The position numbers and the translations under genes are program-made. A stretch of 64,000 nucleotides of DNA from a phage. The notes below the pieces were generated by a model that saw only the letters and a list, made by a program, of their open reading frames with translations, ran no database searches and was not told where the DNA came from. Within the stretch, counting starts at the first letter, position 1, and every line of letters starts with the position of its first letter. The stretch lies in the sequence record PZ445450.1; one strand, given 5' to 3'. Shown here piece by piece: positions 1-64,000 of the stretch.

Positions 1-1
1 C

Positions 2-502
2 AACACCGATAAAACTGATGCTAAAGGTATACCTCCTTACAAGTTCCAAGTGGTTGTGTTTGGTGGTGCAACGGAGGACATTTGCCAAGCGCTTTACCAA
101 ACTATCGCCTGTACGAACAGGACTTATGGTAATATTTTCTACGATGTCACTACATCTGACGGTCAAACTGAAAGAATTTATTATTCCAAGGCAAATACCT
201 ACCGACTGGATGTAAGAATTACCTACTCCGGTGCTGCGCTTTCCACAACCGAAAAAGATGCCATTGTAGAGGCTCTTTTGCAGGTTGTTAACGGACTGGA
301 TGTTGCAGATACGTTGTATAATATCCAATTGGTCGGTGCTGCATCTGCTGCTGTGTCAATAGGCAGATTTAATAGACTGGTAATTCAAGTTAAACCAGTA
401 GGAGCTTCTGATGAAGCTTACACTACAAACGATATTGTTGCGAACATGACCGAGGTGTTTGACCTCGACGAAAGTAATATAACTTTCCAACAAACTATTT
501 AA
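2..502 (+). CDS. Tail/baseplate structural protein, C-terminal part (5' end lies outside window)
   Basis: Frame 2 is open from the window edge to the stop at 500-502; first gene of a co-directional structural block; product inferred from context only. Confidence 0.45.
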   Translation, partial: NTDKTDAKGIPPYKFQVVVFGGATEDICQALYQTIACTNRTYGNIFYDVTTSDGQTERIYYSKANTYRLDVRITYSGAALSTTEKDAIVEALLQVVNGLDVADTLYNIQLVGAASAAVSIGRFNRLVIQVKPVGASDEAYTTNDIVANMTEVFDLDESNITFQQTI

Positions 503-513
503 GGCGGCGAGAT

Positions 514-1200
514 ATGGCAGAGATTAAGTCGGATGTTAACCACATCCACACTCTGCCAGATTTTGTTCAGGGAGGTCTTGACTACCTGCCTGGAGATTTT
601 CTGGCTGAGAAGGTTAATTTAGTCACATTCTTAACCGTGTACCTTAAAAGGTTGGAGGATGTTGATAAGATGCTGGTAGGTTTGGCTGAAGGAAGATTGC
701 TTAACAATGCCAGCGGAAGATACCTTGACGAAGTTGGTAATCAACTTGGTATTCTTAGAAATGGACTTTCAGATGCTGATTTTCGTGCCACACTAATTAT
801 TCAGCAGGCCGCAGCATCAAGGGGCGGGACTCGCGAAGATGTCATCTCTACCTTGCGACAATTGTTCGGAAGAGACAATTTCGATACGTGGAAAGGAGAC
901 AACTTCAGGTTTGACATAAACATTAGAAAAACCTGCTTTGACATACTGCAGTCTATCGACCAGATCTTAGATATGCTACCATTGCCTTGTCATTTGCGTC
1001 TTACAGAATCGCAAGGGCAAGCTTTTGGTTTTGAAGGGGACTCCACAGCTCTTGGCTTCGGATCAGTATGGGAAGAAAACCAGTTCGGAGTTGGGGGGCT
1101 GGCTACTTTGCTGTATGTTCCTGACGTAAGACCTGATTGGGACACCACGACCATTTATTGTGAAAGTATTACAGTAAACGCAACTAGACAGGAGGGTTAA
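514..1200 (+). CDS. Putative small baseplate/tail protein
   Basis: 228-aa ORF packed between structural genes; N-terminal LPDFVQG..YLPGDF motif; function by position. Confidence 0.4.
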   Translation: MAEIKSDVNHIHTLPDFVQGGLDYLPGDFLAEKVNLVTFLTVYLKRLEDVDKMLVGLAEGRLLNNASGRYLDEVGNQLGILRNGLSDADFRATLIIQQAAASRGGTREDVISTLRQLFGRDNFDTWKGDNFRFDINIRKTCFDILQSIDQILDMLPLPCHLRLTESQGQAFGFEGDSTALGFGSVWEENQFGVGGLATLLYVPDVRPDWDTTTIYCESITVNATRQEG

Positions 1201-3272
1201 TGGCAACAGCTGTTTTTAAACCTTACCGTGATTACTCTACAATGGCTGCACAGTTTCATTACCGAACAGTTCAGGATACTGCCGTTCCTGGTAGGGATTA
1301 TAATCATGTTGAGGGCGATGTAACTATCCCAATTGGGGCAACCAGTATTGAGATCCCCGTGGAAATTGTTGACAAATTACCCAACAGGTTGCCAAGAAGC
1401 TTCTTTATGGAGTTTTCATCAAAATCTCAAGGGGTGATGATTGGAACACAAAGGGCGAAATGTACAATAGTTTCAGATGAGAATCTTGACAGGATATCTT
1501 GGGACACTGTTGAGGAGAGAATGTTTCACCCAAGGTATTGGGTTACAACTACTCAGCAGACTGAAAGTACCTGTATTGTTGCAGATAACAACTGTTGTAT
1601 TAACCGTTTAGTGTCAAGAACATATGGAGGTATGGCTGGGTGCATTTGGGAAACAGTTGACAAGTATGACCATTTCGGTATTGGGTTTGATGATCACTAT
1701 GAGATGAGAAACACCAAGCTTTGGTTCAGAATGTCAATAACCAATGCCAGCAACTTCTCCACTCCTGAAAAGATGATTATGACTGTAGACCTTGTTGATG
1801 GCACAATCATCTATGTTCCTTTAGCTCAATATGCTGTCAGCATCTCAGAGGACAAGAATGTTGCAGAAATTCATATTGATTTTGAGGACTGCGTCGGGAT
1901 GGACCAGAACAACAACATGATGGGTGTTGATCCTCGGCAGGTGAGAAGGATTTTAATACCGCTCATGCCTAAAGACTGGGTAAGTAATAGCACAGACCCG
2001 AGAACGGAAAATGTAGAGTGTGAGTTGCGCCTAGATCTGCTCCAGCCAGACACAGGCTGGAAAATGATGCAACTTAACAATATTCAGGTTAAAGAGCACG
2101 ATGTTGGGATCTGCACCGCATATGACGATATGTGGAACGTGTCTCCTTTAAGGGTGTTGAACAATATCAAGCGTCTGGGCTATACCGGAACCATAAACCA
2201 TTATGTTGGTATGAGTCATTATTATGACTACACATGGTCAGGAACCCAATGGTCTATAAACAGAACAGGAGCGCTAAACGCTGCAGCTTATAAATGGCAT
2301 GATGATTTTATGTACAATGCCAAACGACATAACTTCGACGTTATGCAATCTGTAAGTTTTGAGCTTTTCAGCGACGCCTGCCCGTTGGAATGGACCCAAA
2401 GAGACTGGAACGATAACTACGCTAAAACAGGGTATACACCTTGTAGCTACCTCCTGTCTCCAACCATTGAAGAGGGTATGAATTTCCTTACTGCAGTATT
2501 TAAGAATTTTGCATCAGCCGCTATGAGAAACAACCTGCCAGTGATTATGCAGGTTGGTGAACCGTGGTGGTGGTACAATACCGATACTCGTAGACCTTGT
2601 ATTTATGATTACCCTACAAAACAGGCGTTTTATGATGAGACAGGCGAGTATGCATTAGATATTGGGACTATTGACGATCCTAAAACTGGCGGTGTTTACG
2701 ACAAGTATGTAGCATTTTGTCGTGGTAAGCTTGGCGCTCGTATTGCGGCTATTTCAAAGGCAATAAAAGCACACGCTGCATCAGCTCAGATGACAGCTTT
2801 GCTGTTTTTCCCAACCATTATGGAAACCGAGCTTACGCAAAAGCTGAACCTTGCTGACCAATATAAAAAGGAAGCAGGTGCTCTTGATTTCTTCTGCACT
2901 GAGTGCTACGATTGGGTGATGCAGGGAGGTATTGAAAAGGCAAAAGAGTCTGTAAACATACCTATCGTTAAGTTAGGTTGGCAACCGTCTGAAATACAAT
3001 ACCTTGCAGGGTTCGTTCCTAGCAAAGAGCTTGCTCCGGTATATGGCTACGACCCAACTAGGAATTACCAAGAATTTTTATGGAGATGTATTTGCGGAAA
3101 CATGGCAACCATAGAGTATAGATACCCTGAGGTAAAACAGTATGTGTGGGCATACCCGCAAGTAATGTCTGACAGCATCACTGTTACCGCTAGAGATTCT
3201 ACCGTGCTTCATATGGGGCAGGTTGCTCTGAAAGGGTATGTAGAAGATGTTGTCCCGCCAGACTTCTCATAA
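1200..3272 (+). CDS. Putative tail/baseplate structural protein (690 aa)
   Basis: Long ORF, start shares a base with upstream stop (translational coupling), immediately upstream of tail fibre genes. Confidence 0.45.
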   Translation: MATAVFKPYRDYSTMAAQFHYRTVQDTAVPGRDYNHVEGDVTIPIGATSIEIPVEIVDKLPNRLPRSFFMEFSSKSQGVMIGTQRAKCTIVSDENLDRISWDTVEERMFHPRYWVTTTQQTESTCIVADNNCCINRLVSRTYGGMAGCIWETVDKYDHFGIGFDDHYEMRNTKLWFRMSITNASNFSTPEKMIMTVDLVDGTIIYVPLAQYAVSISEDKNVAEIHIDFEDCVGMDQNNNMMGVDPRQVRRILIPLMPKDWVSNSTDPRTENVECELRLDLLQPDTGWKMMQLNNIQVKEHDVGICTAYDDMWNVSPLRVLNNIKRLGYTGTINHYVGMSHYYDYTWSGTQWSINRTGALNAAAYKWHDDFMYNAKRHNFDVMQSVSFELFSDACPLEWTQRDWNDNYAKTGYTPCSYLLSPTIEEGMNFLTAVFKNFASAAMRNNLPVIMQVGEPWWWYNTDTRRPCIYDYPTKQAFYDETGEYALDIGTIDDPKTGGVYDKYVAFCRGKLGARIAAISKAIKAHAASAQMTALLFFPTIMETELTQKLNLADQYKKEAGALDFFCTECYDWVMQGGIEKAKESVNIPIVKLGWQPSEIQYLAGFVPSKELAPVYGYDPTRNYQEFLWRCICGNMATIEYRYPEVKQYVWAYPQVMSDSITVTARDSTVLHMGQVALKGYVEDVVPPDFS

Positions 3273-3284
3273 TCAGGAGATAAA

Positions 3285-4325
3285 ATGTCAAAACCTAGTT
3301 TTCCATTAGAGATTTGGGCAGAGGAGGATCAGGTTCTGCCTAACACCCACAGACAGAACAGGCTACGCCCGATTGATGATTTGTGGAGAAAAGGTTGGGA
3401 TCTTGGTCAAAAGCCCTCATGCGAAGAGCTTAACTATATTTTCAATATGCTCGGGACTTGGGCAAAATACATTGCTGACGAGCAGATTCCCGCTCAAGAA
3501 GGCCGTTATCTGGTACGTGATAATAACTTGAGTGATCTTTTGAACATTCCTGTTGCCCGTAGAAACCTTGGGATTATTACTAAGGAAGAGGCAGACGCCA
3601 GGTATGTAAAAGTTACAGGTGATACAATGACAGGCCCATTGGGTTTGCAACGTATCAACTTTAAAGCTGCCGAGACAGATAAGGCTTGGATAGAGACAAC
3701 TATTGGCCCAGATAAGACAACTCTCGACTTTGGGTTAAGTGATAATTTTGGGTCGTTTGATGATGGTGGCACATCTACAATAGATGCGTTTCGTTGGAGA
3801 TTCCAGCCAACTCAGCCGGATATTAATCCAGAGTTCACTTTGATGTACCTTAACGCGATCACGGCTAACCGTGCGCTGTTGAAAGTGGTAGGCAATGTTG
3901 AAGTTGTCGATAACATGAGGTGCAATAACCTTACTATCAGCAATACAGCAACATTCACCAACTGTAATGTGGCTAGTCAGTTGACGGCTGGGTCAGTATA
4001 TGTTAATGGTGGTGCAAGTTGTGACAGTATGGTTGTAAGAAGCCAGCACTGTGTTGTCGGTAACAGAAATGTGGTGCGCTCCGTGAATGGAGTGACGGCT
4101 AACGGTAACGGTGATGTAACGATCACTATCCCGCAGACAGGTGTGCAAGACATCAGAATCGGTGCAAGACTTGTGGACGGCGTTTCTGAATCTCCAATCC
4201 GCAACGGCTACGTTGTCACAGGCTGGCATTTCGGTGACAAAAAAGAGATGCGTGGTTCAACCTACTGGGCAGGACCTTTACAAAAACTTGTAAATGGTCA
4301 ATGGATCACTGTTAATTATGCATAG
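3285..4325 (+). CDS. Tail fibre protein, paralog A
   Basis: RBS AGGAGA before ATG; N-terminus PLEIWAEEDQV.. and C-terminus LVNGQWITVNYA shared with the 5340-6383 paralog; followed by a Tfa chaperone gene. Confidence 0.65.
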   Translation: MSKPSFPLEIWAEEDQVLPNTHRQNRLRPIDDLWRKGWDLGQKPSCEELNYIFNMLGTWAKYIADEQIPAQEGRYLVRDNNLSDLLNIPVARRNLGIITKEEADARYVKVTGDTMTGPLGLQRINFKAAETDKAWIETTIGPDKTTLDFGLSDNFGSFDDGGTSTIDAFRWRFQPTQPDINPEFTLMYLNAITANRALLKVVGNVEVVDNMRCNNLTISNTATFTNCNVASQLTAGSVYVNGGASCDSMVVRSQHCVVGNRNVVRSVNGVTANGNGDVTITIPQTGVQDIRIGARLVDGVSESPIRNGYVVTGWHFGDKKEMRGSTYWAGPLQKLVNGQWITVNYA

Positions 4326-4339
4326 ATCGGAGGACTAGC

Positions 4340-4924
4340 ATGAAAATACTTCAAGAGTTTAAACTTTACCAACCGGGATCTGGCGAATACCACTCCAACA
4401 AGGAAACCAAGGAGCTGACCCCTCAAGAGGTCGAGGATTACACCGCATACACTGGGTATTTTTTACGTAATGATGATGGTGATTGGTATGTGCAGTCACG
4501 AACATTACGACAAGAAAATCCAGGGTGTATCTTCCTACTTGTTGACGAGAAGGGAATTCTTAAGACATCTACAGAAGAACCTGATGCCTTATGGCCTGCT
4601 CCAGGTCTTCGTGTGGTTATCGCCAAAAAAGAAGAGGTACCAGAAAACATTATGCTTCACCACGACGCTTTGCGTTTAGTTGGTGATGAATTTGTCACAG
4701 ACAATGAATTCTTTGTTCAACAGGCAGAGGGTGTCATAGAGACAGAACTTGCTTGGGCTACTGCTAGAATTGGTGCCTATCAAGACATGATTGACCTTGA
4801 ATATGATCTTACTGATGACCAGAAACGTAACATCAGAGATTTGAAAATGTACAGGGTAAAACTTCTTGAAATAGATACATCTAAAGCCCCTGACATTTTC
4901 TTCCCGGAGCGACCTACCCTCTAA
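4340..4924 (+). CDS. Tail fibre assembly chaperone (Tfa family)
   Basis: C-terminal MYRVKLLEIDTSKAPDIFFPERP matches the conserved Tfa signature (W.KYRV.L..VDTS.APDI.WP); sits directly after a fibre gene; RBS GGAGGA. Confidence 0.7.
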   Translation: MKILQEFKLYQPGSGEYHSNKETKELTPQEVEDYTAYTGYFLRNDDGDWYVQSRTLRQENPGCIFLLVDEKGILKTSTEEPDALWPAPGLRVVIAKKEEVPENIMLHHDALRLVGDEFVTDNEFFVQQAEGVIETELAWATARIGAYQDMIDLEYDLTDDQKRNIRDLKMYRVKLLEIDTSKAPDIFFPERPTL

Positions 4925-4935
4925 GAGGAGGTGTT

Positions 4936-5250
4936 GTGGAGTTGGATTTGGCGGCATTGTACGGTATCTGCATGGGTACCGTTGTCCCGATCTGTGTATG
5001 GGCTTTCAACCAGTGGCACACCAAATGGAAAGGCATTTCCAAGAGGTTGGATGAGCTGGAGAAAGACCTCATCTTAGTGAAAAACAGTATGGTTACAAAA
5101 GATAGACTTGATTCCGTTATCGAGACTCGGTTAAGCAAGCTAGAGGCCGATATTAACGACCTTAAGCAGGATGTCAGGACAGATGTCTCCGGCATCCGAG
5201 CTGATGTACAAAAGATTTTGCACATGCTCGTAGAGCATAGTAAAAGGTAA
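4936..5250 (+). CDS. Membrane-anchored coiled-coil protein, unknown function
   Basis: 104-aa ORF, GTG start after GAGGAGG; N-terminal hydrophobic helix LAALYGICMGTVVPICVWAF then heptad-rich region. Confidence 0.4.
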   Translation: MELDLAALYGICMGTVVPICVWAFNQWHTKWKGISKRLDELEKDLILVKNSMVTKDRLDSVIETRLSKLEADINDLKQDVRTDVSGIRADVQKILHMLVEHSKR

Positions 5251-5259
5251 ACAAAGGTC

Positions 5260-5295
5260 AGAACGGAAAGGACTCCGTTCTTGCATTTTGTTCTC
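5260..5295 (+). terminator. Rho-independent terminator
   Basis: 8-bp stem AGAACGGA/TCCGTTCT with 6-nt loop, followed by TGCATTTTGTTCTC. Confidence 0.6.
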
Positions 5296-5339
5296 TAAAG
5301 TGTTAAAATAGTCCTAAGGAATTTTCTCAGGAGAACGTG

Positions 5340-6383
5340 ATGACTAAACCAGTTATCCCTCTTGATATTTGGGCCAATCAGGATGTTGTGCTTGAAAATA
5401 CGGGAGAGTTGAATAAATCTCAACCAAAAAAAGAAGAGAGATTGAAAGGTTGGGATATGACACAAAGAATGGCATGTGAAGTTGTTAACTTTGAACTTCA
5501 CATGCTTTCTGCGTGGTTGAAGCATTTAACAGAAGATGTTGTCCCAGGATGGGATAATAGATTCTTAAGGGTCACTAATAATCTAGCAGACGTTCCAGAC
5601 AAAGCTGCTGCACGTCAAGTTCTCAATGTATACTCACCTGAAGAAATGGACGATCTATATGTTGACAAGTCTGGAGACATAATGACTCAGACTCAAACTT
5701 TAGGTCTTCAAAGAATCGAGTTTGCATCTGCGTCAACAGACAGTGCGGCAATATATACCACCATAACTCCAGACAAGACGACGATGGATTTCTGGATTAT
5801 GGACAACATCGGTGGTGCTGACGGCACAGACCTTGATGATCCTTCTCACCAAATAGATGGGTTCCGTTGGAGATTTCAACCTTCTGGTGGGCAGCCTGTG
5901 TTTTCAGCTATGAAGCTCAATGCTATAACTGCCAACCGTGCAAGACTGGCTATCCAAGGAAATCTTGAATGCAACGATGCAAAAAGTTCCTCTGCAAATG
6001 CCAATGCGGTCACGATACCAAGAGCCACTGTTAATGGACAACAATCCTGCGGAAGCGCTCAAATAGGTGGAAGAGTTGATTGTAACGATGAAACCGTCAG
6101 GGGCCAATATGCAACAGTTGGTGGAAGAAACGTGGTCCGCAGGGTAAATGGTAACGGCGCAGACAGTAGCGGTAACCTTACTATCCCTATGCCTAGCAGA
6201 GGGGTTGATGATGTAAGGATAGCAAACCGTTTTAAAACCACCTACAGAGAGTCAAGAGTCTACCCTGGACATGTGATGTGCTCTGGTAACTACGCTTATA
6301 AACACCCTTATCAAGGTGATTACTGGACAGGTGCTATCCAAAAACTTGTAAATGGTCAATGGATCACTATATCTTATGCTTAA
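5340..6383 (+). CDS. Tail fibre protein, paralog B
   Basis: ATG at 5340 after AGGAGA (track start 5337 is GTG); N-terminus PLDIWANQD.. and C-terminus LVNGQWITISYA conserved with paralog A, middle divergent. Confidence 0.65.
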   Translation: MTKPVIPLDIWANQDVVLENTGELNKSQPKKEERLKGWDMTQRMACEVVNFELHMLSAWLKHLTEDVVPGWDNRFLRVTNNLADVPDKAAARQVLNVYSPEEMDDLYVDKSGDIMTQTQTLGLQRIEFASASTDSAAIYTTITPDKTTMDFWIMDNIGGADGTDLDDPSHQIDGFRWRFQPSGGQPVFSAMKLNAITANRARLAIQGNLECNDAKSSSANANAVTIPRATVNGQQSCGSAQIGGRVDCNDETVRGQYATVGGRNVVRRVNGNGADSSGNLTIPMPSRGVDDVRIANRFKTTYRESRVYPGHVMCSGNYAYKHPYQGDYWTGAIQKLVNGQWITISYA

Positions 6384-6394
6384 AAAGAGGGTAA

Positions 6395-6661
6395 ATGAAA
6401 CTAACTCAGTTTTTATGGGGACTGGTTGCGGCATCTGATGACCCTACGAAAGTGTCCCAATCTAAGCTATGGTCGAACATAGGCATGGCGGTGATGACTG
6501 GGGTGTTTATTCATATGGGGTATAATGATACGCTTCCTGAATGGTATGCGTGGATATACGCGCCTTCAGTAGCTTGCCCCCAGCTTATTAGCAAATTCAT
6601 CTCGCTCCGGTGGGGTTGCCAGCACCCTGACCACGTTAAAAACGAAGAGCAAAAAGCTTAA
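6395..6661 (+). CDS. Small hydrophobic protein, unknown function
   Basis: 88-aa ORF between fibre genes with hydrophobic segments; possible fibre accessory protein; no motif recognised. Confidence 0.4.
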   Translation: MKLTQFLWGLVAASDDPTKVSQSKLWSNIGMAVMTGVFIHMGYNDTLPEWYAWIYAPSVACPQLISKFISLRWGCQHPDHVKNEEQKA

Positions 6662-6670
6662 GGAGAAATC

Positions 6671-8416
6671 ATGGCGCAAGACATGACAAGCTTTGAGCAG
6701 GCGGTAGATCAAGTAATTGTTGATTCTGAACGTTTGCACCTGATTGTCAACGGTAACGCTGTGGATGAAGTTGTCGTAGAGGATGGGACCACCATCCCTA
6801 CGGTACGAAAAGCCATGCTTGACACCCTTTATTTTAAAACGCCACCGATCCCTTGGGCGTATGGTGCATCCACAACAGTTTTTAACCAGCTGTACGAGTT
6901 TAAAGGGGACACAGGCCCTCAGTGGTGGTACGCTCCCGCAGCATCAAAATCTAACCCGGTTAGAATGCCAGCAGATCCTTCACAATCCCCAAACTGGAGA
7001 TTATATACCGATTCTGCAGTAATGGCAAAATACTACGCAAAACTTAACAGTCCGAGGTTCGAAGGTGACCCGCGAGTACCTACGCCTCCAATGGACGACA
7101 AATCCGAGTCTATAGCAAACACAGAGTTTGTTGTTGACTATGTGGATAGCATATTTGAAGCCATGGAGGGAATGAAAGTTACTGTAGGGTCTTTGGTGGT
7201 AAAAGGTCTTACAGAACTTGCTAACACTATAGTTGGTGGCACACTCACCTTACATGGGCCTGTTAATGGAGCAGATTCTACTGCACGCTTCAGGAACCTA
7301 ATCCTCACGGCAAATACTTCTACACTTACTTTTGCGTGGAGTGATCCTAAGCATGCAGACTGGAGAAGCACAGAGCTGCAACCTCATGAAGTGTCCACCC
7401 ACAGGGTTATAGCTGACACTATAACTTCTGGGAAACCAGTGGCTAATAATAACGATGTGCATTTTGATGGTCTAGGTAATAACTTTTTTGACTACGTGTA
7501 CATTCGTGGTAATGCCATGAAGGCAGCAACCGAACCGACATTGCAGGTAGATGGAACCACCAGGGTTAAGAACCTTGAGGTGACAGGCACTGTTACAGGG
7601 ATAACCTACTCTGTCGATGGCACCATGATTTACCCTAGCTATATTGAAAGCACGGGGGACGCATTAATAAATGGTGATTTAGAAGTTGGCGGATCTGTAG
7701 TTATTCGAGGTACAGCCTCTATCCAAAACATAGCTCTGAATACCCTAAGAGTCAATGAGCGTGCAACTTTTGAAGGGGAAGGGCTTACAGCCAACAAAGG
7801 TGTAATTACCGAGCTGACAACCACTACTTTAACTGCAACAACTGCAAACTCTGAAAACTGCAACGTTACCAGAAACTTGCAGGTAAATGGAGATGTTAGT
7901 TTAAACGCAGCAGGGACGGGCACCACCTACCTTCACAACCTTGAAATATCCGGCACAGTGACTGGGTGGCTGCCAGACTTCTCTAATGTCAACTTTGTTT
8001 GTAATGGCATTAACTCCAGCGGCAAGATAACCACCTCTCAAGAAATTGAGGCGGGTAAAACCATTACTGCCCCTACTTTCCACGCAGGAAAGGTAGATTT
8101 TGATTTAGAGGAGGTTGACGCGTCCAGTGGGACATGGACACCTAACGGGCAGGCCAGTATGTATGTTGTCCACGCGAAAGGGGATTTTACAATAGGACAA
8201 TGGCCTGGTACATCAGCGGAAGATAAACCTTATCCATTCACTGCGGTTATCTATGTCATTCAGGATGCTGTAGGTCACAACGTGACTTTGCACGATAAGT
8301 ATGCTATCCTGTCGGCAACGCCTGTTATTAATAACAAGGCTAATAGTGTTACCTTGCTGCAATTAACATATTGTGGTGTTGGTGATATCGTAGACGTAGT
8401 AATTGCACAACGTTAA
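6671..8416 (+). CDS. Tail fibre protein with conserved phage fibre motif
   Basis: RBS AAGGAGA; contains LNSPRFEGDPRVPTPPMDDKSESIANTEFV, the conserved SP.F.G.P..PT...IANT.FV fibre motif seen in T4/P2/lambda fibres. Confidence 0.7.
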   Translation: MAQDMTSFEQAVDQVIVDSERLHLIVNGNAVDEVVVEDGTTIPTVRKAMLDTLYFKTPPIPWAYGASTTVFNQLYEFKGDTGPQWWYAPAASKSNPVRMPADPSQSPNWRLYTDSAVMAKYYAKLNSPRFEGDPRVPTPPMDDKSESIANTEFVVDYVDSIFEAMEGMKVTVGSLVVKGLTELANTIVGGTLTLHGPVNGADSTARFRNLILTANTSTLTFAWSDPKHADWRSTELQPHEVSTHRVIADTITSGKPVANNNDVHFDGLGNNFFDYVYIRGNAMKAATEPTLQVDGTTRVKNLEVTGTVTGITYSVDGTMIYPSYIESTGDALINGDLEVGGSVVIRGTASIQNIALNTLRVNERATFEGEGLTANKGVITELTTTTLTATTANSENCNVTRNLQVNGDVSLNAAGTGTTYLHNLEISGTVTGWLPDFSNVNFVCNGINSSGKITTSQEIEAGKTITAPTFHAGKVDFDLEEVDASSGTWTPNGQASMYVVHAKGDFTIGQWPGTSAEDKPYPFTAVIYVIQDAVGHNVTLHDKYAILSATPVINNKANSVTLLQLTYCGVGDIVDVVIAQR

Positions 8417-8425
8417 TATATATCT

Positions 8426-8455
8426 AACCGCTCCTGACGGGGCGGTTTTCTTATC
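8426..8455 (+). terminator. Rho-independent terminator
   Basis: Stem AACCGCTCC/GGGGCGGTT with TGAC loop, followed by TTCTTATCT. Confidence 0.55.
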
Positions 8456-8466
8456 TGGAGAACACA

Positions 8467-11400
8467 ATGCTTCCAATCCCTTTGCTAAAACTTGGTCGTC
8501 ATTTCCTCGATAAGAGAGGTGGAATTAAGGAACTTGCTGTTCTGTCATACCCAATAGACAACAGTGATGGTACAAGCAACACAGTATCCTATGTAAATAG
8601 CTTAGCTATACTTTTTGATGATGGTCAACTTAATATCACGGGCTATAACAGGTTCGGAGAGTGCCGCACTGGGGATCTTGACACGATAAACTATCCCAAC
8701 GAGGCTGCCTGGAACGTTGATCATGTGTGGAGAGCAGACCGTGCGTTTGTGATCCGAACTTTTGATAACCAGTTTTTCTACATCGGCTGCACTGCAGGGC
8801 TTATTGGGTCTGATGCTGCAGGCGGTAATGATGTTTGTGTAAGAGAGTGGACACCTCTTCCTGAACAGATCGTTAAAGGATTGCACCTTGACACCCACCC
8901 AGAGCGCCTTATTGAGGTGATGGGTGGTATTAACAACACTGTCTGGGTTATTGCAGAGGCAGAAGGCACTGGCATACTTAACCTGTATGGGTCTGGTAAC
9001 AACACCTACGGATCTTTGCATGTAGATAAAAATCAGCATGCAACCCCTGTAAAGATTGGTGAGACATCGGAAAATCCTGAAACAGGCCCTTGGAAAAACC
9101 CAAGCATCAACTGCGAGGTGCATGACAACTCTGTTATTTTCGGTGGTCCTAGGGGTTTCTGGATTGCTGGATACGACTTTCTGAGAAATAACAGTAGAAA
9201 CGACCTTGTTTGGCCTCCTGTGCAGATCACTCGTAACGATTTGAGGGGCATTCCTGCAGATGAGGAGTGGAAAGGGTTTATGTGTGGTCCTAACGGGGCA
9301 ATAATTGCCACACAGAGGATGCATAGACCCGATGACCAGCAGCTTGTTAACGTATTCTACGGGCAAGACGTTTGGGGAGATGACACATGGCGTTCCTTAA
9401 ATATCACCTACACCCATGAGGTAATAATGGCTCGTGGGTACGGCACAAGTGGCATTTTCTTCAATAATGGCACTAAGCAGTATCGTGGATTCTCTCGCAA
9501 CTTGTGTAATGATATTGGCGCACAATCTGCAAACAATAGCCCTAGGGCCAATTTTATCCACTATCAAGCTCTTGCTACAGCTAAATATGTTGAGCAACGC
9601 CTGCCAGTTAGCTGGACAGAGAGTGTTTATTTCCAAGGCATCCACAGGGAAGGTTTCTTAGGAACCTTTACTGTTGTTAATGGTAAACTTTGGTGGTCAG
9701 GCATCCCAAGGGGGAGTTTTGCAGGCTCTAACAACCTGTTTGGCGGCAGACTTAATAGTCAGGGGTTCACAGAGGTTCCTGAGAATTGGTATAAAAATGT
9801 CCCAGTAGACAGTTGGGGTGTTGATGATATTTTCGACGTTAACGGTGTTAGCAGCGTTAGCAATATTTACATTGGTGACACGGTCAAGATGAAATTGAAG
9901 CCTCAGCCAGAAGGGGCTACGTTCATTATTGACAAGATTGAACTGGTAAATGCTGCAGGCACGGTTGTTACAGATGCAAATTACCAATTCTCCACCAACT
10001 GGAACCACGGCGGGGCCAATGAAGTTGTTGTTACCCAGTATAACAGAAATGTTAACAGACGTGGCCTGTACTCTGTAAAAATAACTTATCATGACAAGCA
10101 TGGCACAGGCAGAACCCATACGACAAGGACTTTGAACTGGAACACCATAGTTCCTGCGTATCCGTCTAACGGCAAGTGGCATACCGTTGGTAGAAACAAG
10201 CAGTTCCATGTTAACGATACTGTATACTTTGGGCTGAATGGTACTCAGCCTGCAGTAGAAGGTGATACATCATATATGGTCCGACTCCACAGAATGGATG
10301 CTGGATCAGTCACTTACGATGTTACCCAAGAGATTTATGATCAGAGAAGAAATACCTACAACAACTTGGTGCAGACACAGGCCGTATGGGAGTTCAACCC
10401 TAACGGCAGAGGTGGTAAAATGTTGCAGGTTAACGAGCAAAACGGAACGTCGTTAACTGTCCACGAACACCCAGACCCTTGGCCTGATCCTGGAAAACCT
10501 CACCCAGGCGCTCGTACGCTGAAAATTGTCAGCCATGATGTAGGATATTTCGGAATACGCTGGGAAGCTACAGTAAGGTATGCCGACGGGACAACAAACA
10601 ACATAGGGATTACACTTGGTGGCACCAGTGAAGATAACTCGCTGAAAATTGCCTACACTCCTAGAGGTATATCTATTGACAATATGGATGTTGTTCGCAA
10701 TGGTTACGGCGATGTGAATGTCAAAGTTACTCTTGGCGAACATCTTGGTGGGGAAAGGATCATCATGTATGCTTTTGATCATGACCCGCGTACCAACGGA
10801 ACTTATGCAAATCAGGCATGGAGTTACCTGATAAATGCACCTGGGCCGAATACTAAAGAGTTCTACTACGGCATGAAGCGAGATGTGTGCAAGAAAACAG
10901 GAACACATGACTGGATTGCTATCTGCGTTAAAGATGAGCGCACAGCTTGGGATGAGCCTGTTAACAGATGGTTCATAGGTATTCCTACCAGAAGTGATAA
11001 GTATGTCGCAGAATATATTGTATGCATGGGCGGTACCAACCTGAACATGTGTTGGAACGAGGATGCAAACAAATACTCTGATTATGACTATATGAGGGAC
11101 TACTCTTGTAATCAGTGGTTTAACCAATCAACAGGATACCCTCCACGTCAGGCGAGAGTAAACCCTGCAATCTTCACAGATACGCAGGTTTTCTTGACAA
11201 AACAGGCCAACGAGGTTCAGACCTTCAAGAATAAATACGATCCTAACAAGTGGTTCTACAACTGTTACGGCGCATTTTTCTGGGGACCTGGTGAGTTACC
11301 TGGTGGAGGATCTTGCTTGAATGAGGCAACTTACGCCAGTGACTACATCATGGGGCAGGTCAAGAAGTATAAGATAATCCCCGGTCCTGAGACTCTGGGC

Positions 11401-14094
11401 AATGCCGTTGACCCTTATATCATCATGACTGCACTGAGATCAAACATGGACGGGACATCCATGTCTATGCAAATTCCGGTAACAAACGGGTACAAACGTG
11501 TTGTGATGATCATTAAGTGCGACTTAATAGGTAAACAAGTTCTTGCAGAAAACGGGACATCCACACATCCTTTTGAGATTGCTCTGCACTATCAGTTTGC
11601 TGACTCGCCTTTTGCAGGTGATAAGGGAATATCTGATACAGATGCACAGCGTTGTAAGAAAGTATTGTTGGGTGCAGGTTGGTGGTGGTATGAGTTTGAT
11701 TTAACAGACAAATTCACCGACACATCTAAAGTTGTAACAGGACTTCGTCTAGACCTTGGCGAGAACATGCACAAAGCTGTTTGTGATGGCACCTATGGTG
11801 ACCCTACAATATACCTAAAATATATTTCTTTTGAGCATCCGGAAGATGTTGTCTATGGTCCAAAACTGAGATTGTTTGGCAGTTGGATTGCAAAAGATAG
11901 GGTAGGCATGGGTAAGAAGGTAAGAGGGTTCTTGGTTGATGCAGGAACAGAAGACATGCTGGTTAATGCAGTATGGCCTGAATTACCTGGGACTCAGTGG
12001 GACAACTCAGCCAAATCTATAAACTGGTTTAACATTCATAGGGCCATGTGGACCACTAACTGCTACTTGTGGAGAGAGCTTAACGATCAGGCCTTTGGAT
12101 TCAGCGATGGTAGAAGGATGGCGATCATTTGCTGGACAACACTGCAAAGATGTTATGACCATGACTATGAGATTGGGGGCAGGGCATGGAAAAATATCAG
12201 GGATAGAATCATAACCAATTTTGCAGACGACAACGGTGGTGGAGCACATAACTTTGGCACAAGCCGACTCATCCATTTGAACGGATCCTCAGCCTACAAG
12301 AAAGAAGGTTACTCTGGGTCTATGATCGAGTGGGGTCTGGTGAAAGATGCTCGCGTATTGATGGGCCAGCAACTTGCTGCCGCAATAGGTCCCAGCGCAG
12401 TGCAGTCGGTTAAACCAGCGTGGTTCGATATTCCATTGTGGTCACCCGGAACACCGGGAACTGCTGCAATCAACCCTACCACTGGGGATCTAGAAATCTC
12501 CTGGGAGGACTTGAAGCAGGTCGGTGGTTGGGACAAAACAGGGTATCAGGTTCAGTGGTGGAGGGCTGATGGATCTTTAGCCGCTGATGAGTTTGTTAAG
12601 GACAATTTCTACACTATGTCCTCTGCAAAAGCACAGCAATTATTTGGTCAGGCAACTCCGTCAACGATCACCATGTCTATGTGCTGTAAAGACAACAGGA
12701 CTGGAGCTTTGGGGCCAAGGGTTGCTAAAGTTTTCTCAGGTATTAAATGGAATCTACCTGTCCAAAGTATTTCATGGAAGCAAATAGGTGATAACAAGCT
12801 GCTGGTTACCCCTGCCTGTCAGTTCAACGCAACTCTTAACGTTGATCCTGCTGTTGCGGCAAACTCAGCTAAAGCTTCTGACTTCTCTGTGTCTAACACT
12901 GCTATGGCAGATGTGAGGAAGATTGACACGCTGAACGCCAGAATTACCTGTAAAAACACTTATGGCACATTCCAGATCATCAACAACTTCACAGATGCTG
13001 ATTCTAAGGTAGTGAGGACAGCAAGCCAGACTTTGAGTTTAGGAACTCTGGCCTATGCGGCCCTGATCACTGAACAGTCGGCAACACTCCAAGGAGGTGG
13101 TGTAGGCAAGTCCATTACAACACCTGTGTGGAAGCCAAATGAGTGGGTTGTGTTTGATTTGACTGTGGACTTCTCCAGCGATAATAACTGGACATGGGTA
13201 AGGAATTGTTTGTCACAGTTGATGGGCGGTCCAAGCTCCGTTAGTGATAGTCACGACTCTACTGACCCGAGTGTGTTCCAGGTAGGTAAAACTCACCCAG
13301 AGACTGGAGAAACGTTGCCTGACAGGAAGTATGCGTTGGTTTGCATCTCTTACGGGAAGGCAGATGTCACCTTCTCAGGGACACACACTTATAACGGAAC
13401 CTACAATTTCTCAAGGAAGTATAGTCTCAAAGCAGGGAACATTATAGACGAGGTTGGTGCACTGTATAATCCTGGCAACGGCATAGGGATTGTGGGTGGT
13501 CAACTGCAGATGCAGGAACCTTCTATTACCCCTTCCAACGTATCTGGGATTAGAAAGACTTGGGAAAGTAGCAATACCAACATTGCAACAGTGGATGCTA
13601 CCACAGGACTGGTAACATTTAAAGCTACTGGGAATGTCACCATAAAGTTTGTAGTTACAGATGATGCAGGCCGCAAAACGTCCTCAACATCATTCACTGT
13701 CAAACAGATGGCACCTCAGTGGTTTATTTGGGAAGGAAATCCTCTTGACGGGGCCTACCCTAGACCTGCAGGAACGTCTAATATGAGGGTCTTTACCGGT
13801 CCGGTAATGAACAATCCGACCACAACCACCAACCCTACATTTTTTGGTGCTTACATACCTGAAATTATTGGCCTACCAAGGAACCAGATACAACTGCTTT
13901 TCGGAGCAGGTGTTGATGGTCTAGCCACTTTTGGGTACAGTGACAACATTGATGCAGCCAGAAGCTCGGGTTGGATTGGATTTAAGTTTCAGTGGAACCC
14001 TGGTGGTAGAACATTAGGTATTGCAAGCATAGGTGTTATGCTACCTGGTAACCAGCAATACCATCTCGAAGCTTATACAAACTTCCCTAGTTAA
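8467..14094 (+). CDS. Giant tail-associated protein (1875 aa) with Ig-like Big_2 domain; putative adhesin/host-specificity protein
   Basis: Uninterrupted 5.6-kb ORF with RBS; near C-terminus SNVSGIRKTWESSNTNIATVDATTGLVTFKATGNVTIKFVVTDDAGRKTSSTSFTV fits the Big_2 pattern. Confidence 0.6.
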   Translation: MLPIPLLKLGRHFLDKRGGIKELAVLSYPIDNSDGTSNTVSYVNSLAILFDDGQLNITGYNRFGECRTGDLDTINYPNEAAWNVDHVWRADRAFVIRTFDNQFFYIGCTAGLIGSDAAGGNDVCVREWTPLPEQIVKGLHLDTHPERLIEVMGGINNTVWVIAEAEGTGILNLYGSGNNTYGSLHVDKNQHATPVKIGETSENPETGPWKNPSINCEVHDNSVIFGGPRGFWIAGYDFLRNNSRNDLVWPPVQITRNDLRGIPADEEWKGFMCGPNGAIIATQRMHRPDDQQLVNVFYGQDVWGDDTWRSLNITYTHEVIMARGYGTSGIFFNNGTKQYRGFSRNLCNDIGAQSANNSPRANFIHYQALATAKYVEQRLPVSWTESVYFQGIHREGFLGTFTVVNGKLWWSGIPRGSFAGSNNLFGGRLNSQGFTEVPENWYKNVPVDSWGVDDIFDVNGVSSVSNIYIGDTVKMKLKPQPEGATFIIDKIELVNAAGTVVTDANYQFSTNWNHGGANEVVVTQYNRNVNRRGLYSVKITYHDKHGTGRTHTTRTLNWNTIVPAYPSNGKWHTVGRNKQFHVNDTVYFGLNGTQPAVEGDTSYMVRLHRMDAGSVTYDVTQEIYDQRRNTYNNLVQTQAVWEFNPNGRGGKMLQVNEQNGTSLTVHEHPDPWPDPGKPHPGARTLKIVSHDVGYFGIRWEATVRYADGTTNNIGITLGGTSEDNSLKIAYTPRGISIDNMDVVRNGYGDVNVKVTLGEHLGGERIIMYAFDHDPRTNGTYANQAWSYLINAPGPNTKEFYYGMKRDVCKKTGTHDWIAICVKDERTAWDEPVNRWFIGIPTRSDKYVAEYIVCMGGTNLNMCWNEDANKYSDYDYMRDYSCNQWFNQSTGYPPRQARVNPAIFTDTQVFLTKQANEVQTFKNKYDPNKWFYNCYGAFFWGPGELPGGGSCLNEATYASDYIMGQVKKYKIIPGPETLGNAVDPYIIMTALRSNMDGTSMSMQIPVTNGYKRVVMIIKCDLIGKQVLAENGTSTHPFEIALHYQFADSPFAGDKGISDTDAQRCKKVLLGAGWWWYEFDLTDKFTDTSKVVTGLRLDLGENMHKAVCDGTYGDPTIYLKYISFEHPEDVVYGPKLRLFGSWIAKDRVGMGKKVRGFLVDAGTEDMLVNAVWPELPGTQWDNSAKSINWFNIHRAMWTTNCYLWRELNDQAFGFSDGRRMAIICWTTLQRCYDHDYEIGGRAWKNIRDRIITNFADDNGGGAHNFGTSRLIHLNGSSAYKKEGYSGSMIEWGLVKDARVLMGQQLAAAIGPSAVQSVKPAWFDIPLWSPGTPGTAAINPTTGDLEISWEDLKQVGGWDKTGYQVQWWRADGSLAADEFVKDNFYTMSSAKAQQLFGQATPSTITMSMCCKDNRTGALGPRVAKVFSGIKWNLPVQSISWKQIGDNKLLVTPACQFNATLNVDPAVAANSAKASDFSVSNTAMADVRKIDTLNARITCKNTYGTFQIINNFTDADSKVVRTASQTLSLGTLAYAALITEQSATLQGGGVGKSITTPVWKPNEWVVFDLTVDFSSDNNWTWVRNCLSQLMGGPSSVSDSHDSTDPSVFQVGKTHPETGETLPDRKYALVCISYGKADVTFSGTHTYNGTYNFSRKYSLKAGNIIDEVGALYNPGNGIGIVGGQLQMQEPSITPSNVSGIRKTWESSNTNIATVDATTGLVTFKATGNVTIKFVVTDDAGRKTSSTSFTVKQMAPQWFIWEGNPLDGAYPRPAGTSNMRVFTGPVMNNPTTTTNPTFFGAYIPEIIGLPRNQIQLLFGAGVDGLATFGYSDNIDAARSSGWIGFKFQWNPGGRTLGIASIGVMLPGNQQYHLEAYTNFPS

Positions 14095-14105
14095 CAGGAG
14101 GAAAA

Positions 14106-14138
14106 TAAAAAAGGGGCCAAACGGCCCCTTTCTTTTTA
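14106..14138. terminator. Bidirectional rho-independent terminator between convergent genes
   Basis: Stem AAGGGGCC/GGCCCCTT with AAAC loop, flanked by A-run upstream and T-run downstream. Confidence 0.75.
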
Positions 14139-14141
14139 TAA

Positions 14142-14342
14142 TTAGTAATATTCCCAACACGACCCATCTTCAGACGGCTGGACACGCTTACCTTCATGAT
14201 CGACATAGGTGTAACCACAGCCTTCACAGATAACAGGTGCCGCGTAACCTTCCTTCCACTGGTCTTCTGTGATCAGTCCTTTCAGATCTCCGCAGTCACG
14301 ACCAAACAACTCTTCAGAACAATCTTTGCAAAAATCAGCCAT
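14142..14342 (-). CDS. Small Cys-rich zinc-ribbon-like protein
   Basis: 66-aa ORF with C..C pairs CKDCSEE and CEGCGY. Confidence 0.45.
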   Translation of the reverse strand: MADFCKDCSEELFGRDCGDLKGLITEDQWKEGYAAPVICEGCGYTYVDHEGKRVQPSEDGSCWEYY

Positions 14343-14345
14343 TTC

Positions 14346-14753
14346 TCAGTCCTCGCATTTAACAAATTTTTCTACAGATCCACCAAGCACAGCTTGCTGT
14401 TTTATGGCGCTTTCTTCATCATAGTGGATAGACTTATGTTCCGTACCCCCAAACTTACCTGTGTGAAAGGTGTGCACCCAAATCTCTTTGGGGAGGGATT
14501 TATTCTCTTTCTCCACCAACTCCCACATACCCCACAAGTGATCTGTGATATCTTTGATGAAATATCCCTCGCCGAGGTTTGTATTCACACTATAAGCTGA
14601 TTCGTGATCTCCACAAATATAACGGAAGGCTGTGTACTCTTTACCTGGTGTGAAGTGAGTATCCATTAGTATAGCTGTTAAAGAATAAGGGTCTCGAAAG
14701 CCCAAGAACTTTAGTTTAACAATTTCGACATTTACATCTGCAAGATTGTTCAT
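14346..14753 (-). CDS. Hypothetical protein
   Basis: Start moved to ATG 14753 (GAGGAG RBS); the track start 14792 would sit on the -10 of the adjacent promoter. Confidence 0.45.
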   Translation of the reverse strand: MNNLADVNVEIVKLKFLGFRDPYSLTAILMDTHFTPGKEYTAFRYICGDHESAYSVNTNLGEGYFIKDITDHLWGMWELVEKENKSLPKEIWVHTFHTGKFGGTEHKSIHYDEESAIKQQAVLGGSVEKFVKCED

Positions 14754-14783
14754 GACGATCTCCTCTGTTTGGTTGGTGAGATA

Positions 14784-14812
14784 ATCATACATAGATCTGA
14801 TGTTGGTGTCAA
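14784..14812 (-). promoter_or_regulatory. Sigma70-like promoter (minus strand)
   Basis: Minus strand reads TTGACA-N17-TATGAT; drives the leftward gene block. Confidence 0.55.
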
Positions 14813-14917
14813 GCTTAATTTTAAACGATTTTGGAGAGGTATTTTGTTCAGGAGGGTAATCACATAAGGTAGGACAATTTATGAAGGCACAGGCCTCGTT
14901 TGAGGCCTTAAAATCGA

Positions 14918-15298
14918 TTATGACACTTTTACGTAGCGCTCTGACAGGGCTGGAAAGCCAAAAGCAGTACCTATACTACCGTACGCTACCCACCATTGAA
15001 GTTCATCGTGACACCATTTTCCGATCAGGAAGGTGCTGGGGTAGCGGGTCAGTATTTTGGCATAAGCTTTAGGGTCTGCATCTTCTGGGATAATGATACT
15101 TGGAACATCTTTGTTATGACCACAGCAGCAGTTTAGAGTTTTCAATCCTGCCGCCCATAGACTCATGATAGGCTTAACCATGCACTTATCAAGGCACACA
15201 CGTTTTTTGCCGTCACGGAGCTTTTTAGGCACATCAACGATAACATTTTGATGCTTGGCACCTTTCACTTTCCAATTATAGGATTTACACTTGCACAT
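14918..15298 (-). CDS. Cys-rich hypothetical protein
   Basis: 126-aa ORF with CKCK and LNCCCGHNKD clusters; GGAG upstream. Confidence 0.45.
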   Translation of the reverse strand: MCKCKSYNWKVKGAKHQNVIVDVPKKLRDGKKRVCLDKCMVKPIMSLWAAGLKTLNCCCGHNKDVPSIIIPEDADPKAYAKILTRYPSTFLIGKWCHDELQWWVAYGSIGTAFGFPALSERYVKVS

Positions 15299-15328
15299 TT
15301 AATCAGTCTCCATCTAGAAAGCAATACT

Positions 15329-15499
15329 TTACTTAAAATCTTTGTCACCTATTACGATTGCACGAATCCACTCATTGTGATGTTCAATGGCGGCAAGGCG
15401 TAACATAATGCAGTGATTGTCATTACTAAACACGGTGCGGTAAGCTTTAGCAGCACCATGATATAACTTCCACATCAGGTAATGATATCTTCGCCTCAT
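15329..15499 (-). CDS. Small hypothetical protein (56 aa, not in ORF track)
   Basis: Hand-translated minus ORF filling the gap; ATG at 15499 preceded by GGAG. Confidence 0.3.
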   Translation of the reverse strand: MRRRYHYLMWKLYHGAAKAYRTVFSNDNHCIMLRLAAIEHHNEWIRAIVIGDKDFK

Positions 15500-15504
15500 G
15501 GCTC

Positions 15505-15975
15505 TTACTCCGGTTCAGGATCTGGGTAATCTTCAATAATAAAAGGCCATCCGTTCCGCTTAGCCTCAGACTTATACTCGATCTCCTTCATTGCAAACTC
15601 TAACTGATTTTTAGCCGGAATACATGCCGGAGAATCATCAATCCAAATATCCGGGTAGATATCAAACTGCGCCAGATAGGCTGCCTTCTGAACACCTCCA
15701 GTATAAAACACACCAACATCAAGCTCCTTGCGCCAATACTCAATGTCTACATTGTCTTGAGTAATGAATCGGAAAGTCACAAGGTAGACTGTCCACCCCT
15801 CCTTCTTCAGATCCCTGATCAGGCGGGAGAAGATGAAAGGGCTCGCATTAAATGTTCCATCAAAGTCAATGGCAATGATGTGTGTGCCGTGGCGTGTCTC
15901 ATATGGATTGCTTGTGGTAAGATTGCTGTAATTAAAAGGGACTTCTTCCCCGCAGTAGCTGTAGTCCATATTCAC
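15505..15975 (-). CDS. HAD-superfamily phosphatase-like protein
   Basis: Motif I IAIDFDGT (DxDGT), motif II YLVT, Lys region KAAY, motif IV IWIDDSP. Confidence 0.55.
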   Translation of the reverse strand: MNMDYSYCGEEVPFNYSNLTTSNPYETRHGTHIIAIDFDGTFNASPFIFSRLIRDLKKEGWTVYLVTFRFITQDNVDIEYWRKELDVGVFYTGGVQKAAYLAQFDIYPDIWIDDSPACIPAKNQLEFAMKEIEYKSEAKRNGWPFIIEDYPDPEPE

Positions 15976-16247
15976 ACCTTCTCGTTGATAAATTTACGGG
16001 CGGTTTGGTGAGTTGTTTCTGCTGTCTTCAGAATAATATTAATTTTATTGTCAAGATCATTCATCTCTGCAGTTAATTCAGGAATCTCCCCGGCATGCAT
16101 AGTGAAATCATACATAGACATGCCCAGAATCTCATTGATGCGGCGGTTGCATTCTGCAGCACGCTGGTTCATTTTCCAAGCTAACACCAAAGCCTCCTGC
16201 GTAGCCTCTAGTGCAAAATCTAATACGTCGGCCTCTTCTTTCGTCAT
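15972..16247 (-). CDS. Hypothetical protein
   Basis: Start moved to internal ATG 16247 with AGGAGA RBS; the track's longer form overlaps the next gene by 236 nt. Confidence 0.45.
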   Translation of the reverse strand: MTKEEADVLDFALEATQEALVLAWKMNQRAAECNRRINEILGMSMYDFTMHAGEIPELTAEMNDLDNKINIILKTAETTHQTARKFINEKV

Positions 16248-16302
16248 CTTTCTCTCCTGTTGTATTGTTGGTAGGTGTATGAATACCTTATAACCCACCT
16301 TT

Positions 16303-16869
16303 TTATTCAAACTGCAATAGTAAGTCCACCACCGCGCTAGGTCTGTCAACAAATTCCCCAGGTCCACATGCCCACAGAGGGTATCCGTCCACATACCGCC
16401 AAATCCAACCTGCAGTGTGGAGTTCGAGCAGGGCAGTACCGTCCTTACTGTCAACCACTCTTTCCCACAGTGTTGGGCAGCGAAGCTTGAGAATCGGATC
16501 ACCTCCCTTATACCCGTCCATGTAGATACCCATTGCAAAGTTCAGCATCATCTTTTTGTGCACTGATCTCTTACTGAGGGTGCTCATCACTTCCTCTTTG
16601 TGAATGTTTGTAAGCTTCTCTTTGGCTACCCGCAGATCGTTGCAACCATTGTTCAGCAGATCTTCCAGACACTTGATCCGGAGGTCGTGAATGTCTTTGT
16701 CGTGTACCGTTGGCACAGGGTCGTAGCGGTATAGCACTGTTGATACAAGGTTGCTCGGGTGTGGGTCTGACAGCAACCCATAACCCCAATACTCTTCTGT
16801 ATCTGAAAGGACAAGACACCCAATGTCTCTGTCAAGCTTTCCTGTGTTGTAAGCCACATTGACCGCCAT
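16303..16869 (-). CDS. Hypothetical protein (188 aa)
   Basis: ORF with GGAG upstream of ATG; no confident motif. Confidence 0.45.
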   Translation of the reverse strand: MAVNVAYNTGKLDRDIGCLVLSDTEEYWGYGLLSDPHPSNLVSTVLYRYDPVPTVHDKDIHDLRIKCLEDLLNNGCNDLRVAKEKLTNIHKEEVMSTLSKRSVHKKMMLNFAMGIYMDGYKGGDPILKLRCPTLWERVVDSKDGTALLELHTAGWIWRYVDGYPLWACGPGEFVDRPSAVVDLLLQFE

Positions 16870-16871
16870 GA

Positions 16872-17117
16872 CTATAGCTCCACTAGCAAAGTGCTTTCAA
16901 AGTGCCGTTCATGCAGACCGTTGTAAGGGACCACTTCCACAACACCATCACGGACATACGGGGCCATCATAGTGGTATAATCTCCAAACGGGTTGGTATT
17001 GTCACTAACCACAACCACCTTCTGCCCTTCCTTGGCAGAGTGCCAAATAGATCTACACTTCATCAGGTGTTCGAGAGCTCCAGGTAAAATTTTGTTACGT
17101 TCTTTACGGGTCTTCAT
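16872..17117 (-). CDS. Hypothetical protein
   Basis: 81-aa ORF tightly packed in leftward operon. Confidence 0.4.
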   Translation of the reverse strand: MKTRKERNKILPGALEHLMKCRSIWHSAKEGQKVVVVSDNTNPFGDYTTMMAPYVRDGVVEVVPYNGLHERHFESTLLVEL

Positions 17118-17563
17118 AACAGATATAGCTCCTTATGAAAGTGGTCTTTTAATTTCTCACTGAGAAACTTCTTGATACCTTCCTCTAAAGTGTTTTCGAT
17201 GTAGTCCAGCTTAACTGCTTCGATGGACATATCATAGATTGCCAGCTCTAAGCTGTCAAGTCCCATCATAGCATGAACCATAAGATTTTCATCTTCAGAT
17301 ACATTCAGGGGACTTCCTATAACATCTGGAGGCAGAATAGTTTCCCAATTATTCTGGGTGGTAGTTCTCCCGCCATCTACTTTACGGCGCAGTTCGAATG
17401 TGTTCTTAGTGTAGAACACTTCATAAGAAACGATACGACTGTCACTCTCATAATAAACGAAGTTCAGGTAGGAGCCTAGCCGCAGTCGGCAAACTTCCAC
17501 CCCAAACCATTGTTTCTTATAAGAATTCAGGCTAATGCTGTCGCATTCACGTTTGCTCAACAC
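17114..17563 (-). CDS. Hypothetical protein
   Basis: 149-aa ORF, 4-nt overlap with downstream gene. Confidence 0.4.
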   Translation of the reverse strand: MLSKRECDSISLNSYKKQWFGVEVCRLRLGSYLNFVYYESDSRIVSYEVFYTKNTFELRRKVDGGRTTTQNNWETILPPDVIGSPLNVSEDENLMVHAMMGLDSLELAIYDMSIEAVKLDYIENTLEEGIKKFLSEKLKDHFHKELYLL

Positions 17564-17579
17564 GGCTATCTCCTTTTTG

Positions 17580-17813
17580 TTAATCTTCGTAAATCAGGAT
17601 TTCTGCTTTAGGTTTTCGTGCTTTCAGGTCCAGCTCTATCCAGTGCACCACAGCTGTTTCAAGAAAAACAGCTTGGATGCATCCGTCCTCAGCGTGCCCC
17701 ACCAACATAACGAGATCTTCACCTTCGTCATCTGCATCACGAACATAAAGAATCTCTCCAGATTCGAAGTCTTTCACAACCTGATTGCTAGATAATTTTC
17801 GAATTTTTGCCAT
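17580..17813 (-). CDS. Hypothetical small protein, possible distant relative of the 87-aa triplet
   Basis: 77-aa ORF adjacent to the tandem triplet. Confidence 0.4.
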   Translation of the reverse strand: MAKIRKLSSNQVVKDFESGEILYVRDADDEGEDLVMLVGHAEDGCIQAVFLETAVVHWIELDLKARKPKAEILIYED

Positions 17814-17814
17814 A

Positions 17815-18078
17815 TCAGAAACCCTCTAAAAAGCTCTTGTAGAAAACAATCTCAGTATCCACACCAGTCACAATCTTGTCGTTCCTGATTTCATCGGTAA
17901 GATAGGTGTCAAAACGCAGAACCTGTGTGGTGTTGTCACACATCCACTCAGCTGTGACCATTGCGAAAATCTTAGCATCTTCATTATCTGGTGTGAATGT
18001 TACCACCTCACCGCACTTAAACTTTTCGATAGGCTGAGTGTTAGCTTTCGGTTCTGCGATAGTGATTTTTGTGGTCAT
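17815..18078 (-). CDS. Small protein, tandem paralog 1 of 3
   Basis: Exactly 264 nt like its two neighbours; shared pattern PGTVV / CGEVV ... ILGE. Confidence 0.5.
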   Translation of the reverse strand: MTTKITIAEPKANTQPIEKFKCGEVVTFTPDNEDAKIFAMVTAEWMCDNTTQVLRFDTYLTDEIRNDKIVTGVDTEIVFYKSFLEGF

Positions 18079-18341
18079 TATTCTCCTCCTTCTTTTGAAT
18101 AGCTTGTCTCTCCAAGGATGGTAATTTTGGTGTCAAGCTCTGTAACTTTCATGTTTGGCGGCAGATCGTACAACTCATTATTTTCTAAATCGAACCCCCA
18201 CACACAATGTTCTCCTGTTTTGACAATCATAACTATGTTTTGAATGCCGTCTCCGTCGCAACTTACCACGGTCCCACACGGAAAACTGTCTGCACGCTTT
18301 TTGTTCTTCACCTTAGAATTGAATACAATGCTGGTAGCCAT
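18078..18341 (-). CDS. Small protein, tandem paralog 2 of 3
   Basis: 264-nt ORF; start/stop overlap with neighbours; conserved CGTVV..IVMIVK..ILGE. Confidence 0.5.
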   Translation of the reverse strand: MATSIVFNSKVKNKKRADSFPCGTVVSCDGDGIQNIVMIVKTGEHCVWGFDLENNELYDLPPNMKVTELDTKITILGETSYSKEGGE

Positions 18342-18604
18342 TATTGTTCCTCCACCATAACTTCGCCAAGAATTTCTATGCAGGCATCCATTTCTGTAAC
18401 AACCAAACTGTGAGGTAGTTCTACAAACACCTTTCTGAACAGATCAAATACCCCAACATATATGTTTGCAGGATGTGATTTTACAACAAGTGCTGTATTC
18501 ACATCCCCAAGTTCATCAACAAACATCACCACAGTGCCTGGAGCTACTGAGGACAGATACTTCTTAGTTTTACGGTTTGATGCAAATTTTAACTCTGTTG
18601 CCAT
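18341..18604 (-). CDS. Small protein, tandem paralog 3 of 3
   Basis: 264-nt ORF; conserved PGTVV..ALVVK..ILGE. Confidence 0.5.
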   Translation of the reverse strand: MATELKFASNRKTKKYLSSVAPGTVVMFVDELGDVNTALVVKSHPANIYVGVFDLFRKVFVELPHSLVVTEMDACIEILGEVMVEEQ

Positions 18605-18619
18605 AAATAACCTCCTCTC

Positions 18620-20080
18620 TTACTTAGCGTACTCGATTAATTCCACAGTTTTCCCAAAGCTCGGGATATAATTTTTATTATACCCTTCAGTTAGGACCCA
18701 TAGAGTATCGTACTTTTTCCACTTGTTGTCAACAGCCTTTTGTTCAAAGTTATGCTCAAAGTATAGGTCGGTCAGGACGATGACATCTTTTGCATTCGGT
18801 ATGTTGGCATCCAGATACTCGAACACGCAAGCAGCTGTTGTGCCCCATGTTGAGTGGACCTCATAGTTGATCATCTCGTCTATGTTGCCGCGAGTGTATA
18901 CTTTAACCTCTCCAACCTCAGTTGACCAACAGAACATTGTAACCTTAAACTCTTTATACAGATTGCACAATCCGGTGATTTCATTGAACATTTTCTTTAA
19001 AGTTCTTTGAGAGATCGAGCCAGAAACGTCTAAAGCTACAACAATATCTATGGTGTTTTCCGGATTACGACCAGGAACAATAACGTGCTGGTTCTTGTTT
19101 ATAGCCCCAACTTTTCGCATTGTGCTGGTCAAAGACCCAGATCGGCGACCAGGTTTTCTGTAGGTCAGTTCAGCCTTTCGTTTAGACAACATGCGTTGCT
19201 TAATGATGTCTATATAGTTGATTACAGGCTTACCCCTGTTCTTGACAAACTCACGCACCGCCTCAGGGCAACGACCTCCGGAAGCTTGCATTGCTGCTTC
19301 CAGCATGTCACCAGAGTCTTGCATGGCCTGATCTTTATCAGATTGGCTGATTACAGGTTGTGGCTGATCATACCCCATAGCCTTTCCGAGATCATCACTG
19401 GTGCCACCGTTCCCACTCATGTGATCATCGGTTTGTCGCTTATCCCCCTGAGAGTTATCACCTTTACCACTCTTACTTTTACCGTTATTCTGATCTCTTT
19501 GCTTATCAAGAACTGCATAGACGTTCTCAGCAATCCATCCATGAAACCTCATGTCGCAGTAGCAGCTGGCTAAGAAACCAAAAGGCTTACCTTTTACGAA
19601 CGTAGTGCTTTTCCCCTTCGGGAAGAAAACACAAGGAGGCTTGCTAAAGTCCACCACAAGGCCTGTGTTGATAACGTGATCACAAGCAATATTGAACAGC
19701 TCTGGCTCAAAGCTTTTACCACGGACTAGGTGATCACAGATAATATGCCCCACCTCATGTGACAGAAGAAAGGCCACCTCTTTCACAGATTTGGGGGAAT
19801 AGAAAACCTCAGCCATTTCAAACTGCTCGTCAGTCAGAGATGCTTTAAGAATTGTTTTGCGCTCATCTGCCAATCCCATAATGAATTCGGGGCTGTAGTA
19901 GATGCGTTTATGGTCGGTTGCCATGGTGGAGCACCATGTGTGGTTTTCTACGAACTGCAACCCTGACAGCAGTGTGCCGTAAAACGGCAGCTTTTCAAGG
20001 AGATACATACGTGCAGCCTGCAACATTCTCAGGGCATCATCTTTTTGTGAGGCAATGATTTCTGAACTTCTGCTATCCAT
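18620..20080 (-). CDS. vWA-domain protein with N-terminal HExxH metallopeptidase-like motif
   Basis: HEVGHIICDH zinc-peptidase motif; C-terminal MIDAS-like VVALDVSGSIS; ATG 20080 with GGAG preferred over track TTG 20101. Confidence 0.65.
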   Translation of the reverse strand: MDSRSSEIIASQKDDALRMLQAARMYLLEKLPFYGTLLSGLQFVENHTWCSTMATDHKRIYYSPEFIMGLADERKTILKASLTDEQFEMAEVFYSPKSVKEVAFLLSHEVGHIICDHLVRGKSFEPELFNIACDHVINTGLVVDFSKPPCVFFPKGKSTTFVKGKPFGFLASCYCDMRFHGWIAENVYAVLDKQRDQNNGKSKSGKGDNSQGDKRQTDDHMSGNGGTSDDLGKAMGYDQPQPVISQSDKDQAMQDSGDMLEAAMQASGGRCPEAVREFVKNRGKPVINYIDIIKQRMLSKRKAELTYRKPGRRSGSLTSTMRKVGAINKNQHVIVPGRNPENTIDIVVALDVSGSISQRTLKKMFNEITGLCNLYKEFKVTMFCWSTEVGEVKVYTRGNIDEMINYEVHSTWGTTAACVFEYLDANIPNAKDVIVLTDLYFEHNFEQKAVDNKWKKYDTLWVLTEGYNKNYIPSFGKTVELIEYAK

Positions 20081-20113
20081 TAAAACTCCAGAAGGGGCCA
20101 ATGGCCCCTGTCA

Positions 20114-21091
20114 TTATTTAACGTGTTTGAAAATACCTGCCAACTCTGTCATTGTCATGCGGGTGGTCTTCATAAGATCTGTCATAGCTTTCTCCATAAT
20201 TGGAGATACTACCATAAAGTTACCTTTGGTGAAACCTTTATTCCAGTCGGTCACTAACAGGGGCTTAAGTCCAGCTCCGAGACGTTCACCAGTTAAAGCA
20301 CAGCATTTGCGAACATACGAACTCTTAAATTGGCTGAACGACAGATCAACTTTCATACCTGCATCGTAGAACGTTTGACAATAGAAAGTGTAAGCCTTAG
20401 CAACCTCAACATCATCAGGCAGTGCAGGAACCTCTTCTGCAATCTCCTCTTCGACCTCCTGAGGCTCTTTTTCCTCTTCAGAGTTCTGTTCTCCAATTTC
20501 TTCTGTCACAGTTTCGTTTACGATGTCTGAAATGTGTTTGTTGGCTGCACGATCAGCCATGAAATTTTTAAAGTCCTGCATTGGTGACATATCTTCTTCC
20601 TCTTCGTCAAAAAGTGCTAGTTTATCTTCTTCTGTCCCATATTGCAAGATGAAGTCTTCAAAAGTATAATCACCTTTCAATTTCTCCATACGCTCTTCGC
20701 TCAGGTGAAGCATCATCTGCTGGACAATTTTTCGATCAGTTTTGTCTTTTATCAATATTGCAGTCTTTTTATCTACCAGACAGTCTTTCAGAGCGTTGCA
20801 CCTCAACCCTACCACACAACAATTGTCAATTGCGTAAGGACCTTCATCATCTATCCGCTCCAGAGATGGGTAGAAAGGATTCCCCAGCCCGTTTTCATCT
20901 GTGTGCATGTCGAAAGGTATAAGGGTATAGTCGCATACCCCCTCTCCTAAAAGTTTTTTACCAAATAGGAGGTATTCTTCCCATGACAGGTTGAACTCTA
21001 TATCTCGTTTCCGTGCATTATTTTGTTTGCGTCTGTATTTTTTGAGCAGGCGCTCTAACTCTTCTGGTGTATAATATTTTTCAAGATTCAT
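20114..21091 (-). CDS. Nuclease-like protein with acidic linker (tentative)
   Basis: ERIDDEGPYAIDNCCVV..CNALK resembles HNH/AP2-type nuclease spacing but lacks the canonical His; central EEEEDM..EEEKEPQEVEEE; start set at ATG 21091. Confidence 0.35.
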   Translation of the reverse strand: MNLEKYYTPEELERLLKKYRRKQNNARKRDIEFNLSWEEYLLFGKKLLGEGVCDYTLIPFDMHTDENGLGNPFYPSLERIDDEGPYAIDNCCVVGLRCNALKDCLVDKKTAILIKDKTDRKIVQQMMLHLSEERMEKLKGDYTFEDFILQYGTEEDKLALFDEEEEDMSPMQDFKNFMADRAANKHISDIVNETVTEEIGEQNSEEEKEPQEVEEEIAEEVPALPDDVEVAKAYTFYCQTFYDAGMKVDLSFSQFKSSYVRKCCALTGERLGAGLKPLLVTDWNKGFTKGNFMVVSPIMEKAMTDLMKTTRMTMTELAGIFKHVK

Positions 21092-21164
21092 GAGTTGTCT
21101 CTCGTGCTCTGTAGGTGAAGAAATCTTATCAAGTGCCTCGACAGATGTCAACCTCAAAAACGTG

Positions 21165-21193
21165 TTGACTTTACTATAAATCTACGATATAGT
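21165..21193 (+). promoter_or_regulatory. Sigma70-like promoter
   Basis: TTGACT-N17-TATAGT in the divergent intergenic region upstream of the rightward block. Confidence 0.6.
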
Positions 21194-21233
21194 GCACCCA
21201 TTCGAAAGAAAACGAACACAGGAGCACTTAATC

Positions 21234-22133
21234 ATGGCAAATCTTAACAGCTTTAGCACTCGGTGGAAACAAGATATCACAACCAATCTCTCAGCAGGTG
21301 ATATCCTTTCTGCAATTTACGAGGCTTTGGATGATAAAGCTACTTCAAGATCGGTTTGTACTAACCCGCTAATTCCTATAGTGATGAAGGTAATTGAGCG
21401 GAGGTTGGTATCCGGGTCTGATAAGTGGACATATTTAGATAATGGAGGGCATACTTACTCCAACGGATATGTTGATATAAAAGTGGAATACGCAGTATCA
21501 TACCGCCGGAGCGGTTCTGTAACTTTCAACTTCTCTGGAGGTTTTCGATCTCTGGCTACTTCACCTTTTGTTTCCTCAGAGGAGAAGTATGAGCTGCCAT
21601 TTCTTTGGATGATGGCTAACGCGACAGGAAAAACCCCCGTTAGCATCCGAGTAAAATACAACTACAACGGATCTAGTAAGATCTATGCCGAAAGTGCCTC
21701 AGCAAGTTTTTATTTTGTGATGGGGGATGGAATCCTCAAACATATAAAGATGTGCGATATGCATGATGTTATAAATGAAGTGACTGATAAGAATGTTCTA
21801 GTGAAAGACCTCAACAATTTTTATACACCCGGAGACTATTACGTCAGCCGTCCACTGTGCATCTTTAATGCCGCACACCCTCTAGGTGAGTATTTGATCG
21901 CCAATAGCGATATTGCCAATAACCGCTTCGAGGTAGCAAGAGTTCAGAATGAGGTATTGACATCTTGCAAGAGCGGTGATAAGTTTACCGAAGAAGAGAT
22001 GGGTGTTTTAGAAATGATGGGATATAAGTGTAGCCTTTGGGTAGATGAGGTGTTTAATGATTGCATCTATGGACAGGATATTTACCCATTAAAGAAGTAT
22101 ACTGATACAAGTTTAATTTATGCGAGGGTTTGA
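21234..22133 (+). CDS. Hypothetical protein (299 aa)
   Basis: ATG 21234 after CAGGAG; first gene of the rightward module. Confidence 0.5.
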   Translation: MANLNSFSTRWKQDITTNLSAGDILSAIYEALDDKATSRSVCTNPLIPIVMKVIERRLVSGSDKWTYLDNGGHTYSNGYVDIKVEYAVSYRRSGSVTFNFSGGFRSLATSPFVSSEEKYELPFLWMMANATGKTPVSIRVKYNYNGSSKIYAESASASFYFVMGDGILKHIKMCDMHDVINEVTDKNVLVKDLNNFYTPGDYYVSRPLCIFNAAHPLGEYLIANSDIANNRFEVARVQNEVLTSCKSGDKFTEEEMGVLEMMGYKCSLWVDEVFNDCIYGQDIYPLKKYTDTSLIYARV

Positions 22134-22408
22134 CTATGATGAAGGCATGTGGTAATGTATATTACGTCGGTGAACATGTTCAGGCAGACAGTGTGTGGAA
22201 ATCTATTAAGTCCACCACTGACGATGCCTTTCTGAGCGGGTTATGCTTTCCCAGCCCAGGGGACACTCTCCCTTACCCTGGAGATTTTGTTGTCAACAAG
22301 ATGGACGGTTATACCGTGTGCCTGATGGTTGAAAAAATCTTTTTAGACACTAGACGCAATCACCGTTTTGTGTTAAAATTTCAAGAATGTAAAATGACAA
22401 TTGCCTAA
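22130..22408 (+). CDS. Hypothetical protein
   Basis: 92-aa ORF overlapping upstream stop. Confidence 0.4.
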   Translation: MTMMKACGNVYYVGEHVQADSVWKSIKSTTDDAFLSGLCFPSPGDTLPYPGDFVVNKMDGYTVCLMVEKIFLDTRRNHRFVLKFQECKMTIA

Positions 22409-22421
22409 GGAGACCTTGCCG

Positions 22422-22778
22422 ATGTCTAAAGTTACTTATCGTGCAGCTATTTACTGCAATGAACACCCAATCAATAATGATGGTCACTGCCTTTTTAAAG
22501 AAAATCAGTTGGGATGTATTGTCCTCCCTGATGAAGGGAAAGGTTATCTGATTGCATTGACAGGGTTTGAACCTGAAGCTCTGGAAGCCAATCTGGACTA
22601 CCTGGTAGAAGAGGGTGCTGCAGACCTGGTTGCCAATGGCCTCTCCATAAGCCTTGACGAAGTGGAGCGCTTCATGGGCAATTACCGTGTAGTGCGTGAG
22701 TTTACTATCGAGGTGGAAACTCCAGAGTGGGGTAGCCATGAAACTAATGCCGAAGAAAAAGAAGAGGAGGTAGAATAA
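22422..22778 (+). CDS. Hypothetical protein with acidic C-terminus
   Basis: ATG 22422 after TAAGGAGA; ends EEKEEEVE. Confidence 0.45.
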   Translation: MSKVTYRAAIYCNEHPINNDGHCLFKENQLGCIVLPDEGKGYLIALTGFEPEALEANLDYLVEEGAADLVANGLSISLDEVERFMGNYRVVREFTIEVETPEWGSHETNAEEKEEEVE

Positions 22779-23035
22779 TGAAAGTGCAGATCTTGACTAA
22801 TGCCGAGAAGATGTTTATTGAAGATACACCTTTTGAAGCTGGTGAGCTACAGTTCATTTATTTTGTTGACTTAGATAAGGTGTTCCCTGCACTGAATCTT
22901 GGTCTGGATGAAGTTCCTCATAAGGTTTTGTGCCAAGTTGTTCGTGCATTAGCGGCAGATGGGGAGTTCCACACCCTTGAAGATGTCCAGACCTACGGGT
23001 ATCTTGAACTACAACGAGAAGAAGAGGTGGACTGA
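22778..23035 (+). CDS. Hypothetical protein
   Basis: 85-aa ORF, start overlaps upstream stop. Confidence 0.4.
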   Translation: MKVQILTNAEKMFIEDTPFEAGELQFIYFVDLDKVFPALNLGLDEVPHKVLCQVVRALAADGEFHTLEDVQTYGYLELQREEEVD

Positions 23036-23037
23036 TA

Positions 23038-23418
23038 ATGGCCCGGTGGAAGACAACAGTTGACCTTCATGATCAGTGGTTAGGACGCATCACTGAAGAC
23101 GGGAAGCTAGTGGAGTGGGACAATAAGCATGTTAGCGAGTTGGCAAGTATTGTGGCTGGCAAGTTACGCTCCAAGTTCCCTGAACAACTGGATCCTGATA
23201 GTTCAAAGTTCGATCCTGAGTTGGAGGATGTTGTATACTACTTCGACACCGTTGATGACTACGACGCGTGGTTTGCAGCACGGGAGCTTTACCCACAAGG
23301 CTCTGCTATGCGTCAGATGGAAGAAGATTATCCTCCGTGTGAGCAATTCAATAGTGCAATGACTTGCCTCTATGATTGGGCAGATAAGAACCTTGTCTGG
23401 ATTCGGACTGCATTTTAG
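23038..23418 (+). CDS. Hypothetical protein
   Basis: 126-aa ORF in tight co-directional array. Confidence 0.4.
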   Translation: MARWKTTVDLHDQWLGRITEDGKLVEWDNKHVSELASIVAGKLRSKFPEQLDPDSSKFDPELEDVVYYFDTVDDYDAWFAARELYPQGSAMRQMEEDYPPCEQFNSAMTCLYDWADKNLVWIRTAF

Positions 23419-23462
23419 TGGGCAGGAATGGCGGCAAGGATGCTGCTTAAGGAGTAGTAGAG

Positions 23463-23732
23463 ATGTTATACCAGCAATATGAACTTCGTGCAGAAAAAGA
23501 GTTAAATTTTGACAAAGATATTCACAGATATTATTATGGGAAAGTTAGAGGGCAAGCAAGAAAGTGTACTCCAACACTCTTTTATGCCAGCAGACGACTA
23601 GCGCCAGAAGAGGCAACAGCAGAAAGGGTTGCGTACAACTGGAGAGTCACGTATGATATTGATAGATCCGATGTAATATCTGTTTTGGAAAACTTTGAAA
23701 ACACTTACACACAAGTAGAGGACTTTTACTAA
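23463..23732 (+). CDS. Hypothetical protein
   Basis: 89-aa ORF; stop overlaps start of the AAA ATPase gene. Confidence 0.4.
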   Translation: MLYQQYELRAEKELNFDKDIHRYYYGKVRGQARKCTPTLFYASRRLAPEEATAERVAYNWRVTYDIDRSDVISVLENFENTYTQVEDFY

Positions 23733-24916
23733 TGTCAAGAAACGTATTCGAAAGTGGTCAAATCACTGTCCGTGAGTTGCCAGCTATTATTCAGTTTGCC
23801 CAACGTCATAGCCGATCTGTCCTAATTTTGGGACCAATGGGTGTAGGTAAAAGCCAGGTGATGAAGCAGATCGCTGATAATATGTTCGGTGAGCGAGATG
23901 ACAACCTTGTTGACGTGCGACTGTCAGATAAAGATCCTGCCGACTTATCTGGGCTACCTATCCCTGTAGAAGCGGATGGAACTACACGTACAGTGTTTGC
24001 AATTCCAGAATTTTGGCCTGCGGATCCTGACTGGAGCGGAATTATCTTTCTGGATGAGCTCACTCATGCAGATAACTACCTGCAAAAGGTTGCAATGCAA
24101 ATTATGCTTGACCACAAGTGCGGTACTTATGCATTCCCTAAGGGGTCTGTTTTTGTGGCTGCTGGTAACCGTTCTACAGATGGTGCGGTTCTTTCGGCGC
24201 TCGAAGCCCCTCTGGCTAACCGTTTTATCATTGTAGAGGTTACAAGCAATGCAGAGGTGTTTATTGAGGACTACGCATTCCTTAATGGGGTGCACTCCTC
24301 TGTAATTGGATATCTGAAAAGAGTTCCATCAGCTATCGATAATTATGAGGCCATGGCTGAGATTAATTGTCCATCTTTTGCCACACCGCGATCTTGGGTT
24401 GCTGCATCTGATATCTTGCACGATTTTGACAGCGGTATTATTTCTGACGCTATGGCCCGTGTTCTTCTGCAAGGTGCTATTGGTCACACTGCAGCGGTAG
24501 AGATCTGGACTTACCACACCAAGAAACGCAACTTACCGGAAATCGGTCGGATTATGGCAGGAGGTTGCAAAGAATACGTAGGTCCTAAACAGCCAGACAT
24601 CTTGTGGATTCTTGGATCTGAAGGTTGCATCGCTATTCGTAATATGATGGAAAATGCAAGTATCTCCGACGAAGATCTTGTTAGCTGTGTGGCAAACTTT
24701 CTCGATTTCCTTTGGGAAAACTTCAAGGACGAGAACCGAGATTTTGTATTTTCAGTCTTTATGGCGATGATGAAACCTAATGCCTTAGGAAATGCCTTGC
24801 TTATCGGTAAAGGTCGTGACAAGATCGTTGCTCAGCTGATCAAAGCATACCCAAACCTGATGAAGATTGTAAAAGAGTTTGGTGAAGAGTTTAGCGCCAT
24901 TTTGGCTAAAGCTTAA
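23732..24916 (+). CDS. AAA+ ATPase (MoxR/CbbQ-like)
   Basis: Walker A GPMGVGKS, Walker B IIFLDEL; about 390 aa typical of MoxR-type ATPases that pair with vWA proteins. Confidence 0.7.
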   Translation: MSRNVFESGQITVRELPAIIQFAQRHSRSVLILGPMGVGKSQVMKQIADNMFGERDDNLVDVRLSDKDPADLSGLPIPVEADGTTRTVFAIPEFWPADPDWSGIIFLDELTHADNYLQKVAMQIMLDHKCGTYAFPKGSVFVAAGNRSTDGAVLSALEAPLANRFIIVEVTSNAEVFIEDYAFLNGVHSSVIGYLKRVPSAIDNYEAMAEINCPSFATPRSWVAASDILHDFDSGIISDAMARVLLQGAIGHTAAVEIWTYHTKKRNLPEIGRIMAGGCKEYVGPKQPDILWILGSEGCIAIRNMMENASISDEDLVSCVANFLDFLWENFKDENRDFVFSVFMAMMKPNALGNALLIGKGRDKIVAQLIKAYPNLMKIVKEFGEEFSAILAKA

Positions 24917-24925
24917 GGAGGTTGT

Positions 24926-25306
24926 ATGGCTAAAGTAGGTAAGCGGGGAAACTACCTGGTGGTATTGACCGAGGAGCCGGAGAAGGAGTACGAATGCAGC
25001 TCCACTTGCGTGATCGATATCCGAGAAAAAGATGTAGATGAAATCTGGTTTAAAATATTGGACGCTTGCGACAGCAGTGATTATTTCTTCATCTATGTCA
25101 ACGATAAGGCTGGGTTCTTCCATGACGACGGAGAGTTGCCGTATGAAATCTATGAACTTGTAGAGGCTTGCCATCGTGGAGATGCGGAGTTGTTTGGCTT
25201 ACGGCTGAAAAGCGGTAAATTCTTCTATCAAGATGAGTGCATGAATCTTCATAACTTTGTAGAGGGAACTTGCAACGATGGAGAGATTTTGGCACACTAC
25301 GATTAA
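24926..25306 (+). CDS. Hypothetical protein
   Basis: 126-aa ORF with AGGAGG RBS. Confidence 0.45.
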   Translation: MAKVGKRGNYLVVLTEEPEKEYECSSTCVIDIREKDVDEIWFKILDACDSSDYFFIYVNDKAGFFHDDGELPYEIYELVEACHRGDAELFGLRLKSGKFFYQDECMNLHNFVEGTCNDGEILAHYD

Positions 25307-25317
25307 TTTCTAAGACC

Positions 25318-25346
25318 TCCCCCGCTTCGGCGGGGATTTTCTATTT
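25318..25346 (+). terminator. Rho-independent terminator
   Basis: Stem CCCCGC/GCGGGG with TTCG tetraloop followed by ATTTTCTATTT. Confidence 0.65.
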
Positions 25347-25355
25347 GGAGTTATT

Positions 25356-25856
25356 GTGAAAATTAAGATCTTTGCTATTATTTTGAGCGCATTTTTATCG
25401 CTGCCTGTTGTTGCAGCACCAAAACAAAAAGTATACCATACTTGCAAGCCATCAGATACTAAGGAAAACATTCTAGCATGCAATATCTACAGGGAAGCTA
25501 GAGGGGATGGCACGATGGGTATGCTGGCATCTGGGTTTGCCACCCTAAACAGGAAATCTCACCCCAAATACCCGGACACCATAAGAAAGATTGTCTACCA
25601 ACCTAACCAGTTTTCGTGGACAAACCACGGCAAAACTTTTAAGGTGACAGAAAAAGATTCATGGGATCACGCTAAAAGTCTTGCAAAGATGCTTCTAAAG
25701 GTCTATAATAACAACCATGTTGCATACATGGCTATGGACATAACAGGTGGAGCAACACACTACCATACAACCAAAGTACGACCGAAATGGGCAAAAAAGA
25801 TGCAGAGGACAGCTCAATTCGGGAGTCATATCTACTACAAGGAGCGCAATAAATGA
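25356..25856 (+). CDS. Secreted cell-wall hydrolase (SleB/Hydrolase_2-like)
   Basis: N-terminal signal peptide MKIKIFAIILSAFLSLPVVAAP; CNIYREARGDG and VYQPNQFSW fit the Hydrolase_2 signature. Confidence 0.6.
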   Translation: MKIKIFAIILSAFLSLPVVAAPKQKVYHTCKPSDTKENILACNIYREARGDGTMGMLASGFATLNRKSHPKYPDTIRKIVYQPNQFSWTNHGKTFKVTEKDSWDHAKSLAKMLLKVYNNNHVAYMAMDITGGATHYHTTKVRPKWAKKMQRTAQFGSHIYYKERNK

Positions 25857-27835
25857 TTGTAAACAGTAATGAAACTAAAGCAGTACTAACCGGAAATATG
25901 GAGGTCACCAGGGGCTCAATTTCTCTGAACAAAGAGACTTTTGGGCTAATCATTAAAGGGATTTACGAAGATAAGGTGCTGGCAAGCTGCCGTGAACCAA
26001 TCTTCAATGCTGTGGACTCCCATGTTGAGTCTGGACGGGGTGATGTACCGATCATCATTCACTCCCCTACAGACCTTGAACCATACTTCTTTGTGCAGGA
26101 CGTTGGATTGGGCATGTCAGAAGAGATGGTCCGCAACACTTTCATGAACCTCGGTGAGTCAACCAAGCGCAACAGCAACGCTCTGGTTGGCAATAAAGGT
26201 GTTGGTTCAAAGGCTCCGTTCAGCATGGTGGACACTTTCGATGTTATCAGTGTGCACAATGGTATTGAAAGCACATATCTATTGTTCTTGGATCAGGGTA
26301 TCCCAAACGTTACCAAGATCCGCGAGCGGAAGACTGAAGAGCACAACGGGGTAAAAGTTCAGTTCCATGTTAAGAAAGAGCATGTCCTGAAATATCGCAC
26401 TGCTATTGCATCGTGCTTACGCTATGCGAAGTTTCCGTTCATCGTCACCGATCCCATGACCAGTAAGATGTTAGAAGGTGACAAGGTTGAGGCACAGTAT
26501 CATTACGAGAAGGATGGCTGGAAAATGACCATCCTGAAAGGTTATACCAGTTCTGATGAGAGCCGTGTTGTGATGGGTAACCAACCTTACCGCTCCAAGT
26601 TCCTGGAGACATTGACCGATTACCCTGCAATCTGCGTGGAAATTCCTATTGGGGATTGCAATATTAACCCTGGGCGTGAATGGACCATAGAGGGCCATGA
26701 CGACGGTGGATTCCAGGATCGCCTGGAGGCATTTGTCAAAGAAGGTATACGTCTTCGCGGGGCAGAAGTTGTTGCAGAACTGGAGACGGCAAAAACCTCC
26801 GCAGAAGCACGTGAAATGATGAAGAATAGTGGAGTGTTCGGACACATCTTCGGCAAGAACTTTATGTGGAACCGTTGGGAAGAAACAGGGCTTGGCGACT
26901 TAGGCGATTGTGAAATTTTCGCTGGAGGCTTAAATAAAGGCCGCATAGGCTATGCTTGTTACGGAAAGTCGGAGTTCTTACGAGGTGTATACCTTGTATT
27001 TAACGACGGAGACGGCAAATATAACCGGAATAAGTGTAACTACTTAAGCGAGATCACCGGACGCAACGTTTTCTATTGCCGGAACACGGATCTGGTGAAA
27101 GAGTTTAAAGAGGCGGCACACCATCCGTTCTTTGCAGATACGGTCAAATTGTTATCGGAGCTTCCACGCCGACCTGCGAAGAAAGGTGAAACCAAAACTC
27201 GTTACGAGCCAGGCTACTGGGTTAAGAAGCTTAGAGAGGATGGCTACTTCCATCGTGAGCGCCTCACGAAGGCAGAGTTCAAGAAGATTAAGCATTGCAT
27301 TCCTTATGAGGGGGATATCCAACGGGGAAGCTGCTGGCTGGGCCAGATGAGTAACATCTACCAGCAAAATTATGACCGTGTGCGTGCTGCACTCCAGATT
27401 CCTGAAGGTGAAGATCTGTACCTGGTATCAGAATCTCGTCTGCTTTGGACTGATCCTGATTGCCAGTATGTTACAGAGAAGAATGTGGAACATTTGTTGA
27501 AAGAGGATGCTTGGAAATTCTTACTGACTCGCGCAGCAAATGAAACTTCATATGACAGCCTGTATAGACAATTAGGGAAAATTATCCCCATGCAGGATTT
27601 TGGAAATTATCGGCCACATTTCCACAAGTGGGAAGGTAACACCGCGTGGAAGCACAGTGAGCTAAATCATCGTGCCAAAATCTTAATCGCCAACCGGGTT
27701 AAGTGCGGGAAGGCCTATATTGCAAGATTGGAAAAGAAATATCCACTTTTGAAGCATGTGGGCTTGAAATATTGGGACACTCCTGCTATGATTGAATACC
27801 GTGAACTGATCGATACAAAGAATAACATCAAATAA
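25853..27835 (+). CDS. rIIA: rIIA-like protein (GHKL ATPase fold)
   Basis: Bergerat-fold boxes DVGLGMSEE and GNKGVGSKAPFS; 660 aa; immediately upstream of an rIIB homolog. Confidence 0.7.
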   Translation: MIVNSNETKAVLTGNMEVTRGSISLNKETFGLIIKGIYEDKVLASCREPIFNAVDSHVESGRGDVPIIIHSPTDLEPYFFVQDVGLGMSEEMVRNTFMNLGESTKRNSNALVGNKGVGSKAPFSMVDTFDVISVHNGIESTYLLFLDQGIPNVTKIRERKTEEHNGVKVQFHVKKEHVLKYRTAIASCLRYAKFPFIVTDPMTSKMLEGDKVEAQYHYEKDGWKMTILKGYTSSDESRVVMGNQPYRSKFLETLTDYPAICVEIPIGDCNINPGREWTIEGHDDGGFQDRLEAFVKEGIRLRGAEVVAELETAKTSAEAREMMKNSGVFGHIFGKNFMWNRWEETGLGDLGDCEIFAGGLNKGRIGYACYGKSEFLRGVYLVFNDGDGKYNRNKCNYLSEITGRNVFYCRNTDLVKEFKEAAHHPFFADTVKLLSELPRRPAKKGETKTRYEPGYWVKKLREDGYFHRERLTKAEFKKIKHCIPYEGDIQRGSCWLGQMSNIYQQNYDRVRAALQIPEGEDLYLVSESRLLWTDPDCQYVTEKNVEHLLKEDAWKFLLTRAANETSYDSLYRQLGKIIPMQDFGNYRPHFHKWEGNTAWKHSELNHRAKILIANRVKCGKAYIARLEKKYPLLKHVGLKYWDTPAMIEYRELIDTKNNIK

Positions 27836-27845
27836 GGAGACCAAG

Positions 27846-29051
27846 ATGATTTTCATCTACGAACATTTCAAAACCCGTAAAGAAGCACGAGACCGCCGTG
27901 CAGAACTTGAGAAGAAGGGTTTCACATGTGCCATTGAGAAAGGCGACACAACCTGGACACTGGCAGTTGGTGCCCCAGAGTTGTTCGATCCTGACCGTGA
28001 CAGCGTCTGCTACACCCGTGAGGATTTTGAAACCCGCGAAGAGGCCCGTTTATTTCGATACGGTCTGGAAGATAACGGTAAGTACGCTATGATCTTAGAT
28101 TTAGGCGAAGGTTCCGTTAAACGTTGGGGCGTGGTATACCCACTGTGTGTTGTTCACGGTGTGGGGTTCACTGGGGTAGCAATCAAGTCAGAAGAACCTT
28201 TAGTAGAAGTCAAAGATCCGGTGCTGGAGGTGGTGAGCAGTGTGTCTCAGCAACAGACTCGAAGCATCGAGCCTTTGGTAGTTATTTGTGGGGAACTCCT
28301 CCAGATCACCTGCAACGAAGGCATTTTTGAAATTCGCCGCAGCGAAAGTGAGGAAGTTTACCAGAAAGTCTTCGACCATATCTCTGTTCAGGAATATGAT
28401 GAGGCAATTGGTGAAATCCTTGTCTGGCTGGAACGCAAGAATGAGTTCACCACACTTGCAGACAACCTGATCATGAAAGATGGCAAGCTCTACTACTACG
28501 GTGTAGAGATGCGATCCACCATTGCAAAGAAAATTGAGAAAGATTATGCAGACGGAACGCTGGATGACCGCTATGTGAAATTCCTCGTTCGCCTGCTACG
28601 CAATCCTTCTGCAAAATCTGTAAACATGCTCTACGATTTTATGCAGGCCAACGATATCCAGATTGCAGAAGATGGTCGAATCATTTGCTACAAAGGGGTT
28701 CAGTTTAACGGCAGCAAGTGGGTGGATTGGCACAGTGGTAAAGTTCCACAATACCAGGGTGCTTTTGTATCCATGCCTCGTAACTTTGTAGAGGATGATC
28801 CGGAAGCTGCGTGCTCCTATGGCTTACACTGCGCCAGCAAAGAGTATGCAAAGAGCTACGGCACTGTAATGACTGTCATGGTTGACCCTGCAGATGTGGT
28901 TAGTGTGCCATACCAACACAATAGCGCCAAGTGCCGTGCATGCCGCTATGAGATTGTGGTAGCTCCGGAAGCACGCAAAGATGGAGACCCTATTGAATAT
29001 GTAGTTGATCGTGACGGTAACACTATCGACATTCTTTACGAGGAGGCGTAA
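27846..29051 (+). CDS. rIIB: rIIB-like protein
   Basis: C-terminal CSYGLHCASKEYAKSYGTV..VDPADVVSVPYQHNSAKCRACRYEIV closely parallels T4 rIIB as recalled from memory; not database-verified. Confidence 0.75.
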   Translation: MIFIYEHFKTRKEARDRRAELEKKGFTCAIEKGDTTWTLAVGAPELFDPDRDSVCYTREDFETREEARLFRYGLEDNGKYAMILDLGEGSVKRWGVVYPLCVVHGVGFTGVAIKSEEPLVEVKDPVLEVVSSVSQQQTRSIEPLVVICGELLQITCNEGIFEIRRSESEEVYQKVFDHISVQEYDEAIGEILVWLERKNEFTTLADNLIMKDGKLYYYGVEMRSTIAKKIEKDYADGTLDDRYVKFLVRLLRNPSAKSVNMLYDFMQANDIQIAEDGRIICYKGVQFNGSKWVDWHSGKVPQYQGAFVSMPRNFVEDDPEAACSYGLHCASKEYAKSYGTVMTVMVDPADVVSVPYQHNSAKCRACRYEIVVAPEARKDGDPIEYVVDRDGNTIDILYEEA

Positions 29052-30421
29052 TGGAAAAAGGGCAGTATGATGTAGGCACAGATGCTGCCCTCGTTGCAAT
29101 CATGAGCGGTGAGAATGTCTTCGTTTCAGGACCTGCAGGTTGTGGGAAGACGTATCTCATCAACATGATCCAGTCGATGTATGGAGACTCTTGCATAACG
29201 GTTGCCCCGACAGGGGTAGCCGCTTTAAACGTTAATGGAGCAACAGCACACCGAACCTTCGATCTTGCAGCAGGTGTGAGCATGGAGTCAGACTGGACCG
29301 CAATAAGGGCAAAAACAGCAAAGCCTTTGAAAAGCAAGGCATTTACCATCCTAATTATCGATGAAATCTCTATGATCCGTGCTGATAAGTTTATAGAGAT
29401 GGATAGGAAACTCCGCTTCCTTCGAAAAAATGACAAACCTTTCGGAGGCATACAGGTCATATTGTTTGGCGATTTTTACCAGGCACCTCCTGTTGTCTCT
29501 TCTATGGAGAAGGAAGCCTACTTCAACTTCTACCATACGGACCTGTGTTGCTATACCGAATCTTGGAAAGAGCTTGACCTCCACAACATAGCCCTAGTAG
29601 ATCAGTTCCGACAGGAGTCTATTCGATTTGCTACAATGCTCAACTGTGTTCGTGAGGGTCGTCGCATAAAAGAGGTTGTAGCAGAACTTAATGCTCGCTG
29701 TTACAAAGGAGGTGTACCAACAGACGCTCTCACAATTTGCGCCACCAACAAACAAGCAGAGGAAGTGAACAGAAGGTTCTATGATGCCATCAACGCCCCA
29801 GAGAAGGTATACACTGGTGAAATGAAGGGTAAGTTTCCCTCCACCCTGCCAGTTGAGCAGGAGATGAAGTTGAAAATTGGCATGAAAGTTATGATAACCG
29901 CCAACGATGTTGACCCGACGCACAAAGTACCTTATTATGTTAACGGAACACGTGCTACAATTGTTAAATTTAAGAACAAGGCGGTGGTGGTAGAGCTTGA
30001 AGATGGAACACAGGTTGACATAGAGCAGAGGTTGTGGGAGAATAACGAGTATAAGCCATCTCAGAGATACAACATTGCAGAAAGGAAGATGGAGAAGTTT
30101 ATAGAGAGGGTAGTGATTGGGTCATACAAGCAACTTCCTCTGAAATCTGGGTACGCCGTAACATCTCATAAAAGTCAAGGACTTACACTAGATTGTTACA
30201 ACCTAGACCTTGGAAAGAACGGAGCTTTCTCTCCTGGGATGACGTATGTCGCTTTGAGTAGAGTTAAGACAATACAAGGAATAAACTTGTTGCGTCCACT
30301 AAGAGAGGTTGACATTATTGTTGACCCGCGAGTCGTAGAGTTTTACAATACAACATTCCCTGACTTAGACAAAATTGTCAGGAAAGATTTTGAAACCAGA
30401 GCAGAAGAGGGGGACGTATGA
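29051..30421 (+). CDS. dda: Dda-like SF1B DNA helicase
   Basis: Walker A GPAGCGKT, motif II IIDEISM, QAPPV, VTSHKSQGLTLD and YVALSRVK; 456 aa. Confidence 0.75.
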   Translation: MEKGQYDVGTDAALVAIMSGENVFVSGPAGCGKTYLINMIQSMYGDSCITVAPTGVAALNVNGATAHRTFDLAAGVSMESDWTAIRAKTAKPLKSKAFTILIIDEISMIRADKFIEMDRKLRFLRKNDKPFGGIQVILFGDFYQAPPVVSSMEKEAYFNFYHTDLCCYTESWKELDLHNIALVDQFRQESIRFATMLNCVREGRRIKEVVAELNARCYKGGVPTDALTICATNKQAEEVNRRFYDAINAPEKVYTGEMKGKFPSTLPVEQEMKLKIGMKVMITANDVDPTHKVPYYVNGTRATIVKFKNKAVVVELEDGTQVDIEQRLWENNEYKPSQRYNIAERKMEKFIERVVIGSYKQLPLKSGYAVTSHKSQGLTLDCYNLDLGKNGAFSPGMTYVALSRVKTIQGINLLRPLREVDIIVDPRVVEFYNTTFPDLDKIVRKDFETRAEEGDV

Positions 30422-30759
30422 GTTTGTGGAGAAATATCGTTAACTACGTGTGCGGCAATCCAACTCCTGAAGAGAAGGATGTTGTGATTCACGATTTTAC
30501 TAAAAGATCTCGTGAAAAAGATCTACTGCTAACAAAGGTGACTGATAAAGATCCTGCAGTAGGGGACTGGGCAGGTTTTGCGTTTACATCGGACAAATAC
30601 ACCTTTAACAAAGGTGACTACCTTGTTGTGGATTTTAACGAAGACATTGAGGGTGCTGAACCTTACTATCAAACCCTTATTGTTGCAGGGTGTGTTGATC
30701 TCTCTGCAGGCATGCACAGTTTGATTCTTTTTGAGCTTGACTCTGAAGACCTTGAGTAG
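30418..30759 (+). CDS. Hypothetical protein
   Basis: 113-aa ORF overlapping helicase stop. Confidence 0.4.
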   Translation: MSLWRNIVNYVCGNPTPEEKDVVIHDFTKRSREKDLLLTKVTDKDPAVGDWAGFAFTSDKYTFNKGDYLVVDFNEDIEGAEPYYQTLIVAGCVDLSAGMHSLILFELDSEDLE

Positions 30760-30819
30760 TAAGATGTGAGTATAAAGGGGAGGCACTCCTCCCCACAAAA
30801 ACTAAGGAAGCACTAAACG

Positions 30820-31122
30820 ATGAAACGTTATAAACCATACACTTTTGAAATCGATTTCGAACTTGACGATATGTTTACTGTGGAAGCTCAGGCAGTTGTC
30901 CAGTTGCCAGACTCGGAGTGCCGTGACTCTGATGTTGACTATTACGGGTTTAGACAAATTACCGATGTGCGTGTTTACCACAACGGTGAAGAGGTGGACT
31001 TCCACCAACTGCCAAACGATATGCGCCACTCAATTTACAAACGTGCAGCCCGTGAACTAGAGTCCTATCTGGATGCAGCGACGACAGCAGCTGCATTTGC
31101 TGAAGAAGTGGGAGGTTTCTGA
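30820..31122 (+). CDS. Hypothetical protein
   Basis: 100-aa ORF after a GC stem-loop near 30775-30792. Confidence 0.4.
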   Translation: MKRYKPYTFEIDFELDDMFTVEAQAVVQLPDSECRDSDVDYYGFRQITDVRVYHNGEEVDFHQLPNDMRHSIYKRAARELESYLDAATTAAAFAEEVGGF

Positions 31123-31517
31123 TGATTACAGGTGTGAAGATTATCCAATACCACTTAACCAAATTGGAAGATGCTGAAAAAGAGCTTGCAGAAGTTCTGA
31201 ATGGTGGATATACTTTGCTATCATGCGCCTGCTCAGACACATACGCTGTGTGGACACTTATCCGGAAGGAAGAGCCTGCGGGGATCTTGGTGCCAAACCC
31301 TAAGATCATTAGTGAGGTGGATGACTACGCTCAGGACGGCCTGCCAGAAGGCTGGGAAGTATGGGAAGGTGGTGAAAACCCTGCACCAGGTAAGTGGGTA
31401 AAATACAAACTGCGTAGTGGCGCACAGTACGCTGACTATTCTGATGACCTGGACTGGAGTCATTCTTCACCAGAATCATCTGCAAGTTCCTATGATATCA
31501 TAGCTTTTAAGGAATAA
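31122..31517 (+). CDS. Hypothetical protein
   Basis: 131-aa ORF; start overlaps upstream stop. Confidence 0.4.
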   Translation: MITGVKIIQYHLTKLEDAEKELAEVLNGGYTLLSCACSDTYAVWTLIRKEEPAGILVPNPKIISEVDDYAQDGLPEGWEVWEGGENPAPGKWVKYKLRSGAQYADYSDDLDWSHSSPESSASSYDIIAFKE

Positions 31518-31529
31518 GGAGAAGGTGGT

Positions 31530-32012
31530 ATGTCAGATTTTATGTGGAAAGTTGGTTATTCCTCCCCTGAAATGTGTAAGGCCTGTTTTGTGAAAATAGG
31601 TCGCGAGGATATCGACAAAGTGATTCTTAAGTTTCGTGATGTGGCTGTAATCGGCAACCGAGTGCTTAAGCACTTAAAGAATCTGAAGCTCACCAAAAAG
31701 AAGTTCTTTGGACTTTTCGAAGAGAAGGTTGATGCTTGGACCCATTGCATTCAGGAAGCTAAATCTCACTACAGTGCTATCATTACCCCAGAACGGGTAG
31801 CCAAGATGGAAGGATTCATAAACAGCACAGAGTTTGAGTGCCTGAAAGCTGCACTTGATAGTTATCCGAAATGCCTCAAGCACTTGGACAAGTATGTAGA
31901 AAAGGATGGGGAAATGTACCTAACCCTGGACGCATATTATGAGATGCAAGAAATTTTAAATTTAGATTTGACATTGGTATCCACCGAGTATACAATAGGT
32001 ATCCGGGTTTAA
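31530..32012 (+). CDS. Hypothetical protein
   Basis: 160-aa ORF with GGAGAAGG RBS. Confidence 0.45.
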   Translation: MSDFMWKVGYSSPEMCKACFVKIGREDIDKVILKFRDVAVIGNRVLKHLKNLKLTKKKFFGLFEEKVDAWTHCIQEAKSHYSAIITPERVAKMEGFINSTEFECLKAALDSYPKCLKHLDKYVEKDGEMYLTLDAYYEMQEILNLDLTLVSTEYTIGIRV

Positions 32013-32018
32013 CACTAG

Positions 32019-32047
32019 GCCCTGCCCGAAAGGGTGGGGCTTTTTGC
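32019..32047 (+). terminator. Rho-independent terminator (one of two identical copies)
   Basis: GCCCTGCCC-GAAA-GGGTGGGGC then TTTTT; identical 23-mer recurs at 42168. Confidence 0.7.
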
Positions 32048-32063
32048 ATTAGGAGACAGCAAA

Positions 32064-32828
32064 TTGAAATTCATCTACAAAGAACACTACCACAAAGGTG
32101 TTGTGTGGAGTCTATTTGACGGGTCTGGTGGTGCAGTTATTGACTGGGCAAAAGCTGGGTACCTGTGCCTGTGCTTTAATGCAGAAGGTGCTGACCACGG
32201 CAGTTATGCAGAGGTGATAACCGATCATCCTAACATTCACTATGTGGATTATTGGATTGACCCATGGTTCCCTCAAGAAACTTTTTGCATGTATCCAGCT
32301 CCAGACTTTATTCTTGCATTTCCTCCGTGCACGCATTTAGCAGTATCCGGAGCTGCACACTTTAAGAAAAAGCTGGCTAAGGACCCACTGATCCAAATTA
32401 ATGCTGTGAAAGATGCTCGGGTTGCGGAAGAGTTGGGAGAGATTTACGATTGCCCGTGGCATGTAGAGAATCCTGTAGGGGTTATGTCCACACTGTGGCG
32501 AAAACCTGATTACCGTTTTCATCCTTCGGATTATGGTGGGTATTTACCGGAGGATGATGTAAACCCCTGGTTTCCTGAATTTATAGCTCCACGTGATGCC
32601 TATCCAAAAATAACTTGCGGCTGGATAGGCAATGGATTTATAATCCCGGCCACAAAACCTGTCCCGCAAATAGTTGACGCGGTTAGCGGGTATTCCATGC
32701 AACACGCCAAGCTGGGTGGAAAGAGTGCAAGAACGAAGATGATCCGAAGCCTCACGCCACGTGGCTGGGCAAAAGCCGTATTCTTAGCAAACGAGCCTGT
32801 AGTAAGGAGCAGAATTAATGGGAAGTAA
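32064..32828 (+). CDS. Compact C5-cytosine DNA methyltransferase-like protein
   Basis: Motif I LFDGSGG, motif IV-like FPPCTHLAVSG (Thr where Gln is usual), motif VI HVENPVG, C-terminal RSLTPRGWAKAV; start tentatively TTG 32064 after AGGAGA. Confidence 0.5.
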   Translation: MKFIYKEHYHKGVVWSLFDGSGGAVIDWAKAGYLCLCFNAEGADHGSYAEVITDHPNIHYVDYWIDPWFPQETFCMYPAPDFILAFPPCTHLAVSGAAHFKKKLAKDPLIQINAVKDARVAEELGEIYDCPWHVENPVGVMSTLWRKPDYRFHPSDYGGYLPEDDVNPWFPEFIAPRDAYPKITCGWIGNGFIIPATKPVPQIVDAVSGYSMQHAKLGGKSARTKMIRSLTPRGWAKAVFLANEPVVRSRINGK

Positions 32829-34896
32829 ATTTATGGCATCTGCATACAACCGTTTCGGTGAGCCAAACCCGAAAGCAACTAAGTATAAAAGTGGGGGAAG
32901 TGTGAAACGAGACTATCGTGATGAAAAAGAGGTTGAAACTGTAGAGACTGTTTTAGAAAATACTAAAATCGTCCCTGTCCCACAACAAAATATCGGTCTG
33001 ATGGCTGCACAATATTTTGGTGTGCGATCAGCATTGTCCCAAGAAGACGGTGTGACAGTTACTGCAACATATTTCCCATATTACGACCGCTACGGAAATC
33101 TGTCCGGTTTCAAAAAGCGTGACTGGACGATTCCTAAAGAGCAAAGAGGCCATTTCTCCGTTGTTGGCATAGTAAAGGCTAACTCTCAGATGTTTGGTCA
33201 AAAGCTGTGTGCATCTTCCAACAACCGTAAGCAGATTAACGTTTGTGAGGGAGAAGGTGATGTTATTGCAGCATGGCAGGCTGCATATCAGATACAAGTA
33301 AAAGGGATTCTCACCAACGCTAAAGCCCCAGCAAAGGTGAAGCAGTGGGCTAAAGAGGTCCAGGACGGGATCGACGCAGTTATCAACGGTGGTGATCTGG
33401 CAGGAAAACCCTGCCTGCCTTTTGTTGGAATTAACTGTGGATGTGCAAACGCAGTAGATACTTTTGCAAACAATGAGAAGTTTATCCGTAGCTATGGAAC
33501 AGTTGTGCTGGCAATGGATAACGATGCAGCTAACGAGGTAGAGAAGCAAAAACACGTCATTAAAGGTGTTGAGGCTACGCACAATATCGCAGCATTTTTG
33601 ATGGCTGATAACGTTTACCACGTAGAGTACCCTGGTGAAGTAAACGATCCTGACGGTGTAAAAGATATCCGTGACATGCTGAAGGCTAAAAAGCTGGAAG
33701 ATATTGTAAACATGTTCCGGCATCCTGTTAAGTATGTACCGGATGCTGTATCGGATTTAGAAGACTTCTCTATCGAATCTTTGCGGAAAAAGACTTCCAA
33801 CGGGGTAGATATCAGCGCAGAGTTCCCAAAACTGCAAAAAATGCTAAAAGGCTTGCACAAAGGGACACTCGTAATGCTTACAGGTCCATCAGGAGGCGGT
33901 AAAACAACTGTAGCTAAAAAACTGGAACACTGTATTGCAAGATACCTAATGGACCCGACATGTCCAAAGGCTGATGATTACGAAGAGGATGATCGTCTAT
34001 GCATGATTCATCTTGAGGAGGACCCAGAGGAAGCAATTAACTCCTTGTATGCAAACCAGTTAGGGTTTGATGTTAAAGAGTTTGTTGAAGATCCTAGCCA
34101 GTTTTTAACTGATCAAGAACACGCAGAGATTCACCAATCATGGGCAAAAGCTGGAAAAATCAAAGTGTTCAAACATTTCGGGTCTATTCCGGTGGACGAG
34201 TTGATTACCAAGCTTAAGCAAATGGTTTGCCTGTACCATTGTCGTTATATTGTGCTGGATCACCTGTCCATGGTAATTTCGGGGCTTAATGTTAAGGATG
34301 AGCGAAAAGAGCTGGACATGGCTATGACCCAACTGGCTGCGTTTTGTAAGCAGTTTAACGTGTTTATCTTGGTGATCGCTCACCTCAAACGTACAGAGAT
34401 TGTGCCTCCTAAAGACAAGGATGGTAACCCGTTACCTTTCTGGTATCCTGTGCGAAAAGAGAATTTGCGAGGATCGGCTGGGCTTGAACAGTTGAGTTGG
34501 GTAGTCATAGGTGTCGAGGCCGAAGAAATGGTGGATCGTTCTCGTGGGCGTGTCCGTTTAGTAGGTCTTAAAAACCGTCCAGCAAAAACATTGGGTATTG
34601 CAGACACTTTGGTTATGGACCCACATACAGGTAAGTTTCATGATGCCAGTAATTGGTACTGGGACAAAGAAATGCAAATGTTTACAGATGGAGAAGGTGG
34701 GGAGGTTGTTTGGAGACCTCAGGCTATGTTTGAGGATCAGGAGCATGCAGTTGTAGAAACACCTATGGGCAAGGTTGTGGCTGATAAGGTTGTAACTCCT
34801 ACTGTTAAGCCTGTTGACACACAAGAAGACCTTCCGTATGATGATCCGTCCTCTGACCCTGTTCCTGGTTTTGAAGACGATGAAACACCTTTTTAA
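32818..34896 (+). CDS. Bifunctional primase-helicase (T7 gp4-like)
   Basis: TOPRIM-like CEGEGD; DnaB-family Walker A LTGPSGGGKTT; 692 aa. Confidence 0.75.
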   Translation: MGSKFMASAYNRFGEPNPKATKYKSGGSVKRDYRDEKEVETVETVLENTKIVPVPQQNIGLMAAQYFGVRSALSQEDGVTVTATYFPYYDRYGNLSGFKKRDWTIPKEQRGHFSVVGIVKANSQMFGQKLCASSNNRKQINVCEGEGDVIAAWQAAYQIQVKGILTNAKAPAKVKQWAKEVQDGIDAVINGGDLAGKPCLPFVGINCGCANAVDTFANNEKFIRSYGTVVLAMDNDAANEVEKQKHVIKGVEATHNIAAFLMADNVYHVEYPGEVNDPDGVKDIRDMLKAKKLEDIVNMFRHPVKYVPDAVSDLEDFSIESLRKKTSNGVDISAEFPKLQKMLKGLHKGTLVMLTGPSGGGKTTVAKKLEHCIARYLMDPTCPKADDYEEDDRLCMIHLEEDPEEAINSLYANQLGFDVKEFVEDPSQFLTDQEHAEIHQSWAKAGKIKVFKHFGSIPVDELITKLKQMVCLYHCRYIVLDHLSMVISGLNVKDERKELDMAMTQLAAFCKQFNVFILVIAHLKRTEIVPPKDKDGNPLPFWYPVRKENLRGSAGLEQLSWVVIGVEAEEMVDRSRGRVRLVGLKNRPAKTLGIADTLVMDPHTGKFHDASNWYWDKEMQMFTDGEGGEVVWRPQAMFEDQEHAVVETPMGKVVADKVVTPTVKPVDTQEDLPYDDPSSDPVPGFEDDETPF

Positions 34897-34911
34897 TGTT
34901 TAACCAAGAGT

Positions 34912-34940
34912 GGGAGGGGTAGTACAACCGCCTCCCCTTT
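34912..34940 (+). terminator. Stem-loop, possible terminator
   Basis: GGGAGG/CCTCCC stem with 13-nt loop then CTTT; weak U-tract. Confidence 0.35.
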
Positions 34941-34954
34941 AAGGAGAACACTTT

Positions 34955-37732
34955 ATGAGTATGTATAGCTTCGATTTTGAGGCCTCTGGGCTTTTGGAAG
35001 ATCCAGACCTTTATTATCACTGCGGCCTGTTTAAAGCGTTGAATAAGAACCGTTTTATGCTGTTCCTTCCTCTGAATGACCGCACACACTACTCCGAGGA
35101 GGATATAGAAAAGGCTAAGAACTTCATTCTGGCAAAGAAAACTCTTTATAAAGATTTTGAAGTTCGCATAGCAGATTTTTCGGAGTTGGAAGGTTGGCTT
35201 ACAGGCAATTCTGACTGGTCACCAACAGCTTTGAACTGCCATAACTGCTACAGTTATGACTTTATGCTAATGGAAAGATTATCCGGTATTCATTTTGATA
35301 TGTTCCGTGATCCTAAATGCATGGGGACTATCAACGACCACCAGGTTAACCTGTTTGATACGTTGGCTATGAGCCGAATCTTGTGGCCTGATCGCCCTTT
35401 ACCAAAAGGTTGTCCGGACGCTGTATTCAACCCGGTTACTAAGAAAATGCAACCTGTTGGTCCTCACGGCCTTATGGCATGGGGCTACGCCCTTGGTAAC
35501 CAGAAAGTTCAAATTGATGACTGGCGCGATCTTCCGCTGTGGAAATATGTGGATCGTGTGTTCGAGGACGTTATCATCCAGGAGTTGCTCTGGAAAGAGT
35601 TGGTAGCGGAATCAAAAGGTGTATTCTACGGCAAATCTGACATGCAGAACTTTATGTATGACCCTGCCAAAGAGAAGCCTAAAGGATTCAAGAAGATTAC
35701 CTGGAAGAATGCATTACGCCGAGGCATGCTGCAGCATTTCCTGATGGAGTTGCAGGCTCGACAGGGTGTGTATTTCGACATAGATGGGGCTATTGCTTTA
35801 CGTGACCGCTGCGATGCGTGGATGAAAGAGATCGCTGATCGTGTTGAACCACAACTTCCTTTAAAAGAGTTATCAATGTCTCAGCGGCCTAAGTTCCCTG
35901 AAAAGCCGTTTAACCAGGATGGGACAATCTCCAATAATGGTTGGAAATGGTTAAAAGACAAGCTTGGCTACCCTGTGGACATGAGTGCTTTAGAATTCAA
36001 AGCTCCTCCTAAGCGAGCATTTACCTCCACAGGAGATGTCAGTAAGATGGGGATAAAATGGTGTGAAGAGATGGGCTGTAAAGACCCTGATAAGATGGCG
36101 GATTTCTTGAGGGGCTATATCAAGGGCACCTCCACACCACAACCTTTACCTAAAGAGCTAATGGATCAGGCAATAAGCGATCTACAGCAGAAGCGAATGC
36201 CTGACTGCAAGATACCTATGAAAATCAGCAATCAGGACGATATTAAGCGATACCTGATCAGTGCTGGTTGGCTTCCGACAATGTGGAGAACTAAGGATGT
36301 AACTAAAGACAGCAAGAAGAAAGCTCTACCTGATGCAGATGTTGATGCACGAGTGTATGCATATATGGACGAGCTTTTAGAGTCAGAGTATTGTGACCTA
36401 ATTATCAACTTCTGGAACAAAACTGATGCTAAGTTCCAGACAACCGTGCACAAGTTCCGAAGCTTTCCTAACTCCGAAAGGATTAAAAAGGAAGTATTCG
36501 GGAAAATACGTAGAAAAGCTAGGGCACTTATTACTTCTCCGCAACTGAAAGATACGTTTGGACACCTATGCCCGAATCTTGAAAAATTGAACGGAGAGAT
36601 GGCTAAAGATATCGTCTTGTGGTTATCATTGCGAAACCGCAGATCGGTCCTTGATCCAATCAAGGAGGATAAGGTTGATACTGGTCTTCTTAATCACCCA
36701 CGTTTGAAGATTGACCATAAGCTTCCTGCTAAAAGTTCTGGATTAACAAACACTTCCCGACAGAAACACAGTATTTGTGCAAACATGCCTAAACCATCTC
36801 CTAAAGTGGTTATGGGTAAAGAGATGCGTAGTCTGTGGGGTGTTCCTCCAGGATACTTTGAGATCGGTATTGACGGGTCCAACTTAGAGCAGCTTATCGG
36901 GGCTTGGGGTGCCTTTGAGTTCGACAACGGCTTGTACTATGATGTTGTAAGTAACGGAGACGCACACCAAAACAATGCTGAGGCATATACAAAAGTAGCA
37001 GGCAAAGAGGTGTCTCGTAACGACGGTAAACCTATCACGTATGGGGTTATGTACGGGGCACAAAAAGATAAAGTTGCAGATATGCTGGATATCTCCCCAG
37101 AGTTGGGGCAAAGGGTGATCGATGCACTTTGGGATGCCAACCCCGGTCTTAAGGGGCGCAAAGAGGATCTGGAGAAATTCTGGGAAGCAACAGGTAAGAA
37201 GTTTATCTACTCTTTTGATGGTCATGCTATCTGGACCCGATCTAAACACTCTTTACTTAATGCATACCAACAAAATGGTGGTGCATCGCTGTGTGACTTA
37301 GTTGGGATACTCATGCACCACCAAATGGTGAAGCGTGGGTGGTACGATGAAGGTGTCCGTCGTATTATTTATTACCATGATGAGTACCAACTTCAGGTCC
37401 CTGACACACCTAAGTATAAGACTGTGTACACCTTCGACACAATTGAAGAATTGGAAGCATTTAAGGCAGAGCAGGAGGCCAAACTTCATGTGTTCGACGG
37501 TCATAAGTACAAAAAGGCACGCAAGGATGAAAACGGAAACGAAGTGGTTGACAGAGACGGAAACACGGTGTACGATCCTATCCTGAACGATGACGGAAAG
37601 CTTGAACTTATCTGGAGCCCTGTGGGTGAAATGGTGGTGCATTGCTTCTGGCAAGCTTCTAAAATGATGGGCGTTCCATTCCAGATCACAGGTGAATACT
37701 TGTGCGGTCGTAACTGGGGTGATTGTCACTAA
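34955..37732 (+). CDS. Family A DNA polymerase (Pol I/T7-type)
   Basis: Motif A-like IDGSNLEQLIGAW, motif B KPITYGVMYGAQ, motif C YYHDEYQL; 925 aa. Confidence 0.75.
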   Translation: MSMYSFDFEASGLLEDPDLYYHCGLFKALNKNRFMLFLPLNDRTHYSEEDIEKAKNFILAKKTLYKDFEVRIADFSELEGWLTGNSDWSPTALNCHNCYSYDFMLMERLSGIHFDMFRDPKCMGTINDHQVNLFDTLAMSRILWPDRPLPKGCPDAVFNPVTKKMQPVGPHGLMAWGYALGNQKVQIDDWRDLPLWKYVDRVFEDVIIQELLWKELVAESKGVFYGKSDMQNFMYDPAKEKPKGFKKITWKNALRRGMLQHFLMELQARQGVYFDIDGAIALRDRCDAWMKEIADRVEPQLPLKELSMSQRPKFPEKPFNQDGTISNNGWKWLKDKLGYPVDMSALEFKAPPKRAFTSTGDVSKMGIKWCEEMGCKDPDKMADFLRGYIKGTSTPQPLPKELMDQAISDLQQKRMPDCKIPMKISNQDDIKRYLISAGWLPTMWRTKDVTKDSKKKALPDADVDARVYAYMDELLESEYCDLIINFWNKTDAKFQTTVHKFRSFPNSERIKKEVFGKIRRKARALITSPQLKDTFGHLCPNLEKLNGEMAKDIVLWLSLRNRRSVLDPIKEDKVDTGLLNHPRLKIDHKLPAKSSGLTNTSRQKHSICANMPKPSPKVVMGKEMRSLWGVPPGYFEIGIDGSNLEQLIGAWGAFEFDNGLYYDVVSNGDAHQNNAEAYTKVAGKEVSRNDGKPITYGVMYGAQKDKVADMLDISPELGQRVIDALWDANPGLKGRKEDLEKFWEATGKKFIYSFDGHAIWTRSKHSLLNAYQQNGGASLCDLVGILMHHQMVKRGWYDEGVRRIIYYHDEYQLQVPDTPKYKTVYTFDTIEELEAFKAEQEAKLHVFDGHKYKKARKDENGNEVVDRDGNTVYDPILNDDGKLELIWSPVGEMVVHCFWQASKMMGVPFQITGEYLCGRNWGDCH

Positions 37733-37781
37733 TGTAAACTATCAGCACAGGGAGGTGCTGTTGAGCAAAGAGGAGACTTTT

Positions 37782-38066
37782 ATGGTAGTAGAGCCAACAA
37801 AAACATTTACATCCATGACCATTCCTGTTATTATGCAGGTGGAGTGTGTTCAGGTATCTCAAGTGTGGCCTGGCACCAAAATCCCAACAGGGCCTGATTT
37901 CTTTCAGGTTGGGAAAGTGTACAATGTCTGGAAGGCACCAGATTGTTACCCTTTCATTAAAGATGACCGTGGGATGCTGTGGTATCTTGGAAATGACTTG
38001 ACACTGCACCTTGGGAATGCTATTATTGCAGTATTCAGACTTAACAAGAAGGAGACCGATCAATGA
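37782..38066 (+). CDS. Small protein, paralog family X (1 of 3)
   Basis: ATG 37782 after AGGAGA; FQVGKVYNVWKAPDCYPFIKDDRGMLWYLGND shares a pattern with the next two ORFs. Confidence 0.45.
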   Translation: MVVEPTKTFTSMTIPVIMQVECVQVSQVWPGTKIPTGPDFFQVGKVYNVWKAPDCYPFIKDDRGMLWYLGNDLTLHLGNAIIAVFRLNKKETDQ

Positions 38067-38290
38067 CGACTTTGGTTAAAGCTACCTTTGTAGAAGAAAA
38101 GATGACAGACCTGTCATTCTTTAAAGAAGGAAAGACCTACGAGGTTTATTACGATAAAGCTCGTGCAAACAAAATGATTAAAGACGAGGAAGGGGTTGCC
38201 TGGTATATCTCTCACCTGGCAAACGGTGAGTATCATATCTACGGAACCACTTTGCTTGCCAAGTTTGTAGTTGTTGAAGAGGACCTATGA
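38063..38290 (+). CDS. Small protein, paralog family X (2 of 3)
   Basis: FKEGKTYEVYYDK..IKDEEGVAWYISHLANG. Confidence 0.45.
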   Translation: MTTLVKATFVEEKMTDLSFFKEGKTYEVYYDKARANKMIKDEEGVAWYISHLANGEYHIYGTTLLAKFVVVEEDL

Positions 38291-38481
38291 AAGTAAAGTA
38301 TCTTGCTGAAGGTATGAATAGGTATTTTACCCTTGGTGAAGAATATTGGCCCTTTACAAACAACGGTGATGTCTACGTGAAAGATAATTTCGGCACGCCG
38401 TGGTTTCTGCACTCTAATGGGCTGGGATACTCCATTTACTGCGGTGCAGTGAACAACACAACTCTTGCAGAGTTCGTTTAG
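38287..38481 (+). CDS. Small protein, paralog family X (3 of 3)
   Basis: FTLGEEYWPF..VKDNFGTPWFLHSNG. Confidence 0.45.
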   Translation: MKVKYLAEGMNRYFTLGEEYWPFTNNGDVYVKDNFGTPWFLHSNGLGYSIYCGAVNNTTLAEFV

Positions 38482-38491
38482 AGGAGGTAGG

Positions 38492-38863
38492 ATGTTAGTA
38501 AAAGGTACCCACACAGTCAAACAACGTATTGAAGTTGAGATTGATGATTGTGAGCTGAAGCATATTTTACGGTCATGCTCCAACGTTTTGCTCCTTAGTA
38601 TTCTCCAGGAGCGAGCGGAGAACGAGTTCTTAAATGCACTGGCAGGCCGCCCTGGTGATTTCTGTGTGCGTAAGCGTGGTGACAACAAGTCATGGCTGTG
38701 GGAGATAGACGCAGAATGGGATTACCATAAAAATGAGGGTATAGATGAACCTATTCGTGAATTGACGGACAACGAGGTTCAGATGTACAATGAAGTTTGT
38801 CAGTGGGCAAAAAGTCAACAAACTTATCTTGATCCTTGGTGGATGATCGAAAATAGTCGTTGA
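38492..38863 (+). CDS. Hypothetical protein
   Basis: ATG 38492 after GAGGAGG; 123 aa. Confidence 0.45.
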   Translation: MLVKGTHTVKQRIEVEIDDCELKHILRSCSNVLLLSILQERAENEFLNALAGRPGDFCVRKRGDNKSWLWEIDAEWDYHKNEGIDEPIRELTDNEVQMYNEVCQWAKSQQTYLDPWWMIENSR

Positions 38864-38888
38864 CAGGAAGTAAGATTAGATATAAGAT
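38860..38888 (+). promoter_or_regulatory. Sigma70-like promoter (weak -10)
   Basis: TTGACA-N17-TAAGAT upstream of 38940 gene. Confidence 0.4.
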
Positions 38889-38939
38889 GCTTCACACAAA
38901 CAGAGCGTTGATTGTTTAACACTTAAGGAGACCGCTAAG

Positions 38940-39194
38940 ATGAAAATTACTCTGAAGCCAGAATGCGTTGAAAATGACCGAGCTTTTAAAGATTGCACAA
39001 TCGGTGCAATTTATGAAGCAGAGTTTTGTGAGAACCCTTTGGTAAAAGCCCTTCTGGAAGAAGGAGCTCCTCTATCACAGGAAGAGCTTGATGAGTTGGA
39101 AAACTCAGCACAGTGCCTTACCTTTAAAGATGATGAAGGAGACTCTGTCTGGTGCACTGTTAATGAAGTAGTTTTTGTAAAACCTGAACATTAA
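38940..39194 (+). CDS. Small protein, paralog family Y (1 of 2)
   Basis: KPECVENDRAFKDCT..KDDEGDSVWCT pattern shared with 39258 gene. Confidence 0.45.
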   Translation: MKITLKPECVENDRAFKDCTIGAIYEAEFCENPLVKALLEEGAPLSQEELDELENSAQCLTFKDDEGDSVWCTVNEVVFVKPEH

Positions 39195-39197
39195 TGC

Positions 39198-39226
39198 TTG
39201 ACAACAGTCATAGGGCTTACTATAAT
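39198..39226 (+). promoter_or_regulatory. Consensus sigma70 promoter
   Basis: Exact TTGACA-N17-TATAAT. Confidence 0.7.
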
Positions 39227-39257
39227 GGCCCTATCAAAACGAAAGGGGACCACAGCA

Positions 39258-39530
39258 ATGACCAAACAATATCAACGAATTAAAGCCAAGGTTAAGCCAG
39301 ACTATCTGGAGAAGGACTCTGCTTTTCGGGACTGCACAGCTGACAAAGTTTACACAGGGGCCGTCCTGTTGAACGATGAACTTGAAGTAGATATTCTGGG
39401 TAAAGAGGCCACTATTAAGGACGACCAAGGCGATTATGTTTGCTGCACCACACGTGAGCTAGAAATCTTAGAATACTTCGGTGAAATCTTCACCTCTCTT
39501 GATGATTACTTAGATGATGAGGAAGCGTGA
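39258..39530 (+). CDS. Small protein, paralog family Y (2 of 2)
   Basis: ATG 39258 downstream of the promoter (track start 39198 lies on the -35); KPDYLEKDSAFRDCT..KDDQGDYVCCT. Confidence 0.45.
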   Translation: MTKQYQRIKAKVKPDYLEKDSAFRDCTADKVYTGAVLLNDELEVDILGKEATIKDDQGDYVCCTTRELEILEYFGEIFTSLDDYLDDEEA

Positions 39531-39919
39531 TGAAAAATATTTGGGATATCGATATCTTTGAAGCCTCTAAGCTTGATGGTGCTGATGGAGTGATTATGGT
39601 GTCTGATGGCAAGGCAACACTAACTTCCGGAGATATCATCTATGCCTTGGACGAGCTGGCGCTTCTGAAATCTACCGGTAACACTTTAGAGGAGCGTCTT
39701 CAAGGCTTCGCCTTCAAAGAAGGCACAAATACCGCCATGATGTGCACCACACGGACAGTTCAAGTTGGTAACGGTGTCTATATGATCATTGCTGTGTGTC
39801 CTAAATTCAGCAACGTCAACAAAGATGATGCTGACGCTGTCAACGATGTGGTTGTTCTCTTCGTGGGTGACGCTATGGCAGATCTGATGAATGCAGGAGA
39901 AGCAGCAAATGAAGACTGA
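39527..39919 (+). CDS. Hypothetical protein
   Basis: 130-aa ORF overlapping upstream stop. Confidence 0.4.
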   Translation: MMKNIWDIDIFEASKLDGADGVIMVSDGKATLTSGDIIYALDELALLKSTGNTLEERLQGFAFKEGTNTAMMCTTRTVQVGNGVYMIIAVCPKFSNVNKDDADAVNDVVVLFVGDAMADLMNAGEAANED

Positions 39920-40211
39920 AAACATCACCCCCGCAGGGTTCTTAAAAGTATACCGTGAACTGCTATATACTACAGAGGACAGTGTTCTAGAGTATCCAGA
40001 ATATCTTTTGCTGTATAAGTATCTGCAGGAGGCTGGTGAAAATCTGCCAGTTAGTGCAGAAGGTGGTCCGAACTGGATATACAGCGCATGGAGAAAGGTT
40101 GACATTCTCCCCGACCCAGGTAAAGATATGGTAGTTTGGCAGCTTATTAACAACATCGGGATTCCAATCTTTGATGAAGCTGTTAAAATCTATTTTGAAC
40201 TTGACGATTAA
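39909..40211 (+). CDS. Hypothetical protein
   Basis: ATG 39909 after AGGAGA; overlaps upstream stop. Confidence 0.4.
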   Translation: MKTENITPAGFLKVYRELLYTTEDSVLEYPEYLLLYKYLQEAGENLPVSAEGGPNWIYSAWRKVDILPDPGKDMVVWQLINNIGIPIFDEAVKIYFELDD

Positions 40212-40228
40212 TATCAGGAGACCTTAAG

Positions 40229-40474
40229 ATGACTGAAGTAGTTGCTCGCGCAGGACAGAAAGTACGTTGTGTTGAAGTAGGTTTTGGTGGCAAAGGGTGT
40301 CAAAACTTGACTCAAGGTAAGGAATACGCTGTTATTTCTGGTGGTGGCGACGAAAGTATTGTGTTCGAGGGCCACATCCTGGATGCTGAAAACTTTGAAA
40401 TCTTTGACGACGATGGGGATCCGATCACCTGCCTGCTGGACGGGAATTGGGGAACTTTCGAAGTGATTGGCTAA
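40229..40474 (+). CDS. Hypothetical small protein
   Basis: 81-aa ORF with AGGAGA RBS. Confidence 0.45.
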   Translation: MTEVVARAGQKVRCVEVGFGGKGCQNLTQGKEYAVISGGGDESIVFEGHILDAENFEIFDDDGDPITCLLDGNWGTFEVIG

Positions 40475-40557
40475 CAAATACCTATTGTAATTTACAGAAG
40501 GAGATGCTAAAATAGTGTCTCCTTCTATGTTGTTCAAATAAAATCGGAGATTCCATA

Positions 40558-40923
40558 ATGGAACAAATGAACGATCAAGCGTCGGTTGCGATGAACGAGC
40601 AAGAACAACCTCAAGAATTTTTCTTAGGGTTAAGTAAAGATCAAGTGTCTCTTTTGCTAGTGCTTTCTTCTTTCATGGGAAGACTTCAGGAGCTCACACA
40701 ACAACCGGAGGCTGAACAATTATTTCAGGCTCTGCGTGAAGAAGAAAAATATCGTCGTTTGGACTATGCCTTAGGTTGGGTAGCTCAACAACGAGATATG
40801 CTGATGGCCCTCTCTGGGACCACAAGTTTTGCAATGGGCCTGTTGGCTCAAGTTCAGGACAAATTAATTCAAGCAGGGTTTGCACACACGGCAAACACTA
40901 ACGAAGAACAAGGAGACAAATAA
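40558..40923 (+). CDS. Hypothetical protein
   Basis: 121-aa ORF; stop overlaps start of SSB-like gene; preceded by stem-loop GAAGGAGA..TCTCCTTC. Confidence 0.45.
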   Translation: MEQMNDQASVAMNEQEQPQEFFLGLSKDQVSLLLVLSSFMGRLQELTQQPEAEQLFQALREEEKYRRLDYALGWVAQQRDMLMALSGTTSFAMGLLAQVQDKLIQAGFAHTANTNEEQGDK

Positions 40924-42152
40924 TGAGCGTTATTCAACAATTCGCTAACCCGATGAATCCGCGTGAAACTGTTTTACTGGCTCACGGCATGATTAAACGC
41001 GTCAGCATCAAGCCTATCAAAGGTGCTGATCCTACAACAGGTATTAAAACCACTGTGTGGCAAGGTAAGAAAATTGAGTCCAGCCACACCATCTCTTTAC
41101 TGATTTCTGAACTGGATTCCTCTGATAACCTGCTTCAAGGTGGTGAAGAAGTCTGGATCAGCATGGGTGATAAACTGCTTAAACCGGGTCATCAAGACTC
41201 TGTCTCTGTTAAGATTGATGACAAGTGGGAAACCGTAACGCCAGGATGGATCGTAAATATCCCTTTGAAGGCAAACGAGCATAACGGTAAGACCTACTAC
41301 AAAGGCTCACTGGCTAAGATGGTTAAGCTGGGCGCAGGAGAGGCTCCAGCAGCGACTCAGCAGCAAAAACAGCAACAAGGTGCACAATCACAAGGCCAGA
41401 AGCAGAAACCTCAGCAGAATGCCAATCAGGACGTTTTACGCATCTATGGTGATGTGACTCAGATTGTTGGCAACGTGGTTACTGTAAATGACCACAAGAT
41501 TGGCGAAGGTGCTATGGTTGTAACTGATGAGCAGCTTAAAGACCTGGTGGTAGGCGGTCGTGTTGCAGCCATTGTGGACAAAGACACCGGAAACATTATC
41601 AGTGGTTTCAAAGCCTACCCACCTAAGGCAGAGAACGGCACTCAAGGCCCTGGTGGCAAGCGTAAATCCTCTTACGACCCTATTGGTGTGGAGACGGGGC
41701 ATAGCATCAATGCGTTGCAGATCATCCTGGATCGTGGGTTTAAGGTAGACGACCCACTAGGCGTGGCTAAAACACTGCACGTAGTCACCATCGAGCTTAA
41801 GAAAGAGTATGCTCAAGCCACCAACCGAACTGAAGATGAAGTAGGTGCCAGTGTCGGTAATGCGGTGTTGAACGCTTGTCGCCGTATTGACAAGAAAACG
41901 AAAGTTGATGATTTTGCAGCGGCAATTACTGCAGAAGCAAAAGATGTTTTGACTAATCTGGCTGAGCCGTTGTACGATTGGATCAAGAACGGTGCTGAGT
42001 CCACTGACCATCAAGAACCTCAAGCTGCCAAACAGGAAGAAGCCGCTCCACAGCAAAACACTGTAGACGCCCCTCCTGTAAATGATGAGGAAGATGACCC
42101 GATGGATCAGAATCCAGCACAGTACGCCTTTGATGATGACATCCCTTTTTAA
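40923..42152 (+). CDS. SSB-like protein with host-type acidic C-terminal tip
   Basis: Ends FDDDIPF, identical to the bacterial SSB C-terminal tip; Gln-rich low-complexity linker QQQKQQQGAQSQGQKQKPQQ; in replication module. Confidence 0.55.
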   Translation: MSVIQQFANPMNPRETVLLAHGMIKRVSIKPIKGADPTTGIKTTVWQGKKIESSHTISLLISELDSSDNLLQGGEEVWISMGDKLLKPGHQDSVSVKIDDKWETVTPGWIVNIPLKANEHNGKTYYKGSLAKMVKLGAGEAPAATQQQKQQQGAQSQGQKQKPQQNANQDVLRIYGDVTQIVGNVVTVNDHKIGEGAMVVTDEQLKDLVVGGRVAAIVDKDTGNIISGFKAYPPKAENGTQGPGGKRKSSYDPIGVETGHSINALQIILDRGFKVDDPLGVAKTLHVVTIELKKEYAQATNRTEDEVGASVGNAVLNACRRIDKKTKVDDFAAAITAEAKDVLTNLAEPLYDWIKNGAESTDHQEPQAAKQEEAAPQQNTVDAPPVNDEEDDPMDQNPAQYAFDDDIPF

Positions 42153-42167
42153 CATCTAGTCAACATG

Positions 42168-42197
42168 GCCCTGCCCGAAAGGGTGGGGCATTTTTGT
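42168..42197 (+). terminator. Rho-independent terminator (second identical copy)
   Basis: Same 23-mer GCCCTGCCC-GAAA-GGGTGGGGC followed by ATTTTTGT. Confidence 0.7.
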
Positions 42198-42214
42198 ATA
42201 AGGAGATCTGAAAA

Positions 42215-42631
42215 ATGACATTAGAAGATATCATTGTTAAGCCTGAGAACTATGACCAATACAACCTGTCAACTCAATCTGTAGACCTTGGATGCGCCAC
42301 GGTCAGTGCGTGGCTGGTTAACGGAAAAGAGTTGGATAAATGCTTGGAAGCCCACATGTCTGTTAACAAGTTCCTGGATGAAAACACTCACTGGCTTGAG
42401 GGTGCAGGCGTATATGCTTCATGGTTGGAGAGTATGGGATTCGACTACCAATCTGAAGAGGGGTGGTGGAGCTATTTAGCTATCTGCCCAGAGACGCTAC
42501 AATGCTTCATGAAATATTCTGAAGATTTGGAGTACCGTGCGGTGGTTGATAGTGCTATTGCCCGTTATAGCCGTAAACCTTTTTCCCACGACATTAAAAC
42601 TGTGGAAGAATTTGTTGAAGTTTTCTGTTGA
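42215..42631 (+). CDS. Hypothetical protein
   Basis: 138-aa ORF with AAGGAGA RBS. Confidence 0.45.
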   Translation: MTLEDIIVKPENYDQYNLSTQSVDLGCATVSAWLVNGKELDKCLEAHMSVNKFLDENTHWLEGAGVYASWLESMGFDYQSEEGWWSYLAICPETLQCFMKYSEDLEYRAVVDSAIARYSRKPFSHDIKTVEEFVEVFC

Positions 42632-42657
42632 CACGGATTGAAAGGTGTGCAATTATA
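42628..42657 (+). promoter_or_regulatory. Sigma70-like promoter
   Basis: TTGACA then AT-rich -10 (AATTATAAC) at 17-19 nt. Confidence 0.45.
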
Positions 42658-42727
42658 ACTTCATAGAACGGGAGGACGTGATGAACGAAGAAAACTGGGA
42701 TGTATAACTAACAGGAGGCCACTGCCC

Positions 42728-42925
42728 ATGATTTATCGAATCCGTGTAAGAGAAGATGCACCAGGCTGTTACTTTGACTGGCGTGGGTGGTGGTTTCTCC
42801 ACCCGATGGATGGACTCACAGATAGAATGCTGGATGCTGCCCTTTATACAGATACCGATATAGAATATAATCTCTATCTGAAGGACGGTATAGATAACGG
42901 TCTATTTGAAGCAATTCCTGTGTAA
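42728..42925 (+). CDS. Hypothetical small protein
   Basis: 65-aa ORF. Confidence 0.4.
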   Translation: MIYRIRVREDAPGCYFDWRGWWFLHPMDGLTDRMLDAALYTDTDIEYNLYLKDGIDNGLFEAIPV

Positions 42926-42993
42926 GAGACTGTGATAGCCATGTTTTATGATCTTCCTGTAGCACCACCACCTGTTGAACCCGGAGAACTAAG

Positions 42994-43419
42994 ATGATCT
43001 ATGAAATGCCAAAACTGATTCGTGACGATGCCCAAAACGCTCACACCATTATTATGGGCAAACGCATGGATATTATTTGTCATAAAGATTTCTGGGAAGG
43101 AAGTTACTTCACAGAGTATTTTGGTAAACTGGACAATGGTCTGCTGATCCAGTTCTACACCGATGCGGAAAACAACATTCACTGGGAGTTCGAAACTGAA
43201 GATATCCATAAACTTTTCACCTTCCTCGGTATTAAGGTTGAGGCCAAGTTTGAAGAAGGTGAGTGCGACGATTGTGGATTCTATGAGGTAACAGATTTCT
43301 ACCTTCCAAGTGGTAAAAATCTCTACTACGAAAGCCACTTCGGCAACTCAAATATGCCACAGGGTTGGGATGAGTTTTTGGAAATTGCAGAAGAGGAGCT
43401 GGAATACCGTGATTATTGA
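42994..43419 (+). CDS. Hypothetical protein, translationally coupled to the macro-like gene
   Basis: 141-aa ORF; stop overlaps downstream start. Confidence 0.45.
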   Translation: MIYEMPKLIRDDAQNAHTIIMGKRMDIICHKDFWEGSYFTEYFGKLDNGLLIQFYTDAENNIHWEFETEDIHKLFTFLGIKVEAKFEEGECDDCGFYEVTDFYLPSGKNLYYESHFGNSNMPQGWDEFLEIAEEELEYRDY

Positions 43420-43867
43420 TACTGTAAAGGGAGATCTAATCTCCATTTTCAAGAAAGGGTCAGGCCACATGATCCACGGTTGTAACTGCTTTCACACAAT
43501 GGGTGCAGGTATAGCGAAAGATATTGCCCGTGAGTTCCCTCAAGCACTGGCAGCCGACAAAGAGACTGCTTATGGTAATCTAGACAAGCTGGGTATGTTT
43601 TCTTGTTGGGAGCATTTTGCCAAGGCCAGGGTCGTATATGGAATCAACCTGTATACCCAGTTCTACCCAGGGCCCAATGCTGAATACTTCTCAATCATGA
43701 AAGGTTTTGAGCGAGTCAACGAGGTATTCAAAGGTATGTCATTGCCGTTCTACATTCCTAAAATCGGATGCGGTATTGGAGGTCTAAAGTGGGAACATGT
43801 AGAAGATGTAATTAATCTTGCAACCACAGATATTGATGTGGTTGTAGTAGAGTACAAAAAGTGTTGA
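43409..43867 (+). CDS. Macro-like domain protein (ADP-ribose binding/processing fold)
   Basis: IHGCNCFHTMGAGIAKDIAREFP and PKIGCGIGG fit the Macro_2/Poa1p-like signature; start proposed at GTG 43409 after GAGGAG (track start would overlap upstream gene by 110 nt). Confidence 0.5.
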   Translation: MIIDTVKGDLISIFKKGSGHMIHGCNCFHTMGAGIAKDIAREFPQALAADKETAYGNLDKLGMFSCWEHFAKARVVYGINLYTQFYPGPNAEYFSIMKGFERVNEVFKGMSLPFYIPKIGCGIGGLKWEHVEDVINLATTDIDVVVVEYKKC

Positions 43868-43892
43868 CGACCATCTTCTGAGGTGATATAGT
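43864..43892 (+). promoter_or_regulatory. Sigma70-like promoter
   Basis: TTGACG-N17-TATAGT. Confidence 0.55.
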
Positions 43893-43921
43893 TTCCACAA
43901 CAACTAAGAGAGGAGAGCACT

Positions 43922-44092
43922 GTGGAGACTAAAATCTTAATTCTTGCTGTGGTAGATACAACCGAAGGAGCTATATTCGAATCTGCAGGAGGGTATTTCT
44001 ACCTACCATACGGAAAAAGAACTTCCGAGCCAAGTAAAGATTCAATCCTCAAAGTGTTCCCGTGTGCTTTCTGGCTGGAGATTTTGGTATAA
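43922..44092 (+). CDS. Small hypothetical protein (56 aa, not in ORF track)
   Basis: GTG start after GAGGAGA, hand-translated, downstream of promoter. Confidence 0.3.
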   Translation: METKILILAVVDTTEGAIFESAGGYFYLPYGKRTSEPSKDSILKVFPCAFWLEILV

Positions 44093-44118
44093 GATTGCAG
44101 ATGATTTGGGAGAGAATT

Positions 44119-44313
44119 ATGAGAAACAAGAAAGAACTTTACTCTGGTGAGTGGATCAACGATCAACAGGTGGGAGAGGTAACCTGCTTCCGATGTTTTA
44201 CCAGGTACAATCTTAAAACTGCACCAAAAAGTGTTCCAAAGACTGATGGTTATTATATAAAAGAACCCCATTGCCCAAAATGTAAATGCCGATTGTACTG
44301 GAGCAATCTGTAA
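44119..44313 (+). CDS. Small zinc-ribbon-like protein
   Basis: CFRCF and CPKCKC pairs; ATG 44119 after GGAG. Confidence 0.4.
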   Translation: MRNKKELYSGEWINDQQVGEVTCFRCFTRYNLKTAPKSVPKTDGYYIKEPHCPKCKCRLYWSNL

Positions 44314-44317
44314 GAGG

Positions 44318-44345
44318 TTGACATCTGAAAACTGCAGTGTATAAT
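44318..44345 (+). promoter_or_regulatory. Sigma70-like promoter
   Basis: TTGACA-N16-TATAAT. Confidence 0.65.
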
Positions 44346-44376
44346 ATACGCATAAACTAACAGAGAGCGATGTATT

Positions 44377-44568
44377 ATGGTAATTTTTAACCGAGATGGT
44401 ATCATAGTTAGACAGCACCCGTTCCTTGAATACTATCAAATTGAGCAATGGTGCTACGGGGATTGCAGTCACTCCTATGGGCAAAGTTGGGGATACCGTA
44501 CAGTTTTTGAATCCACAGACCTTGACAAAGTAAGACAGAAAGTTTTAGAACTTATTAACAACAAGTGA
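44377..44568 (+). CDS. Hypothetical small protein
   Basis: 63-aa ORF downstream of promoter. Confidence 0.4.
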   Translation: MVIFNRDGIIVRQHPFLEYYQIEQWCYGDCSHSYGQSWGYRTVFESTDLDKVRQKVLELINNK

Positions 44569-44575
44569 GTATGAT

Positions 44576-44908
44576 ATGGTAACATTGGAAAGACGTAAAG
44601 CTATCGCCGCCACACTGGCAGACATCTTTTGGGATTGCAACTTAAAAGATACCAGAAATTGTGGCGCATCTGTAGATGTATTATTCTCACGGCCCACCAT
44701 TGTTGCAATGGGAAACCTGTTAAACGTAGTGTACGGAGCATGGGATAAAGAGGGTGGATTTTACATCTGGCAACCTGACTACGGGACCTGGAAAGAGGTA
44801 AGGGGTGCGGATGACTTTGGGCCTGCAGCTGCTAAGATGGATGGCTGGCAAATTTATGTTGGAAACGACATGAAGCTGAAAGGCGAGATTGTTTACTGGT
44901 TACCTTAA
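44576..44908 (+). CDS. Hypothetical protein
   Basis: 110-aa ORF. Confidence 0.4.
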   Translation: MVTLERRKAIAATLADIFWDCNLKDTRNCGASVDVLFSRPTIVAMGNLLNVVYGAWDKEGGFYIWQPDYGTWKEVRGADDFGPAAAKMDGWQIYVGNDMKLKGEIVYWLP

Positions 44909-44928
44909 GAGAATGCAGGAGATAAAGT

Positions 44929-45174
44929 ATGAACAAAGGGTGGACATTTGTAGACGGCGTTAAAAACATGCCTCTAGGGAAGTATATTGTAGCCATGGCA
45001 GATGAGAATGGCAAGGTGGATTTCGGAGTTTGCGAGGTTGTTCTTGCAGGATCTGGTGACTATGCTCACAAAACTGGGATAATTAACGGTCATTTCTACT
45101 TTGATTACAACCCTGTTGTGGCGTATATGGCTATGCCAGAGTTAGAGCTCCCAAAGGAGGGTGCAGATGTTTAA
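44929..45174 (+). CDS. Hypothetical protein
   Basis: 81-aa ORF with GGAG RBS. Confidence 0.4.
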   Translation: MNKGWTFVDGVKNMPLGKYIVAMADENGKVDFGVCEVVLAGSGDYAHKTGIINGHFYFDYNPVVAYMAMPELELPKEGADV

Positions 45175-45364
45175 GCTTAAATCTGCATGGAACATCGCTG
45201 TGGGGGACGAGATCCGCATCCCAGGTGGAAAGACCATTATGAAGATATCACGTATCGAGTATGAAGGTGATCGTGTATTTCATATCTTTGCAGAAGATGG
45301 TCGAGAAATTTATATACAGGCAGGCTCTCACATCTATATCCGTAAGAAAGGGGACGACAAATGA
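45161..45364 (+). CDS. Hypothetical protein
   Basis: 67-aa ORF overlapping neighbours. Confidence 0.4.
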   Translation: MQMFKLKSAWNIAVGDEIRIPGGKTIMKISRIEYEGDRVFHIFAEDGREIYIQAGSHIYIRKKGDDK

Positions 45365-45693
45365 CAGAGATCATCGTTTCAACTGCAGGGTATGTATTCC
45401 TGACAATCATTGCGTTGGCTATTCTGGTGGCGGTGTATGGATTTGTTATCCTGCCTATTCTTGAGACATTTAGTTTGTGTCGGTGTTGGAGAAAAGCTTA
45501 CGGACCACAACCGTGGAAAGACTGGTTCCATTTGGTGCGTATAGCGTTCTCTTATGCCTATGACCACTCTAGCAGTGCATGCGTAACCGGGTACCATGCC
45601 TACAACTGGAACTGGGAAGGGCTGGGGAGATGGACTGTTACAAAAACTATACCCTTACGGTTGTATAAAGGAAAGAACAAACTGGGCACCTGA
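45361..45693 (+). CDS. Small membrane protein
   Basis: Hydrophobic N-terminal helices GYVFLTIIALAILVAVYGFVILPIL. Confidence 0.45.
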   Translation: MTEIIVSTAGYVFLTIIALAILVAVYGFVILPILETFSLCRCWRKAYGPQPWKDWFHLVRIAFSYAYDHSSSACVTGYHAYNWNWEGLGRWTVTKTIPLRLYKGKNKLGT

Positions 45694-46005
45694 TATTTTT
45701 AAGTTATCAGGTTGCTAGAGATCAGGAGGATTTCTAAAATGGATTTCCTCCTTTTGATATTTCACCGGACCAGATATTTTAAAATTCTTAGAAAATCAGA
45801 AAATGGATCGAAAACTAAAATGGATTTTTCAGAGTAGGCGCGACAAGCTGAATCGCTCATCCTATCGTTTGCACCATATTCTAGACCACCATTACAGATT
45901 TCCCGCACATGCTCACATCCTTCTACTAGAACTTCCTCCACTTACCCTTGACTTTTTATGGTAATAGTCTAACCACTATCTTGAGGTTGCGGTACAGCTT
46001 TCCGG

Positions 46006-46170
46006 GTACTCGATCTGTTTTTCGTTTCAAAGATTGAATTTTCTGAAAATTTTTCTCGATAAATTTCTCAGTACTCGATCTGTTTTTCGTTTTCTGAATC
46101 GGATTTTCTGGAAATCGTTCCGGAGCTCGACCTGAAATTTTTGGGGACGAAATCGATTTTTCGTTTTCAG
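46006..46170. repeat. Imperfect direct repeats with about 65-bp period
   Basis: GTACTCGATCTGTTTTTCGTTT at 46006 and 46071, related CGATTTTTCGTTTTC at 46154; AAATGGATTTTT motif recurs in the region. Confidence 0.6.
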
Positions 46171-46242
46171 AAATGGATTTTTAAAATTTCTATATGGGAA
46201 TATTTTATAGGATACTGTTTTATAGGAAATTGTTACGGAGGG

Positions 46243-46260
46243 TAATTAGCATGCTAATTA
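46243..46260. repeat. Perfect 18-bp palindrome
   Basis: TAATTAGCATGCTAATTA; operator-like. Confidence 0.6.
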
Positions 46261-46330
46261 AATTTATTAAATGCGAGGAGTTCTCATTTAGAATTTTGAA
46301 TGATAATCATTCTCGTTTGCAGAATAACGG

Positions 46331-46370
46331 GCAGGCCCGGTGATTGTCTCCCGGCCCCTGTTGCCCCGGC
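46331..46370 (+). repeat. GC-rich element, copy 1
   Basis: Core CCGGTGATTGTCTCCC within GGGCAGGCCCGG..CCGGCCCCTG. Confidence 0.55.
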
Positions 46371-46464
46371 TTGTTATTATAGTATCACACAGGACAAAGA
46401 AAGCAAGGACTTTTTGCATAAATTTTTAAATGATAATGATAACCGTTCTCATTTTATGCAGCGC

Positions 46465-46505
46465 CCATCCCCGGTGGTTGTCTCCCCCGTCACCGGTGCC
46501 TGCCG
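46465..46505 (+). repeat. GC-rich element, copy 2
   Basis: Core CCGGTGGTTGTCTCCC followed by CACCGGTGCCTGCC; reverse complement matches copy at 55694. Confidence 0.55.
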
Positions 46506-46675
46506 TCCTTTCGATAGGTATATTGTGCCACCTGGCGGGGCCGCTGTCAACACTTTTCAAAAAATTTTTCTAACCTGATGCGCTAACCGTTGCAACCTGG
46601 CGGGGCCAGCCTGGCAGGGGGGTGAAAGCTTGCAAACCTGGTAGTAGGGTAAACAATTGAAGAGGAGGTACAAAA

Positions 46676-46849
46676 ATGAAAGGTAATGCTACTCACCTGG
46701 AGAATGTAGCGATTAATGACGCTGAGGCTATCGCCCTGGTTGAAAAGGCTATGGCGGGAGCGTTGGAACATAAAGAAGAGTACGAAAAAATGGTGGTTAA
46801 CCTAGCGGGGGCGGCAGGTGGATTCTATCATAAAAATAATTTAAAATAG
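46676..46849 (+). CDS. Small early protein (57 aa, not in ORF track)
   Basis: ATG after GAGGAGG; hand-translated to TAG 46847-46849. Confidence 0.4.
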   Translation: MKGNATHLENVAINDAEAIALVEKAMAGALEHKEEYEKMVVNLAGAAGGFYHKNNLK

Positions 46850-46852
46850 TCG

Positions 46853-46880
46853 TTGACAACAAGGTTAATCATGGTATTAT
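46853..46880 (+). promoter_or_regulatory. Sigma70-like early promoter
   Basis: TTGACA-N16-TATTAT; the track ORF start at 46853 lies on this promoter. Confidence 0.6.
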
Positions 46881-46930
46881 TACCCTACAAGGTGAACAAC
46901 ACCGCACTAACCAGTAAAGAGGATAAATTT

Positions 46931-47128
46931 ATGAACGCATACGGGATCAAAGTACGTTGCAACACTCGCCAGGTGGTCACCAATCAAGTGATTTGCCGGG
47001 TGGATGTAACCATCAACAACGGGCAAGGCCTTTATAAATTTCGTCGCGGTCATAGCTATACCCTGCAACAGCTTAATCGTTGCGCCCTGACAAAAGGTCA
47101 GATCAACCACTGGTTTAATAAAAAATAA
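46931..47128 (+). CDS. Small early protein
   Basis: ATG 46931 after AAAGAGGA. Confidence 0.45.
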   Translation: MNAYGIKVRCNTRQVVTNQVICRVDVTINNGQGLYKFRRGHSYTLQQLNRCALTKGQINHWFNKK

Positions 47129-47131
47129 ATA

Positions 47132-47160
47132 TTGACATGTAGTCTGAAACAAAATATACT
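47132..47160 (+). promoter_or_regulatory. Sigma70-like early promoter
   Basis: TTGACA-N17-TATACT. Confidence 0.6.
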
Positions 47161-47192
47161 GAAAGCACAAAAGACACTAAGAGGATAAAATC

Positions 47193-47591
47193 ATGAAAAC
47201 CACAACCTTTAATTTTGACAATGCTGACTTCTCTTTTTCTGATGTTAAAAGCTGCCGCCGTGATCGCGGATTCTACAAGGCCTATAATCTGGTTGGCCTG
47301 GACGATGATAATAATTTGCACGAAGTAGCGGAGATCCGGTACTATGCCGCCGCCAGCGGTAACACTCACTACTGTGTATTTTGGATTCACGACAACAAGA
47401 ACAATAAGTACGGTTATACTGGCGGCAAGGCGAGCGGTCACGGTTATGATAAAGCCAACGCTGCACTTGAAAGCGCATTAAGTGCCATGGGAATCACTGC
47501 CGACGGCTGGATCTATGAAGAAGAGTTTTTGGCGGCACTTGCTAACCACCTGGGCTATAAAAAGCACATTGTAACATGTGCCCACGAATAA
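47193..47591 (+). CDS. Early protein, unknown function
   Basis: 132-aa ORF with AAGAGGA RBS. Confidence 0.5.
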   Translation: MKTTTFNFDNADFSFSDVKSCRRDRGFYKAYNLVGLDDDNNLHEVAEIRYYAAASGNTHYCVFWIHDNKNNKYGYTGGKASGHGYDKANAALESALSAMGITADGWIYEEEFLAALANHLGYKKHIVTCAHE

Positions 47592-47599
47592 AAAAATTA

Positions 47600-47627
47600 T
47601 TGACACGCTGCAAAATTCAAGTAAACT
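47600..47627 (+). promoter_or_regulatory. Sigma70-like early promoter
   Basis: TTGACA-N16-TAAACT, then 5' hairpin GGCGGGAATGTTTCCCGCC. Confidence 0.5.
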
Positions 47628-47675
47628 ATACACAAAAGGCGGGAATGTTTCCCGCCAACACAAAGGAAAAAGATC

Positions 47676-48071
47676 ATGAATAAGAACGTACGCCGCATCA
47701 TGAACGAACTGGCAAACGATGAAAAAATTATTGACATGCATTTAGTCAACATTTGCCGCCGTTGTGTAACATATAACAACCGCGCCGCAAAAGCGCGTGA
47801 GATGAACGCAAAAGGCACCTTAAAGCCTTTTCAGGTGGTTGTAAAATCTATAACTAATGCAGCAGGCCAGGCGCATGACCACAACAACGAGAGCACTAAT
47901 ATTGATCCGTCTTACGTAATGAAACGGATCCGGACTTGCAAGAATAAAGAGCAGGTGTATAACGTCATAGATTGGCTGGACTCCCTGGGCGATGTGGTTT
48001 ACAATAGGTTTTCTGCAGCCATCGAGATCCAGCTTGACAGATTGGACGGGAAAGTACTAAAAACTTATTGA
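47676..48071 (+). CDS. Early protein, unknown function
   Basis: 131-aa ORF; leader ..CCAACACAAAGGAAAAAGATC ATG. Confidence 0.5.
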   Translation: MNKNVRRIMNELANDEKIIDMHLVNICRRCVTYNNRAAKAREMNAKGTLKPFQVVVKSITNAAGQAHDHNNESTNIDPSYVMKRIRTCKNKEQVYNVIDWLDSLGDVVYNRFSAAIEIQLDRLDGKVLKTY

Positions 48072-48082
48072 GTTTATTTTTA

Positions 48083-48119
48083 GATGGCCTTGACTCCAGG
48101 GCCATCAATAAAGTAAACT
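48083..48119 (+). repeat. Conserved hairpin-promoter repeat, copy 1
   Basis: GATGGCC-TTGACTCCAG-GGCCATC hairpin holding TTGACT, then AATAAAGTAAACT; near-identical at 48704 and 52448. Confidence 0.6.
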
Positions 48120-48151
48120 AACCACAATTAAGCGGAAAAGGAGGCTTAAAG

Positions 48152-48271
48152 ATGAGCACTACACGCCAGCACACAAAGGTAACTATTATCGTTTGCATCA
48201 TTGGTTACATCCTGGCGCAAATGTTGATGGGTAGCGCCAACGGTGTAGCAAAATTTTTCTTAAACTTTTAA
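48152..48271 (+). CDS. Small hydrophobic peptide (39 aa)
   Basis: RBS AAAAGGAGG; VTIIVCIIGYILAQMLMG. Confidence 0.35.
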   Translation: MSTTRQHTKVTIIVCIIGYILAQMLMGSANGVAKFFLNF

Positions 48272-48299
48272 TTGACAAGCTAACTTAGATCAGTATACT
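48272..48299 (+). promoter_or_regulatory. Sigma70-like early promoter
   Basis: TTGACA-N16-TATACT. Confidence 0.6.
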
Positions 48300-48350
48300 A
48301 AGCACATAGACGGGAAAACTTCCCCAGACACACGAAAGGAGAAAAACACC

Positions 48351-48692
48351 ATGACTACTATGACCGCCGAAGAAAAAGCCCTGCAGATCGCCGCTCTGAA
48401 AAAACAGATCGCAGACCTTGAGAATAAGATCGATAACTTTGAAATCGACGAGGACAAGTACGACGAAAACTATGATGAATGGCTAGACGAGGTTTATGGC
48501 GAAATTATGATCGGAAACATTTCTTTTCTTCCGTCGCGTATCCTCAAGGAGTTAGATCCTATCGCTTACCGCTGCGGATTTAGCGACTACATCGACAGCC
48601 TGGATATTGAGGACGATGAAGAATACCGGGAATTACAGACAGAGTTGGAAGAAGCAAAAGAAGAGCTTGCGGAGCTGGAAGAAAACGAGTAA
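48351..48692 (+). CDS. Highly acidic early protein (113 aa)
   Basis: About one third Asp/Glu with coiled-coil segments; strong promoter and AAAGGAGA RBS. Confidence 0.5.
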   Translation: MTTMTAEEKALQIAALKKQIADLENKIDNFEIDEDKYDENYDEWLDEVYGEIMIGNISFLPSRILKELDPIAYRCGFSDYIDSLDIEDDEEYRELQTELEEAKEELAELEENE

Positions 48693-48703
48693 GATTATTT
48701 TTA

Positions 48704-48740
48704 GATGGCCTTGACTCCAGGGCCATCAATAAAGTAAACT
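48704..48740 (+). repeat. Conserved hairpin-promoter repeat, copy 2
   Basis: Same GATGGCCTTGACTCCAGGGCCATC..AAAGTAAACT element. Confidence 0.6.
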
Positions 48741-48781
48741 TTATACTGTTAACACTGAACTAATGCATAGGAGTTAAAACC

Positions 48782-49027
48782 ATGGCAGCACTAATCACTA
48801 AATATTACGCCCCTACCAACACCAAAAGCGCCCGTATCATGGTAAAAGGCTTCGGACGTAAAAAGGTTTACACCTGGGATTATGCCTTAGACACGGAAGA
48901 CAACTACACCAACGCGATGACAGATTTTATTAATGAGCTGAACACGCGGATCTTGACAAATTATAAAATTACCGATATTGCCTATATAGGGGAAGGCGGG
49001 ATCTGTTTTGTCGGTATCGTCAAATAA
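48782..49027 (+). CDS. Early protein, unknown function
   Basis: 81-aa ORF after repeat copy 2. Confidence 0.45.
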   Translation: MAALITKYYAPTNTKSARIMVKGFGRKKVYTWDYALDTEDNYTNAMTDFINELNTRILTNYKITDIAYIGEGGICFVGIVK

Positions 49028-49103
49028 ACTGTTTTTTCGGTGGTCCTGGTAGCAGGGCCATCTATAAAGATAGTTTATCAATACAATGAAAGGAGAAAGT
49101 AAC

Positions 49104-49451
49104 ATGATCAGTGGGGCAAGTTTTATTATTGGCGCTATTGCTACGGCTTTAATTGTAAACAAGATCCAATCTAAAAACGAAAAAGAGAGCAACGCGCTCA
49201 CAGAATACCCATTTTGGATATTCAACGACAATGAAGACTACATTATCAAGTACAAGAATGAGAAGGGCGACCAGGTAACACCGCGACCGATCCCGGCCTA
49301 CAAGATGCAAGAAACACTATACCGCCTAAAGGCTGGAGGCGCAAAAATCGTAGACTTTTGGGGATATGATTGCAAGGATCAGGAGGTTATAAAACGGCGT
49401 ATCCGGGCTATTCAGGCCAATATTGAAGTTAGCAAGGGGGGGAATATATGA
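49104..49451 (+). CDS. Early protein with N-terminal hydrophobic helix
   Basis: ATG 49104 after AAGGAGAAAG; N-terminus ISGASFIIGAIATALIV. Confidence 0.45.
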   Translation: MISGASFIIGAIATALIVNKIQSKNEKESNALTEYPFWIFNDNEDYIIKYKNEKGDQVTPRPIPAYKMQETLYRLKAGGAKIVDFWGYDCKDQEVIKRRIRAIQANIEVSKGGNI

Positions 49452-49645
49452 AGATTAATTTTGAGAAGATTGTAAAGCGATCTCATGTTTCCGAAGAGCT
49501 GCCGGAACGACGCCAGCGTAACAATAAACTGAATAAGCCAAAAAGATTTGGAAAGATCTGGCGAAATCATTATGATCGTAAATTGCCTGGCCTACTTTTG
49601 GAACGTGAACGACAGGCAGAACGATACCGCCATAAAGACAAATAA
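49448..49645 (+). CDS. Small basic protein
   Basis: 65-aa Lys/Arg-rich ORF overlapping upstream stop. Confidence 0.4.
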   Translation: MKINFEKIVKRSHVSEELPERRQRNNKLNKPKRFGKIWRNHYDRKLPGLLLERERQAERYRHKDK

Positions 49646-49653
49646 CAACCAAC

Positions 49654-49683
49654 GCCCCGCCATTGTGCGGGGCTTTTTATTTC
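49654..49683 (+). terminator. Rho-independent terminator
   Basis: Stem GCCCCGC/GCGGGGC, loop CATTGT, then TTTTTATTTC. Confidence 0.7.
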
Positions 49684-49826
49684 TATCCTACGAATAGCGC
49701 CCCTGGTTGGCCCTGTAAGCGCCAAAAAGGCCCCACCTATGCAATCGCCCCCCTTTAACCTGAAAACATCGCTTAGGGCCGTTTTATGGCGTTAAAAATA
49801 TCATTGACAGTGATTTTATTTAAAGC

Positions 49827-49854
49827 TTGACATCTTAAACAGGTTAGCTATACT
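49827..49854 (+). promoter_or_regulatory. Sigma70-like early promoter
   Basis: TTGACA-N16-TATACT; second TTGACA at 49804. Confidence 0.6.
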
Positions 49855-49886
49855 AACCACATCAAAGAGAGAAAGGAGTAAACGCC

Positions 49887-50147
49887 ATGCGTAAATTAAA
49901 AAATTTTGATAAAGTTGATGTTGTCCTGAATAATTTTTACTACTGCAACAACAAGGCCATTTGGTGGCGTGATAGTTCCACCGATAAAGTCAAGGCGCGC
50001 TTTCTCCAGGGGCACTGGCAAGGCCGCCCAGTGATTAAAATCATGGGGCAATTGGTAGCGTTTAAAAATTGCCGCCGTGTTGATGACGTTGAGGAGATTT
50101 TAAACATTTTGCGCCACAATAATTTAAAAAATAGTGTTGACAAGTAA
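49887..50147 (+). CDS. Early protein, unknown function
   Basis: 86-aa ORF; 3' end overlaps next promoter. Confidence 0.45.
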   Translation: MRKLKNFDKVDVVLNNFYYCNNKAIWWRDSSTDKVKARFLQGHWQGRPVIKIMGQLVAFKNCRRVDDVEEILNILRHNNLKNSVDK

Positions 50148-50164
50148 ATCTCAATAAGTATAAT
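50137..50164 (+). promoter_or_regulatory. Sigma70-like early promoter
   Basis: TTGACA-N16-TATAAT, then 5' hairpin GGCGGGAAAACTTACCGCC. Confidence 0.65.
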
Positions 50165-50221
50165 TAAACACACAGGCGGGAAAACTTACCGCCACTAACA
50201 AAGAAAACAGGAGAAAATATC

Positions 50222-50845
50222 ATGACCACCGTTAACATTACCACAGGTTACAATTTATCTTTCGACGTGCTGACCGACGAACAAAAAGAAAAAGCCATTG
50301 AAATGGTACGCGAAAGAGAAGAACACAGCGGGGATGACTTTTTTGCAGAAAGTGTAATTGAACACTACAAAGAATATATCTTTCCAGAGTACGGCCTTGA
50401 AGATACCGAAGTACATTGGTCCGGCTTTTGGTGCCAGGGTGACGGCGCGTCAATCAGTGCTGAAAACGTGGATTTAGAAAAATTTTTGCGTAAAGTAAAG
50501 GCCCTGACCAAGTTCCGATCAATTCGTCACTTGTTCGGCACAATGCACGATGGCGAGTTATCAGCCAGTGTTGAACGCGACAAGTACAGCCATTACAGCC
50601 ATGAAAACACTGTAAGCGGATACATTGATACCACCTGGCTAGATCTGACCGCCAAACAAGAAAACAAAGTGGAAGACCTGGAAGAGCTGATCACCGAGAC
50701 GGTACGGGAGCTATCCCGCAAGGTTTACGTAGACCTGGAGGAGGCCTATCTAGAACAGTTCACTACCGAAAACCTGATCGGCCTTATTGAGGCCAATGAT
50801 TGGCGGTTTGATGTGGATGAATATGGAGAGATGAGTTTTTCATAA
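50222..50845 (+). CDS. Acidic early protein (207 aa), unknown function
   Basis: ORF with CAGGAGA RBS; Glu/Asp-rich. Confidence 0.5.
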   Translation: MTTVNITTGYNLSFDVLTDEQKEKAIEMVREREEHSGDDFFAESVIEHYKEYIFPEYGLEDTEVHWSGFWCQGDGASISAENVDLEKFLRKVKALTKFRSIRHLFGTMHDGELSASVERDKYSHYSHENTVSGYIDTTWLDLTAKQENKVEDLEELITETVRELSRKVYVDLEEAYLEQFTTENLIGLIEANDWRFDVDEYGEMSFS

Positions 50846-50853
50846 ATAAAGTG

Positions 50854-50881
50854 TTGCAATAATCTAAAAACCTGCTATATT
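50854..50881 (+). promoter_or_regulatory. Sigma70-like early promoter
   Basis: TTGCAA-N16-TATATT, then hairpin GGGGCAAGACGTTTGCCCC. Confidence 0.5.
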
Positions 50882-50934
50882 AAAACTCAAGGGGGCAAGA
50901 CGTTTGCCCCACACAAAACAAAGAGGAAAACATT

Positions 50935-51315
50935 ATGAAAAACACTACTAAAGCTATTGACACCGTTATGTTTAACCTGGTTACCTTTCGCGAGGATATG
51001 AAAGATCTTCCACGTGAAACAGTGTGCGATCACATTGAAAACTATCGCAAACTAATCAAAGAGTTGCCTTTAAAACGTGACCAGTATGCGGCTAACGCTA
51101 TGCTCAACGCCATGATCAAAAAGATGATTCAGTGTGATTTAACCCTGGCCTATGATTATGCAGGTGGTCGTTTTGCAGTATACAATCAGCCCGTGCCTGG
51201 TATGGGCACCACTGAAGAATTGCACGCGCTCAATCTAAAACAAGACGTGTGGGATAGTATGCCCCGCGTGGTGGTGTGGGCAGAAAGCGGAAAGATTTAC
51301 GGCGATAATTTTTAA
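50935..51315 (+). CDS. Early protein, unknown function
   Basis: 126-aa ORF with AAGAGGAAAA RBS. Confidence 0.5.
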   Translation: MKNTTKAIDTVMFNLVTFREDMKDLPRETVCDHIENYRKLIKELPLKRDQYAANAMLNAMIKKMIQCDLTLAYDYAGGRFAVYNQPVPGMGTTEELHALNLKQDVWDSMPRVVVWAESGKIYGDNF

Positions 51316-51324
51316 TCAGGTAAC

Positions 51325-51351
51325 AGGCGGCATATTTGCCGCCTTATTGTT
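51325..51351 (+). terminator. Rho-independent terminator
   Basis: Stem AGGCGGCA/TGCCGCCT, loop TATT, then TATTGTT. Confidence 0.6.
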
Positions 51352-51379
51352 AAACAGAACTGCAAAAGAGGTACATAGA

Positions 51380-51751
51380 ATGGAATTTATTATTTTGGCC
51401 GTATTAGTTGCCTTGTTTAACGCCTGGATCGCTGGCAAGATGGGTAGATCCGCCTTTTTATGGTTTATTATATCTATTTTCCTGGGGGTGGTTGCAACTA
51501 TTGTACTTGTTATCCTTGCAATTGTTGACAAAGGCGATAATAGAAAGGGTAAAGTATTTTCCGACCTGTATGACGCGCAAACATTTGTCAACGCCTATTA
51601 TAGTGATCTTCCAGTCTCCCTACGCTGCAGCCTTGCACAACAGGTTTTCGATGAAGCTAAAACCAGAGATCACGCCCATGAGATTTGTTTAACTGAGGCG
51701 GATCGCCTATTTGAGAGGAATAGAAAATATGTGGGCCAGCCGTTTAAATAA
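51380..51751 (+). CDS. Membrane protein
   Basis: ATG 51380 after AAAGAGG; two hydrophobic helices FIILAVLVALFNAWIAG and LWFIISIFLGVVATIVLVILAIV. Confidence 0.45.
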   Translation: MEFIILAVLVALFNAWIAGKMGRSAFLWFIISIFLGVVATIVLVILAIVDKGDNRKGKVFSDLYDAQTFVNAYYSDLPVSLRCSLAQQVFDEAKTRDHAHEICLTEADRLFERNRKYVGQPFK

Positions 51752-51974
51752 TACCACGTTAATTAATCCCTTTGATGAAGATTTGAAGCCAGCCGCCTGG
51801 CGTGATGGATTCAATAACGAACGCTTTATTTTCAGGCCTGATCTTAAGGAATTTTATAACAATGGATCGAACAACGACAGAGATAATTTTTCTTGTGATG
51901 TGCGTGGTGATGGTACTCCTGGGGGCCATTGTAAACCACGTCACTACTACCAGGATGAAAGGGGGAGACGATGA
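51729..51974 (+). CDS. Hypothetical protein
   Basis: ATG 51729 after GAGGAA; overlaps neighbours. Confidence 0.35.
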   Translation: MWASRLNNTTLINPFDEDLKPAAWRDGFNNERFIFRPDLKEFYNNGSNNDRDNFSCDVRGDGTPGGHCKPRHYYQDERGRR

Positions 51975-52090
51975 CAACCAAGGATAAGCCCCGCACCGAT
52001 AAGGTGCGCCGGGTTATGGTATGGCTTGAGATCATCGCCCTTGAAATATTGTTAGGCGTAGGGATGTATTTTATCGCTGTAAGTAACTGA
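51971..52090 (+). CDS. Small membrane peptide (39 aa, not in ORF track)
   Basis: ATGA overlap with upstream stop; WLEIIALEILLGVGMYFIAV. Confidence 0.3.
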   Translation: MTTKDKPRTDKVRRVMVWLEIIALEILLGVGMYFIAVSN

Positions 52091-52094
52091 TAAC

Positions 52095-52125
52095 GGCCCC
52101 CGATCCCTGGGGGCCTAACTTTTTC
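52095..52125 (+). terminator. Rho-independent terminator
   Basis: Stem GGCCCCC/GGGGGCC, loop GATCCCT, then TAACTTTTTC. Confidence 0.65.
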
Positions 52126-52147
52126 AAAAAATTTTTCTTCCGGGGTG

Positions 52148-52175
52148 TTGCAATCCGGTCCGAAATATGGATAAT
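52148..52175 (+). promoter_or_regulatory. Sigma70-like promoter, TTGCA-type
   Basis: TTGCAA-N16-GATAAT preceded by TG; same ATATGGATAAT box as promoter at 53314. Confidence 0.5.
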
Positions 52176-52234
52176 AATAATAATCAACGGGGAGCTAATC
52201 CCCACCAACACAAAAACCAGAAAGGAGAAACAAA

Positions 52235-52435
52235 ATGAGCAACAATATCCGCGTTATTAACTTCAAAAAAGAAGAAAAAATTGCCGTGCTGATTGACGGT
52301 CAAGAAATCTTCAAGGGCGACTATGAAGATCATCAAACGGCGATTAGTATCACTCGCGTGATTGGTTACCATAATTTTTACCCCCAAGGCGCTGAGGCAG
52401 CTGTTAAACGAATCAAAGAGATTGTAGGCCTGTAA
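52235..52435 (+). CDS. Small early protein
   Basis: 66-aa ORF; leader hairpin GGGGAGCTAATCCCC + CCAACACAAAAACC + AAAGGAGA. Confidence 0.5.
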   Translation: MSNNIRVINFKKEEKIAVLIDGQEIFKGDYEDHQTAISITRVIGYHNFYPQGAEAAVKRIKEIVGL

Positions 52436-52447
52436 AATTTATTTTTA

Positions 52448-52484
52448 GATGGCCTTGACTCCAGGGCCATCAATAAAGTAAATT
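52448..52484 (+). repeat. Conserved hairpin-promoter repeat, copy 3
   Basis: GATGGCCTTGACTCCAGGGCCATC..AAAGTAAATT. Confidence 0.6.
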
Positions 52485-52528
52485 TAAACCCTGTTAAAAT
52501 ACCACGCAGTTAACAAGGAGTGATAGAC

Positions 52529-52828
52529 ATGTTTATCCAGGCTAATAATCTTTATTTCTTTGATGGTCAGATCGTAGACGGCGTGGAAGTAGAGATCACC
52601 GGGTGCCCTGGCGGTCAGGTTATGACTTTTCGGAATAATGCCTTTGATGATTCTCATATCGTTATGAGAATGGAAGTTAGTAAGCTGGACGATAAGAAAA
52701 CACTCATTGATTATTCCGTGAAAGATCATCCAGACTACCACATGATCTATGGCGATTTGTGCATTGTTGACCGTGACAAGGTGAACGGCATTGTGATCGC
52801 TATTGTGAACGATGTTTTCTCAAACTAG
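52529..52828 (+). CDS. Early protein, unknown function
   Basis: ATG 52529 after AAGGAG. Confidence 0.45.
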   Translation: MFIQANNLYFFDGQIVDGVEVEITGCPGGQVMTFRNNAFDDSHIVMRMEVSKLDDKKTLIDYSVKDHPDYHMIYGDLCIVDRDKVNGIVIAIVNDVFSN

Positions 52829-52845
52829 TTTCAGCAGGTTATTTT

Positions 52846-53196
52846 ATGAAAGTAAAACTATATTACCTTAATGAGCTTAACCCCCTTGCCCAGGTCCGCG
52901 CCCTGGCTAATACCTTGATTTGTGAGAAATCTGTATATTGTGTTGAGATTAACGCCATGCGTGAACGTCTCAAAGGTGGTTACTTTGACATCCATGCTGC
53001 AATCAACGGCCTGAATATGGAATTTATCCGCTTACGTAACAGCCGCCAGAGTCTGGCAAGAATGGAACAAGATCCGGCCCACCTTCGTAAGCTGGTTATT
53101 GAAAACCATCTGATGTTCAATGCCGATGGCGATTATTACCATTTTCACCGTAAACGCTGGTACCGTAGCGGCAATATAGGAAATAATGCAAAATAA
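52846..53196 (+). CDS. Early protein, unknown function
   Basis: 116-aa ORF. Confidence 0.45.
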   Translation: MKVKLYYLNELNPLAQVRALANTLICEKSVYCVEINAMRERLKGGYFDIHAAINGLNMEFIRLRNSRQSLARMEQDPAHLRKLVIENHLMFNADGDYYHFHRKRWYRSGNIGNNAK

Positions 53197-53232
53197 GGCC
53201 CCCGGCAGGGCCTACAGCGATATAATCATCTA

Positions 53233-53266
53233 AAGGCTATGCAACCGCATGGCCTTTATTATTTTG
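53233..53266 (+). terminator. Rho-independent terminator
   Basis: 10-bp stem AAGGCTATGC/GCATGGCCTT, loop AACC, then TATTATTTT. Confidence 0.6.
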
Positions 53267-53313
53267 GCGTTACAGCGGCCCCAAGGCGCTTAAAAATTTT
53301 TTTAAAGAAGTGC

Positions 53314-53341
53314 TTGCATCAAGTCCTACAATATGGATAAT
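53314..53341 (+). promoter_or_regulatory. Sigma70-like promoter, TTGCA-type
   Basis: TTGCAT-N16-GATAAT with upstream TG; 5' hairpin GGGGGCGGCCCCC follows. Confidence 0.5.
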
Positions 53342-53397
53342 AGGACGTGTCAGGGGGCGGCCCCCAATCATTAACCGGATAGATAGGAGTTAAAACT

Positions 53398-53682
53398 ATG
53401 GCTATTGTTACCGTTGGCGATGTAGTAGAAATGGAAGCCAAATACTTAAAAGCGGGTATGCATATCCTACGCAACGATCTTGAGCTAGTCCTGACAATGG
53501 TCGACTATAATCCCGGCCAGGATTATCCAAGCATCGACTACTTTTTTGAGTATGTTGATGAAGAGCTAAAAGAAGACGAAGCCTATTGCGGTGAATTTTG
53601 CAACTTCTTTTGCCCTGATGAGGTTGTAAAAGTTATCTATCAACCTGGCGTACCTTTCCCGTTGCACGCCATCAATAAATAA
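53398..53682 (+). CDS. Early protein, unknown function
   Basis: 94-aa ORF with TAGGAG RBS. Confidence 0.5.
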   Translation: MAIVTVGDVVEMEAKYLKAGMHILRNDLELVLTMVDYNPGQDYPSIDYFFEYVDEELKEDEAYCGEFCNFFCPDEVVKVIYQPGVPFPLHAINK

Positions 53683-53744
53683 GCCTAGCGGGGCCGAAAA
53701 GGCCCCTCCTGAAATTATGAAAAAATAAAGAGGGGTAAATCATC

Positions 53745-53981
53745 ATGATTGAACAAATTAAAAGCACTAAACCGAACGTTAACGGCAATGTTTCTCACTT
53801 TATTGGTGATAATGAAAGAGGGACACCGTACGCTGCGGTAACAGTTCAACCGAACGGGGATTATTGGTTTACTGTATACGGATCTTATTCTTTTGGGCGT
53901 CCGGTGCATGATAGAATTTTAAAAGTAGCTAATCCGACCGGGAAGAATATCACAGCAGAAAAATTTTTTGAAAATAGTTGA
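53745..53981 (+). CDS. Early protein, unknown function
   Basis: 78-aa ORF with AGAGGGG RBS. Confidence 0.45.
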   Translation: MIEQIKSTKPNVNGNVSHFIGDNERGTPYAAVTVQPNGDYWFTVYGSYSFGRPVHDRILKVANPTGKNITAEKFFENS

Positions 53982-54008
53982 CATGACCGTATAAGACTGT
54001 AGTATATA
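53978..54008 (+). promoter_or_regulatory. Sigma70-like promoter
   Basis: TTGACA then TATATA at about 19 nt; 5' hairpin GGGGGCAAGCCCC follows. Confidence 0.4.
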
Positions 54009-54053
54009 AATCAAAGGGGGCAAGCCCCACCAACCACAAAGAGGATAAAAATC

Positions 54054-54233
54054 ATGGCTATTATTGCAAAGACCGAGATTGTAGGGTTAGATTCTATTCT
54101 CCTGGCATATGAGGAAGCTATAGAAATGTATGTGGTTTCCTACGGTGAGTATATCCGTGAATATAAATCTGTTGATCTAGCTTTTGAATGTTATATTCGC
54201 CAGGTCAATAAAGCATATGATGATTATCGTTAA
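54054..54233 (+). CDS. Small early protein (59 aa, not in ORF track)
   Basis: ATG after AAGAGGA; hand-translated to TAA 54231-54233. Confidence 0.35.
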   Translation: MAIIAKTEIVGLDSILLAYEEAIEMYVVSYGEYIREYKSVDLAFECYIRQVNKAYDDYR

Positions 54234-54239
54234 AATAGT

Positions 54240-54267
54240 TTGACAACAATTATAAATCGGGTAGAAT
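54240..54267 (+). promoter_or_regulatory. Sigma70-like promoter
   Basis: TTGACA-N16-TAGAAT, then hairpin GCGGCA-ATGA-TGCCGC. Confidence 0.55.
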
Positions 54268-54318
54268 GTATTTCGTAGGGCGGCAATGATGCCGCTCACA
54301 ACTAGAAGAGGGGTCATC

Positions 54319-54513
54319 ATGGCGCTTAAAAAACTAACAAGCAATACTCGTTGGGATGAAATCGACGGGGAAGTTTACATTTTCGCCCGTAAACCAGGGG
54401 ATCAAAAATGGTCAAAGGCTTTTACTTGCCACCCTGCAACAATAGACCTGATAAAAAGGGAAGGTCTACGTGAAGCAGTATCAAGAAGCCTACTGATCCC
54501 TTGTAAAAAATAG
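54319..54513 (+). CDS. Small early protein
   Basis: ATG 54319 after AGAAGAGGGG; track start 54286 lies inside the leader hairpin. Confidence 0.45.
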   Translation: MALKKLTSNTRWDEIDGEVYIFARKPGDQKWSKAFTCHPATIDLIKREGLREAVSRSLLIPCKK

Positions 54514-54594
54514 TTGGACAATACGCGGTTACCTGGTAAAGTGTACGACATAGGGCGGGGCAATAAGGCAACGCCCATTAATGAGGGTGGAATC

Positions 54595-54699
54595 ATGTTA
54601 GAGAAAATTTTCACGGTTGTAGTAGTGGGCCTGGCGTTATCGGTTGGAGTAGTTGCAACTATGGCTAACATGATCCTATCTTCCCACGGTATTGGATAA
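54595..54699 (+). CDS. Small membrane peptide (34 aa)
   Basis: ATG 54595 after GAGGGTGG; FTVVVVGLALSVGVVATMANMIL; the track's 54514 start is probably an artefactual extension. Confidence 0.3.
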   Translation: MLEKIFTVVVVGLALSVGVVATMANMILSSHGIG

Positions 54700-54925
54700 G
54701 GTGAATCAAATGATCACGAATAAAACAGGTAAAACAGAATTTTTACGCGGCTTGCAGATCGGCAAGCCTGAGATCTGGTATTGCACTAAAACACCACGTG
54801 ACGAAATGAAAGACTTCACCGCCACGCTACAACGGGTAAAGATATCCATCACACAGAAAAAGGCCTTGATAGTGGTGGAAGGTGAGATCCCCCAAGCCGT
54901 TGTTATAGTTGAGCGTACAGCATAG
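54692..54925 (+). CDS. Hypothetical protein
   Basis: Track ORF; alternative in-frame ATG at 54710. Confidence 0.4.
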   Translation: MDKVNQMITNKTGKTEFLRGLQIGKPEIWYCTKTPRDEMKDFTATLQRVKISITQKKALIVVEGEIPQAVVIVERTA

Positions 54926-55014
54926 TTTAATCTATACCGTACACCCCATTAACTAACAAAGCATAAACAGGCGGCGGTGACCGCCTTAAACGCAACAGAA
55001 AGAGGATAGACACA

Positions 55015-55299
55015 ATGAAAAAGATGATCGCAGTGGTTGCCCTGGTTGTTGGACTTAATGCGCCTGCAATGGCTAAAGAGCTGGCAAAAGAGGTAGATCT
55101 AACTGATATCCATGCCGTCAATCAAATCGGGGTTACTTATCGCTTATGCCTTGCCGCTAAAACTTTTAAGGACGGCACTACAGAGTACTACGGATTCGAG
55201 GGCGTCCGGTGCGGTGAACTTGCTCGCGACCTTAAAGAAGATCCAGACCTGGAGGATCTGCCGATAACCGTAAACGGGAAAACTTACGTGAACCGTTAA
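55015..55299 (+). CDS. Secreted small protein
   Basis: Signal-peptide-like MKKMIAVVALVVGLNAPAMA; RBS AAAGAGGA. Confidence 0.5.
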   Translation: MKKMIAVVALVVGLNAPAMAKELAKEVDLTDIHAVNQIGVTYRLCLAAKTFKDGTTEYYGFEGVRCGELARDLKEDPDLEDLPITVNGKTYVNR

Positions 55300-55444
55300 C
55301 CATGAGAAAGATAATTATTACCATAGGGATCGTGGCGGCAATGTTGGCGATCTTTCCCCTTATGGTTAGGTATGTGCTGATCAGTGTTGTCCTGGTAGTC
55401 AGCGATCTAATGTTATATATTAACTCATTGTTTTAGGTGGAATA

Positions 55445-55636
55445 ATGACAGCAGAAGAAGTTAAAAAAGTACTGGCAGTACTACGTTACCATAATCATTG
55501 CAAGGTGAAGAATGATCCTGATTATCTCGATTCATCCCTTGAAGAGGATACACTGCAAGCCATAAGCAACATGCAAGAATTGCTTAAGCGTATGACAGAG
55601 AAAAACCGACCGGACTATATAGGCGAAAAAATATAA
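55445..55636 (+). CDS. Small early protein
   Basis: 63-aa ORF. Confidence 0.45.
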   Translation: MTAEEVKKVLAVLRYHNHCKVKNDPDYLDSSLEEDTLQAISNMQELLKRMTEKNRPDYIGEKI

Positions 55637-55650
55637 TCTTTATAAACCAT

Positions 55651-55684
55651 AAAACAGGGCTTGTAATGGTCCTGTTTTTTGTTA
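55651..55684 (+). terminator. Rho-independent terminator
   Basis: Stem AAAACAGG/CCTGTTTT with wobble-extended inner pairs, T-run TTTTTTGTT. Confidence 0.65.
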
Positions 55685-55693
55685 TACTTATTT

Positions 55694-55745
55694 CACGGCA
55701 GGCACCTGGCGACGGGGGGAGACAATCACCGGGGGTGCCTGTCAT
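55694..55745 (-). repeat. GC-rich element, copy 3 (inverted)
   Basis: GGCAGGCACC..GACGGGGGGAGACAATCACCGGGGGTGCCTGTC is the near reverse complement of copy 2. Confidence 0.55.
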
Positions 55746-55765
55746 ATAAAAAACTATAAAAACCG

Positions 55766-55794
55766 TTGACACCTGCCAGGCGGTGGGGTAACAT
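55766..55794 (+). promoter_or_regulatory. Sigma70-like promoter
   Basis: TTGACA-N17-TAACAT. Confidence 0.45.
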
Positions 55795-55848
55795 TTATCT
55801 TGAAGGGGCAAAAGTGCTCACACAACAACCAGAAGAGAGGAAAACGCC

Positions 55849-56121
55849 ATGTTAAGCTGGATTAACCAAGAAGTCGAATCACGTTTTAATACTATTTAGG
55901 ATCTCATCGAAAAAGAGGACGGAACATCAAGCCCTTATCTCAATAATCTTGAATTCCATTTCGTGGAAGCGATGAACGCAGAACATGATCACGAAGGTGG
56001 TGCGGACGAGTTCGCTAAAGGGTATGGCTTCAACAATGCCAACGAAATGATCGAGGCGGTTGTACTCCAGGCTGAGGAAGATTATCAATTAAAAACGCTT
56101 GAATTCTGCCGCCGTAAGTAA
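55849..56121 (+). other. Early ORF interrupted by an in-frame TAG at 55897-55899 (codon 17 of 90)
   Basis: ATG 55849 after AGAAGAGAGGAAAA; frame open on both sides of a single amber codon to TAA 56119-56121; alternative downstream start ATG 55975. Confidence 0.4.
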
Positions 56122-56183
56122 TAAGATAATGACACGGGCCAAAAGGCCCACTAATCAGAACCGCACAAAAAGAGAGAAAGAAA

Positions 56184-56402
56184 ATGGCAACCCGTAAAAT
56201 TAAAGTTGTTTGCATTGAATCAACTGGTAGCGCTTTTGTAGTTGGTCAGAAATATAATGCGGTTTTAATGGGTACGGATTGGAAGGTTAAAGGCCTTGAT
56301 GGTTACGAATACGGCACTACTCGGGGATTGCGTGGTCGAATCGGATACGTGAGTTTTGACAACAAAGAAAAATTTGTTTTCGATATTGTTGTGAGTAAAT
56401 AG
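56184..56402 (+). CDS. Small early protein
   Basis: 72-aa ORF with AAAGAGAGAAAG RBS. Confidence 0.45.
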   Translation: MATRKIKVVCIESTGSAFVVGQKYNAVLMGTDWKVKGLDGYEYGTTRGLRGRIGYVSFDNKEKFVFDIVVSK

Positions 56403-56458
56403 CAATTCATGCTATATTATCAACTAATCAAAACGAACCGCATAAAGAGGAAAACATC

Positions 56459-56722
56459 ATGAAACGTCTTGACCAGCTCAAACTAGTTCAGTACATGGCT
56501 TACAGAATTCTTGAAGTCCAAAAAGGTAGCAAAAAAGAAGTTTGCGAGAAAGCGTACAAGATCTTTACTCGCAAAAAAGACGATTGGATGTTACGCCAGA
56601 CCAAAAAAGCCGATATCTTGGGGTACCTGGAAGAAGAGATCCGGCTTGAAGAACAAGAAGAGATCCGCCGTAGTGAGGCAGATTATCAGGCAGCTTGGGA
56701 AAACTGGATGAGCAACAAATAA
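56459..56722 (+). CDS. Small early protein
   Basis: 87-aa charged ORF with AAAGAGGAAAA RBS. Confidence 0.45.
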   Translation: MKRLDQLKLVQYMAYRILEVQKGSKKEVCEKAYKIFTRKKDDWMLRQTKKADILGYLEEEIRLEEQEEIRRSEADYQAAWENWMSNK

Positions 56723-56788
56723 TACAACAGGTTGCATGGTCAGGGGCGATAAAGCCCCTTGATCACATAAAAATTATGCTATCCCTTG

Positions 56789-56817
56789 TTGACAGGGATC
56801 GGCAGTTTTGCTATATT
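56789..56817 (+). promoter_or_regulatory. Sigma70-like promoter
   Basis: TTGACA-N17-TATATT. Confidence 0.6.
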
Positions 56818-56866
56818 CTTTTTTGAAGGGAAGTTGTAAGAAAATTAACTAAGAGGTAAAAACACC

Positions 56867-57286
56867 ATGAACATTAAATCTGATAATCCGGCATATAGCT
56901 TTGATAACGCTTTTTGTCACGGTCCGGCGGCGAAAGGATTCGAAATCGATGGTAAACTAATTATTGTCAATGTTGACGGGGAAGAGGTTGCAGTATATCC
57001 GGTGGCAGACGTTAAAAGCCGTCTACAATGCCGCATAGATGTTACCGCCTATCAGCTTGATCCGGTCCGGGTAGTTGCCCTGGTCCTGGAAGAAGAAATT
57101 AAAGCAATGCACCACAGCAACAAGTTTATTGGTGACGCTCAAGATAATATGCAGGTATGCCGCTATAAAGTTAATGAAGTGCTTAAAGAGTACGGCTATA
57201 AGGATTTAATGATCAAGCGCGATGAAAAATTCCGCTACCGTAACAACCTGGCAAATCGGATTTTTGAAATATACGAATCATTATAA
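56867..57286 (+). CDS. Early protein, unknown function
   Basis: 139-aa ORF with TAAGAGGTAAAA RBS; last gene of rightward early cluster. Confidence 0.5.
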   Translation: MNIKSDNPAYSFDNAFCHGPAAKGFEIDGKLIIVNVDGEEVAVYPVADVKSRLQCRIDVTAYQLDPVRVVALVLEEEIKAMHHSNKFIGDAQDNMQVCRYKVNEVLKEYGYKDLMIKRDEKFRYRNNLANRIFEIYESL

Positions 57287-57304
57287 TTTCTTAACTGAAT
57301 TATC

Positions 57305-57334
57305 AAGGGGCTTAAAGGCCCCTTTCTTTTTGTC
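57305..57334 (+). terminator. Rho-independent terminator closing the early cluster
   Basis: Stem AAGGGGC/GCCCCTT then TCTTTTTGTC. Confidence 0.75.
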
Positions 57335-58046
57335 TGCTCTTCTCCTACCATAAACGGCCCTACCTGGCAAGTGGAATAATTGACTAGCCATCAATCCCAC
57401 ATACTGTACAAATATACATGGAAAATAACTATTGCATAATCTTTCATTGTGCGGTAGCAGGGCCATTTTTACCCGTTTTCTCTCCCAAAAGTGCACGTAA
57501 TGCCGCTATTGCACAAATTTTAACCTGATGCACATATCCAATATCTTGTCAACAACTAAAAATCTTTATAAGTCATACACTTATACAGCATCGAAAGCGT
57601 GTTCTACGTGAAAAATCGAGTATAACTATAGCCGCCAGATCTCAGAATTCACGTACGCACGCCATTCTATAGCCTGCAAAGTATTTATTCCAACCACAGA
57701 ATAACGGAATAGTCAATACCTGCATAAAATAATTATTCGTGTAAACTGCATAACATAAATCAGCTCAGGTGTCAACATTTTTCGTAAACAGTCCGAAATT
57801 ATCACGATGAGTTATCATAAACAGAGAAATCTTTAGTCGTCTAATGTTTACTGTACATTACTATACTGACTGGAATCATTAGATGACTAAGAAAAAGATA
57901 AGAAATAATTAATAATGTAATTGTTTTATCTGTAACAATAAGGCAACCATGCAAACGAATGTCATGGCGCGACGGAGTCGCGACATAATATAAAAGCAGT
58001 AACCATCACCCCCGTGATAGTTTGTCTGCAATCTATTATTCAGATC

Positions 58047-58118
58047 ATAGTTGCCTTGTATTTAGTTAATCATGACATAACAAGCAAGGCAACTATAGCT
58101 CTGATAATAGTTGCCCTG
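58047..58118. repeat. 12-bp inverted repeat pair plus a direct copy
   Basis: ATAGTTGCCTTG (58047) / CAAGGCAACTAT (58085) with 26-bp spacer; direct variant ATAGTTGCCCTG at 58107. Confidence 0.6.
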
Positions 58119-58247
58119 CTTTTATATTATGTCATAGATTGTTAGCTTGTTAACTGTCAGCCTGTTGGCTGTTAGCTTGTCAATTATTAAATTGCTAATC
58201 TTTATCATGCAAACGAATGTCATGGCTTATCATCTCTGTGTAAACAG

Positions 58248-58302
58248 TTTGGGCGTAAACTATTCAGGCGTAAACAGTCTATGCGTAAACAGTGAGATAT
58301 GG
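58248..58302 (+). repeat. Four tandem 15-bp repeats (iteron-like)
   Basis: Units start 58248, 58263, 58278, 58293, each G(T/C)GTAAAC(A/T)..; dispersed GTAAACAG copies also near 57783, 58587, 59347. Confidence 0.65.
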
Positions 58303-59837
58303 AATAGTAACAGCCGTTATTGTGTCATATTGTGTGACATTGTGTCCGGTGTCTGGTGTCCAGTGTGTCAGACAAGTTTTTCTCCTCTTTGTCAAGTGCT
58401 GCATGAAAAATTTACAAACTGGTATGGTAGCATTTTTGCGGCCCTGTTTACATTCAGTTGTGTATGTATAACCCTTGTTGTGTGGGCGTTTAGACGTCTA
58501 GACGGTTGGAAGTCTGCAGGTCAATATCTAATCTATCGGCTGCTAACTATATCCCACACAAATAGTAAGAAATATAATTGTTATGTGCGTAAACAGTAAC
58601 TCATGTTATCAATCCCTGTATGTATCGCCAGTGGTGCGCATAATGGGTATTATGTTAAATTGCCCGTAATGATAATGGTTCTCACAATGATAGGTATTCT
58701 CATTCATCCACACAAAATAGGTTGCAAATGTTGTGCCACTGTGTGAACGGCCTGGCCTATTAATTTCCCTCACTGCCTCGATATTTGAGAATTGTTATAA
58801 GAATGAGAAGTATTCCCATTTCGTCCGCCTGGCAGCACTCCTGTAGTCCTACAAGGACTCTAGCTGAAAGCTAGACCCTTCGGGCCTCCCTGCAGGTCAG
58901 GTCAAAATCGTGGTAGAATTGGGCTTATTCAGATATTTCTGGCCGACTCTTCAGGTCTGTGTGGGAAAAGCCAACCTCTCCGGCGGGGCAGGGGGAGGTC
59001 AATTAAAAAATTTACGTGGTGTATGAAGCGCTCTTCAGGTAAGGCAGGTATTATGGGATGAAACCCTCTTCAGGCAATGATATTTGTGGGTGTGATATTT
59101 GCTGGAAAGCCAGATATGACGGGACTCCCGGCGGGGATGGGGCAGTACAGACAGGGAAAATATGGGGATGTAGTTGGGTAAATTGATCAGACAGGTAGAG
59201 TATGGAATATGTTACAAGTATGTTAAATATGGAGGGTGAATATCTGTAGGATTTGTGTGTAAAATCAAAGACTTAAGCGGTGTTGTGGTATTTTCTATAA
59301 ATAATTCAAGTTTAATAGGTAATATTTGTCTCTATCCACTCTGTGTGGTAAACAGATTCAGATGATATTGGTTTGCAAGTGTATACATAATATACAAATT
59401 AAAGATACAAGAAACCCCCCTCCCCCTTCGGCTACCATTCACCTTTTCCTCTGACTGGTACTTAAACACTTATTCAGACTCTTCAGGTTATCACCCATAT
59501 ATCATATGGCAGTGACTGGTGTCCTCCGGCCCCTCTTTCGTCACCCGTCCGCTTCGCCATGCTAATGCCATAGCCAAATGTTCGGTTGTTCACCCTGTTC
59601 ACTCAGGTGTATCTCCATACCCCTTCAAACCGAAGAGAACAGAAAACCCGAATTACTCGGTAAAAGAAAAGAGAAGAACTTAATTTTATCATGATAGGCA
59701 AGAATGTCAAGGCATGACTGCTCACTAAACAAGCAAACAGTCATGTGTGGAAGGTAAGTGATTGTGGTGGTAGGAAATTTAGTTGAAAGATGTGTTATAG
59801 GTGCTCCCAGCACTTTAGCCGGGTAGCTAATTGTGTG

Positions 59838-60053
59838 TCAGTCCAGTGGTTCATCACCTACTTCACTGAAATCAATGTTCATGGTCTCCTCCCAACCATC
59901 AATCTCAGCACCAGAGTAGAGATCTTTAGGACTTACTCCCAAAGCCTCAGCAACAGAGTCTATATTTAACACCTCTGGCAGGTATGATTCATCGAATTCA
60001 AGGTAAATCAGGCCACGAGTGTTGTCAGCTCCACCAAATATTTCTATCTTCAT
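59838..60053 (-). CDS. Small acidic protein
   Basis: Start set at ATG 60053 with GAGGAGA RBS; 71 aa. Confidence 0.45.
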   Translation of the reverse strand: MKIEIFGGADNTRGLIYLEFDESYLPEVLNIDSVAEALGVSPKDLYSGAEIDGWEETMNIDFSEVGDEPLD

Positions 60054-60173
60054 GAAATCTCCTCTGGAAATGAGAATGTGAACAGGGTTTATATGTTCCA
60101 ATGCACTGGAATTATGCACGTTTGCCTCTTCAGGCCATGCTTTAGCATGAGGAACCTGTGTGGGCTCGGTGCT

Positions 60174-60386
60174 TCATAGTCTACCACCTCTGAACTCTTC
60201 GTGCTCAGGCATAATAGAGAACCAGATATCTACGATGTCTTCCCACGTTAGGTCATCAGCCTCAGGATCTACCTGGAGCGAAGATGGAGAATCTTCAGAA
60301 TTGAAGTTTTCCTCTTGCACTGGCTCAGTCAAGGGACATATAGTCACTCCTTTGGATGTCTCTTCAGACGCATGTGTGGTAGTCAT
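60174..60386 (-). CDS. Small acidic protein
   Basis: 70-aa Asp/Glu-rich ORF; weak RBS. Confidence 0.35.
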   Translation of the reverse strand: MTTTHASEETSKGVTICPLTEPVQEENFNSEDSPSSLQVDPEADDLTWEDIVDIWFSIMPEHEEFRGGRL

Positions 60387-60689
60387 GTTCCACCCGTGAG
60401 TATTCCGGCAACAGCCGCTATGGAAGTAATGATCATCAGGATCACCACTAAAACTTCAGACAATGTTCTCATTGTGTATTCCATATTCTCCAAACTGTGT
60501 GTGGATACTATCACGGGAGCGGTAATGTGTCAACAGCAACGCCGCGAGGGTTTGGTTAAAATCCGAGCGTATGGTGATTTGGGTCAAAACGGACGTGCGT
60601 TCTCGCTACGCTCGAAAGAGAGGTTTGTTTATAGACCGTCCTTAAACGCTCTGTAACGAGATTATCTGTCCAAGGTATGCAATCGTGCA

Positions 60690-60722
60690 CCAGATAAAGA
60701 AAAGGACGCCATAGAGCGTCCT
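60690..60722 (-). terminator. Rho-independent terminator (minus strand)
   Basis: Stem AGGACGC/GCGTCCT; minus-strand RNA gets a U-tract from the + strand A-run CAGATAAAGAAAAGG. Confidence 0.55.
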
Positions 60723-60752
60723 AGGTGTCTTAAATTTGATATTTTGCTATAC

Positions 60753-61058
60753 CTATGAGGGCTTATCAAGGTTGGAGTAGCTGAAAGGTGTCAAAAGGTG
60801 ATTGTCAAAATCTCTCAAACTGTCCAGATCTTTTTCCTCGTCCTGACACCATCTGTGCCTACATTTATTGTTGTAGTGCATAGAATGCATAGCGTTCTGC
60901 AACTTAACAGGCACAAGTGATTCAGGAGTGGATAGTATTGTTGGGTATGCCAGAACCACCTCAAATAGTGGGAACACATCGAAACTAAAGTCTACCTCTG
61001 CAGAGGTTGATGGCATGTAGGAGTATTTAGCCGCCTTTGTAGACATAATCCACCTCAC
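60753..61058 (-). CDS. Hypothetical protein
   Basis: 101-aa ORF. Confidence 0.45.
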   Translation of the reverse strand: MRWIMSTKAAKYSYMPSTSAEVDFSFDVFPLFEVVLAYPTILSTPESLVPVKLQNAMHSMHYNNKCRHRWCQDEEKDLDSLRDFDNHLLTPFSYSNLDKPS

Positions 61059-61381
61059 ACAGGTTTGATAATACCTTTACCGAATAATTCTTCGTATCTA
61101 ATCTTATCCGGATCCCACTCCTGGATAATTTCGAAGACAATATCCAACCCAGGGATAATCACTTCTCCAGTGTCAAGTTTGGCAAGAACAAAACCAGAAG
61201 GCTGAATGGTTTCCCAGTTGCGACGATTGGAATAGAAGACCTCGAAAATATCACCGACCTTGATCTGTTGATCAAGATGTTCAAGATTCTCTTTCATATA
61301 GATGCAGCGGATTTTTCGTGCAGGCCATAGACCGCCTGCATCACGTTCATTTAGTTCTTTTACAGTAATCGGTATACCCAT
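61055..61381 (-). CDS. Hypothetical protein
   Basis: 108-aa ORF with AAGGAGA RBS. Confidence 0.45.
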   Translation of the reverse strand: MGIPITVKELNERDAGGLWPARKIRCIYMKENLEHLDQQIKVGDIFEVFYSNRRNWETIQPSGFVLAKLDTGEVIIPGLDIVFEIIQEWDPDKIRYEELFGKGIIKPV

Positions 61382-61404
61382 CTCAAATCTCCTTCATGGA
61401 TAGT

Positions 61405-61432
61405 AAAAGAGGGGCTTGGGCCCCTCTTTGTC
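61405..61432. terminator. Stem-loop terminator/attenuator between minus-strand genes
   Basis: Stem AGAGGGG/CCCCTCT flanked by A-run and T-run. Confidence 0.5.
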
Positions 61433-61433
61433 A

Positions 61434-61739
61434 TTATTCTACAGAGCGTTTGAACAGAATGTCTGCCTCAGACATGTGCTCAACCTCTTCTTCGATTTTA
61501 GCTCGACGTTTTTCAGCCTCATAGCGAATATCGAACTCGGTAGCCACCAGAGATTTGATGAATTTAGGAGAATACAGATGATCCTGCTTCTCAACAAGAA
61601 TGATATCCTTGATGGCATCTTTCAGATCTTTAATCTGAAGCTGGAGTTCCACCAGTTCTTCGATTGTTTTGCGAAGGCGATCACGTTCTGCAGTGTCAGA
61701 AGGAAGAGAGGTGAACAGTTCAACTTTAGATTTAGCCAT
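61434..61739 (-). CDS. Coiled-coil protein
   Basis: 101-aa charged heptad-rich ORF. Confidence 0.45.
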   Translation of the reverse strand: MAKSKVELFTSLPSDTAERDRLRKTIEELVELQLQIKDLKDAIKDIILVEKQDHLYSPKFIKSLVATEFDIRYEAEKRRAKIEEEVEHMSEADILFKRSVE

Positions 61740-61767
61740 AGTAGGAGTCTCCTTATGTTGTTTTAAA

Positions 61768-62019
61768 TTAACGTTCTACAAAAATACCATTCAGTTCAAT
61801 AACCAGGAATTTCTGGTCTTCACTATCGTCTCGTGCCAGTACCTCACAGACGTATCGGTCATCCCCATCATCATCGCAGTCAAATACAAGACTGAGGACT
61901 TTATCATGGTAAACCTTCGCCACTACCGCCTCGTAAGTATTGCCGATTGTGAATCCAAGATAATCTCCGATGCATTTGACAACAACATGGTCTCCAGCAT
62001 TTAAGTCAATCTTTGTCAT
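61768..62019 (-). CDS. Small protein
   Basis: Start moved to ATG 62019 with AAGGAG RBS; acidic patch DCDDDGDD. Confidence 0.45.
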   Translation of the reverse strand: MTKIDLNAGDHVVVKCIGDYLGFTIGNTYEAVVAKVYHDKVLSLVFDCDDDGDDRYVCEVLARDDSEDQKFLVIELNGIFVER

Positions 62020-62174
62020 TACTGCGCTCCTTGGGTAATAATACTGTATGTAAAACTTTAACCAGAGATGTGAATAACGCCCCAAAACACACCGATAGCA
62101 CTAAAACAGACAAGGCCATCATTAAAGCTTCAGTAAAATCAGTCACTCCTCACCTCTTGTTAGTCACTATACTG

Positions 62175-62438
62175 TCATTTATCCTTGCCGTCAAGAACTT
62201 TTTTAAATCTTTCAGGGATATCTCCTGTTCTTAGATAGTTCATGACCTCGCAAGGTTCCCACTTGAATTTCTTACAGAGCAGGACGGCTGAGATTGTTTC
62301 ATTGCGAAAAGAAAGGATATTAATATCCCACTCTGAGAACCCCAACTTCCGAAGGGTAGCTATAGAAATCCTCACCGCAACCCAGCAGCAAAAACATGCA
62401 ACAAACGCCACTGCTACAACCCACATCAGGATGTTCAT
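62175..62438 (-). CDS. Small membrane protein
   Basis: N-terminal helix ILMWVVAVAFVACFCCWVAV. Confidence 0.45.
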   Translation of the reverse strand: MNILMWVVAVAFVACFCCWVAVRISIATLRKLGFSEWDINILSFRNETISAVLLCKKFKWEPCEVMNYLRTGDIPERFKKVLDGKDK

Positions 62439-62527
62439 ACAAGCACCTTACTGAAATACAAGACACAGTGTTAAGGTTACTGACCAGCAAATAATTAACA
62501 GAACTGTTGCAACCTTGGCAAGATTTA

Positions 62528-62815
62528 TCATAGTGCCTCTAAGATTTCATATCCATCTGGTCGGAATACAAGCCACTCCGTGGCTCCGTTTGGTCGATAC
62601 GCTTTATACAGAACAACCTGATCTCGGCACATGCACATAGCTACATAGTTTTCATCCACACCTGCAGCCTGCATTGCAGCTTCTTCTCCGGCAACTGCTT
62701 TGCTTACAACCTCCTTGGTAGGCAGGTGTGCGATCAGTTCGTCACCATCATTAACTCCAAAATGGCTGAGCTCCCCATTGGTATCTTTAATCTTAATCTT
62801 AACCAGATCTTTCAT
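62528..62815 (-). CDS. Hypothetical protein
   Basis: 95-aa ORF. Confidence 0.4.
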   Translation of the reverse strand: MKDLVKIKIKDTNGELSHFGVNDGDELIAHLPTKEVVSKAVAGEEAAMQAAGVDENYVAMCMCRDQVVLYKAYRPNGATEWLVFRPDGYEILEAL

Positions 62816-63144
62816 TAGTCTTCCTCCAGGTTCAAAGGCCCTAAGATTTCATATGCCAGATTAGAAGTTACCAGAGGGTCTTCTGCATCTTTAGTATTAT
62901 ACCACCCGTGAATAACCAGAGTCCCACTCTGTTTCATATCCAACTGGAACTGTTCTGCAGTTTCCTCCTCCATCTCTAAGATTTCCATAAGGTATTTGAT
63001 GTTAGGAAGGTATGCAGCTGTTACAGTCCCCTCTACCAGACCTTCAGGCCAACCTACATCTGGATGACAAGTAGGAACCAGGTTGGTCAGCTTAATGGTG
63101 TACGCTTTTTCTGCACGAGCCTTCAGTAACGGGTCAATCTTCAT
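62815..63144 (-). CDS. Hypothetical protein
   Basis: 109-aa ORF, start/stop overlap with neighbours. Confidence 0.4.
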   Translation of the reverse strand: MKIDPLLKARAEKAYTIKLTNLVPTCHPDVGWPEGLVEGTVTAAYLPNIKYLMEILEMEEETAEQFQLDMKQSGTLVIHGWYNTKDAEDPLVTSNLAYEILGPLNLEED

Positions 63145-63494
63145 TATTCGTCCTCCTCTTCGGTGCCTGCTTCCAGTAATAAGTTAAGAATATCTTCTGC
63201 ACAAGGCTCATAGAACTCTTGGCCTTCATTATCGATGATTTTGTAGTCATCTCCACGAATAATCAGGGGATCACTCTCAAAATTATCGAGACCTTTAACA
63301 ACGACAACACGATCGATTGCCATCATTGTAAGAACTTTATCGACATCTTCCTCTGCTACACCATACTGCAGCAGAATGTCCTTGGTAGGAGGAACAGCAT
63401 CCACCACAACACCGTTACCAAAACCTTCCGGCAAGTTAGCTAAAATATCTTCCGGAACCACATTAGTATCAAAACCGGTAATTTCTACTTTCAT
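63144..63494 (-). CDS. Hypothetical acidic protein
   Basis: 116-aa ORF. Confidence 0.4.
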   Translation of the reverse strand: MKVEITGFDTNVVPEDILANLPEGFGNGVVVDAVPPTKDILLQYGVAEEDVDKVLTMMAIDRVVVVKGLDNFESDPLIIRGDDYKIIDNEGQEFYEPCAEDILNLLLEAGTEEEDE

Positions 63495-63755
63495 TTACAG
63501 CACCTCTTCGTCAACTACTTCATAAAAATGGCCTGGGATTGCAATAGCGTTCTCACCTTCACCTACAAACACAGTTCCATCAAGAATCAACATCATAAGA
63601 ATTTCTGTAATATCCTCTTCCGGAACGTTGCCAAAACCTTTAATCAGCTCGTAGGTTGGGAGATTTACCTCTAAGATGTCACCATCTTTAGAACGGAAAT
63701 CAACACCGTCCTGAATCTCTGCCGTTTCAAGGTTTTTCAATTTAATCTTCATCAA
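63495..63755 (-). CDS. Hypothetical protein
   Basis: 86-aa ORF with AGGAGA RBS. Confidence 0.45.
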   Translation of the reverse strand: MMKIKLKNLETAEIQDGVDFRSKDGDILEVNLPTYELIKGFGNVPEEDITEILMMLILDGTVFVGEGENAIAIPGHFYEVVDEEVL

Positions 63756-63784
63756 TCAGTCTCCTGTCTTGTTAAGATGAAGGT

Positions 63785-63813
63785 ATTATTTCACACAGGG
63801 TTGGCGTTGTCAA
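63785..63813 (-). promoter_or_regulatory. Sigma70-like promoter (minus strand) with -35 inside a hairpin loop
   Basis: Minus strand TTGACA-N17-AATAAT; -35 lies in loop of CACACAGG/CCTGTGTG hairpin (63792-63823). Confidence 0.45.
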
Positions 63814-63831
63814 CACCTGTGTGCAAGAAAA

Positions 63832-64000
63832 TTACTGAAACAGTGTGAATAAATTACCTTCCGGTGGGAACTTATCTGCCAAAAACGGTGTTAGCACAGT
63901 AGCCTTCTGAAGATCTGGGGTCCACTCGTTGTTCAGAACATCCCAATAGTACGCAATGTTGCTGTGTGGGTGCCGCATTACGAACTTTTTCCCTTCGTAG
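63832..64000 (-). CDS. Hypothetical protein, C-terminal part (5' end outside window)
   Basis: Minus frame open from window edge to TAA at 63834-63832; hand-translated; not in ORF track. Confidence 0.3.
   Translation of the reverse strand, partial: YEGKKFVMRHPHSNIAYYWDVLNNEWTPDLQKATVLTPFLADKFPPEGNLFTLFQ

What the first reader, a model, noticed from the sequence alone, without database searches (positions are those of the whole stretch)
3285..6661. Two paralogous tail-fibre genes with conserved termini and divergent centres
The fibres at 3285-4325 and 5340-6383 share the N-terminal anchor (P.IPL.IWA..D) and the C-terminal tip (LVNGQWIT..YA) but differ in the middle; only the first is followed by a Tfa chaperone. 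This suggests alternative receptor-binding fibres mounted on a common attachment site, with no invertase or inverted repeats to indicate a Mu-type switch.
Basis: seen in the sequence. Interest (0 to 1): 0.55.

Follow-up and report, generated by a model that had tools for sequence, protein, structure and literature searches.

The report
Known paired short tail fibres of rV5-like phage
The two genes are the already described pair of duplicated short tail fibre genes of rV5-like E. coli phages (rV5 gp33 and gp30) with one shared assembly chaperone. They are real and functional, but they are not a new kind of system.

Summary
The window is a Vequintavirus (rV5-like E. coli myophage), 99.4% identical to phage DrSchubert. 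The ORFs at 3285-4325 (STF1 = rV5 gp33) and 5340-6383 (STF2 = rV5 gp30) are true paralogues: 43% identity over the full length, E=7e-95. A Tfa chaperone follows only the first. No invertase and no meaningful inverted repeats are present. The pair was noted by Kropinski 2013 and described by Maffei 2021 as two paralogous short tail fibres plus a chaperone homologous to Mu GpS/GpU.

- The best-conserved block is central (70% identity).
- The quoted end motifs are family-wide signatures, also found in phiTE and Mu fibres.
- The N-terminal anchor is not really shared. STF1's anchor is 57-69% identical to single-copy fibres of other genera, but only 40% identical to STF2's.

Both copies are under strong purifying selection (dN/dS 0.02-0.10). 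STF2 has its own putative late promoter. The whole cassette is conserved in two uncultured sister lineages. In one of these, both paralogues carry the same receptor tip.

The most likely reading is two co-expressed fibres. STF1 is the conservative ancestral copy. STF2 is a derived copy with a remodelled anchor and, in this lineage, a different tip. Virion incorporation of both remains undocumented in the data I could read.

The parts
3285..4325 (+). STF1, short tail fibre (orthologue of rV5 gp33). N-terminal baseplate joint ~aa 1-110, conserved central domain ~aa 108-205, variable stretch 206-255, RNVVR/VNG motif 256-285, Mu-GpS-like tip 286-346.
   Evidence: ORF. PHROG 4465 E=2e-171. rV5 numbering. 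N-term 1-108 matches phiTE STF 9cuy at E=1.4e-19, and tip 286-343 matches Mu GpS 5yvq. Family profile vs PDB.
4281..4309 (+). 29-nt core (codes QKLVNGQWIT) that is 100% identical to 6339-6367 in STF2.
   Evidence: Same-codon use at identical residues is 10/11 in the last 16 codons vs 43/129 elsewhere (Fisher p=2.6e-4).
4340..4924 (+). Tail fibre assembly protein / chaperone (Tfa; orthologue of rV5 gp32). The conserved Caudo_TAP C-terminal domain covers aa 121-192; the N-terminal domain is lineage-specific.
   Evidence: Pfam PF02413 E=9e-12, PHROG 136 E=2e-36. rV5 annotation.
4936..5250 (+). 104-aa protein (rV5 gp31) with one N-terminal transmembrane segment (~aa 3-25) followed by a coiled-coil-like region. 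It is conserved inside the cassette; function unknown.
   Evidence: PHROG 5345 E=1.5e-48. Hydropathy. Conserved in L003 and L007 lineages at 84% and 53%.
5260..5281 (+). Terminator-like hairpin followed by a T-rich tail, between the gp31-like ORF and STF2.
   Evidence: Consensus scan only. Sequence read. Not in the rV5 terminator list.
5288..5324 (+). Putative late promoter of STF2. Identical to 'P030' predicted for rV5 (TTGTTCTCTAAAGTGTTAAAATAGTCCTAAGGAATTT).
   Evidence: Kropinski 2013 Table S4C, matched to the window sequence. This is a prediction, not mapped experimentally.
5340..6383 (+). STF2, second short tail fibre (orthologue of rV5 gp30). Same domain order as STF1, but with a diverged N-terminal joint and, in this lineage, a different tip.
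   Evidence: ORF. PHROG 4465 E=2e-166. 98.8-100% identical to rV5-type gp30. Domain identities.
6339..6367 (+). 29-nt core identical to 4281-4309.
6395..6661 (+). 88-aa small protein (rV5 gp29, annotated as a membrane protein). It follows STF2 where a Tfa might be expected and is not a Tfa.
   Evidence: PHROG 1322 E=2.7e-32 and no Pfam hit. Conserved in the L003 and L007 lineages.
1200..3272 (+). Context: N4 gp65-like fibre/RBP (rV5 gp34) immediately upstream of STF1.
   Evidence: Pfam TIM-barrel_NCTSP E=4e-80, NCTSP_N, Calx-beta. Present in the rV5 MS table.
6671..8416 (+). Context: 581-aa tail fibre (rV5 gp28) downstream of the cassette.
   Evidence: PHROG 4549. Pfam Phage_phiTE_241_N/C on orthologues.

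Best explanation
The region is the short-tail-fibre cassette of a Vequintavirus: STF1 (gp33) - Tfa (gp32) - gp31 - STF2 (gp30) - gp29.

What the fibres are. Both are Mu-GpS-type fibres, presumably trimeric. An N-terminal globular joint docks on the baseplate wedge. A C-terminal tip contacts the LPS core and is folded with the help of the Tfa.

Origin. The pair arose by a tandem duplication that is older than the split of at least three Vequintavirus-like lineages.
- STF1 is the conservative copy. It is the orthologue of the single fibre of related genera, i.e. phi92 gp147 ('fibre III', six trimers on the wedge) and the phiTE STF.
- STF2 is the derived copy. It evolves 1.6-3 times faster at non-synonymous sites. 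Its N-terminal joint is remodelled. In the rV5/L003 lineages it has a different tip.

Expression. Both are expressed late with no switching. STF2 probably uses its own late promoter.

Chaperone. The single Tfa most likely serves both fibres through features they still share: the invariant last beta-strand QKLVNGQWIT and the RNVVR/VNG block.

Shown: paralogy, homologies, cassette conservation, purifying selection, absence of switch elements. Inferred: trimer state, docking sites, one Tfa for two fibres, receptor roles, presence of both in the virion.
For: Identity of the locus: 99.4% to DrSchubert and ~99% to rV5-type genomes, annotated as 'short tail fiber protein (x2) | tail fiber chaperone'.

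Paralogy: E=7e-95.

Homologies: the family profile hits phiTE STF 9cuy at E=8e-35 (N 1-111 and tip 279-347) and Mu GpS 5yvq at E=5.5e-14 (tip 282-348 to 437-503). Tfa carries Caudo_TAP.

Literature:
- Two paralogous STFs plus a chaperone homologous to Mu GpS/GpU; LPS-core GlcI as terminal receptor (PMC8594841; LL12 screen PMC7229145).
- phi92 fibre III = gp147, six trimers on wedge gp145 (PMC13450770).
- phiTE STF residues 3-92 form the joint on wedge 1 (PMC11972413).

Duplication confined to Vequintavirus: two places per record only there, single copy elsewhere. In the NJ tree STF1 and STF2 are sister clades.

STF2 is the derived copy: outgroups are 0.57-0.69 identical to STF1 but 0.36-0.47 to STF2 in the joint.

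Both are functional: dN/dS 0.02-0.10. The cassette is conserved in the L003-L006 and L007-type metagenomic lineages.

Own promoter: P030.

No switch.
Against: - No direct evidence that both fibres are in the virion. [quoted passage not shown] The deposited MS table, however, holds 19 loci and none of these three.
- No structure of a Vequintavirus baseplate was found.
- The docking sites, the trimer composition and the Tfa clientele are inferred.
- The AF2 monomer model was too poor to help (pLDDT 62).
- The late promoter and the hairpin are predictions only.
Confidence: 0.75

Rival explanations
1. The two fibres are alternative receptor-binding proteins that compete for one and the same attachment site on the baseplate (six sites). 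Virions would then carry mixtures, and host range would be broadened by bet-hedging.
For: Both keep the invariant joint residues of the family: P4, P7, W11, A12, L18, N25, P29, G37, D39, E47, N50, W59. Both N-termini hit the phiTE STF joint (E 1.4e-19 and 1.1e-9). The related phages phi92 and phiTE have one STF set of six trimers. The tips differ in this lineage.
Against: The joint is only 40% identical between the paralogues, whereas STF1 is 57-69% identical to outgroup fibres. The STF2-specific joint sequence is conserved across three lineages, which looks like adaptation to a different partner rather than drift. In the L007-type lineage the two fibres carry the same tip (78-100% identity). 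The duplicate was therefore retained there without any receptor difference.
Confidence: 0.25
2. STF1 and STF2 co-assemble into heterotrimers and form a single fibre species.
For: Same length and domain order. The central domain is 58% identical and the last strand is shared. There is a single Tfa.
Against: Overall identity is only 43%. The variable stretch is 23% identical and contains indels. The homologous fibres described in the papers read here (Mu gp49, phiTE STF) are trimers of a single fibre protein. STF2 appears to be separately transcribed. There is no positive evidence.
Confidence: 0.05
3. STF2 is not a virion component. It would be a decaying duplicate or a non-structural protein.
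For: gp30 is absent from the deposited rV5 MS table. No Tfa follows it directly.
Against: gp33 is absent from that table too, and the table is shallow (19 proteins). dN/dS is 0.04-0.09. The ORF is intact with an RBS and a predicted late promoter. It is present in every Vequintavirus row listed (all 16 show two places) and in both uncultured lineages.
Confidence: 0.03
4. A Mu/P1-type invertible switch selects between the two fibres.
For: The fibres and chaperone are homologous to Mu GpS/GpU (PMC8594841).
Against: Both genes are complete, co-directional and carry their own starts. There are no flanking inverted repeats.
Confidence: 0.01

Closest known systems
rV5 gp33 / gp32 / gp30 (Vequintavirus short tail fibre locus; BASEL phages Bas50 etc.)
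   Same: It is the same locus: 98.8-100% protein identity, identical gene order, and the same predicted late promoter P030.
   Different: Nothing substantive. This window is simply another isolate or contig of the genus.
Phage Mu GpS (gp49) fibre with GpU (gp50) Tfa, PDB 5yvq / 9ki1
   Same: The C-terminal tip is homologous (profile E=5.5e-14; 282-348 to 437-503), including the QK.(V/I)NG.W strand. Part of the shaft matches too (75-188 to 150-257). A Caudo_TAP chaperone lies downstream. The receptor is the LPS core (PMC8594841).
   Different: Mu alternates S/U and S'/U' by Gin-mediated inversion of the G segment, with each fibre variant having its own Tfa. Here there are two complete co-directional genes, no invertase, no inverted repeats, and one Tfa for two fibres. 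The fibres here are about 160 residues shorter.
phiTE short tail fibre (PDB 9cuy/9mjn) and phi92 gp147 ('fibre III')
   Same: The N-terminal joint is homologous (STF1 1-108 to phiTE 1-111, E=1.4e-19), and so is the tip. In those phages six trimers dock on the wedge protein.
   Different: Those phages have a single copy. phiTE's fibre is 554 aa with a long coiled coil and Ig-like domains, and phiTE is flagellotropic. phi92 gp147 is only 23.7% identical to STF2.
T4 gp12 short tail fibre
   Same: Functional analogy: an LPS-core-binding fibre proposed to mediate irreversible adsorption. HHpred similarity was reported for rV5 gp30/gp33 (PMC3606486).
   Different: No gp12 chain was recovered by phmmer or by the family profile against PDB at E<=0.1-1. 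The chaperone system differs (T4 uses gp57A; here it is a Tfa). T4 has a single gene.

Membership tests
Vequintavirus short tail fibre (PHROG 4465; rV5 gp30/gp33) | Full-length sequence match to the family profile | tested here: met
   phrog_4465 covers 1-346/1-342 at E=2e-171 (STF1) and 1-347/1-342 at E=2e-166 (STF2).
Vequintavirus short tail fibre (PHROG 4465; rV5 gp30/gp33) | Synteny: gp34(N4 gp65-like)-STF-Tfa-gp31-STF-gp29-gp28 | tested here: met
   Window ORFs compared with the DrSchubert and rV5 annotation.
Vequintavirus short tail fibre (PHROG 4465; rV5 gp30/gp33) | Both products present in the virion | not testable with these tools
   The text of PMC3606486 says they were detected, but its MS Table S5 (19 loci) lacks 30, 32 and 33.
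Mu GpS/GpU-type fibre + Tfa | C-terminal tip domain homologous to GpS | tested here: met
   Profile A1 vs 5yvq_A gives E=5.5e-14, with tip stretch i-Evalue 5.8e-8. Single-sequence STF1 gives E=8e-7. STF2 alone did not reach E<=1.
Mu GpS/GpU-type fibre + Tfa | Cognate Tfa (Caudo_TAP) encoded immediately downstream | tested here: met
   Met for STF1 (4340-4924, PF02413 E=9e-12). Not met for STF2, whose downstream ORF has no Tfa signature.
Mu GpS/GpU-type fibre + Tfa | Trimeric fibre with Tfa bound to the distal tip | not testable with these tools
   Only monomer prediction was available, and the model was poor (pLDDT 62, pTM 0.28).
Mu/P1-type invertible fibre switch (G segment + Gin) | Serine invertase gene nearby | tested here: not met
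Mu/P1-type invertible fibre switch (G segment + Gin) | Inverted repeats flanking oppositely oriented alternative 3' exons | tested here: not met
   Both genes are complete and on the + strand. The best inverted pair is 28 nt at 71% complementarity, and it does not flank the genes.
phiTE-type STF baseplate joint | N-terminal ~110 residues homologous to the modelled joint (phiTE STF 3-92) | tested here: met
   Hits to 9cuy_c: STF1 E=1.4e-19 (1-108), STF2 E=1.1e-9 (1-83), profile stretch i-Evalue 4.6e-26.
phiTE-type STF baseplate joint | Docks on the wedge protein | not testable with these tools
   Known for phiTE and phi92 only.
T4 gp12 short tail fibre family | Detectable sequence homology to gp12 | tested here: not met
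   No gp12 chain appears among the PDB hits of either protein or of the family profile. Only the HHpred claim from the literature supports it.

The most novel reading that the evidence does not exclude
STF2 is a neo-functionalised fibre that docks at a baseplate position different from the ancestral STF site. rV5-like phages would then carry an extra, fourth fibre set. In the rV5/L003 lineages its tip has since diverged to read a second LPS-core chemotype. Short-tract gene conversion between the two 3' ends would keep the strand recognised by the single Tfa identical.
Probability: 0.3. Interest if true: 0.45.

Novelty: already known. Interest (0 to 1): 0.22.

Why it matters
rV5-like phages are among the most frequently isolated E. 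coli phages and are candidates for therapy and biocontrol. Their short fibres set the terminal LPS-core receptor. Why the genus keeps two of them, and how both are mounted, is still open, but it is a question of detail within a known system. This analysis adds a usable prediction: the anchor of STF2, not only its tip, is the diverged part. A sister lineage keeps two fibres with the same tip, which argues that the duplicate has a structural role beyond receptor choice.

Tried and rejected
1. AlphaFold2 monomer of STF1 with a 30-sequence alignment gave pLDDT 62 and pTM 0.28. Foldseek against PDB gave nothing below E=0.4. This is useless for a trimeric fibre and was not used.
2. Tfa vs PDB by phmmer gave only noise. 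The Tfa assignment rests on Pfam and PHROG.
3. I searched the rV5 supplements for gp30/gp33 by name and accession and found nothing. Reading Table S5 showed they are not among the 19 MS-identified loci.
4. I looked for virion proteomics or cryo-EM of a Vequintavirus. None was found in the library. The FV3 paper is not held.
5. Septuagintavirus W70 proteomics concerns the single phiTE-type STF, not this pair.
6. Recent gene conversion of the whole tip in the L007-type lineage is rejected. Same-codon use in the tip (18/46) equals that in the rest (46/112), so the shared tip is old and kept by selection.
7. The Mu-type switch is rejected.
Full report
**What the window is.** Bases 3000-7000 match 116 phage records at 90-99.4% identity. 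The best are Escherichia phage DrSchubert (Bas50) and other Vequintavirus (rV5-like) myophages. In DrSchubert the region is annotated as 'short tail fiber protein - tail fiber chaperone - hypothetical - short tail fiber protein - hypothetical'. It lies between a glycosidase/deacetylase fibre and further lateral fibres. In rV5 itself the genes are gp33 (STF1), gp32 (Tfa), gp31, gp30 (STF2) and gp29.

**Check of the observation.**
- The ORFs at 3285-4325 (346 aa) and 5340-6383 (347 aa) are real. They are homologous over their whole length: 43% identity, E=7e-95.
- Both match PHROG 4465 end to end.
- The ORF after the first (4340-4924) is a Tfa: Pfam Caudo_TAP on residues 121-192, E=9e-12, and PHROG 136.
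- The ORF after the second (6395-6661) is an 88-aa small protein with no Tfa signature.
- No inverted repeat of note flanks the genes. Both are co-directional and complete.
- The claimed pattern of conserved ends and a divergent centre does not hold. The best 30-column window is central (70%, LGLQRI.F...TD...PDKTT.DF), with further 53% blocks around FRWRFQP/LNAITANRA and GxRNVVRxVNG.
- The first 30 residues are 50% identical, then 27-37% up to column 90. Only the last ~16 residues are strongly conserved.

**What the domains are.**
- Against solved structures, STF1 residues 1-108 match the N-terminus of the phiTE short tail fibre (9cuy, E=1.4e-19). Residues 286-343 match the C-terminus of Mu GpS (5yvq).
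- A profile of 26 family members gives phiTE STF E=8e-35, matching both the joint and the tip. It gives Mu GpS E=5.5e-14 and the Mu S/S' chimera 8ju3.
- In phiTE, residues 3-92 form the trimeric globular joint that sits on wedge protein 1 (PMC11972413).
- In Mu, six gp49 trimers with gp50 dock on the wedge (PMC11915804).
- Tfa proteins have a variable N-terminal fibre-binding domain and a conserved C-terminal trimerisation domain. TfaMu stays on the mature fibre (summarised in PMC9608196). This fits the Pfam match being limited to the C-terminal third here.
They are also seen in phiTE (PIQKKVNGVWVTI) and Mu (PVQKNINGTWYNV).

**What is already known.**
- Kropinski et al. [quoted passage not shown]
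- Maffei et al. 2021 state that Vequintavirinae sensu stricto encode two paralogous short tail fibre proteins and a chaperone. These are homologous to the phi92-like locus and ultimately to Mu GpS/GpU. They show little allelic variation, and these phages need the first outer-core glucose of LPS. The LL12 genetic screen agrees.
- The finding is therefore already known.

**What I could add.**

*Distribution.* Two copies per genome occur only in Vequintavirus. Seunavirus, Klebsiella, Cronobacter and Erwinia relatives and phi92-like phages have one.

*Order of divergence.* In an NJ tree STF1 and STF2 are sister clades. Their central domain is more similar between the paralogues (58%) than to any outgroup (23-54%). 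This fits a duplication within this lineage.

*STF2 is the derived copy.* In the joint (1-70), outgroup fibres are 57-69% identical to STF1 but 36-47% to STF2. The two paralogues share only 40%.

*Sister lineages.* Two uncultured lineages keep the identical cassette. They are absent from the isolate database.
- L003-L006: STF1 87% and STF2 78% identical to the window.
- L007-type, with several IMG/VR contigs: STF1 73% and STF2 47% identical to the window.
- The paralogue-specific joint and shaft are maintained in all three lineages.
- In the L007-type lineage the last ~60 residues of the two fibres are 78-100% identical to each other and of STF1 type. In the window and L003 they are 34% identical.
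- Same-codon use in that tip (18/46) is no higher than elsewhere (46/112). So this is old similarity held by selection, not a recent conversion.
- The duplicate was therefore retained in that lineage without a receptor-tip difference. That points to a structural role for the second fibre.

*Selection.* Both genes are under strong purifying selection (dN/dS 0.02-0.10). STF2 accumulates 1.6-3 times more non-synonymous change.

*Transcription.* The 89-nt spacer before STF2 holds a terminator-like hairpin (5260-5281). It also holds the exact sequence predicted as late promoter P030 in rV5 (5288-5324).

**Small side observation.**
- The 29 nt coding QKLVNGQWIT are 100% identical between the two genes in rV5-type genomes. 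Same-codon use is 10/11 there against 43/129 elsewhere (p=2.6e-4).
- In L003/L005 both paralogues carry the same alternative synonymous variants (GTC, CAG, CTG). In L007-type genomes STF1 has GTC/CAG and STF2 has GTA/CAA.
- This pattern suggests short-tract gene conversion in opposite directions in two lineages. It rests on only 2-3 sites and is not universal: L010 and L015 differ at 2-3 positions.

**Weak point in the literature.**
- The rV5 paper's text lists gp30, gp32 and gp33 among proteins detected. Its deposited MS table contains 19 loci: 61, 60, 64, 53, 52, 133, 79, 152, 82, 34, 237, 41, 62, 235, 106, 37, 1, 27 and 228. None of the three is there. Locus 64 is inferred from the sort order and the total of 19, because part 2 of the table was not read.
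- No Vequintavirus baseplate structure or deeper virion proteome was found.

**Verdict.** This is a real, functional and already described pair of paralogous short tail fibre genes with one Tfa, and with no switch. The most likely mechanism is two co-expressed fibres: the conservative STF1 at the ancestral wedge site, and the derived STF2 with a remodelled anchor and, here, a different tip. Both are probably folded by the single Tfa.

Noticed in passing
window 4281-4309 and 6339-6367; L003 4935-4963 / 7000-7028; L007 1112-1140 / 3210-3238: The 29-nt 3' core is 100% identical between the paralogues, and synonymous variants co-vary within genomes. rV5-type has GTA/CAA in both genes and L003-type has GTC/CAG in both. 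L007-type has one state in each gene. This suggests short-tract gene conversion between the two fibre genes, in opposite directions in two lineages. Only 2-3 informative sites support it.
   Followed up: partly
L007 116-1156 and 2190-3254; also L011, L013, L018, L012/L017: An uncultured Vequintavirus-like lineage (IMG/VR and ENA contigs of 117-140 kb) keeps the same cassette. Its two STFs carry near-identical STF1-type tips (78-100% over the last ~60 aa), while their N-terminal joints and shafts stay paralogue-specific.
   Followed up: partly
Literature: PMC3606486 main text vs Additional file 5: The rV5 paper states that gp30, gp32 and gp33 were detected by proteomics. The deposited MS table lists 19 loci and none of these, so virion incorporation of the two STFs and the Tfa is not documented by that data set.
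   Followed up: yes
window 4936-5250: A 104-aa protein (rV5 gp31) with one N-terminal transmembrane segment and a long coiled-coil-like tail sits between the Tfa and STF2. It is conserved in all three lineages (84% and 53%). Its function is unknown. A membrane-anchored protein inside a fibre cassette is unexplained; an assembly helper is one possibility.
   Followed up: partly
window 6395-6661: An 88-aa protein (rV5 gp29, PHROG 1322 'membrane protein') always follows STF2. It is 73-90% conserved across lineages, i.e. more conserved than the fibres. No 19-residue window exceeds KD 1.6. Function unknown.
   Followed up: partly
window 1200-3272: rV5 gp34 orthologue with N4 gp65-type domains (Pfam NCTSP_N, TIM-barrel_NCTSP, Calx-beta). 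It belongs to the family proposed as the ECA/NGR-polysaccharide-binding RBP of Vequintavirus, phi92-like phages and N4. It is one of the few fibre proteins actually present in the rV5 MS table (10.3% coverage).
   Followed up: no
window 5260-5324: A terminator-like hairpin (5260-5281) lies directly upstream of the predicted late promoter P030 (5288-5324). This suggests that STF2-gp29(-gp28) is a separate late transcription unit from STF1-Tfa-gp31.
   Followed up: partly
GenBank records MG065655, MG065635, MG065662, MG065672 etc.: Sixteen to twenty-one records named 'Campylobacter phage' (host C. jejuni, unannotated) are 98.7-99.4% identical to this E. coli rV5-like region. The host labels look doubtful; contamination or mis-assignment is possible.
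   Followed up: no
window 3504-3584 (STF1 aa 74-100) and 5556-5636 (STF2): There is a single copy of the motif (Y/F)L...NL(S/A)D(L/V)....(A/V)AR..L(G/N). This motif occurs as 5-6 tandem repeats in the solved 'short tail fiber gp92' (PDB 9zd7) and also in Mu GpS. It is a widespread fibre shaft repeat.
   Followed up: no

What the first reader, a model, noticed from the sequence alone, without database searches (positions are those of the whole stretch)
8467..14094. 1875-aa giant protein with Big_2 Ig-like domain at the end of the tail-fibre cluster
An uninterrupted 5.6-kb ORF with a C-terminal Ig-like fold is unusually large for a fibre-module gene. It may be a multidomain adhesin or tailspike-like receptor-binding protein carrying carbohydrate-binding or enzymatic domains.
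Basis: partly seen in the sequence, partly recalled or inferred. Interest (0 to 1): 0.5.

Follow-up and report, generated by a model that had tools for sequence, protein, structure and literature searches.

The report
Giant accessory adhesin-like phage tail protein
The 5.6-kb gene is real: it is the rV5 gp27 orthologue of an rV5-like coliphage and encodes a 208-kDa chain of a propeller, sugar-binding-like and antibody-like domains that looks like an optional "sticky arm" rather than a classical tail fibre; lab strains can lose it, yet it is tightly conserved in nature.

Summary
ORF 8467-14094 (+) encodes 1875 aa, carries a significant Big_2 domain at aa 1677-1733, and is the last gene of the baseplate/tail-fibre module of a Vequintavirus (rV5-like) E. 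coli myophage. It is the orthologue of rV5 gp27 and BASEL bas54_0041.

More than 100 phage genomes carry it, and dN/dS is about 0.06 in every domain.

It does not look like a canonical trimeric fibre or a beta-helix tailspike. The best-supported architecture is:
- an N-terminal RCC1-like propeller, whose first ~200 aa are shared with shorter syntenic "propeller + Big_2" proteins of Phapecoctavirus and Seunavirus;
- Ig-like domain(s);
- a ~550-aa orphan region with no homologue outside the family in 1.84 billion representative proteins, containing a CBM-like beta-jelly-roll;
- an FN3 domain;
- 3-4 Ig-like domains;
- a dimorphic ~115-aa tip.

Published transposon data show that bas54_0041 is dispensable on E. 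coli K-12. I found five independent null alleles in deposited genomes. Virion mass-spectrometry evidence is weak.

Most likely it is a low-copy, non-essential, glycan-binding accessory adhesin. An enzymatic role for the orphan domain is neither shown nor excluded. I rate it a new variant of a known kind, of moderate interest.

The parts
8426..8447 (+). Terminator-like GC-rich hairpin plus U-tract between the stop of the upstream fibre gene (8416) and the start of this gene
   Evidence: Scan hit with 9 pairs, 6 of them GC; sequence. A hairpin plus T-tract sits at the same position with a different stem sequence in Bas52, in the 40%-identity homologue locus L006 and in Phapecoctavirus ZCKP1. That it is a read-through attenuator is an inference.
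8458..8461 (+). Shine-Dalgarno GGAG, 6 nt upstream of the ATG
   Evidence: Read directly from the sequence
8467..14094 (+). Complete ORF, 1875 aa, 208 kDa, pI 6.2; orthologue of rV5 gp27, bas52_0040 and bas54_0041
8467..9801 (+). aa 1-445: the most conserved region. Probable RCC1-like beta-propeller with a strictly conserved N-terminal M-x-P-I-P motif. The first ~200 aa are shared across genera.
9802..10761 (+). aa 446-765: beta-rich region with at least one Ig-like sandwich (aa ~450-560)
   Evidence: AF2 pLDDT is 65-82 for aa 450-560 and low beyond that. Homologues give weak Bact_surface_Ig-like hits at aa ~506-560.
10762..12426 (+). aa 766-1320: orphan central region. It is Trp-rich, with 16 invariant Trp and conserved acidic and His residues. 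The flanks 766-935 and 1126-1320 were modelled with low confidence; aa 837-935 and 1126-1320 came out helical.
   Evidence: Exhaustive phmmer of aa 760-1440 against 1.84 billion representatives found only family members in this stretch. Profile searches of the 5.8-billion-sequence database and of PDB found nothing. Trp content is 4-5%. dN/dS is 0.05-0.06.
11272..11841 (+). aa ~936-1125: beta-sandwich (jelly-roll) with a CBM-like fold, embedded in the orphan region; it exists in two divergent allele types in the wider family
12427..12756 (+). aa ~1321-1430: fibronectin type III module
   Evidence: The only non-family hits of the exhaustive search (E 4e-8 to 2e-4) fall on aa ~1320-1390 and lie on or beside fn3 repeats of the target proteins. 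AF2 beta-sandwich with pLDDT 60-78.
12757..13746 (+). aa ~1431-1760: string of 3-4 Ig-like domains, including Big_2 at aa 1677-1733 (nt 13495-13665)
13747..14091 (+). aa ~1761-1875: C-terminal beta-domain (the tip), dimorphic within the genus
   Evidence: tblastn with aa 1750-1875 hits Vequintavirus only. 37 records are at least 95% identical and 76 records are 61-63% identical. AF2 pLDDT 50-70.
14107..14134 (.). Bidirectional intrinsic-terminator-like hairpin ending the fibre operon and the convergent minus-strand genes
   Evidence: Scan hits on both strands; sequence; also present in Bas52, L006 and ZCKP1.

Best explanation
The gene encodes a large, non-essential, probably low-copy accessory adhesin of the virion, most likely attached at the tail or baseplate periphery. 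It is not a classical trimeric fibre. Proposed mechanism, all steps inferred: (1) the conserved N-terminal ~200 aa and RCC1-like propeller dock the protein to the particle; (2) a semi-flexible stalk of Ig-like and FN3 beta-sandwiches projects the distal modules; (3) the CBM-like jelly-roll with its Trp-rich orphan domain, the Ig-like domains and the dimorphic C-terminal tip make weak, multivalent, reversible contacts with surface or environmental glycans such as capsule, O-antigen, ECA/NGR or mucus. This would raise adsorption on natural hosts, whereas rough K-12 in the laboratory does not need it. Shown here or in the literature: the gene is real and under strong purifying selection; its position and domain content; its dispensability on K-12. 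Inferred: virion location, stoichiometry, monomeric state and glycan binding.
For: Position and synteny: it is the last gene of the fibre module here, in the 40%-identity homologue, in Phapecoctavirus and in Seunavirus.
Modular pattern: an N-terminal module shared across genera is joined to distal parts that range from 2xBig_2 (~570 aa) to this 1875-aa version.
Adhesin-type content: Big_2, FN3, Ig strings and a CBM-like fold.
No fibrous or trimerisation motifs were found.
Dispensability: the HIDEN-SEQ preprint (10.1101/2025.11.20.689424) reports that bas54_0041 tolerates disruptive insertions on K-12, and bas54_0041 is the orthologue. I also found five independent null alleles: nomine W82*, magaca Y617*, phita32 Q1439*, naswa -1 nt and EPFV3 -10 nt.
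Constraint in nature: dN/dS is 0.04-0.07 in all domains, and mosaic dS of 0-1.44 shows recombination between alleles.
Allelic variation: a dimorphic tip and two types in the sandwich region.
Low abundance: rV5 virion MS gave 3 peptides and 3.1% coverage, and a positionally conserved terminator-like hairpin lies directly upstream.
Cryo-EM of Bas54 and Bas49 located only three of the nine annotated fibres near the baseplate (PMC12143355).
Against: Virion association is weakly supported. The three rV5 peptides are semi- or non-tryptic with low scores, and the non-structural gp1 (660 aa; rIIA by the BASEL annotation) scores similarly.
No structural study has located the protein.
The AF2 models are poor, with mean pLDDT 45 and 54 from alignments of 16-17 sequences, so the 'no fibrous fold' and 'CBM-like' statements rest on partial models.
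Glycan binding is untested.
Within the closest BASEL orthologues the C-terminal third is nearly invariant, while the propeller and central region vary. This is not the textbook 'conserved N-terminus, variable receptor-binding C-terminus' picture at short evolutionary range.
The conserved Trp- and acid-rich orphan domain could be catalytic rather than merely adhesive.
Confidence: 0.5

Rival explanations
1. It is a canonical lateral tail fibre subunit, as in the BASEL annotation 'lateral tail fiber protein with intimin domain'. On this view it is a homotrimeric fibre or the distal receptor-binding subunit of one of the three lateral fibre sets, and it determines host range on particular strains.
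For: It lies in the fibre gene cluster and is annotated as such. PMC8594841 lists it (rV5 gp27) as the last large lateral fibre gene, with moderate allelic variation. HIDEN-SEQ reports that some Bas54 fibre genes are conditionally essential on clinical isolates. The rV5 paper mentions thin ~70-nm fibres that are occasionally seen.
Against: No coiled coil, triple beta-helix, beta-helix, knob repeats, chaperone domain or adjacent assembly chaperone was found. RCC1-like propellers and Ig/FN3 strings are typically monomeric folds (established knowledge). The protein has not been located in Bas54, Bas49 or phi92 maps. The text of the preprint does not say that bas54_0041 itself is conditionally essential.
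Confidence: 0.15
2. It is primarily an enzyme. On this view the orphan aa 766-1320 region is a new-fold glycan-active catalytic domain (depolymerase, esterase or lyase) with an embedded CBM, flanked by FN3 and Big_2 linkers as in multimodular bacterial CAZymes, and it strips a surface polysaccharide.
For: A CBM-like jelly-roll sits inside a highly conserved region with 4-5% Trp, invariant acidic and His residues (E1162-D1163, H1191-R1192, E1235, E1280, E1288) and dN/dS ~0.05. The order CBM, then FN3, then Big_2 recalls multimodular glycoside hydrolases (established knowledge). Neighbouring fibre genes of these phages carry glycosidase or deacetylase domains.
Against: There is no detectable similarity to any catalytic family by sequence, profile or fold. 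The putative catalytic part is modelled with pLDDT 20-30. Conserved Trp and acidic residues are equally compatible with a binding or purely structural domain.
Confidence: 0.17
3. It is a virion decoration located elsewhere, on the capsid, neck or whiskers, in the manner of Hoc. It would mediate adherence to mucus or the environment rather than host recognition.
For: The C-terminal Ig region matches phrog_215 'structural protein with Ig domain', category head and packaging, at E 2e-29. Ig-like domains on dispensable decoration proteins are well known (T4 Hoc; established knowledge). It is dispensable in the lab yet constrained in nature.
Against: The gene sits in the baseplate/fibre module, not the head module, and its syntenic homologues are annotated as tail proteins. 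There is no evidence for capsid binding.
Confidence: 0.1
4. It is not a virion component. It would be a late-expressed protein acting in the infected cell or released at lysis, for example as a decoy, a biofilm or matrix binder, or a factor excluding superinfecting phages.
For: The MS signal in virions is at the same level as for non-structural proteins. It has not been seen in cryo-EM maps. It is dispensable for infective virion formation.
Against: It is co-oriented with and immediately follows structural genes without its own evident strong promoter. The adhesin-like modules and the N-terminal module shared with proteins annotated as 'tail protein' fit a particle-bound role better.
Confidence: 0.08

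Closest known systems
rV5 gp27, BASEL bas5x_0040/0041 ('lateral tail fiber protein with intimin domain'), PHROG 15684
   Same: Direct orthologues, 90-98% aa identity, same length and position.
   Different: None in kind. The function of this family has not been established experimentally beyond dispensability on K-12.
Syntenic 'tail protein' phrog_11922 of Phapecoctavirus (ZCKP1 gp122, 888 aa) and Seunavirus (PVP-SE1 gp40, GEC_vB_MG gp041c, ~570 aa)
   Same: Last gene of the fibre module. The N-terminal ~200 aa are homologous (41% identity; hhalign 99.3%), including the M-x-P-I-P start and RCC1-type repeats, and Big_2 domains follow.
   Different: These proteins are 2-3 times shorter. They lack the orphan 550-aa region, the CBM-like sandwich, the FN3 module and the tip. 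Homology is not detectable beyond aa ~200, apart from a short stretch at aa 393-440.
Ig-like-domain-bearing phage structural proteins (T4 Hoc, lambda gpV C-terminal domain, T5 pb6, N4 gp65)
   Different: In those proteins the Ig domains are add-ons to capsid, tube or sheath proteins. Here they form the stalk of a separate 208-kDa protein that also has a propeller and an orphan domain.
Intimin/invasin-type bacterial adhesins
   Different: Similarity is limited to a single Ig domain. There is no outer-membrane beta-barrel or LysM, and no C-type-lectin-like D3 domain was shown. The 'intimin domain' label over-states the relationship.
Multimodular bacterial carbohydrate-active enzymes and binders (CBM + FN3 + Big_2 arrays)
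   Different: No sequence similarity to any CBM family, no recognisable catalytic module, and binding is untested.
RCC1-like domain (RLD) seven-bladed propellers (RCC1, RCC2, HERC2 RLD, Kti13)
   Different: The query itself is sub-threshold (E 0.057). Only about three blades are supported by homology, and the model is of low confidence. I found no description of an RCC1-like N-terminal module on a phage tail-module protein in the held literature; one four-term search returned one unrelated paper.

Membership tests
Vequintavirus gp27 family (PHROG 15684) | Full-length sequence match to the family profile | tested here: met
   phrog_15684 matches aa 1-1874 to profile positions 1-1877 of 1878 with E 0. 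Protein identity to >100 Vequintavirus orthologues is 90-98%.
Vequintavirus gp27 family (PHROG 15684) | Conserved genomic position: last gene of the baseplate/fibre module, before the strand switch | tested here: met
Big_2 (PF02368) domain-containing proteins | Score above the Pfam gathering threshold | tested here: met
   34.1 bits against 22.8; 38.8 bits when the C-terminal segment is scanned alone
RCC1-like domain propellers | RCC1 repeats above the Pfam threshold in the protein itself | tested here: not met
   Only RCC1_2 at E 0.057, 13.7 bits against 22
RCC1-like domain propellers | Homology to proteins that do pass the threshold, and an RLD-like fold | tested here: inconclusive
Canonical trimeric phage tail fibres (T4 gp34-37, gp12, Mu/P2 gpS/gpH types) | Fibrous trimeric folds: coiled coil, triple beta-helix, beta-helical shaft, knob repeats | tested here: not met
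   No such Pfam, PHROG or PDB matches. AF2 secondary structure shows globular beta-sandwiches and no long helices in confident parts. Caveat: the models are of low confidence.
Canonical trimeric phage tail fibres | Dedicated assembly chaperone or C-terminal intramolecular chaperone | tested here: not met
   The only chaperone gene (4340-4924) accompanies the short tail fibres. No peptidase S74 or chaperone domain is present.
Canonical trimeric phage tail fibres | Demonstrated location on the baseplate and a role in adsorption | not testable with these tools
   The literature gives weak MS detection, no localisation by cryo-EM and dispensability on K-12.
Tailspike depolymerases | Right-handed parallel beta-helix or another known glycan-degrading catalytic domain | tested here: not met
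Intimin/invasin adhesins | N-terminal outer-membrane beta-barrel, with or without LysM, plus a Big-domain array plus a C-type-lectin-like tip | tested here: not met
   Only one Ig domain resembles intimin (E 0.004). No barrel or LysM family was detected.
Carbohydrate-binding modules (CAZy CBM beta-sandwich families) | Beta-jelly-roll fold | tested here: inconclusive
Carbohydrate-binding modules (CAZy CBM beta-sandwich families) | Sequence membership in a CBM family, and demonstrated carbohydrate binding | tested here: not met
   No Pfam or PDB sequence similarity. Binding cannot be tested here.
Hoc-like dispensable Ig-domain decoration proteins | Non-essential virion protein made of Ig-like domains | tested here: inconclusive
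   Ig-like modules are present and non-essentiality is reported. Capsid binding and virion presence are not established, and most of the protein is not Ig-like.

The most novel reading that the evidence does not exclude
The RCC1-propeller-anchored protein family that ends the fibre module in Vequintavirus, Phapecoctavirus and Seunavirus may be a distinct, non-fibrous class of phage host-interaction appendage. In Vequintavirus its ~550-aa orphan region may be a new-fold glycan-processing enzyme with an embedded CBM. Such an appendage would have escaped structural assignment so far because screens look for fibre-like trimers.
Probability: 0.15. Interest if true: 0.65.

Novelty: new variant of a known kind. 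Interest (0 to 1): 0.4.

Why it matters
rV5-like phages are candidates for therapy and biocontrol, valued for their broad host range, which is attributed to a "Swiss-army-knife" set of fibres whose gene-to-structure assignment is still incomplete.

This is the largest protein of the phage. It is kept under strong purifying selection, yet it is lost repeatedly in laboratory stocks. That pattern predicts a function that matters only on natural hosts or in the gut, such as binding to capsule, O-antigen or mucus.

Knowing what it binds, or cleaves, would inform host-range engineering. It also suggests that phage stocks should be checked for null alleles after passage on K-12.

The 550-aa domain has no relatives outside the family in 1.84 billion representative proteins. 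It is a clean target for structure determination.

Tried and rejected
1. Structure prediction in two segments with the 16-17-sequence family alignment gave only partial models (mean pLDDT 45 and 54).
2. Deepening the alignments failed. A word-indexed search with aa 1-460 returned only fragments. The profile of the central region found nothing new. Exhaustive phmmer of aa 760-1440 found only the family plus fn3 noise.
3. PDB sequence and profile searches found only marginal Ig-like hits.
4. Foldseek on the C-terminal segment is dominated by generic Ig strings and is uninformative about the central domain.
5. An internal-repeat test for seven blades by hhalign was not significant.
6. I considered phi92 genes 152/153 as a split copy and rejected it: gp152 matches only the 2xBig_2 part and no propeller is present.
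7. A suppressor tRNA that could rescue the amber alleles: no tRNA gene lies in the window. The rest of the genome was not examined.
8. Virion proteomes of relatives: the PVP-SE1 paper is not held, a Phapecoctavirus proteome search was unproductive, and the O177 phage 'proteomics' paper is in silico only.
9. The RBPseg paper's main text does not mention this protein by name, and its supplements are not held.
10. phiTE cryo-EM: no mention of a propeller protein or of this family in the paper's text.
Full report
OBSERVATION

A GGAG Shine-Dalgarno lies 6 nt upstream. The product is 208 kDa with pI 6.2. Pfam finds one significant domain, Big_2, at aa 1677-1733 (E 2.6e-8, above the gathering cutoff). 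The Ig-like domain is therefore near the C-terminus but not at it.

The upstream + strand genes are a baseplate protein, a 690-aa lateral fibre protein, two short-tail-fibre paralogues with their chaperone, and a 581-aa fibre protein. Immediately downstream the coding strand and GC skew switch. 'End of the tail-fibre cluster' is therefore correct.

IDENTITY

The window is from a Vequintavirus (rV5-like) E. coli myophage.
- The gene matches 121 phage records by megablast. 107 of them cover at least 80% of it. The best listed is RudolfGeigy/Bas52 at 96.2% nt.
- The protein matches PHROG 15684 ('unknown function') end to end.
- Depositors call it 'hypothetical', 'Ig-like domain protein' or, in the BASEL collection, 'lateral tail fiber protein with intimin domain'.
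- It is the orthologue of rV5 gp27 (1878 aa, 208,334 Da) and of bas54_0041 in MaxBurger/Bas54.
- Full-length relatives in cultured phages are confined to the genus, at 90% aa identity or more. Metagenomic assemblies add homologues down to 40% identity, only 15 clusters in all. The most divergent one sits in a fully syntenic locus.

IS IT A REAL, FUNCTIONAL GENE?

Yes. Against six orthologues, dN/dS is 0.04-0.07 in every domain, including regions with no known homologues. dS jumps between ~0 and 1.44 along the same pair, which shows recombination between diverged alleles (identity mosaic).

ARCHITECTURE

(a) aa 1-445 is the most conserved part: 70-80% identity is kept even in the 40% homologue.
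- Its first ~200 aa are homologous to the N-terminus of shorter proteins that occupy the same last-gene position. These are ZCKP1 gp122 (888 aa) in Phapecoctavirus and PVP-SE1 gp40-like proteins (~570 aa) in Seunavirus.
- The supporting numbers are BLASTP 41% identity with E 1e-27, and hhalign 99.3% with E 3e-20.
- Those homologues pass Pfam's RCC1 threshold and hit the RCC1-like-domain model. The query alone is sub-threshold.
- I therefore call it a probable RCC1-like propeller. About three blades are supported by homology. The rest is inferred from motif recurrence, and an internal-repeat test was not significant.

(b) aa ~450-560 is an Ig-like sandwich (pLDDT 65-82). aa 560-765 is beta-rich but unreliable.

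(c) aa 766-1320 is an orphan region.
- Exhaustive phmmer against 1.84 billion representatives found only the family in this stretch.
- Profile searches of the 5.8-billion-sequence database and of PDB found nothing.
- The region is Trp-rich, with 16 invariant Trp and invariant acidic and His residues.

(d) aa ~1321-1430 is an FN3 module.

(f) aa ~1761-1875 is a small beta-domain found only in this genus, in two alleles: 37 records at 95% identity or more, and 76 records at 61-63%.

Nothing resembling a coiled coil, triple beta-helix, beta-helix tailspike, known depolymerase or intramolecular chaperone was detected by any method.

EXPRESSION CONTEXT

A GC-rich hairpin followed by a T-tract lies between the upstream fibre gene's stop (8416) and this ATG. 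An equivalent hairpin with a different stem sequence occupies the same position in Bas52, in the 40% homologue locus and in Phapecoctavirus. A bidirectional terminator follows the gene. I infer that expression occurs by terminator read-through at a lower level than the upstream fibre genes. This is not shown.

EXPERIMENTAL EVIDENCE FROM THE LITERATURE

- rV5 virion MS lists gp27 with 3 semi- or non-tryptic peptides, 9 spectra and 3.1% coverage. That is the same tier as gp1, a 660-aa protein (rIIA by the BASEL annotation), so the evidence for virion presence is weak (PMC3606486 Table S5).
- The BASEL paper treats gp27 as the last large lateral fibre gene, with moderate allelic variation. It stresses that which genes build which fibres is unclear (PMC8594841).
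- Cryo-EM of Bas54 and Bas49 located only three of nine annotated fibres (PMC12143355).
- The 2026 phi92 structure left fibre II unassigned (PMC13450770). phi92 itself lacks the propeller module.
- The HIDEN-SEQ preprint reports that bas54_0041 tolerates disruptive transposon insertions. It is therefore dispensable for infecting K-12 and for forming infective virions. The preprint also reports that some fibre genes become conditionally essential on clinical isolates, without naming this gene in the text.

NEW SUPPORTING OBSERVATION

Five deposited genomes carry independent null alleles: nomine TGG>TAG at codon 82, magaca TAC>TAG at codon 617, phita32 CAA>TAA at codon 1439, naswa with a 1-nt deletion, and EPFV3 with a 10-nt deletion. 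Three of them (nomine, magaca, naswa) list K-12 MG1655 as host. The substitutions are unlikely to be sequencing artefacts.

INTERPRETATION

The combination to explain is: strong constraint in nature; repeated loss and dispensability in the laboratory; adhesin-type modules (Ig, FN3, CBM-like); an N-terminal module conserved across genera with variable distal parts; no fibrous trimer features; and low apparent abundance.

The best explanation is a low-copy, non-essential accessory adhesin anchored to the particle by its N-terminal propeller, which uses distal glycan-binding modules for reversible attachment to polysaccharides of natural hosts or their habitat (confidence ~0.5).

Rivals:
- a canonical trimeric lateral fibre subunit (0.15);
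- a primarily enzymatic role of the orphan domain (0.17);
- a decoration located on the head or neck (0.1);
- a non-virion protein (0.08).

One observation does not fit the textbook receptor-binding-protein pattern. Among close BASEL relatives the C-terminal third is nearly invariant, while propeller blades 2-5 and the central region are the mosaic parts. At larger distances the C-terminal 450 aa diverge most.

COMPARISON AND NOVELTY

The gene is already catalogued (rV5 gp27, PHROG 15684). Ig-domain-bearing phage structural proteins and accessory receptor-binding proteins are known kinds. I found no description in the literature held here of the following:
- the architecture itself: an RCC1-like N-terminal module shared by the last gene of the fibre module in three genera, and a 550-aa orphan domain with an embedded CBM-like sandwich;
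- the set of natural null alleles.

The 'intimin domain' label reflects a single Ig domain and should not be read as family membership.

I rate it a new variant of a known kind, with interest 0.4. The most novel reading not excluded is a distinct non-fibrous appendage class carrying a new-fold glycan enzyme. I give that a probability of ~0.15.

Noticed in passing
Orthologues of window 8467-14094 in MN850649, MN850612, PQ758395, MN850595 and PV435126 (loci L007, L010, L008, L011, L009): Five deposited Vequintavirus genomes carry independent disruptions of this gene: nonsense codons at positions 82, 617 and 1439, a 1-nt deletion and a 10-nt deletion. Annotators split the gene into two 'hypothetical proteins'. 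Three of the five list K-12 MG1655 as host.
   Followed up: yes
window 8426-8447; L001 ~11960-11990; L006 ~9970-9995; L005 ~8965-8990: A terminator-like hairpin plus T-tract immediately upstream of the gene is conserved in position, with a different stem sequence, across Vequintavirus, a 40%-identity relative and Phapecoctavirus. This suggests regulated read-through into the last fibre-module gene.
   Followed up: partly
GenBank MG0656xx records (e.g. MG065661, MG065635, MG065690) hit by window 8467-14094: Fifteen or sixteen records named 'Campylobacter phage' with host C. jejuni carry this gene at 92-100% aa identity in genomes of 128-143 kb. The host or organism labels look doubtful.
   Followed up: no
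window 17815-18604 (- strand): Three head-to-tail 87-aa ORFs with abutting or overlapping start and stop codons are distant paralogues (20-37% pairwise identity). All are annotated as hypothetical in Bas52.
   Followed up: partly
L015 11321-12983 (phi92 genes 152 and 153): At the syntenic end of its fibre cluster, phi92 has only a 203-aa protein equivalent to the 2xBig_2 part of the Phapecoctavirus and Seunavirus proteins, without the RCC1-like N-terminal module. It is followed by a 296-aa ORF flagged as having no RBS.
   Followed up: partly
window 1200-3272 and 6671-8416 (via L006 gene calls): In the syntenic locus L006, the counterparts of the two neighbouring fibre genes carry recently defined Pfam families: NCTSP_N plus TIM-barrel_NCTSP (N4 gp65-like) and Phage_phiTE_241_N/C. 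This links the module to the N4 and phiTE structural work.
   Followed up: no
P0001 (closest 93% cluster of the query protein): The precomputed annotation lists an extra Pfam accession, PF26918, that did not appear among the hits when the query protein was scanned against the local Pfam copy. Its identity and position were not determined.
   Followed up: no
window 3285-4325 and 5337-6383: Two paralogous short-tail-fibre genes (phrog_4465) flank a single chaperone gene. The rV5 paper reports 42% identity between them and suggests they recognise two LPS chemotypes.
   Followed up: no

What the first reader, a model, noticed from the sequence alone, without database searches (positions are those of the whole stretch)
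17815..18604. Tandem triplication of a 264-bp gene
Three consecutive minus-strand ORFs of identical length with overlapping stop/start and a conserved skeleton (PGTVV..VK..G.DL..ILGE) but divergent surfaces. Tandem diversified small paralogs in phages often mark arms-race loci such as defence inhibitors or receptor-binding accessories.
Basis: seen in the sequence. Interest (0 to 1): 0.6.

Follow-up and report, generated by a model that had tools for sequence, protein, structure and literature searches.

The report
Four small paralogous phage accessory genes
An rV5-like E. coli phage carries four (not three) anciently duplicated, dispensable small genes in a row; they encode acidic SH3-like barrel proteins of unknown function, and the first slot is swapped as a cassette between near-identical phages.

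Summary
The window is a Vequintavirus (rV5-like E. coli myophage, 97.8% identical to BASEL phage DrSchubert). The three 264-bp minus-strand ORFs exist exactly as described.

- Copies 1 (A) and 2 (B) are clear paralogs: 39% identity, BLASTP E=1e-12.
- Copy 3 (rV5 gp15) shows no BLASTP similarity to A or B. Profile methods show it is a real distant paralog.
- The next gene, gp16 (17580-17813), is a fourth paralog.
- There is no nucleotide-level repeat, so the duplications are ancient.

The family is tiny and confined to rV5-like phages. Copy number runs from 1 to 4. Of 117 sequenced relatives, 43 carry A+B and 74 carry a single third subtype, C. The swap is sharply bounded within backbones that are 94-100% identical.

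A and B evolve under relaxed purifying selection (omega 0.15-0.30). gp15 and gp16 are strongly conserved (omega 0.01-0.13).

The A model (pLDDT 80) is a generic SH3/Tudor-like small beta-barrel. All members are acidic.

Published transposon data for the C-haplotype phage Bas54 show the C, gp15 and gp16 orthologs are non-essential on K-12 and not required on one uropathogenic strain.

The most likely role is small host-factor-binding accessory proteins. An anti-defence role is possible but unproven.

The parts
18341..18604 (-). Paralog A (87 aa, phrog_10698), first gene of the array. Part of the A+B cassette that alternates with a single C-type gene in other Vequintavirus genomes.
   Evidence: ORF and SD sequence. 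39% identical to B, E=1e-12. At least 93% identical copies in 43 of 117 phage records. AF2 model pLDDT 80, all-beta, SH3/Tudor-like.
18078..18341 (-). Paralog B (87 aa, phrog_10698). Always found together with A.
   Evidence: B at 90% identity or more occurs in the same 43 records as A. B' (P0017, 64% identical) is paired with A' in a diverged lineage.
17815..18078 (-). Paralog 3 (87 aa, rV5 gp15 ortholog, phrog_12861). A distant but highly conserved member.
   Evidence: hhalign probability 87-93%, far above the shuffle null. HMM E=6.5e-7. Omega about 0.01 with high dS. At least 93% identical in all 117 records.
17580..17813 (-). Paralog 4 (77 aa, rV5 gp16 ortholog, phrog_12046). The most divergent member; it lacks the N-terminal arm.
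   Evidence: HMM E=2e-4 (A/B/C-only model) and 3e-7 (with gp15), the only other hit among 377 ORFs. hhalign score 25.1 versus null 10 +/- 2.2, max 17.5.
18605..18619 (-). Left boundary of the variable cassette: the gp12 stop, SD sequence GAGAGGAGG and spacer. Sequence identity with rV5 continues through the first four codons (ATGGCAACAGAG, MATE) and is then lost.
   Evidence: Junction comparison. Sliding nucleotide identity drops from 94-99% to about 50% at about 18600 and recovers at about 18080.
18620..20080 (-). Context: gp12, a DUF2201_N metallopeptidase plus a DUF2201 VWA-like domain. It sits immediately upstream of the array in all Vequintavirus haplotypes.
   Evidence: Pfam 7e-28 and 4e-11. 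The Bas54 ortholog is depleted on UPEC CFE311 (log2FC -2.20, q=0.009), together with the MoxR ATPase.
20114..21091 (-). Context: gp11, the Srd-like 'anti-sigma factor' and first gene of the operon.
   Evidence: Annotations in DrSchubert and rV5. rV5 paper PMC3606486.
21123..21151 (-). Sigma70-type promoter-like site (TTGACA-17-TAAGAT with an extended -10 TG) at the head of the gp11-gp26 transcription unit.
   Evidence: It matches promoter P11, annotated in rV5, and the bidirectional promoters described in PMC3606486.
14107..14134 (.). Bidirectional intrinsic terminator that closes the operon against the convergent tail-fibre gene.
   Evidence: [quoted passage not shown]

Best explanation
Window 17580-18604 holds a tandem array of four anciently duplicated genes (A, B, gp15-type, gp16-type). 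Each encodes a roughly 80-aa acidic, single-domain SH3/Tudor-like small beta-barrel protein. The array lies in a dispensable operon with a sigma70-type promoter (gp11 to gp26) in an rV5-like phage.

The family evolves by gene birth and death, with 1 to 4 copies in relatives. It also evolves by homologous-recombination swapping of the first slot (A+B versus C) between otherwise near-identical genomes. The gp15 and gp16 types are held nearly constant.

Inferred mechanism: the proteins are made early by host RNA polymerase and act independently as stoichiometric protein binders of host factors, for host takeover or counter-defence. The variable first slot would track a strain-variable host target, and gp15 and gp16 would bind conserved targets.

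Shown: gene structure, paralogy, narrow distribution, cassette polymorphism, selection regimes, fold class of A, dispensability of the orthologs. Inferred: early timing, the binder mechanism, and the nature of the targets. My confidence is about 0.9 for the descriptive part and about 0.35 for the mechanism.
For: Paralogy.

Narrow family: 23 proteins from the word-indexed search of 5.8 billion clusters. Six genuine family members were the only hits in an exhaustive HMMER scan of 1.84 billion representatives. Only 2 IMG/VR loci.

Copy number 1 to 4 and variable position.

Cassette: 43 A+B versus 74 C. Sharp boundaries. Discordant haplotypes between nearest relatives: isim versus AlexBoehm, O157 typing phage 5 versus DrSchubert, Murica versus Pr121LW.

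Selection: A omega 0.24-0.30 and B 0.15. Neighbours are 0.01-0.09, apart from a few comparisons resting on one or two substitutions. gp15 is 0.01 and gp16 is 0.03-0.13.

Charge: all members have pI 4.2-5.7, with a basic N-terminal arm in the A/B/C types. This favours protein binding over nucleic-acid binding.

Operon: sigma70-type promoter and terminator.

Dispensability: Bas54 orthologs had 12/12, 13/15 and 17/17 TA sites hit and were classed non-essential.

Neighbourhood: it contains a validated counter-defence gene (MoxR against DS-28) and a conditionally required gp12.
Against: - There is no functional datum for any member.
- The C, gp15 and gp16 orthologs gave no significant phenotype on UPEC CFE311 (log2FC +0.46, +0.33, -1.32; q at least 0.68).
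- No pairwise omega exceeds 1.
- A versus A' and B versus B' have diverged about as much as the neighbouring genes have (56-64% versus 55-61% aa identity for gp11, gp17 and gp19; gp12 is 82%). So A and B are not obviously faster than the local background in that comparison.
- Early expression is inferred from promoter consensus only.
- The fold assignment rests on one model built from a 9-sequence alignment, and the copy 3 model failed.
- The SH3-like fold is too generic to imply a particular partner.
Confidence: 0.45

Rival explanations
1. The array is a set of nearly neutral, dispensable ORFan duplicates. The A+B/C polymorphism simply reflects recombination among diverged Vequintavirus lineages and is not driven by host selection. 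The proteins have a minor or redundant housekeeping role.
For: All pairwise omega values are below 1. A/A' and B/B' divergence resembles that of the neighbouring genes. The orthologs are non-essential and show no conditional phenotype on CFE311. Mosaicism is common along this operon.
Against: All subtypes keep intact ORFs, SD sequences and purifying selection across lineages with saturated dS. A and B co-occur in 43 of 43 records and in the diverged A'/B' lineage. gp15 is far more conserved than its surroundings. The divergence is confined exactly to the gene slot.
Confidence: 0.25
2. The small barrels are adaptors or regulatory subunits of the phage gp12 (VWA-metallopeptidase)/MoxR ATPase machine, which counters the DS-28 defence system. 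Different paralogs would deliver different substrates.
For: A family member directly follows the DUF2201 gene in every Vequintavirus haplotype and in the single-copy relative L006. MoxR is needed on CFE311 and gp12 is significantly depleted there. MoxR was validated against DS-28.
Against: On the same host the C and gp15 orthologs are not depleted (log2FC +0.46 and +0.33). In L014 the gene after DUF2201 is not a family member, and the gp15-like gene sits elsewhere. In L009 a C-like member sits in an unrelated context.
Confidence: 0.12
3. They are nucleic-acid-binding regulators, like KOW, Sm or ribosomal L2 C-domain barrels, that modulate transcription or translation of phage or host messages.
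Against: All members are acidic overall, with a barrel net charge of -4 to -12. There is no sequence match to any RNA- or DNA-binding family in Pfam, NCBIfam or the PDB. The structural hits are equally good to protein-binding Tudor and SH3 domains.
Confidence: 0.08
4. They are receptor-binding accessories or virion components.
For: The operon ends next to a lateral tail-fibre gene. The neighbouring gp17 carries a 'tail protein' label in PHROGs and RefSeq.
Against: The genes are transcribed convergently to the tail-fibre gene and are separated from it by a bidirectional terminator. gp14-16 are not among the virion proteins named in the main text of the rV5 proteomics paper. They are non-essential, with no effect on a host where tail-fibre genes did score. 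No signal peptide or structural motif is evident in the sequences.
Confidence: 0.03

Closest known systems
PHROG families 10698 (A, B, C types), 12861 (gp15 type) and 12046 (gp16 type), all 'unknown function'
   Same: Full-length matches with E from 1e-41 to 1e-62. These are the same proteins as annotated in rV5-like genomes.
   Different: PHROGs keeps them as three unrelated families. Here they are shown to be one superfamily arranged as a tandem array. PHROGs attaches no function.
SH3-like / Tudor-like small beta-barrel fold (e.g. SMN Tudor 1g5v, PHF19 Tudor 6wau, TDRD3 3pnw, UvrD C-terminal Tudor 7egs, ribosomal L2 C-domain)
   Different: There is no sequence relationship (Pfam, NCBIfam and PDB searches negative). 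Foldseek E is at least 0.04. The Tudor aromatic cage was not examined. The proteins are acidic, unlike the RNA-binding L2 and KOW domains. There is an extra N-terminal beta-hairpin arm.
Uncharacterised roughly 70-90-aa phage proteins with the same predicted fold in BFVD (Vibrio phage Thalassa, Serratia phage Hera, Escherichia phages SU7, Paul, LAMP, EP335, and others)
   Same: Foldseek E from 1e-3 to 2e-2, TM 0.5-0.66, similar size. This suggests a widespread class of small barrel ORFans in phage accessory regions.
   Different: Sequence identity is 8-23%, none of them is characterised, and homology is not established.
Variable small-gene cassettes of phage accessory or anti-defence regions, such as anti-CRISPR loci and T-even hyperplastic regions (comparison from general knowledge, not tested here)
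   Same: Small acidic proteins, tandem arrangement, presence/absence and allelic replacement between near-identical genomes, conserved flanks, dispensability in the laboratory.
   Different: There is no adjacent Aca-like HTH regulator and no demonstrated inhibition of any defence. Two of the four members are hyper-conserved rather than variable.
MoxR ATPase (bas54_0063) counter-defence against DS-28 in Vequintavirus Bas54 (HIDEN-SEQ preprint, 10.1101/2025.11.20.689424)
   Same: Same phage genus and the same accessory neighbourhood. Its presumed partner, the VWA/metallopeptidase gp12, is the gene directly upstream of the array.
   Different: The array's orthologs were not conditionally essential in that screen. 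There is no sequence or fold relation.

Membership tests
phrog_10698 (unknown function) | Full-length match to the family HMM | tested here: met
   A 7.6e-43 and B 4.8e-41, covering 1-87 of 87. Copy 3 matches only weakly (E=0.078).
phrog_12861 / phrog_12046 (unknown function) | Full-length match to the family HMM | tested here: met
   Copy 3 8.8e-62 and gp16 4.2e-54.
One tandem paralog superfamily (A, B, C, gp15, gp16) | Statistically significant end-to-end profile similarity between subtypes, beyond composition | tested here: met
   hhalign scores 39.6 (gp15) and 25.1 (gp16) against column-shuffle nulls of 10 +/- 2 with maxima 21.1 and 17.5. In an HMM scan of 377 window ORFs, only these four hit.
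SH3-like / Tudor small beta-barrel fold | Five-stranded, highly bent antiparallel barrel that superposes on solved members | tested here: inconclusive
Tudor domain (Pfam-level family) | Sequence membership and an aromatic cage that binds methylated Lys or Arg | tested here: not met
   No Pfam, NCBIfam or PDB sequence hit. The cage residues were not examined.
KOW / ribosomal L2 C-domain RNA-binding barrels | Basic surface and family sequence motifs | tested here: not met
   pI 4.2-5.7 and barrel net charge -4 to -12. No Pfam match.
Known anti-phage defence system components (PADLOC-DB) | Match to a defence-protein HMM | tested here: not met
   No families at E<=0.1 for all four paralogs, gp11 and gp12.
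Known anti-defence proteins (Acr, Ocr/Ard, Gad, Tad, Acb and others) | Homology to a characterised inhibitor, or a demonstrated inhibition phenotype | not testable with these tools
   No anti-defence library was available. Pfam, PHROGs and BFVD gave only uncharacterised matches. The only phenotype data (Bas54 on CFE311) are negative for the orthologs.
Arms-race (diversifying-selection) locus | dN/dS above 1 or an excess of non-synonymous change, plus allelic turnover | tested here: inconclusive
   Allelic turnover at the first slot is met. Omega is raised relative to the neighbours but stays below 1 (A 0.24-0.30, B 0.15). gp15 and gp16 are strongly constrained. Site-level tests were not possible.

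The most novel reading that the evidence does not exclude
The family is a phage-specific, diversifiable SH3-like binder scaffold. On this reading the interchangeable A+B and C cassettes encode strain-specific inhibitors of E. coli immune systems, making them a new anti-defence family. A and B would work as an obligate pair. The hyper-conserved gp15 and gp16 paralogs would neutralise conserved host factors.
Probability: 0.2. Interest if true: 0.6.

Novelty: new member of a known kind. Interest (0 to 1): 0.35.

Why it matters
rV5-like phages are among the most frequently isolated E. coli phages and are candidates for therapy, yet most of their accessory genes have no known function. This analysis does three things.

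- It merges three 'unknown' PHROG families into one four-gene paralog array.
- It identifies a sharply bounded cassette polymorphism (A+B versus C) at intermediate frequency among near-identical genomes.
- It shows that both haplotypes already exist in the BASEL collection, which has transposon and knockout tools.

Together these make a direct host-range or counter-defence test cheap. If the cassette proves to be a defence inhibitor, it would add a new fold and family to the anti-defence repertoire. It would also help predict the host range of Vequintavirus. If not, the array is an ordinary case of birth-and-death evolution of phage ORFans.

Tried and rejected
- AF2 model of copy 3 from an 11-sequence alignment: pLDDT 40 and unusable, so folds could not be compared between paralogs.
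- Foldseek against afdb50: the library was unavailable.
- Pfam, NCBIfam, PADLOC and the PDB sequence search: only sub-threshold noise.
- Nucleotide repeat search: no homologous repeat. One 17-nt chance match was out of register.
- IMG/VR scan: only 2 loci, both of the C haplotype.
- Two long repetitive proteins (P0032, P0033) in the exhaustive search were dismissed as low-complexity artefacts.
- gp18 (81 aa) and all other window ORFs were tested as further paralogs and rejected.
- Literature: no paper mentions these genes apart from the HIDEN-SEQ tables. The CFE303 comparison could not be read, because supplementary sheets S6 and S7 hold identical CFE311 numbers.
- I considered correlating BASEL EOP raw data with haplotype (7 A+B versus 4 C phages). 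I did not do it: the data exist, but the sample is small and confounded by phylogeny.
- The idea that A and B are simply the fastest-evolving genes was tempered. Against the L011 lineage they diverge about as much as gp11, gp17 and gp19 do, and it is gp15 and gp16 that are anomalously conserved.

Full report
**What the window is.** Window 16000-21000 is 97.8% identical to Escherichia phage DrSchubert (BASEL Bas50). It is 96-98% identical to more than 100 other Vequintavirus (rV5-like) genomes. In those records the three ORFs are annotated as hypothetical proteins. They lie downstream of an Srd-like 'anti-sigma factor' (rV5 gp11) and a DUF2201 metallopeptidase/VWA protein (gp12). They lie upstream of further small hypothetical genes.

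**Checking the observation.**
- The ORF listing and the sequence confirm three minus-strand ORFs of exactly 264 bp, at 18341-18604 (A), 18078-18341 (B) and 17815-18078 (copy 3, the rV5 gp15 ortholog). The junctions are TAATG overlaps.
- A and B are clear paralogs: 39% identity, E=1e-12, both in phrog_10698.
- Copy 3 has no BLASTP similarity to either and belongs to phrog_12861. The quoted 'skeleton' therefore applies to A and B only.
- Profile methods nevertheless show real, distant homology. hhalign of an A/B/C-type alignment against a gp15 alignment gives 87-93% probability, end to end. The score is 35-40, against 10 +/- 2 (maxima 18-21) for 200-300 column shuffles.
- An HMM built only from A/B/C-type sequences, scanned over all 377 window ORFs of at least 45 aa, finds B, A, copy 3 (6.5e-7) and the next gene, gp16 at 17580-17813 (2e-4). 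The best unrelated ORF scores 0.53.
- The array therefore has four members, not three.
- There is no nucleotide-level repeat, and A versus B is 45% identical at the DNA level. The duplications are old.
- Relatives are 83-89 aa long, so the equal lengths here are partly coincidental.

**Translation signals.** The glycine- and acid-rich C-terminal tails (VEEQ, KEGGE) are encoded by the GGAGG Shine-Dalgarno sequence of the following gene. This explains part of the apparent conservation at the C-terminus.

**Distribution and copy number.**
- The family is extremely narrow. The word-indexed search of 5.8 billion clusters gave 23 proteins. An exhaustive HMMER scan of 1.84 billion representatives gave six genuine hits. 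IMG/VR gave two loci.
- Among 117 phage records, 43 carry A+B and 74 carry a single third subtype, C (rV5 gp14), about 40% identical to both A and B.
- Copy 3 is at least 93% identical in all 117 records.
- Other states:
  - A'+B'+gp15+gp16 in a diverged lineage (L011-L013).
  - A single member, S, between gp12 and gp17 in a distant 123-kb contig (L006).
  - A C-like member in an unrelated context (L009).
  - A lone gp15-like gene upstream of the gp11 homolog in another phage (L014).

- A neighbour-joining tree gives robust A, B and C clades in an unresolved trichotomy. S is their sister, and gp15 and then gp16 lie outside.

**The cassette.**
- Nucleotide identity between the window and rV5, FV3 or Pr121LW is 92-100% through the 3' end of gp12. 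It falls to about 50% exactly across 18080-18600.
- Identity is 86-96% in gp15. Against rV5 and Pr121LW it then returns to 94-100% from gp16 onward; FV3 stays at about 80-97% downstream.
- The left boundary lies just after the shared first four codons (ATGGCAACAGAG). The right boundary is the TAATG junction with gp15.
- Nearest relatives differ in haplotype: isim (A+B) versus AlexBoehm (C), O157 typing phage 5 (C) versus DrSchubert (A+B), and Murica (A+B) versus Pr121LW (C, same species). The slot is therefore exchanged repeatedly by recombination.

**Selection.**
- Within subtypes, A has omega 0.24-0.30 and B has 0.15.
- Neighbouring genes have omega 0.01-0.09, apart from a few comparisons that rest on one or two substitutions.
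- gp15 has omega about 0.01 despite dS of 0.35-0.68 or saturation. gp16 has 0.03-0.13.
- Against the L011 lineage, A (56%) and B (64%) have diverged about as much as gp11, gp17 and gp19 (55-61%). In the same comparison gp15 (98%) and gp16 (94%) are outliers of conservation.
- The gp15-like protein of L014 is 81% identical, although that phage's gp11 and gp12 are only 37-46% identical.
- The picture is mixed: a variable, recombining first slot sits next to two hyper-conserved paralogs. No comparison gives omega above 1.

**Structure and chemistry.**
- AlphaFold2 on A with a 9-sequence alignment gives pLDDT 80 and an all-beta fold.
- BFVD returns many uncharacterised 70-90-aa phage proteins.
- The copy 3 model failed, with pLDDT 40.
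- Pfam, NCBIfam, PADLOC and PDB sequence searches are negative.
- All members are acidic, with pI 4.2-5.7. The A/B/C types have a short basic N-terminal arm. This argues against KOW- or L2-like RNA binding and is typical of small protein-binding phage factors.

**Genomic and experimental context.**
- The array lies in the gp11-gp26 transcription unit. A strong sigma70-like promoter sits at 21151-21123 and a bidirectional terminator at 14107-14134, as described for rV5 (PMC3606486). Early expression is inferred, not shown.
- The HIDEN-SEQ preprint (10.1101/2025.11.20.689424) mapped transposon insertions in Bas54 (MaxBurger), a C-haplotype phage.
  - bas54_0054 (C), bas54_0053 (gp15) and bas54_0052 (gp16) had 17/17, 13/15 and 12/12 TA sites hit. 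All three are classed non-essential on K-12.
  - On UPEC CFE311 their log2FC values are +0.46, +0.33 and -1.32, none significant.
  - On the same host, MoxR ATPase (-7.23, q=0) and gp12 (-2.20, q=0.009) are depleted.
  - MoxR and bas54_0140 were validated as required against DS-28.
- gp14-16 are not among the virion proteins named in the main text of the rV5 proteomics paper.

**Interpretation.** The descriptive conclusion is secure: an ancient four-member tandem family of small acidic barrel proteins in a dispensable accessory operon, evolving by birth and death and by cassette exchange. The mechanism is inferred. I favour independent, stoichiometric binding of host proteins, for takeover or counter-defence. 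The recombining first slot would track a variable host target, and gp15 and gp16 would bind conserved ones.

Rivals considered:
- Near-neutral ORFan turnover.
- Adaptor subunits of the gp12/MoxR machine. This is weakened by the CFE311 data and by broken linkage in L009 and L014.
- Nucleic-acid binding, weakened by the acidity of the proteins.
- A virion or receptor role, weakened by operon structure and by the absence of gp14-16 from the virion proteins named in the rV5 paper.

**Verdict.** The arms-race reading is partly supported for A and B only. This is a new, uncharacterised member of a familiar kind of feature, the small paralogous accessory gene cassettes of lytic phages. Its interest is moderate, mainly because it is directly testable with existing BASEL phages of both haplotypes.

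Noticed in passing
window 17815-18078; L014:4001-4279: The gp15-type protein is 81% identical between this phage and a distant relative whose gp11 and gp12 are only 37-46% identical. Within Vequintavirus it shows dS of 0.35-0.68 (or saturation) with omega about 0.01. This is either unusually strong constraint or horizontal transfer of a small ORFan.
   Followed up: partly
window 16000-21000 (matches in GenBank MG0656xx records): Sixteen records named 'Campylobacter phage', with host given as C. jejuni, are more than 90% identical (most 95-99%) to E. coli rV5-like phages across this region. The host label looks doubtful.
   Followed up: no
L006:1119-2258 (also L007): A divergent rV5-like metagenomic contig carries an IS605 OrfB/TnpB-like gene (Pfam Cas12f1-like_TNB). 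It is inserted just upstream of the gp11-like gene, at the head of the same operon.
   Followed up: no
window 18620-20080 and 20114-21091: RefSeq and PHROGs label gp11 and gp12 as 'HNH endonuclease', but gp12 is clearly a DUF2201_N metallopeptidase plus a VWA-like domain. The rV5 reference splits gp12 into gp012 and gp013, probably through a frameshift, whereas here it is one 486-aa ORF.
   Followed up: partly
window 17114-17563: gp17 is labelled 'tail protein' (phrog_6790), but it sits in the accessory operon and is non-essential in Bas54. It also shows a non-significant depletion on UPEC CFE311 (log2FC -2.28, q=0.195), similar in size to that of gp12.
   Followed up: no
window 23732-24916 (+ strand MoxR ATPase) and 18620-20080 (gp12): The MoxR ATPase ortholog is a published counter-defence gene against DS-28 in Bas54. 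Its likely VWA partner, gp12, is encoded about 3.6 kb away in the divergent operon and is also depleted on the same host.
   Followed up: partly
window 18704-18732 (- strand): A 10/12 sigma70 promoter-like site (TTGACA-17-GATACT) lies inside the 3' end of gp12, about 100 nt upstream of paralog A. It could be an internal promoter for the array.
   Followed up: no
HIDEN-SEQ preprint, Extended Data Table 8, sheets S6 and S7: The sheet labelled K-12 versus CFE303 holds the same numbers, and the same command line, as the CFE311 comparison. The CFE303 results for Bas54 are therefore not recoverable from the supplement.
   Followed up: yes
L009:1355-2052 and L014:3558-4279: In more distant phages, family members sit next to a conserved Cys-rich 142-aa protein (homolog at window 15032-15298) rather than next to gp12. 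The small barrel genes therefore relocate within accessory regions.
   Followed up: partly
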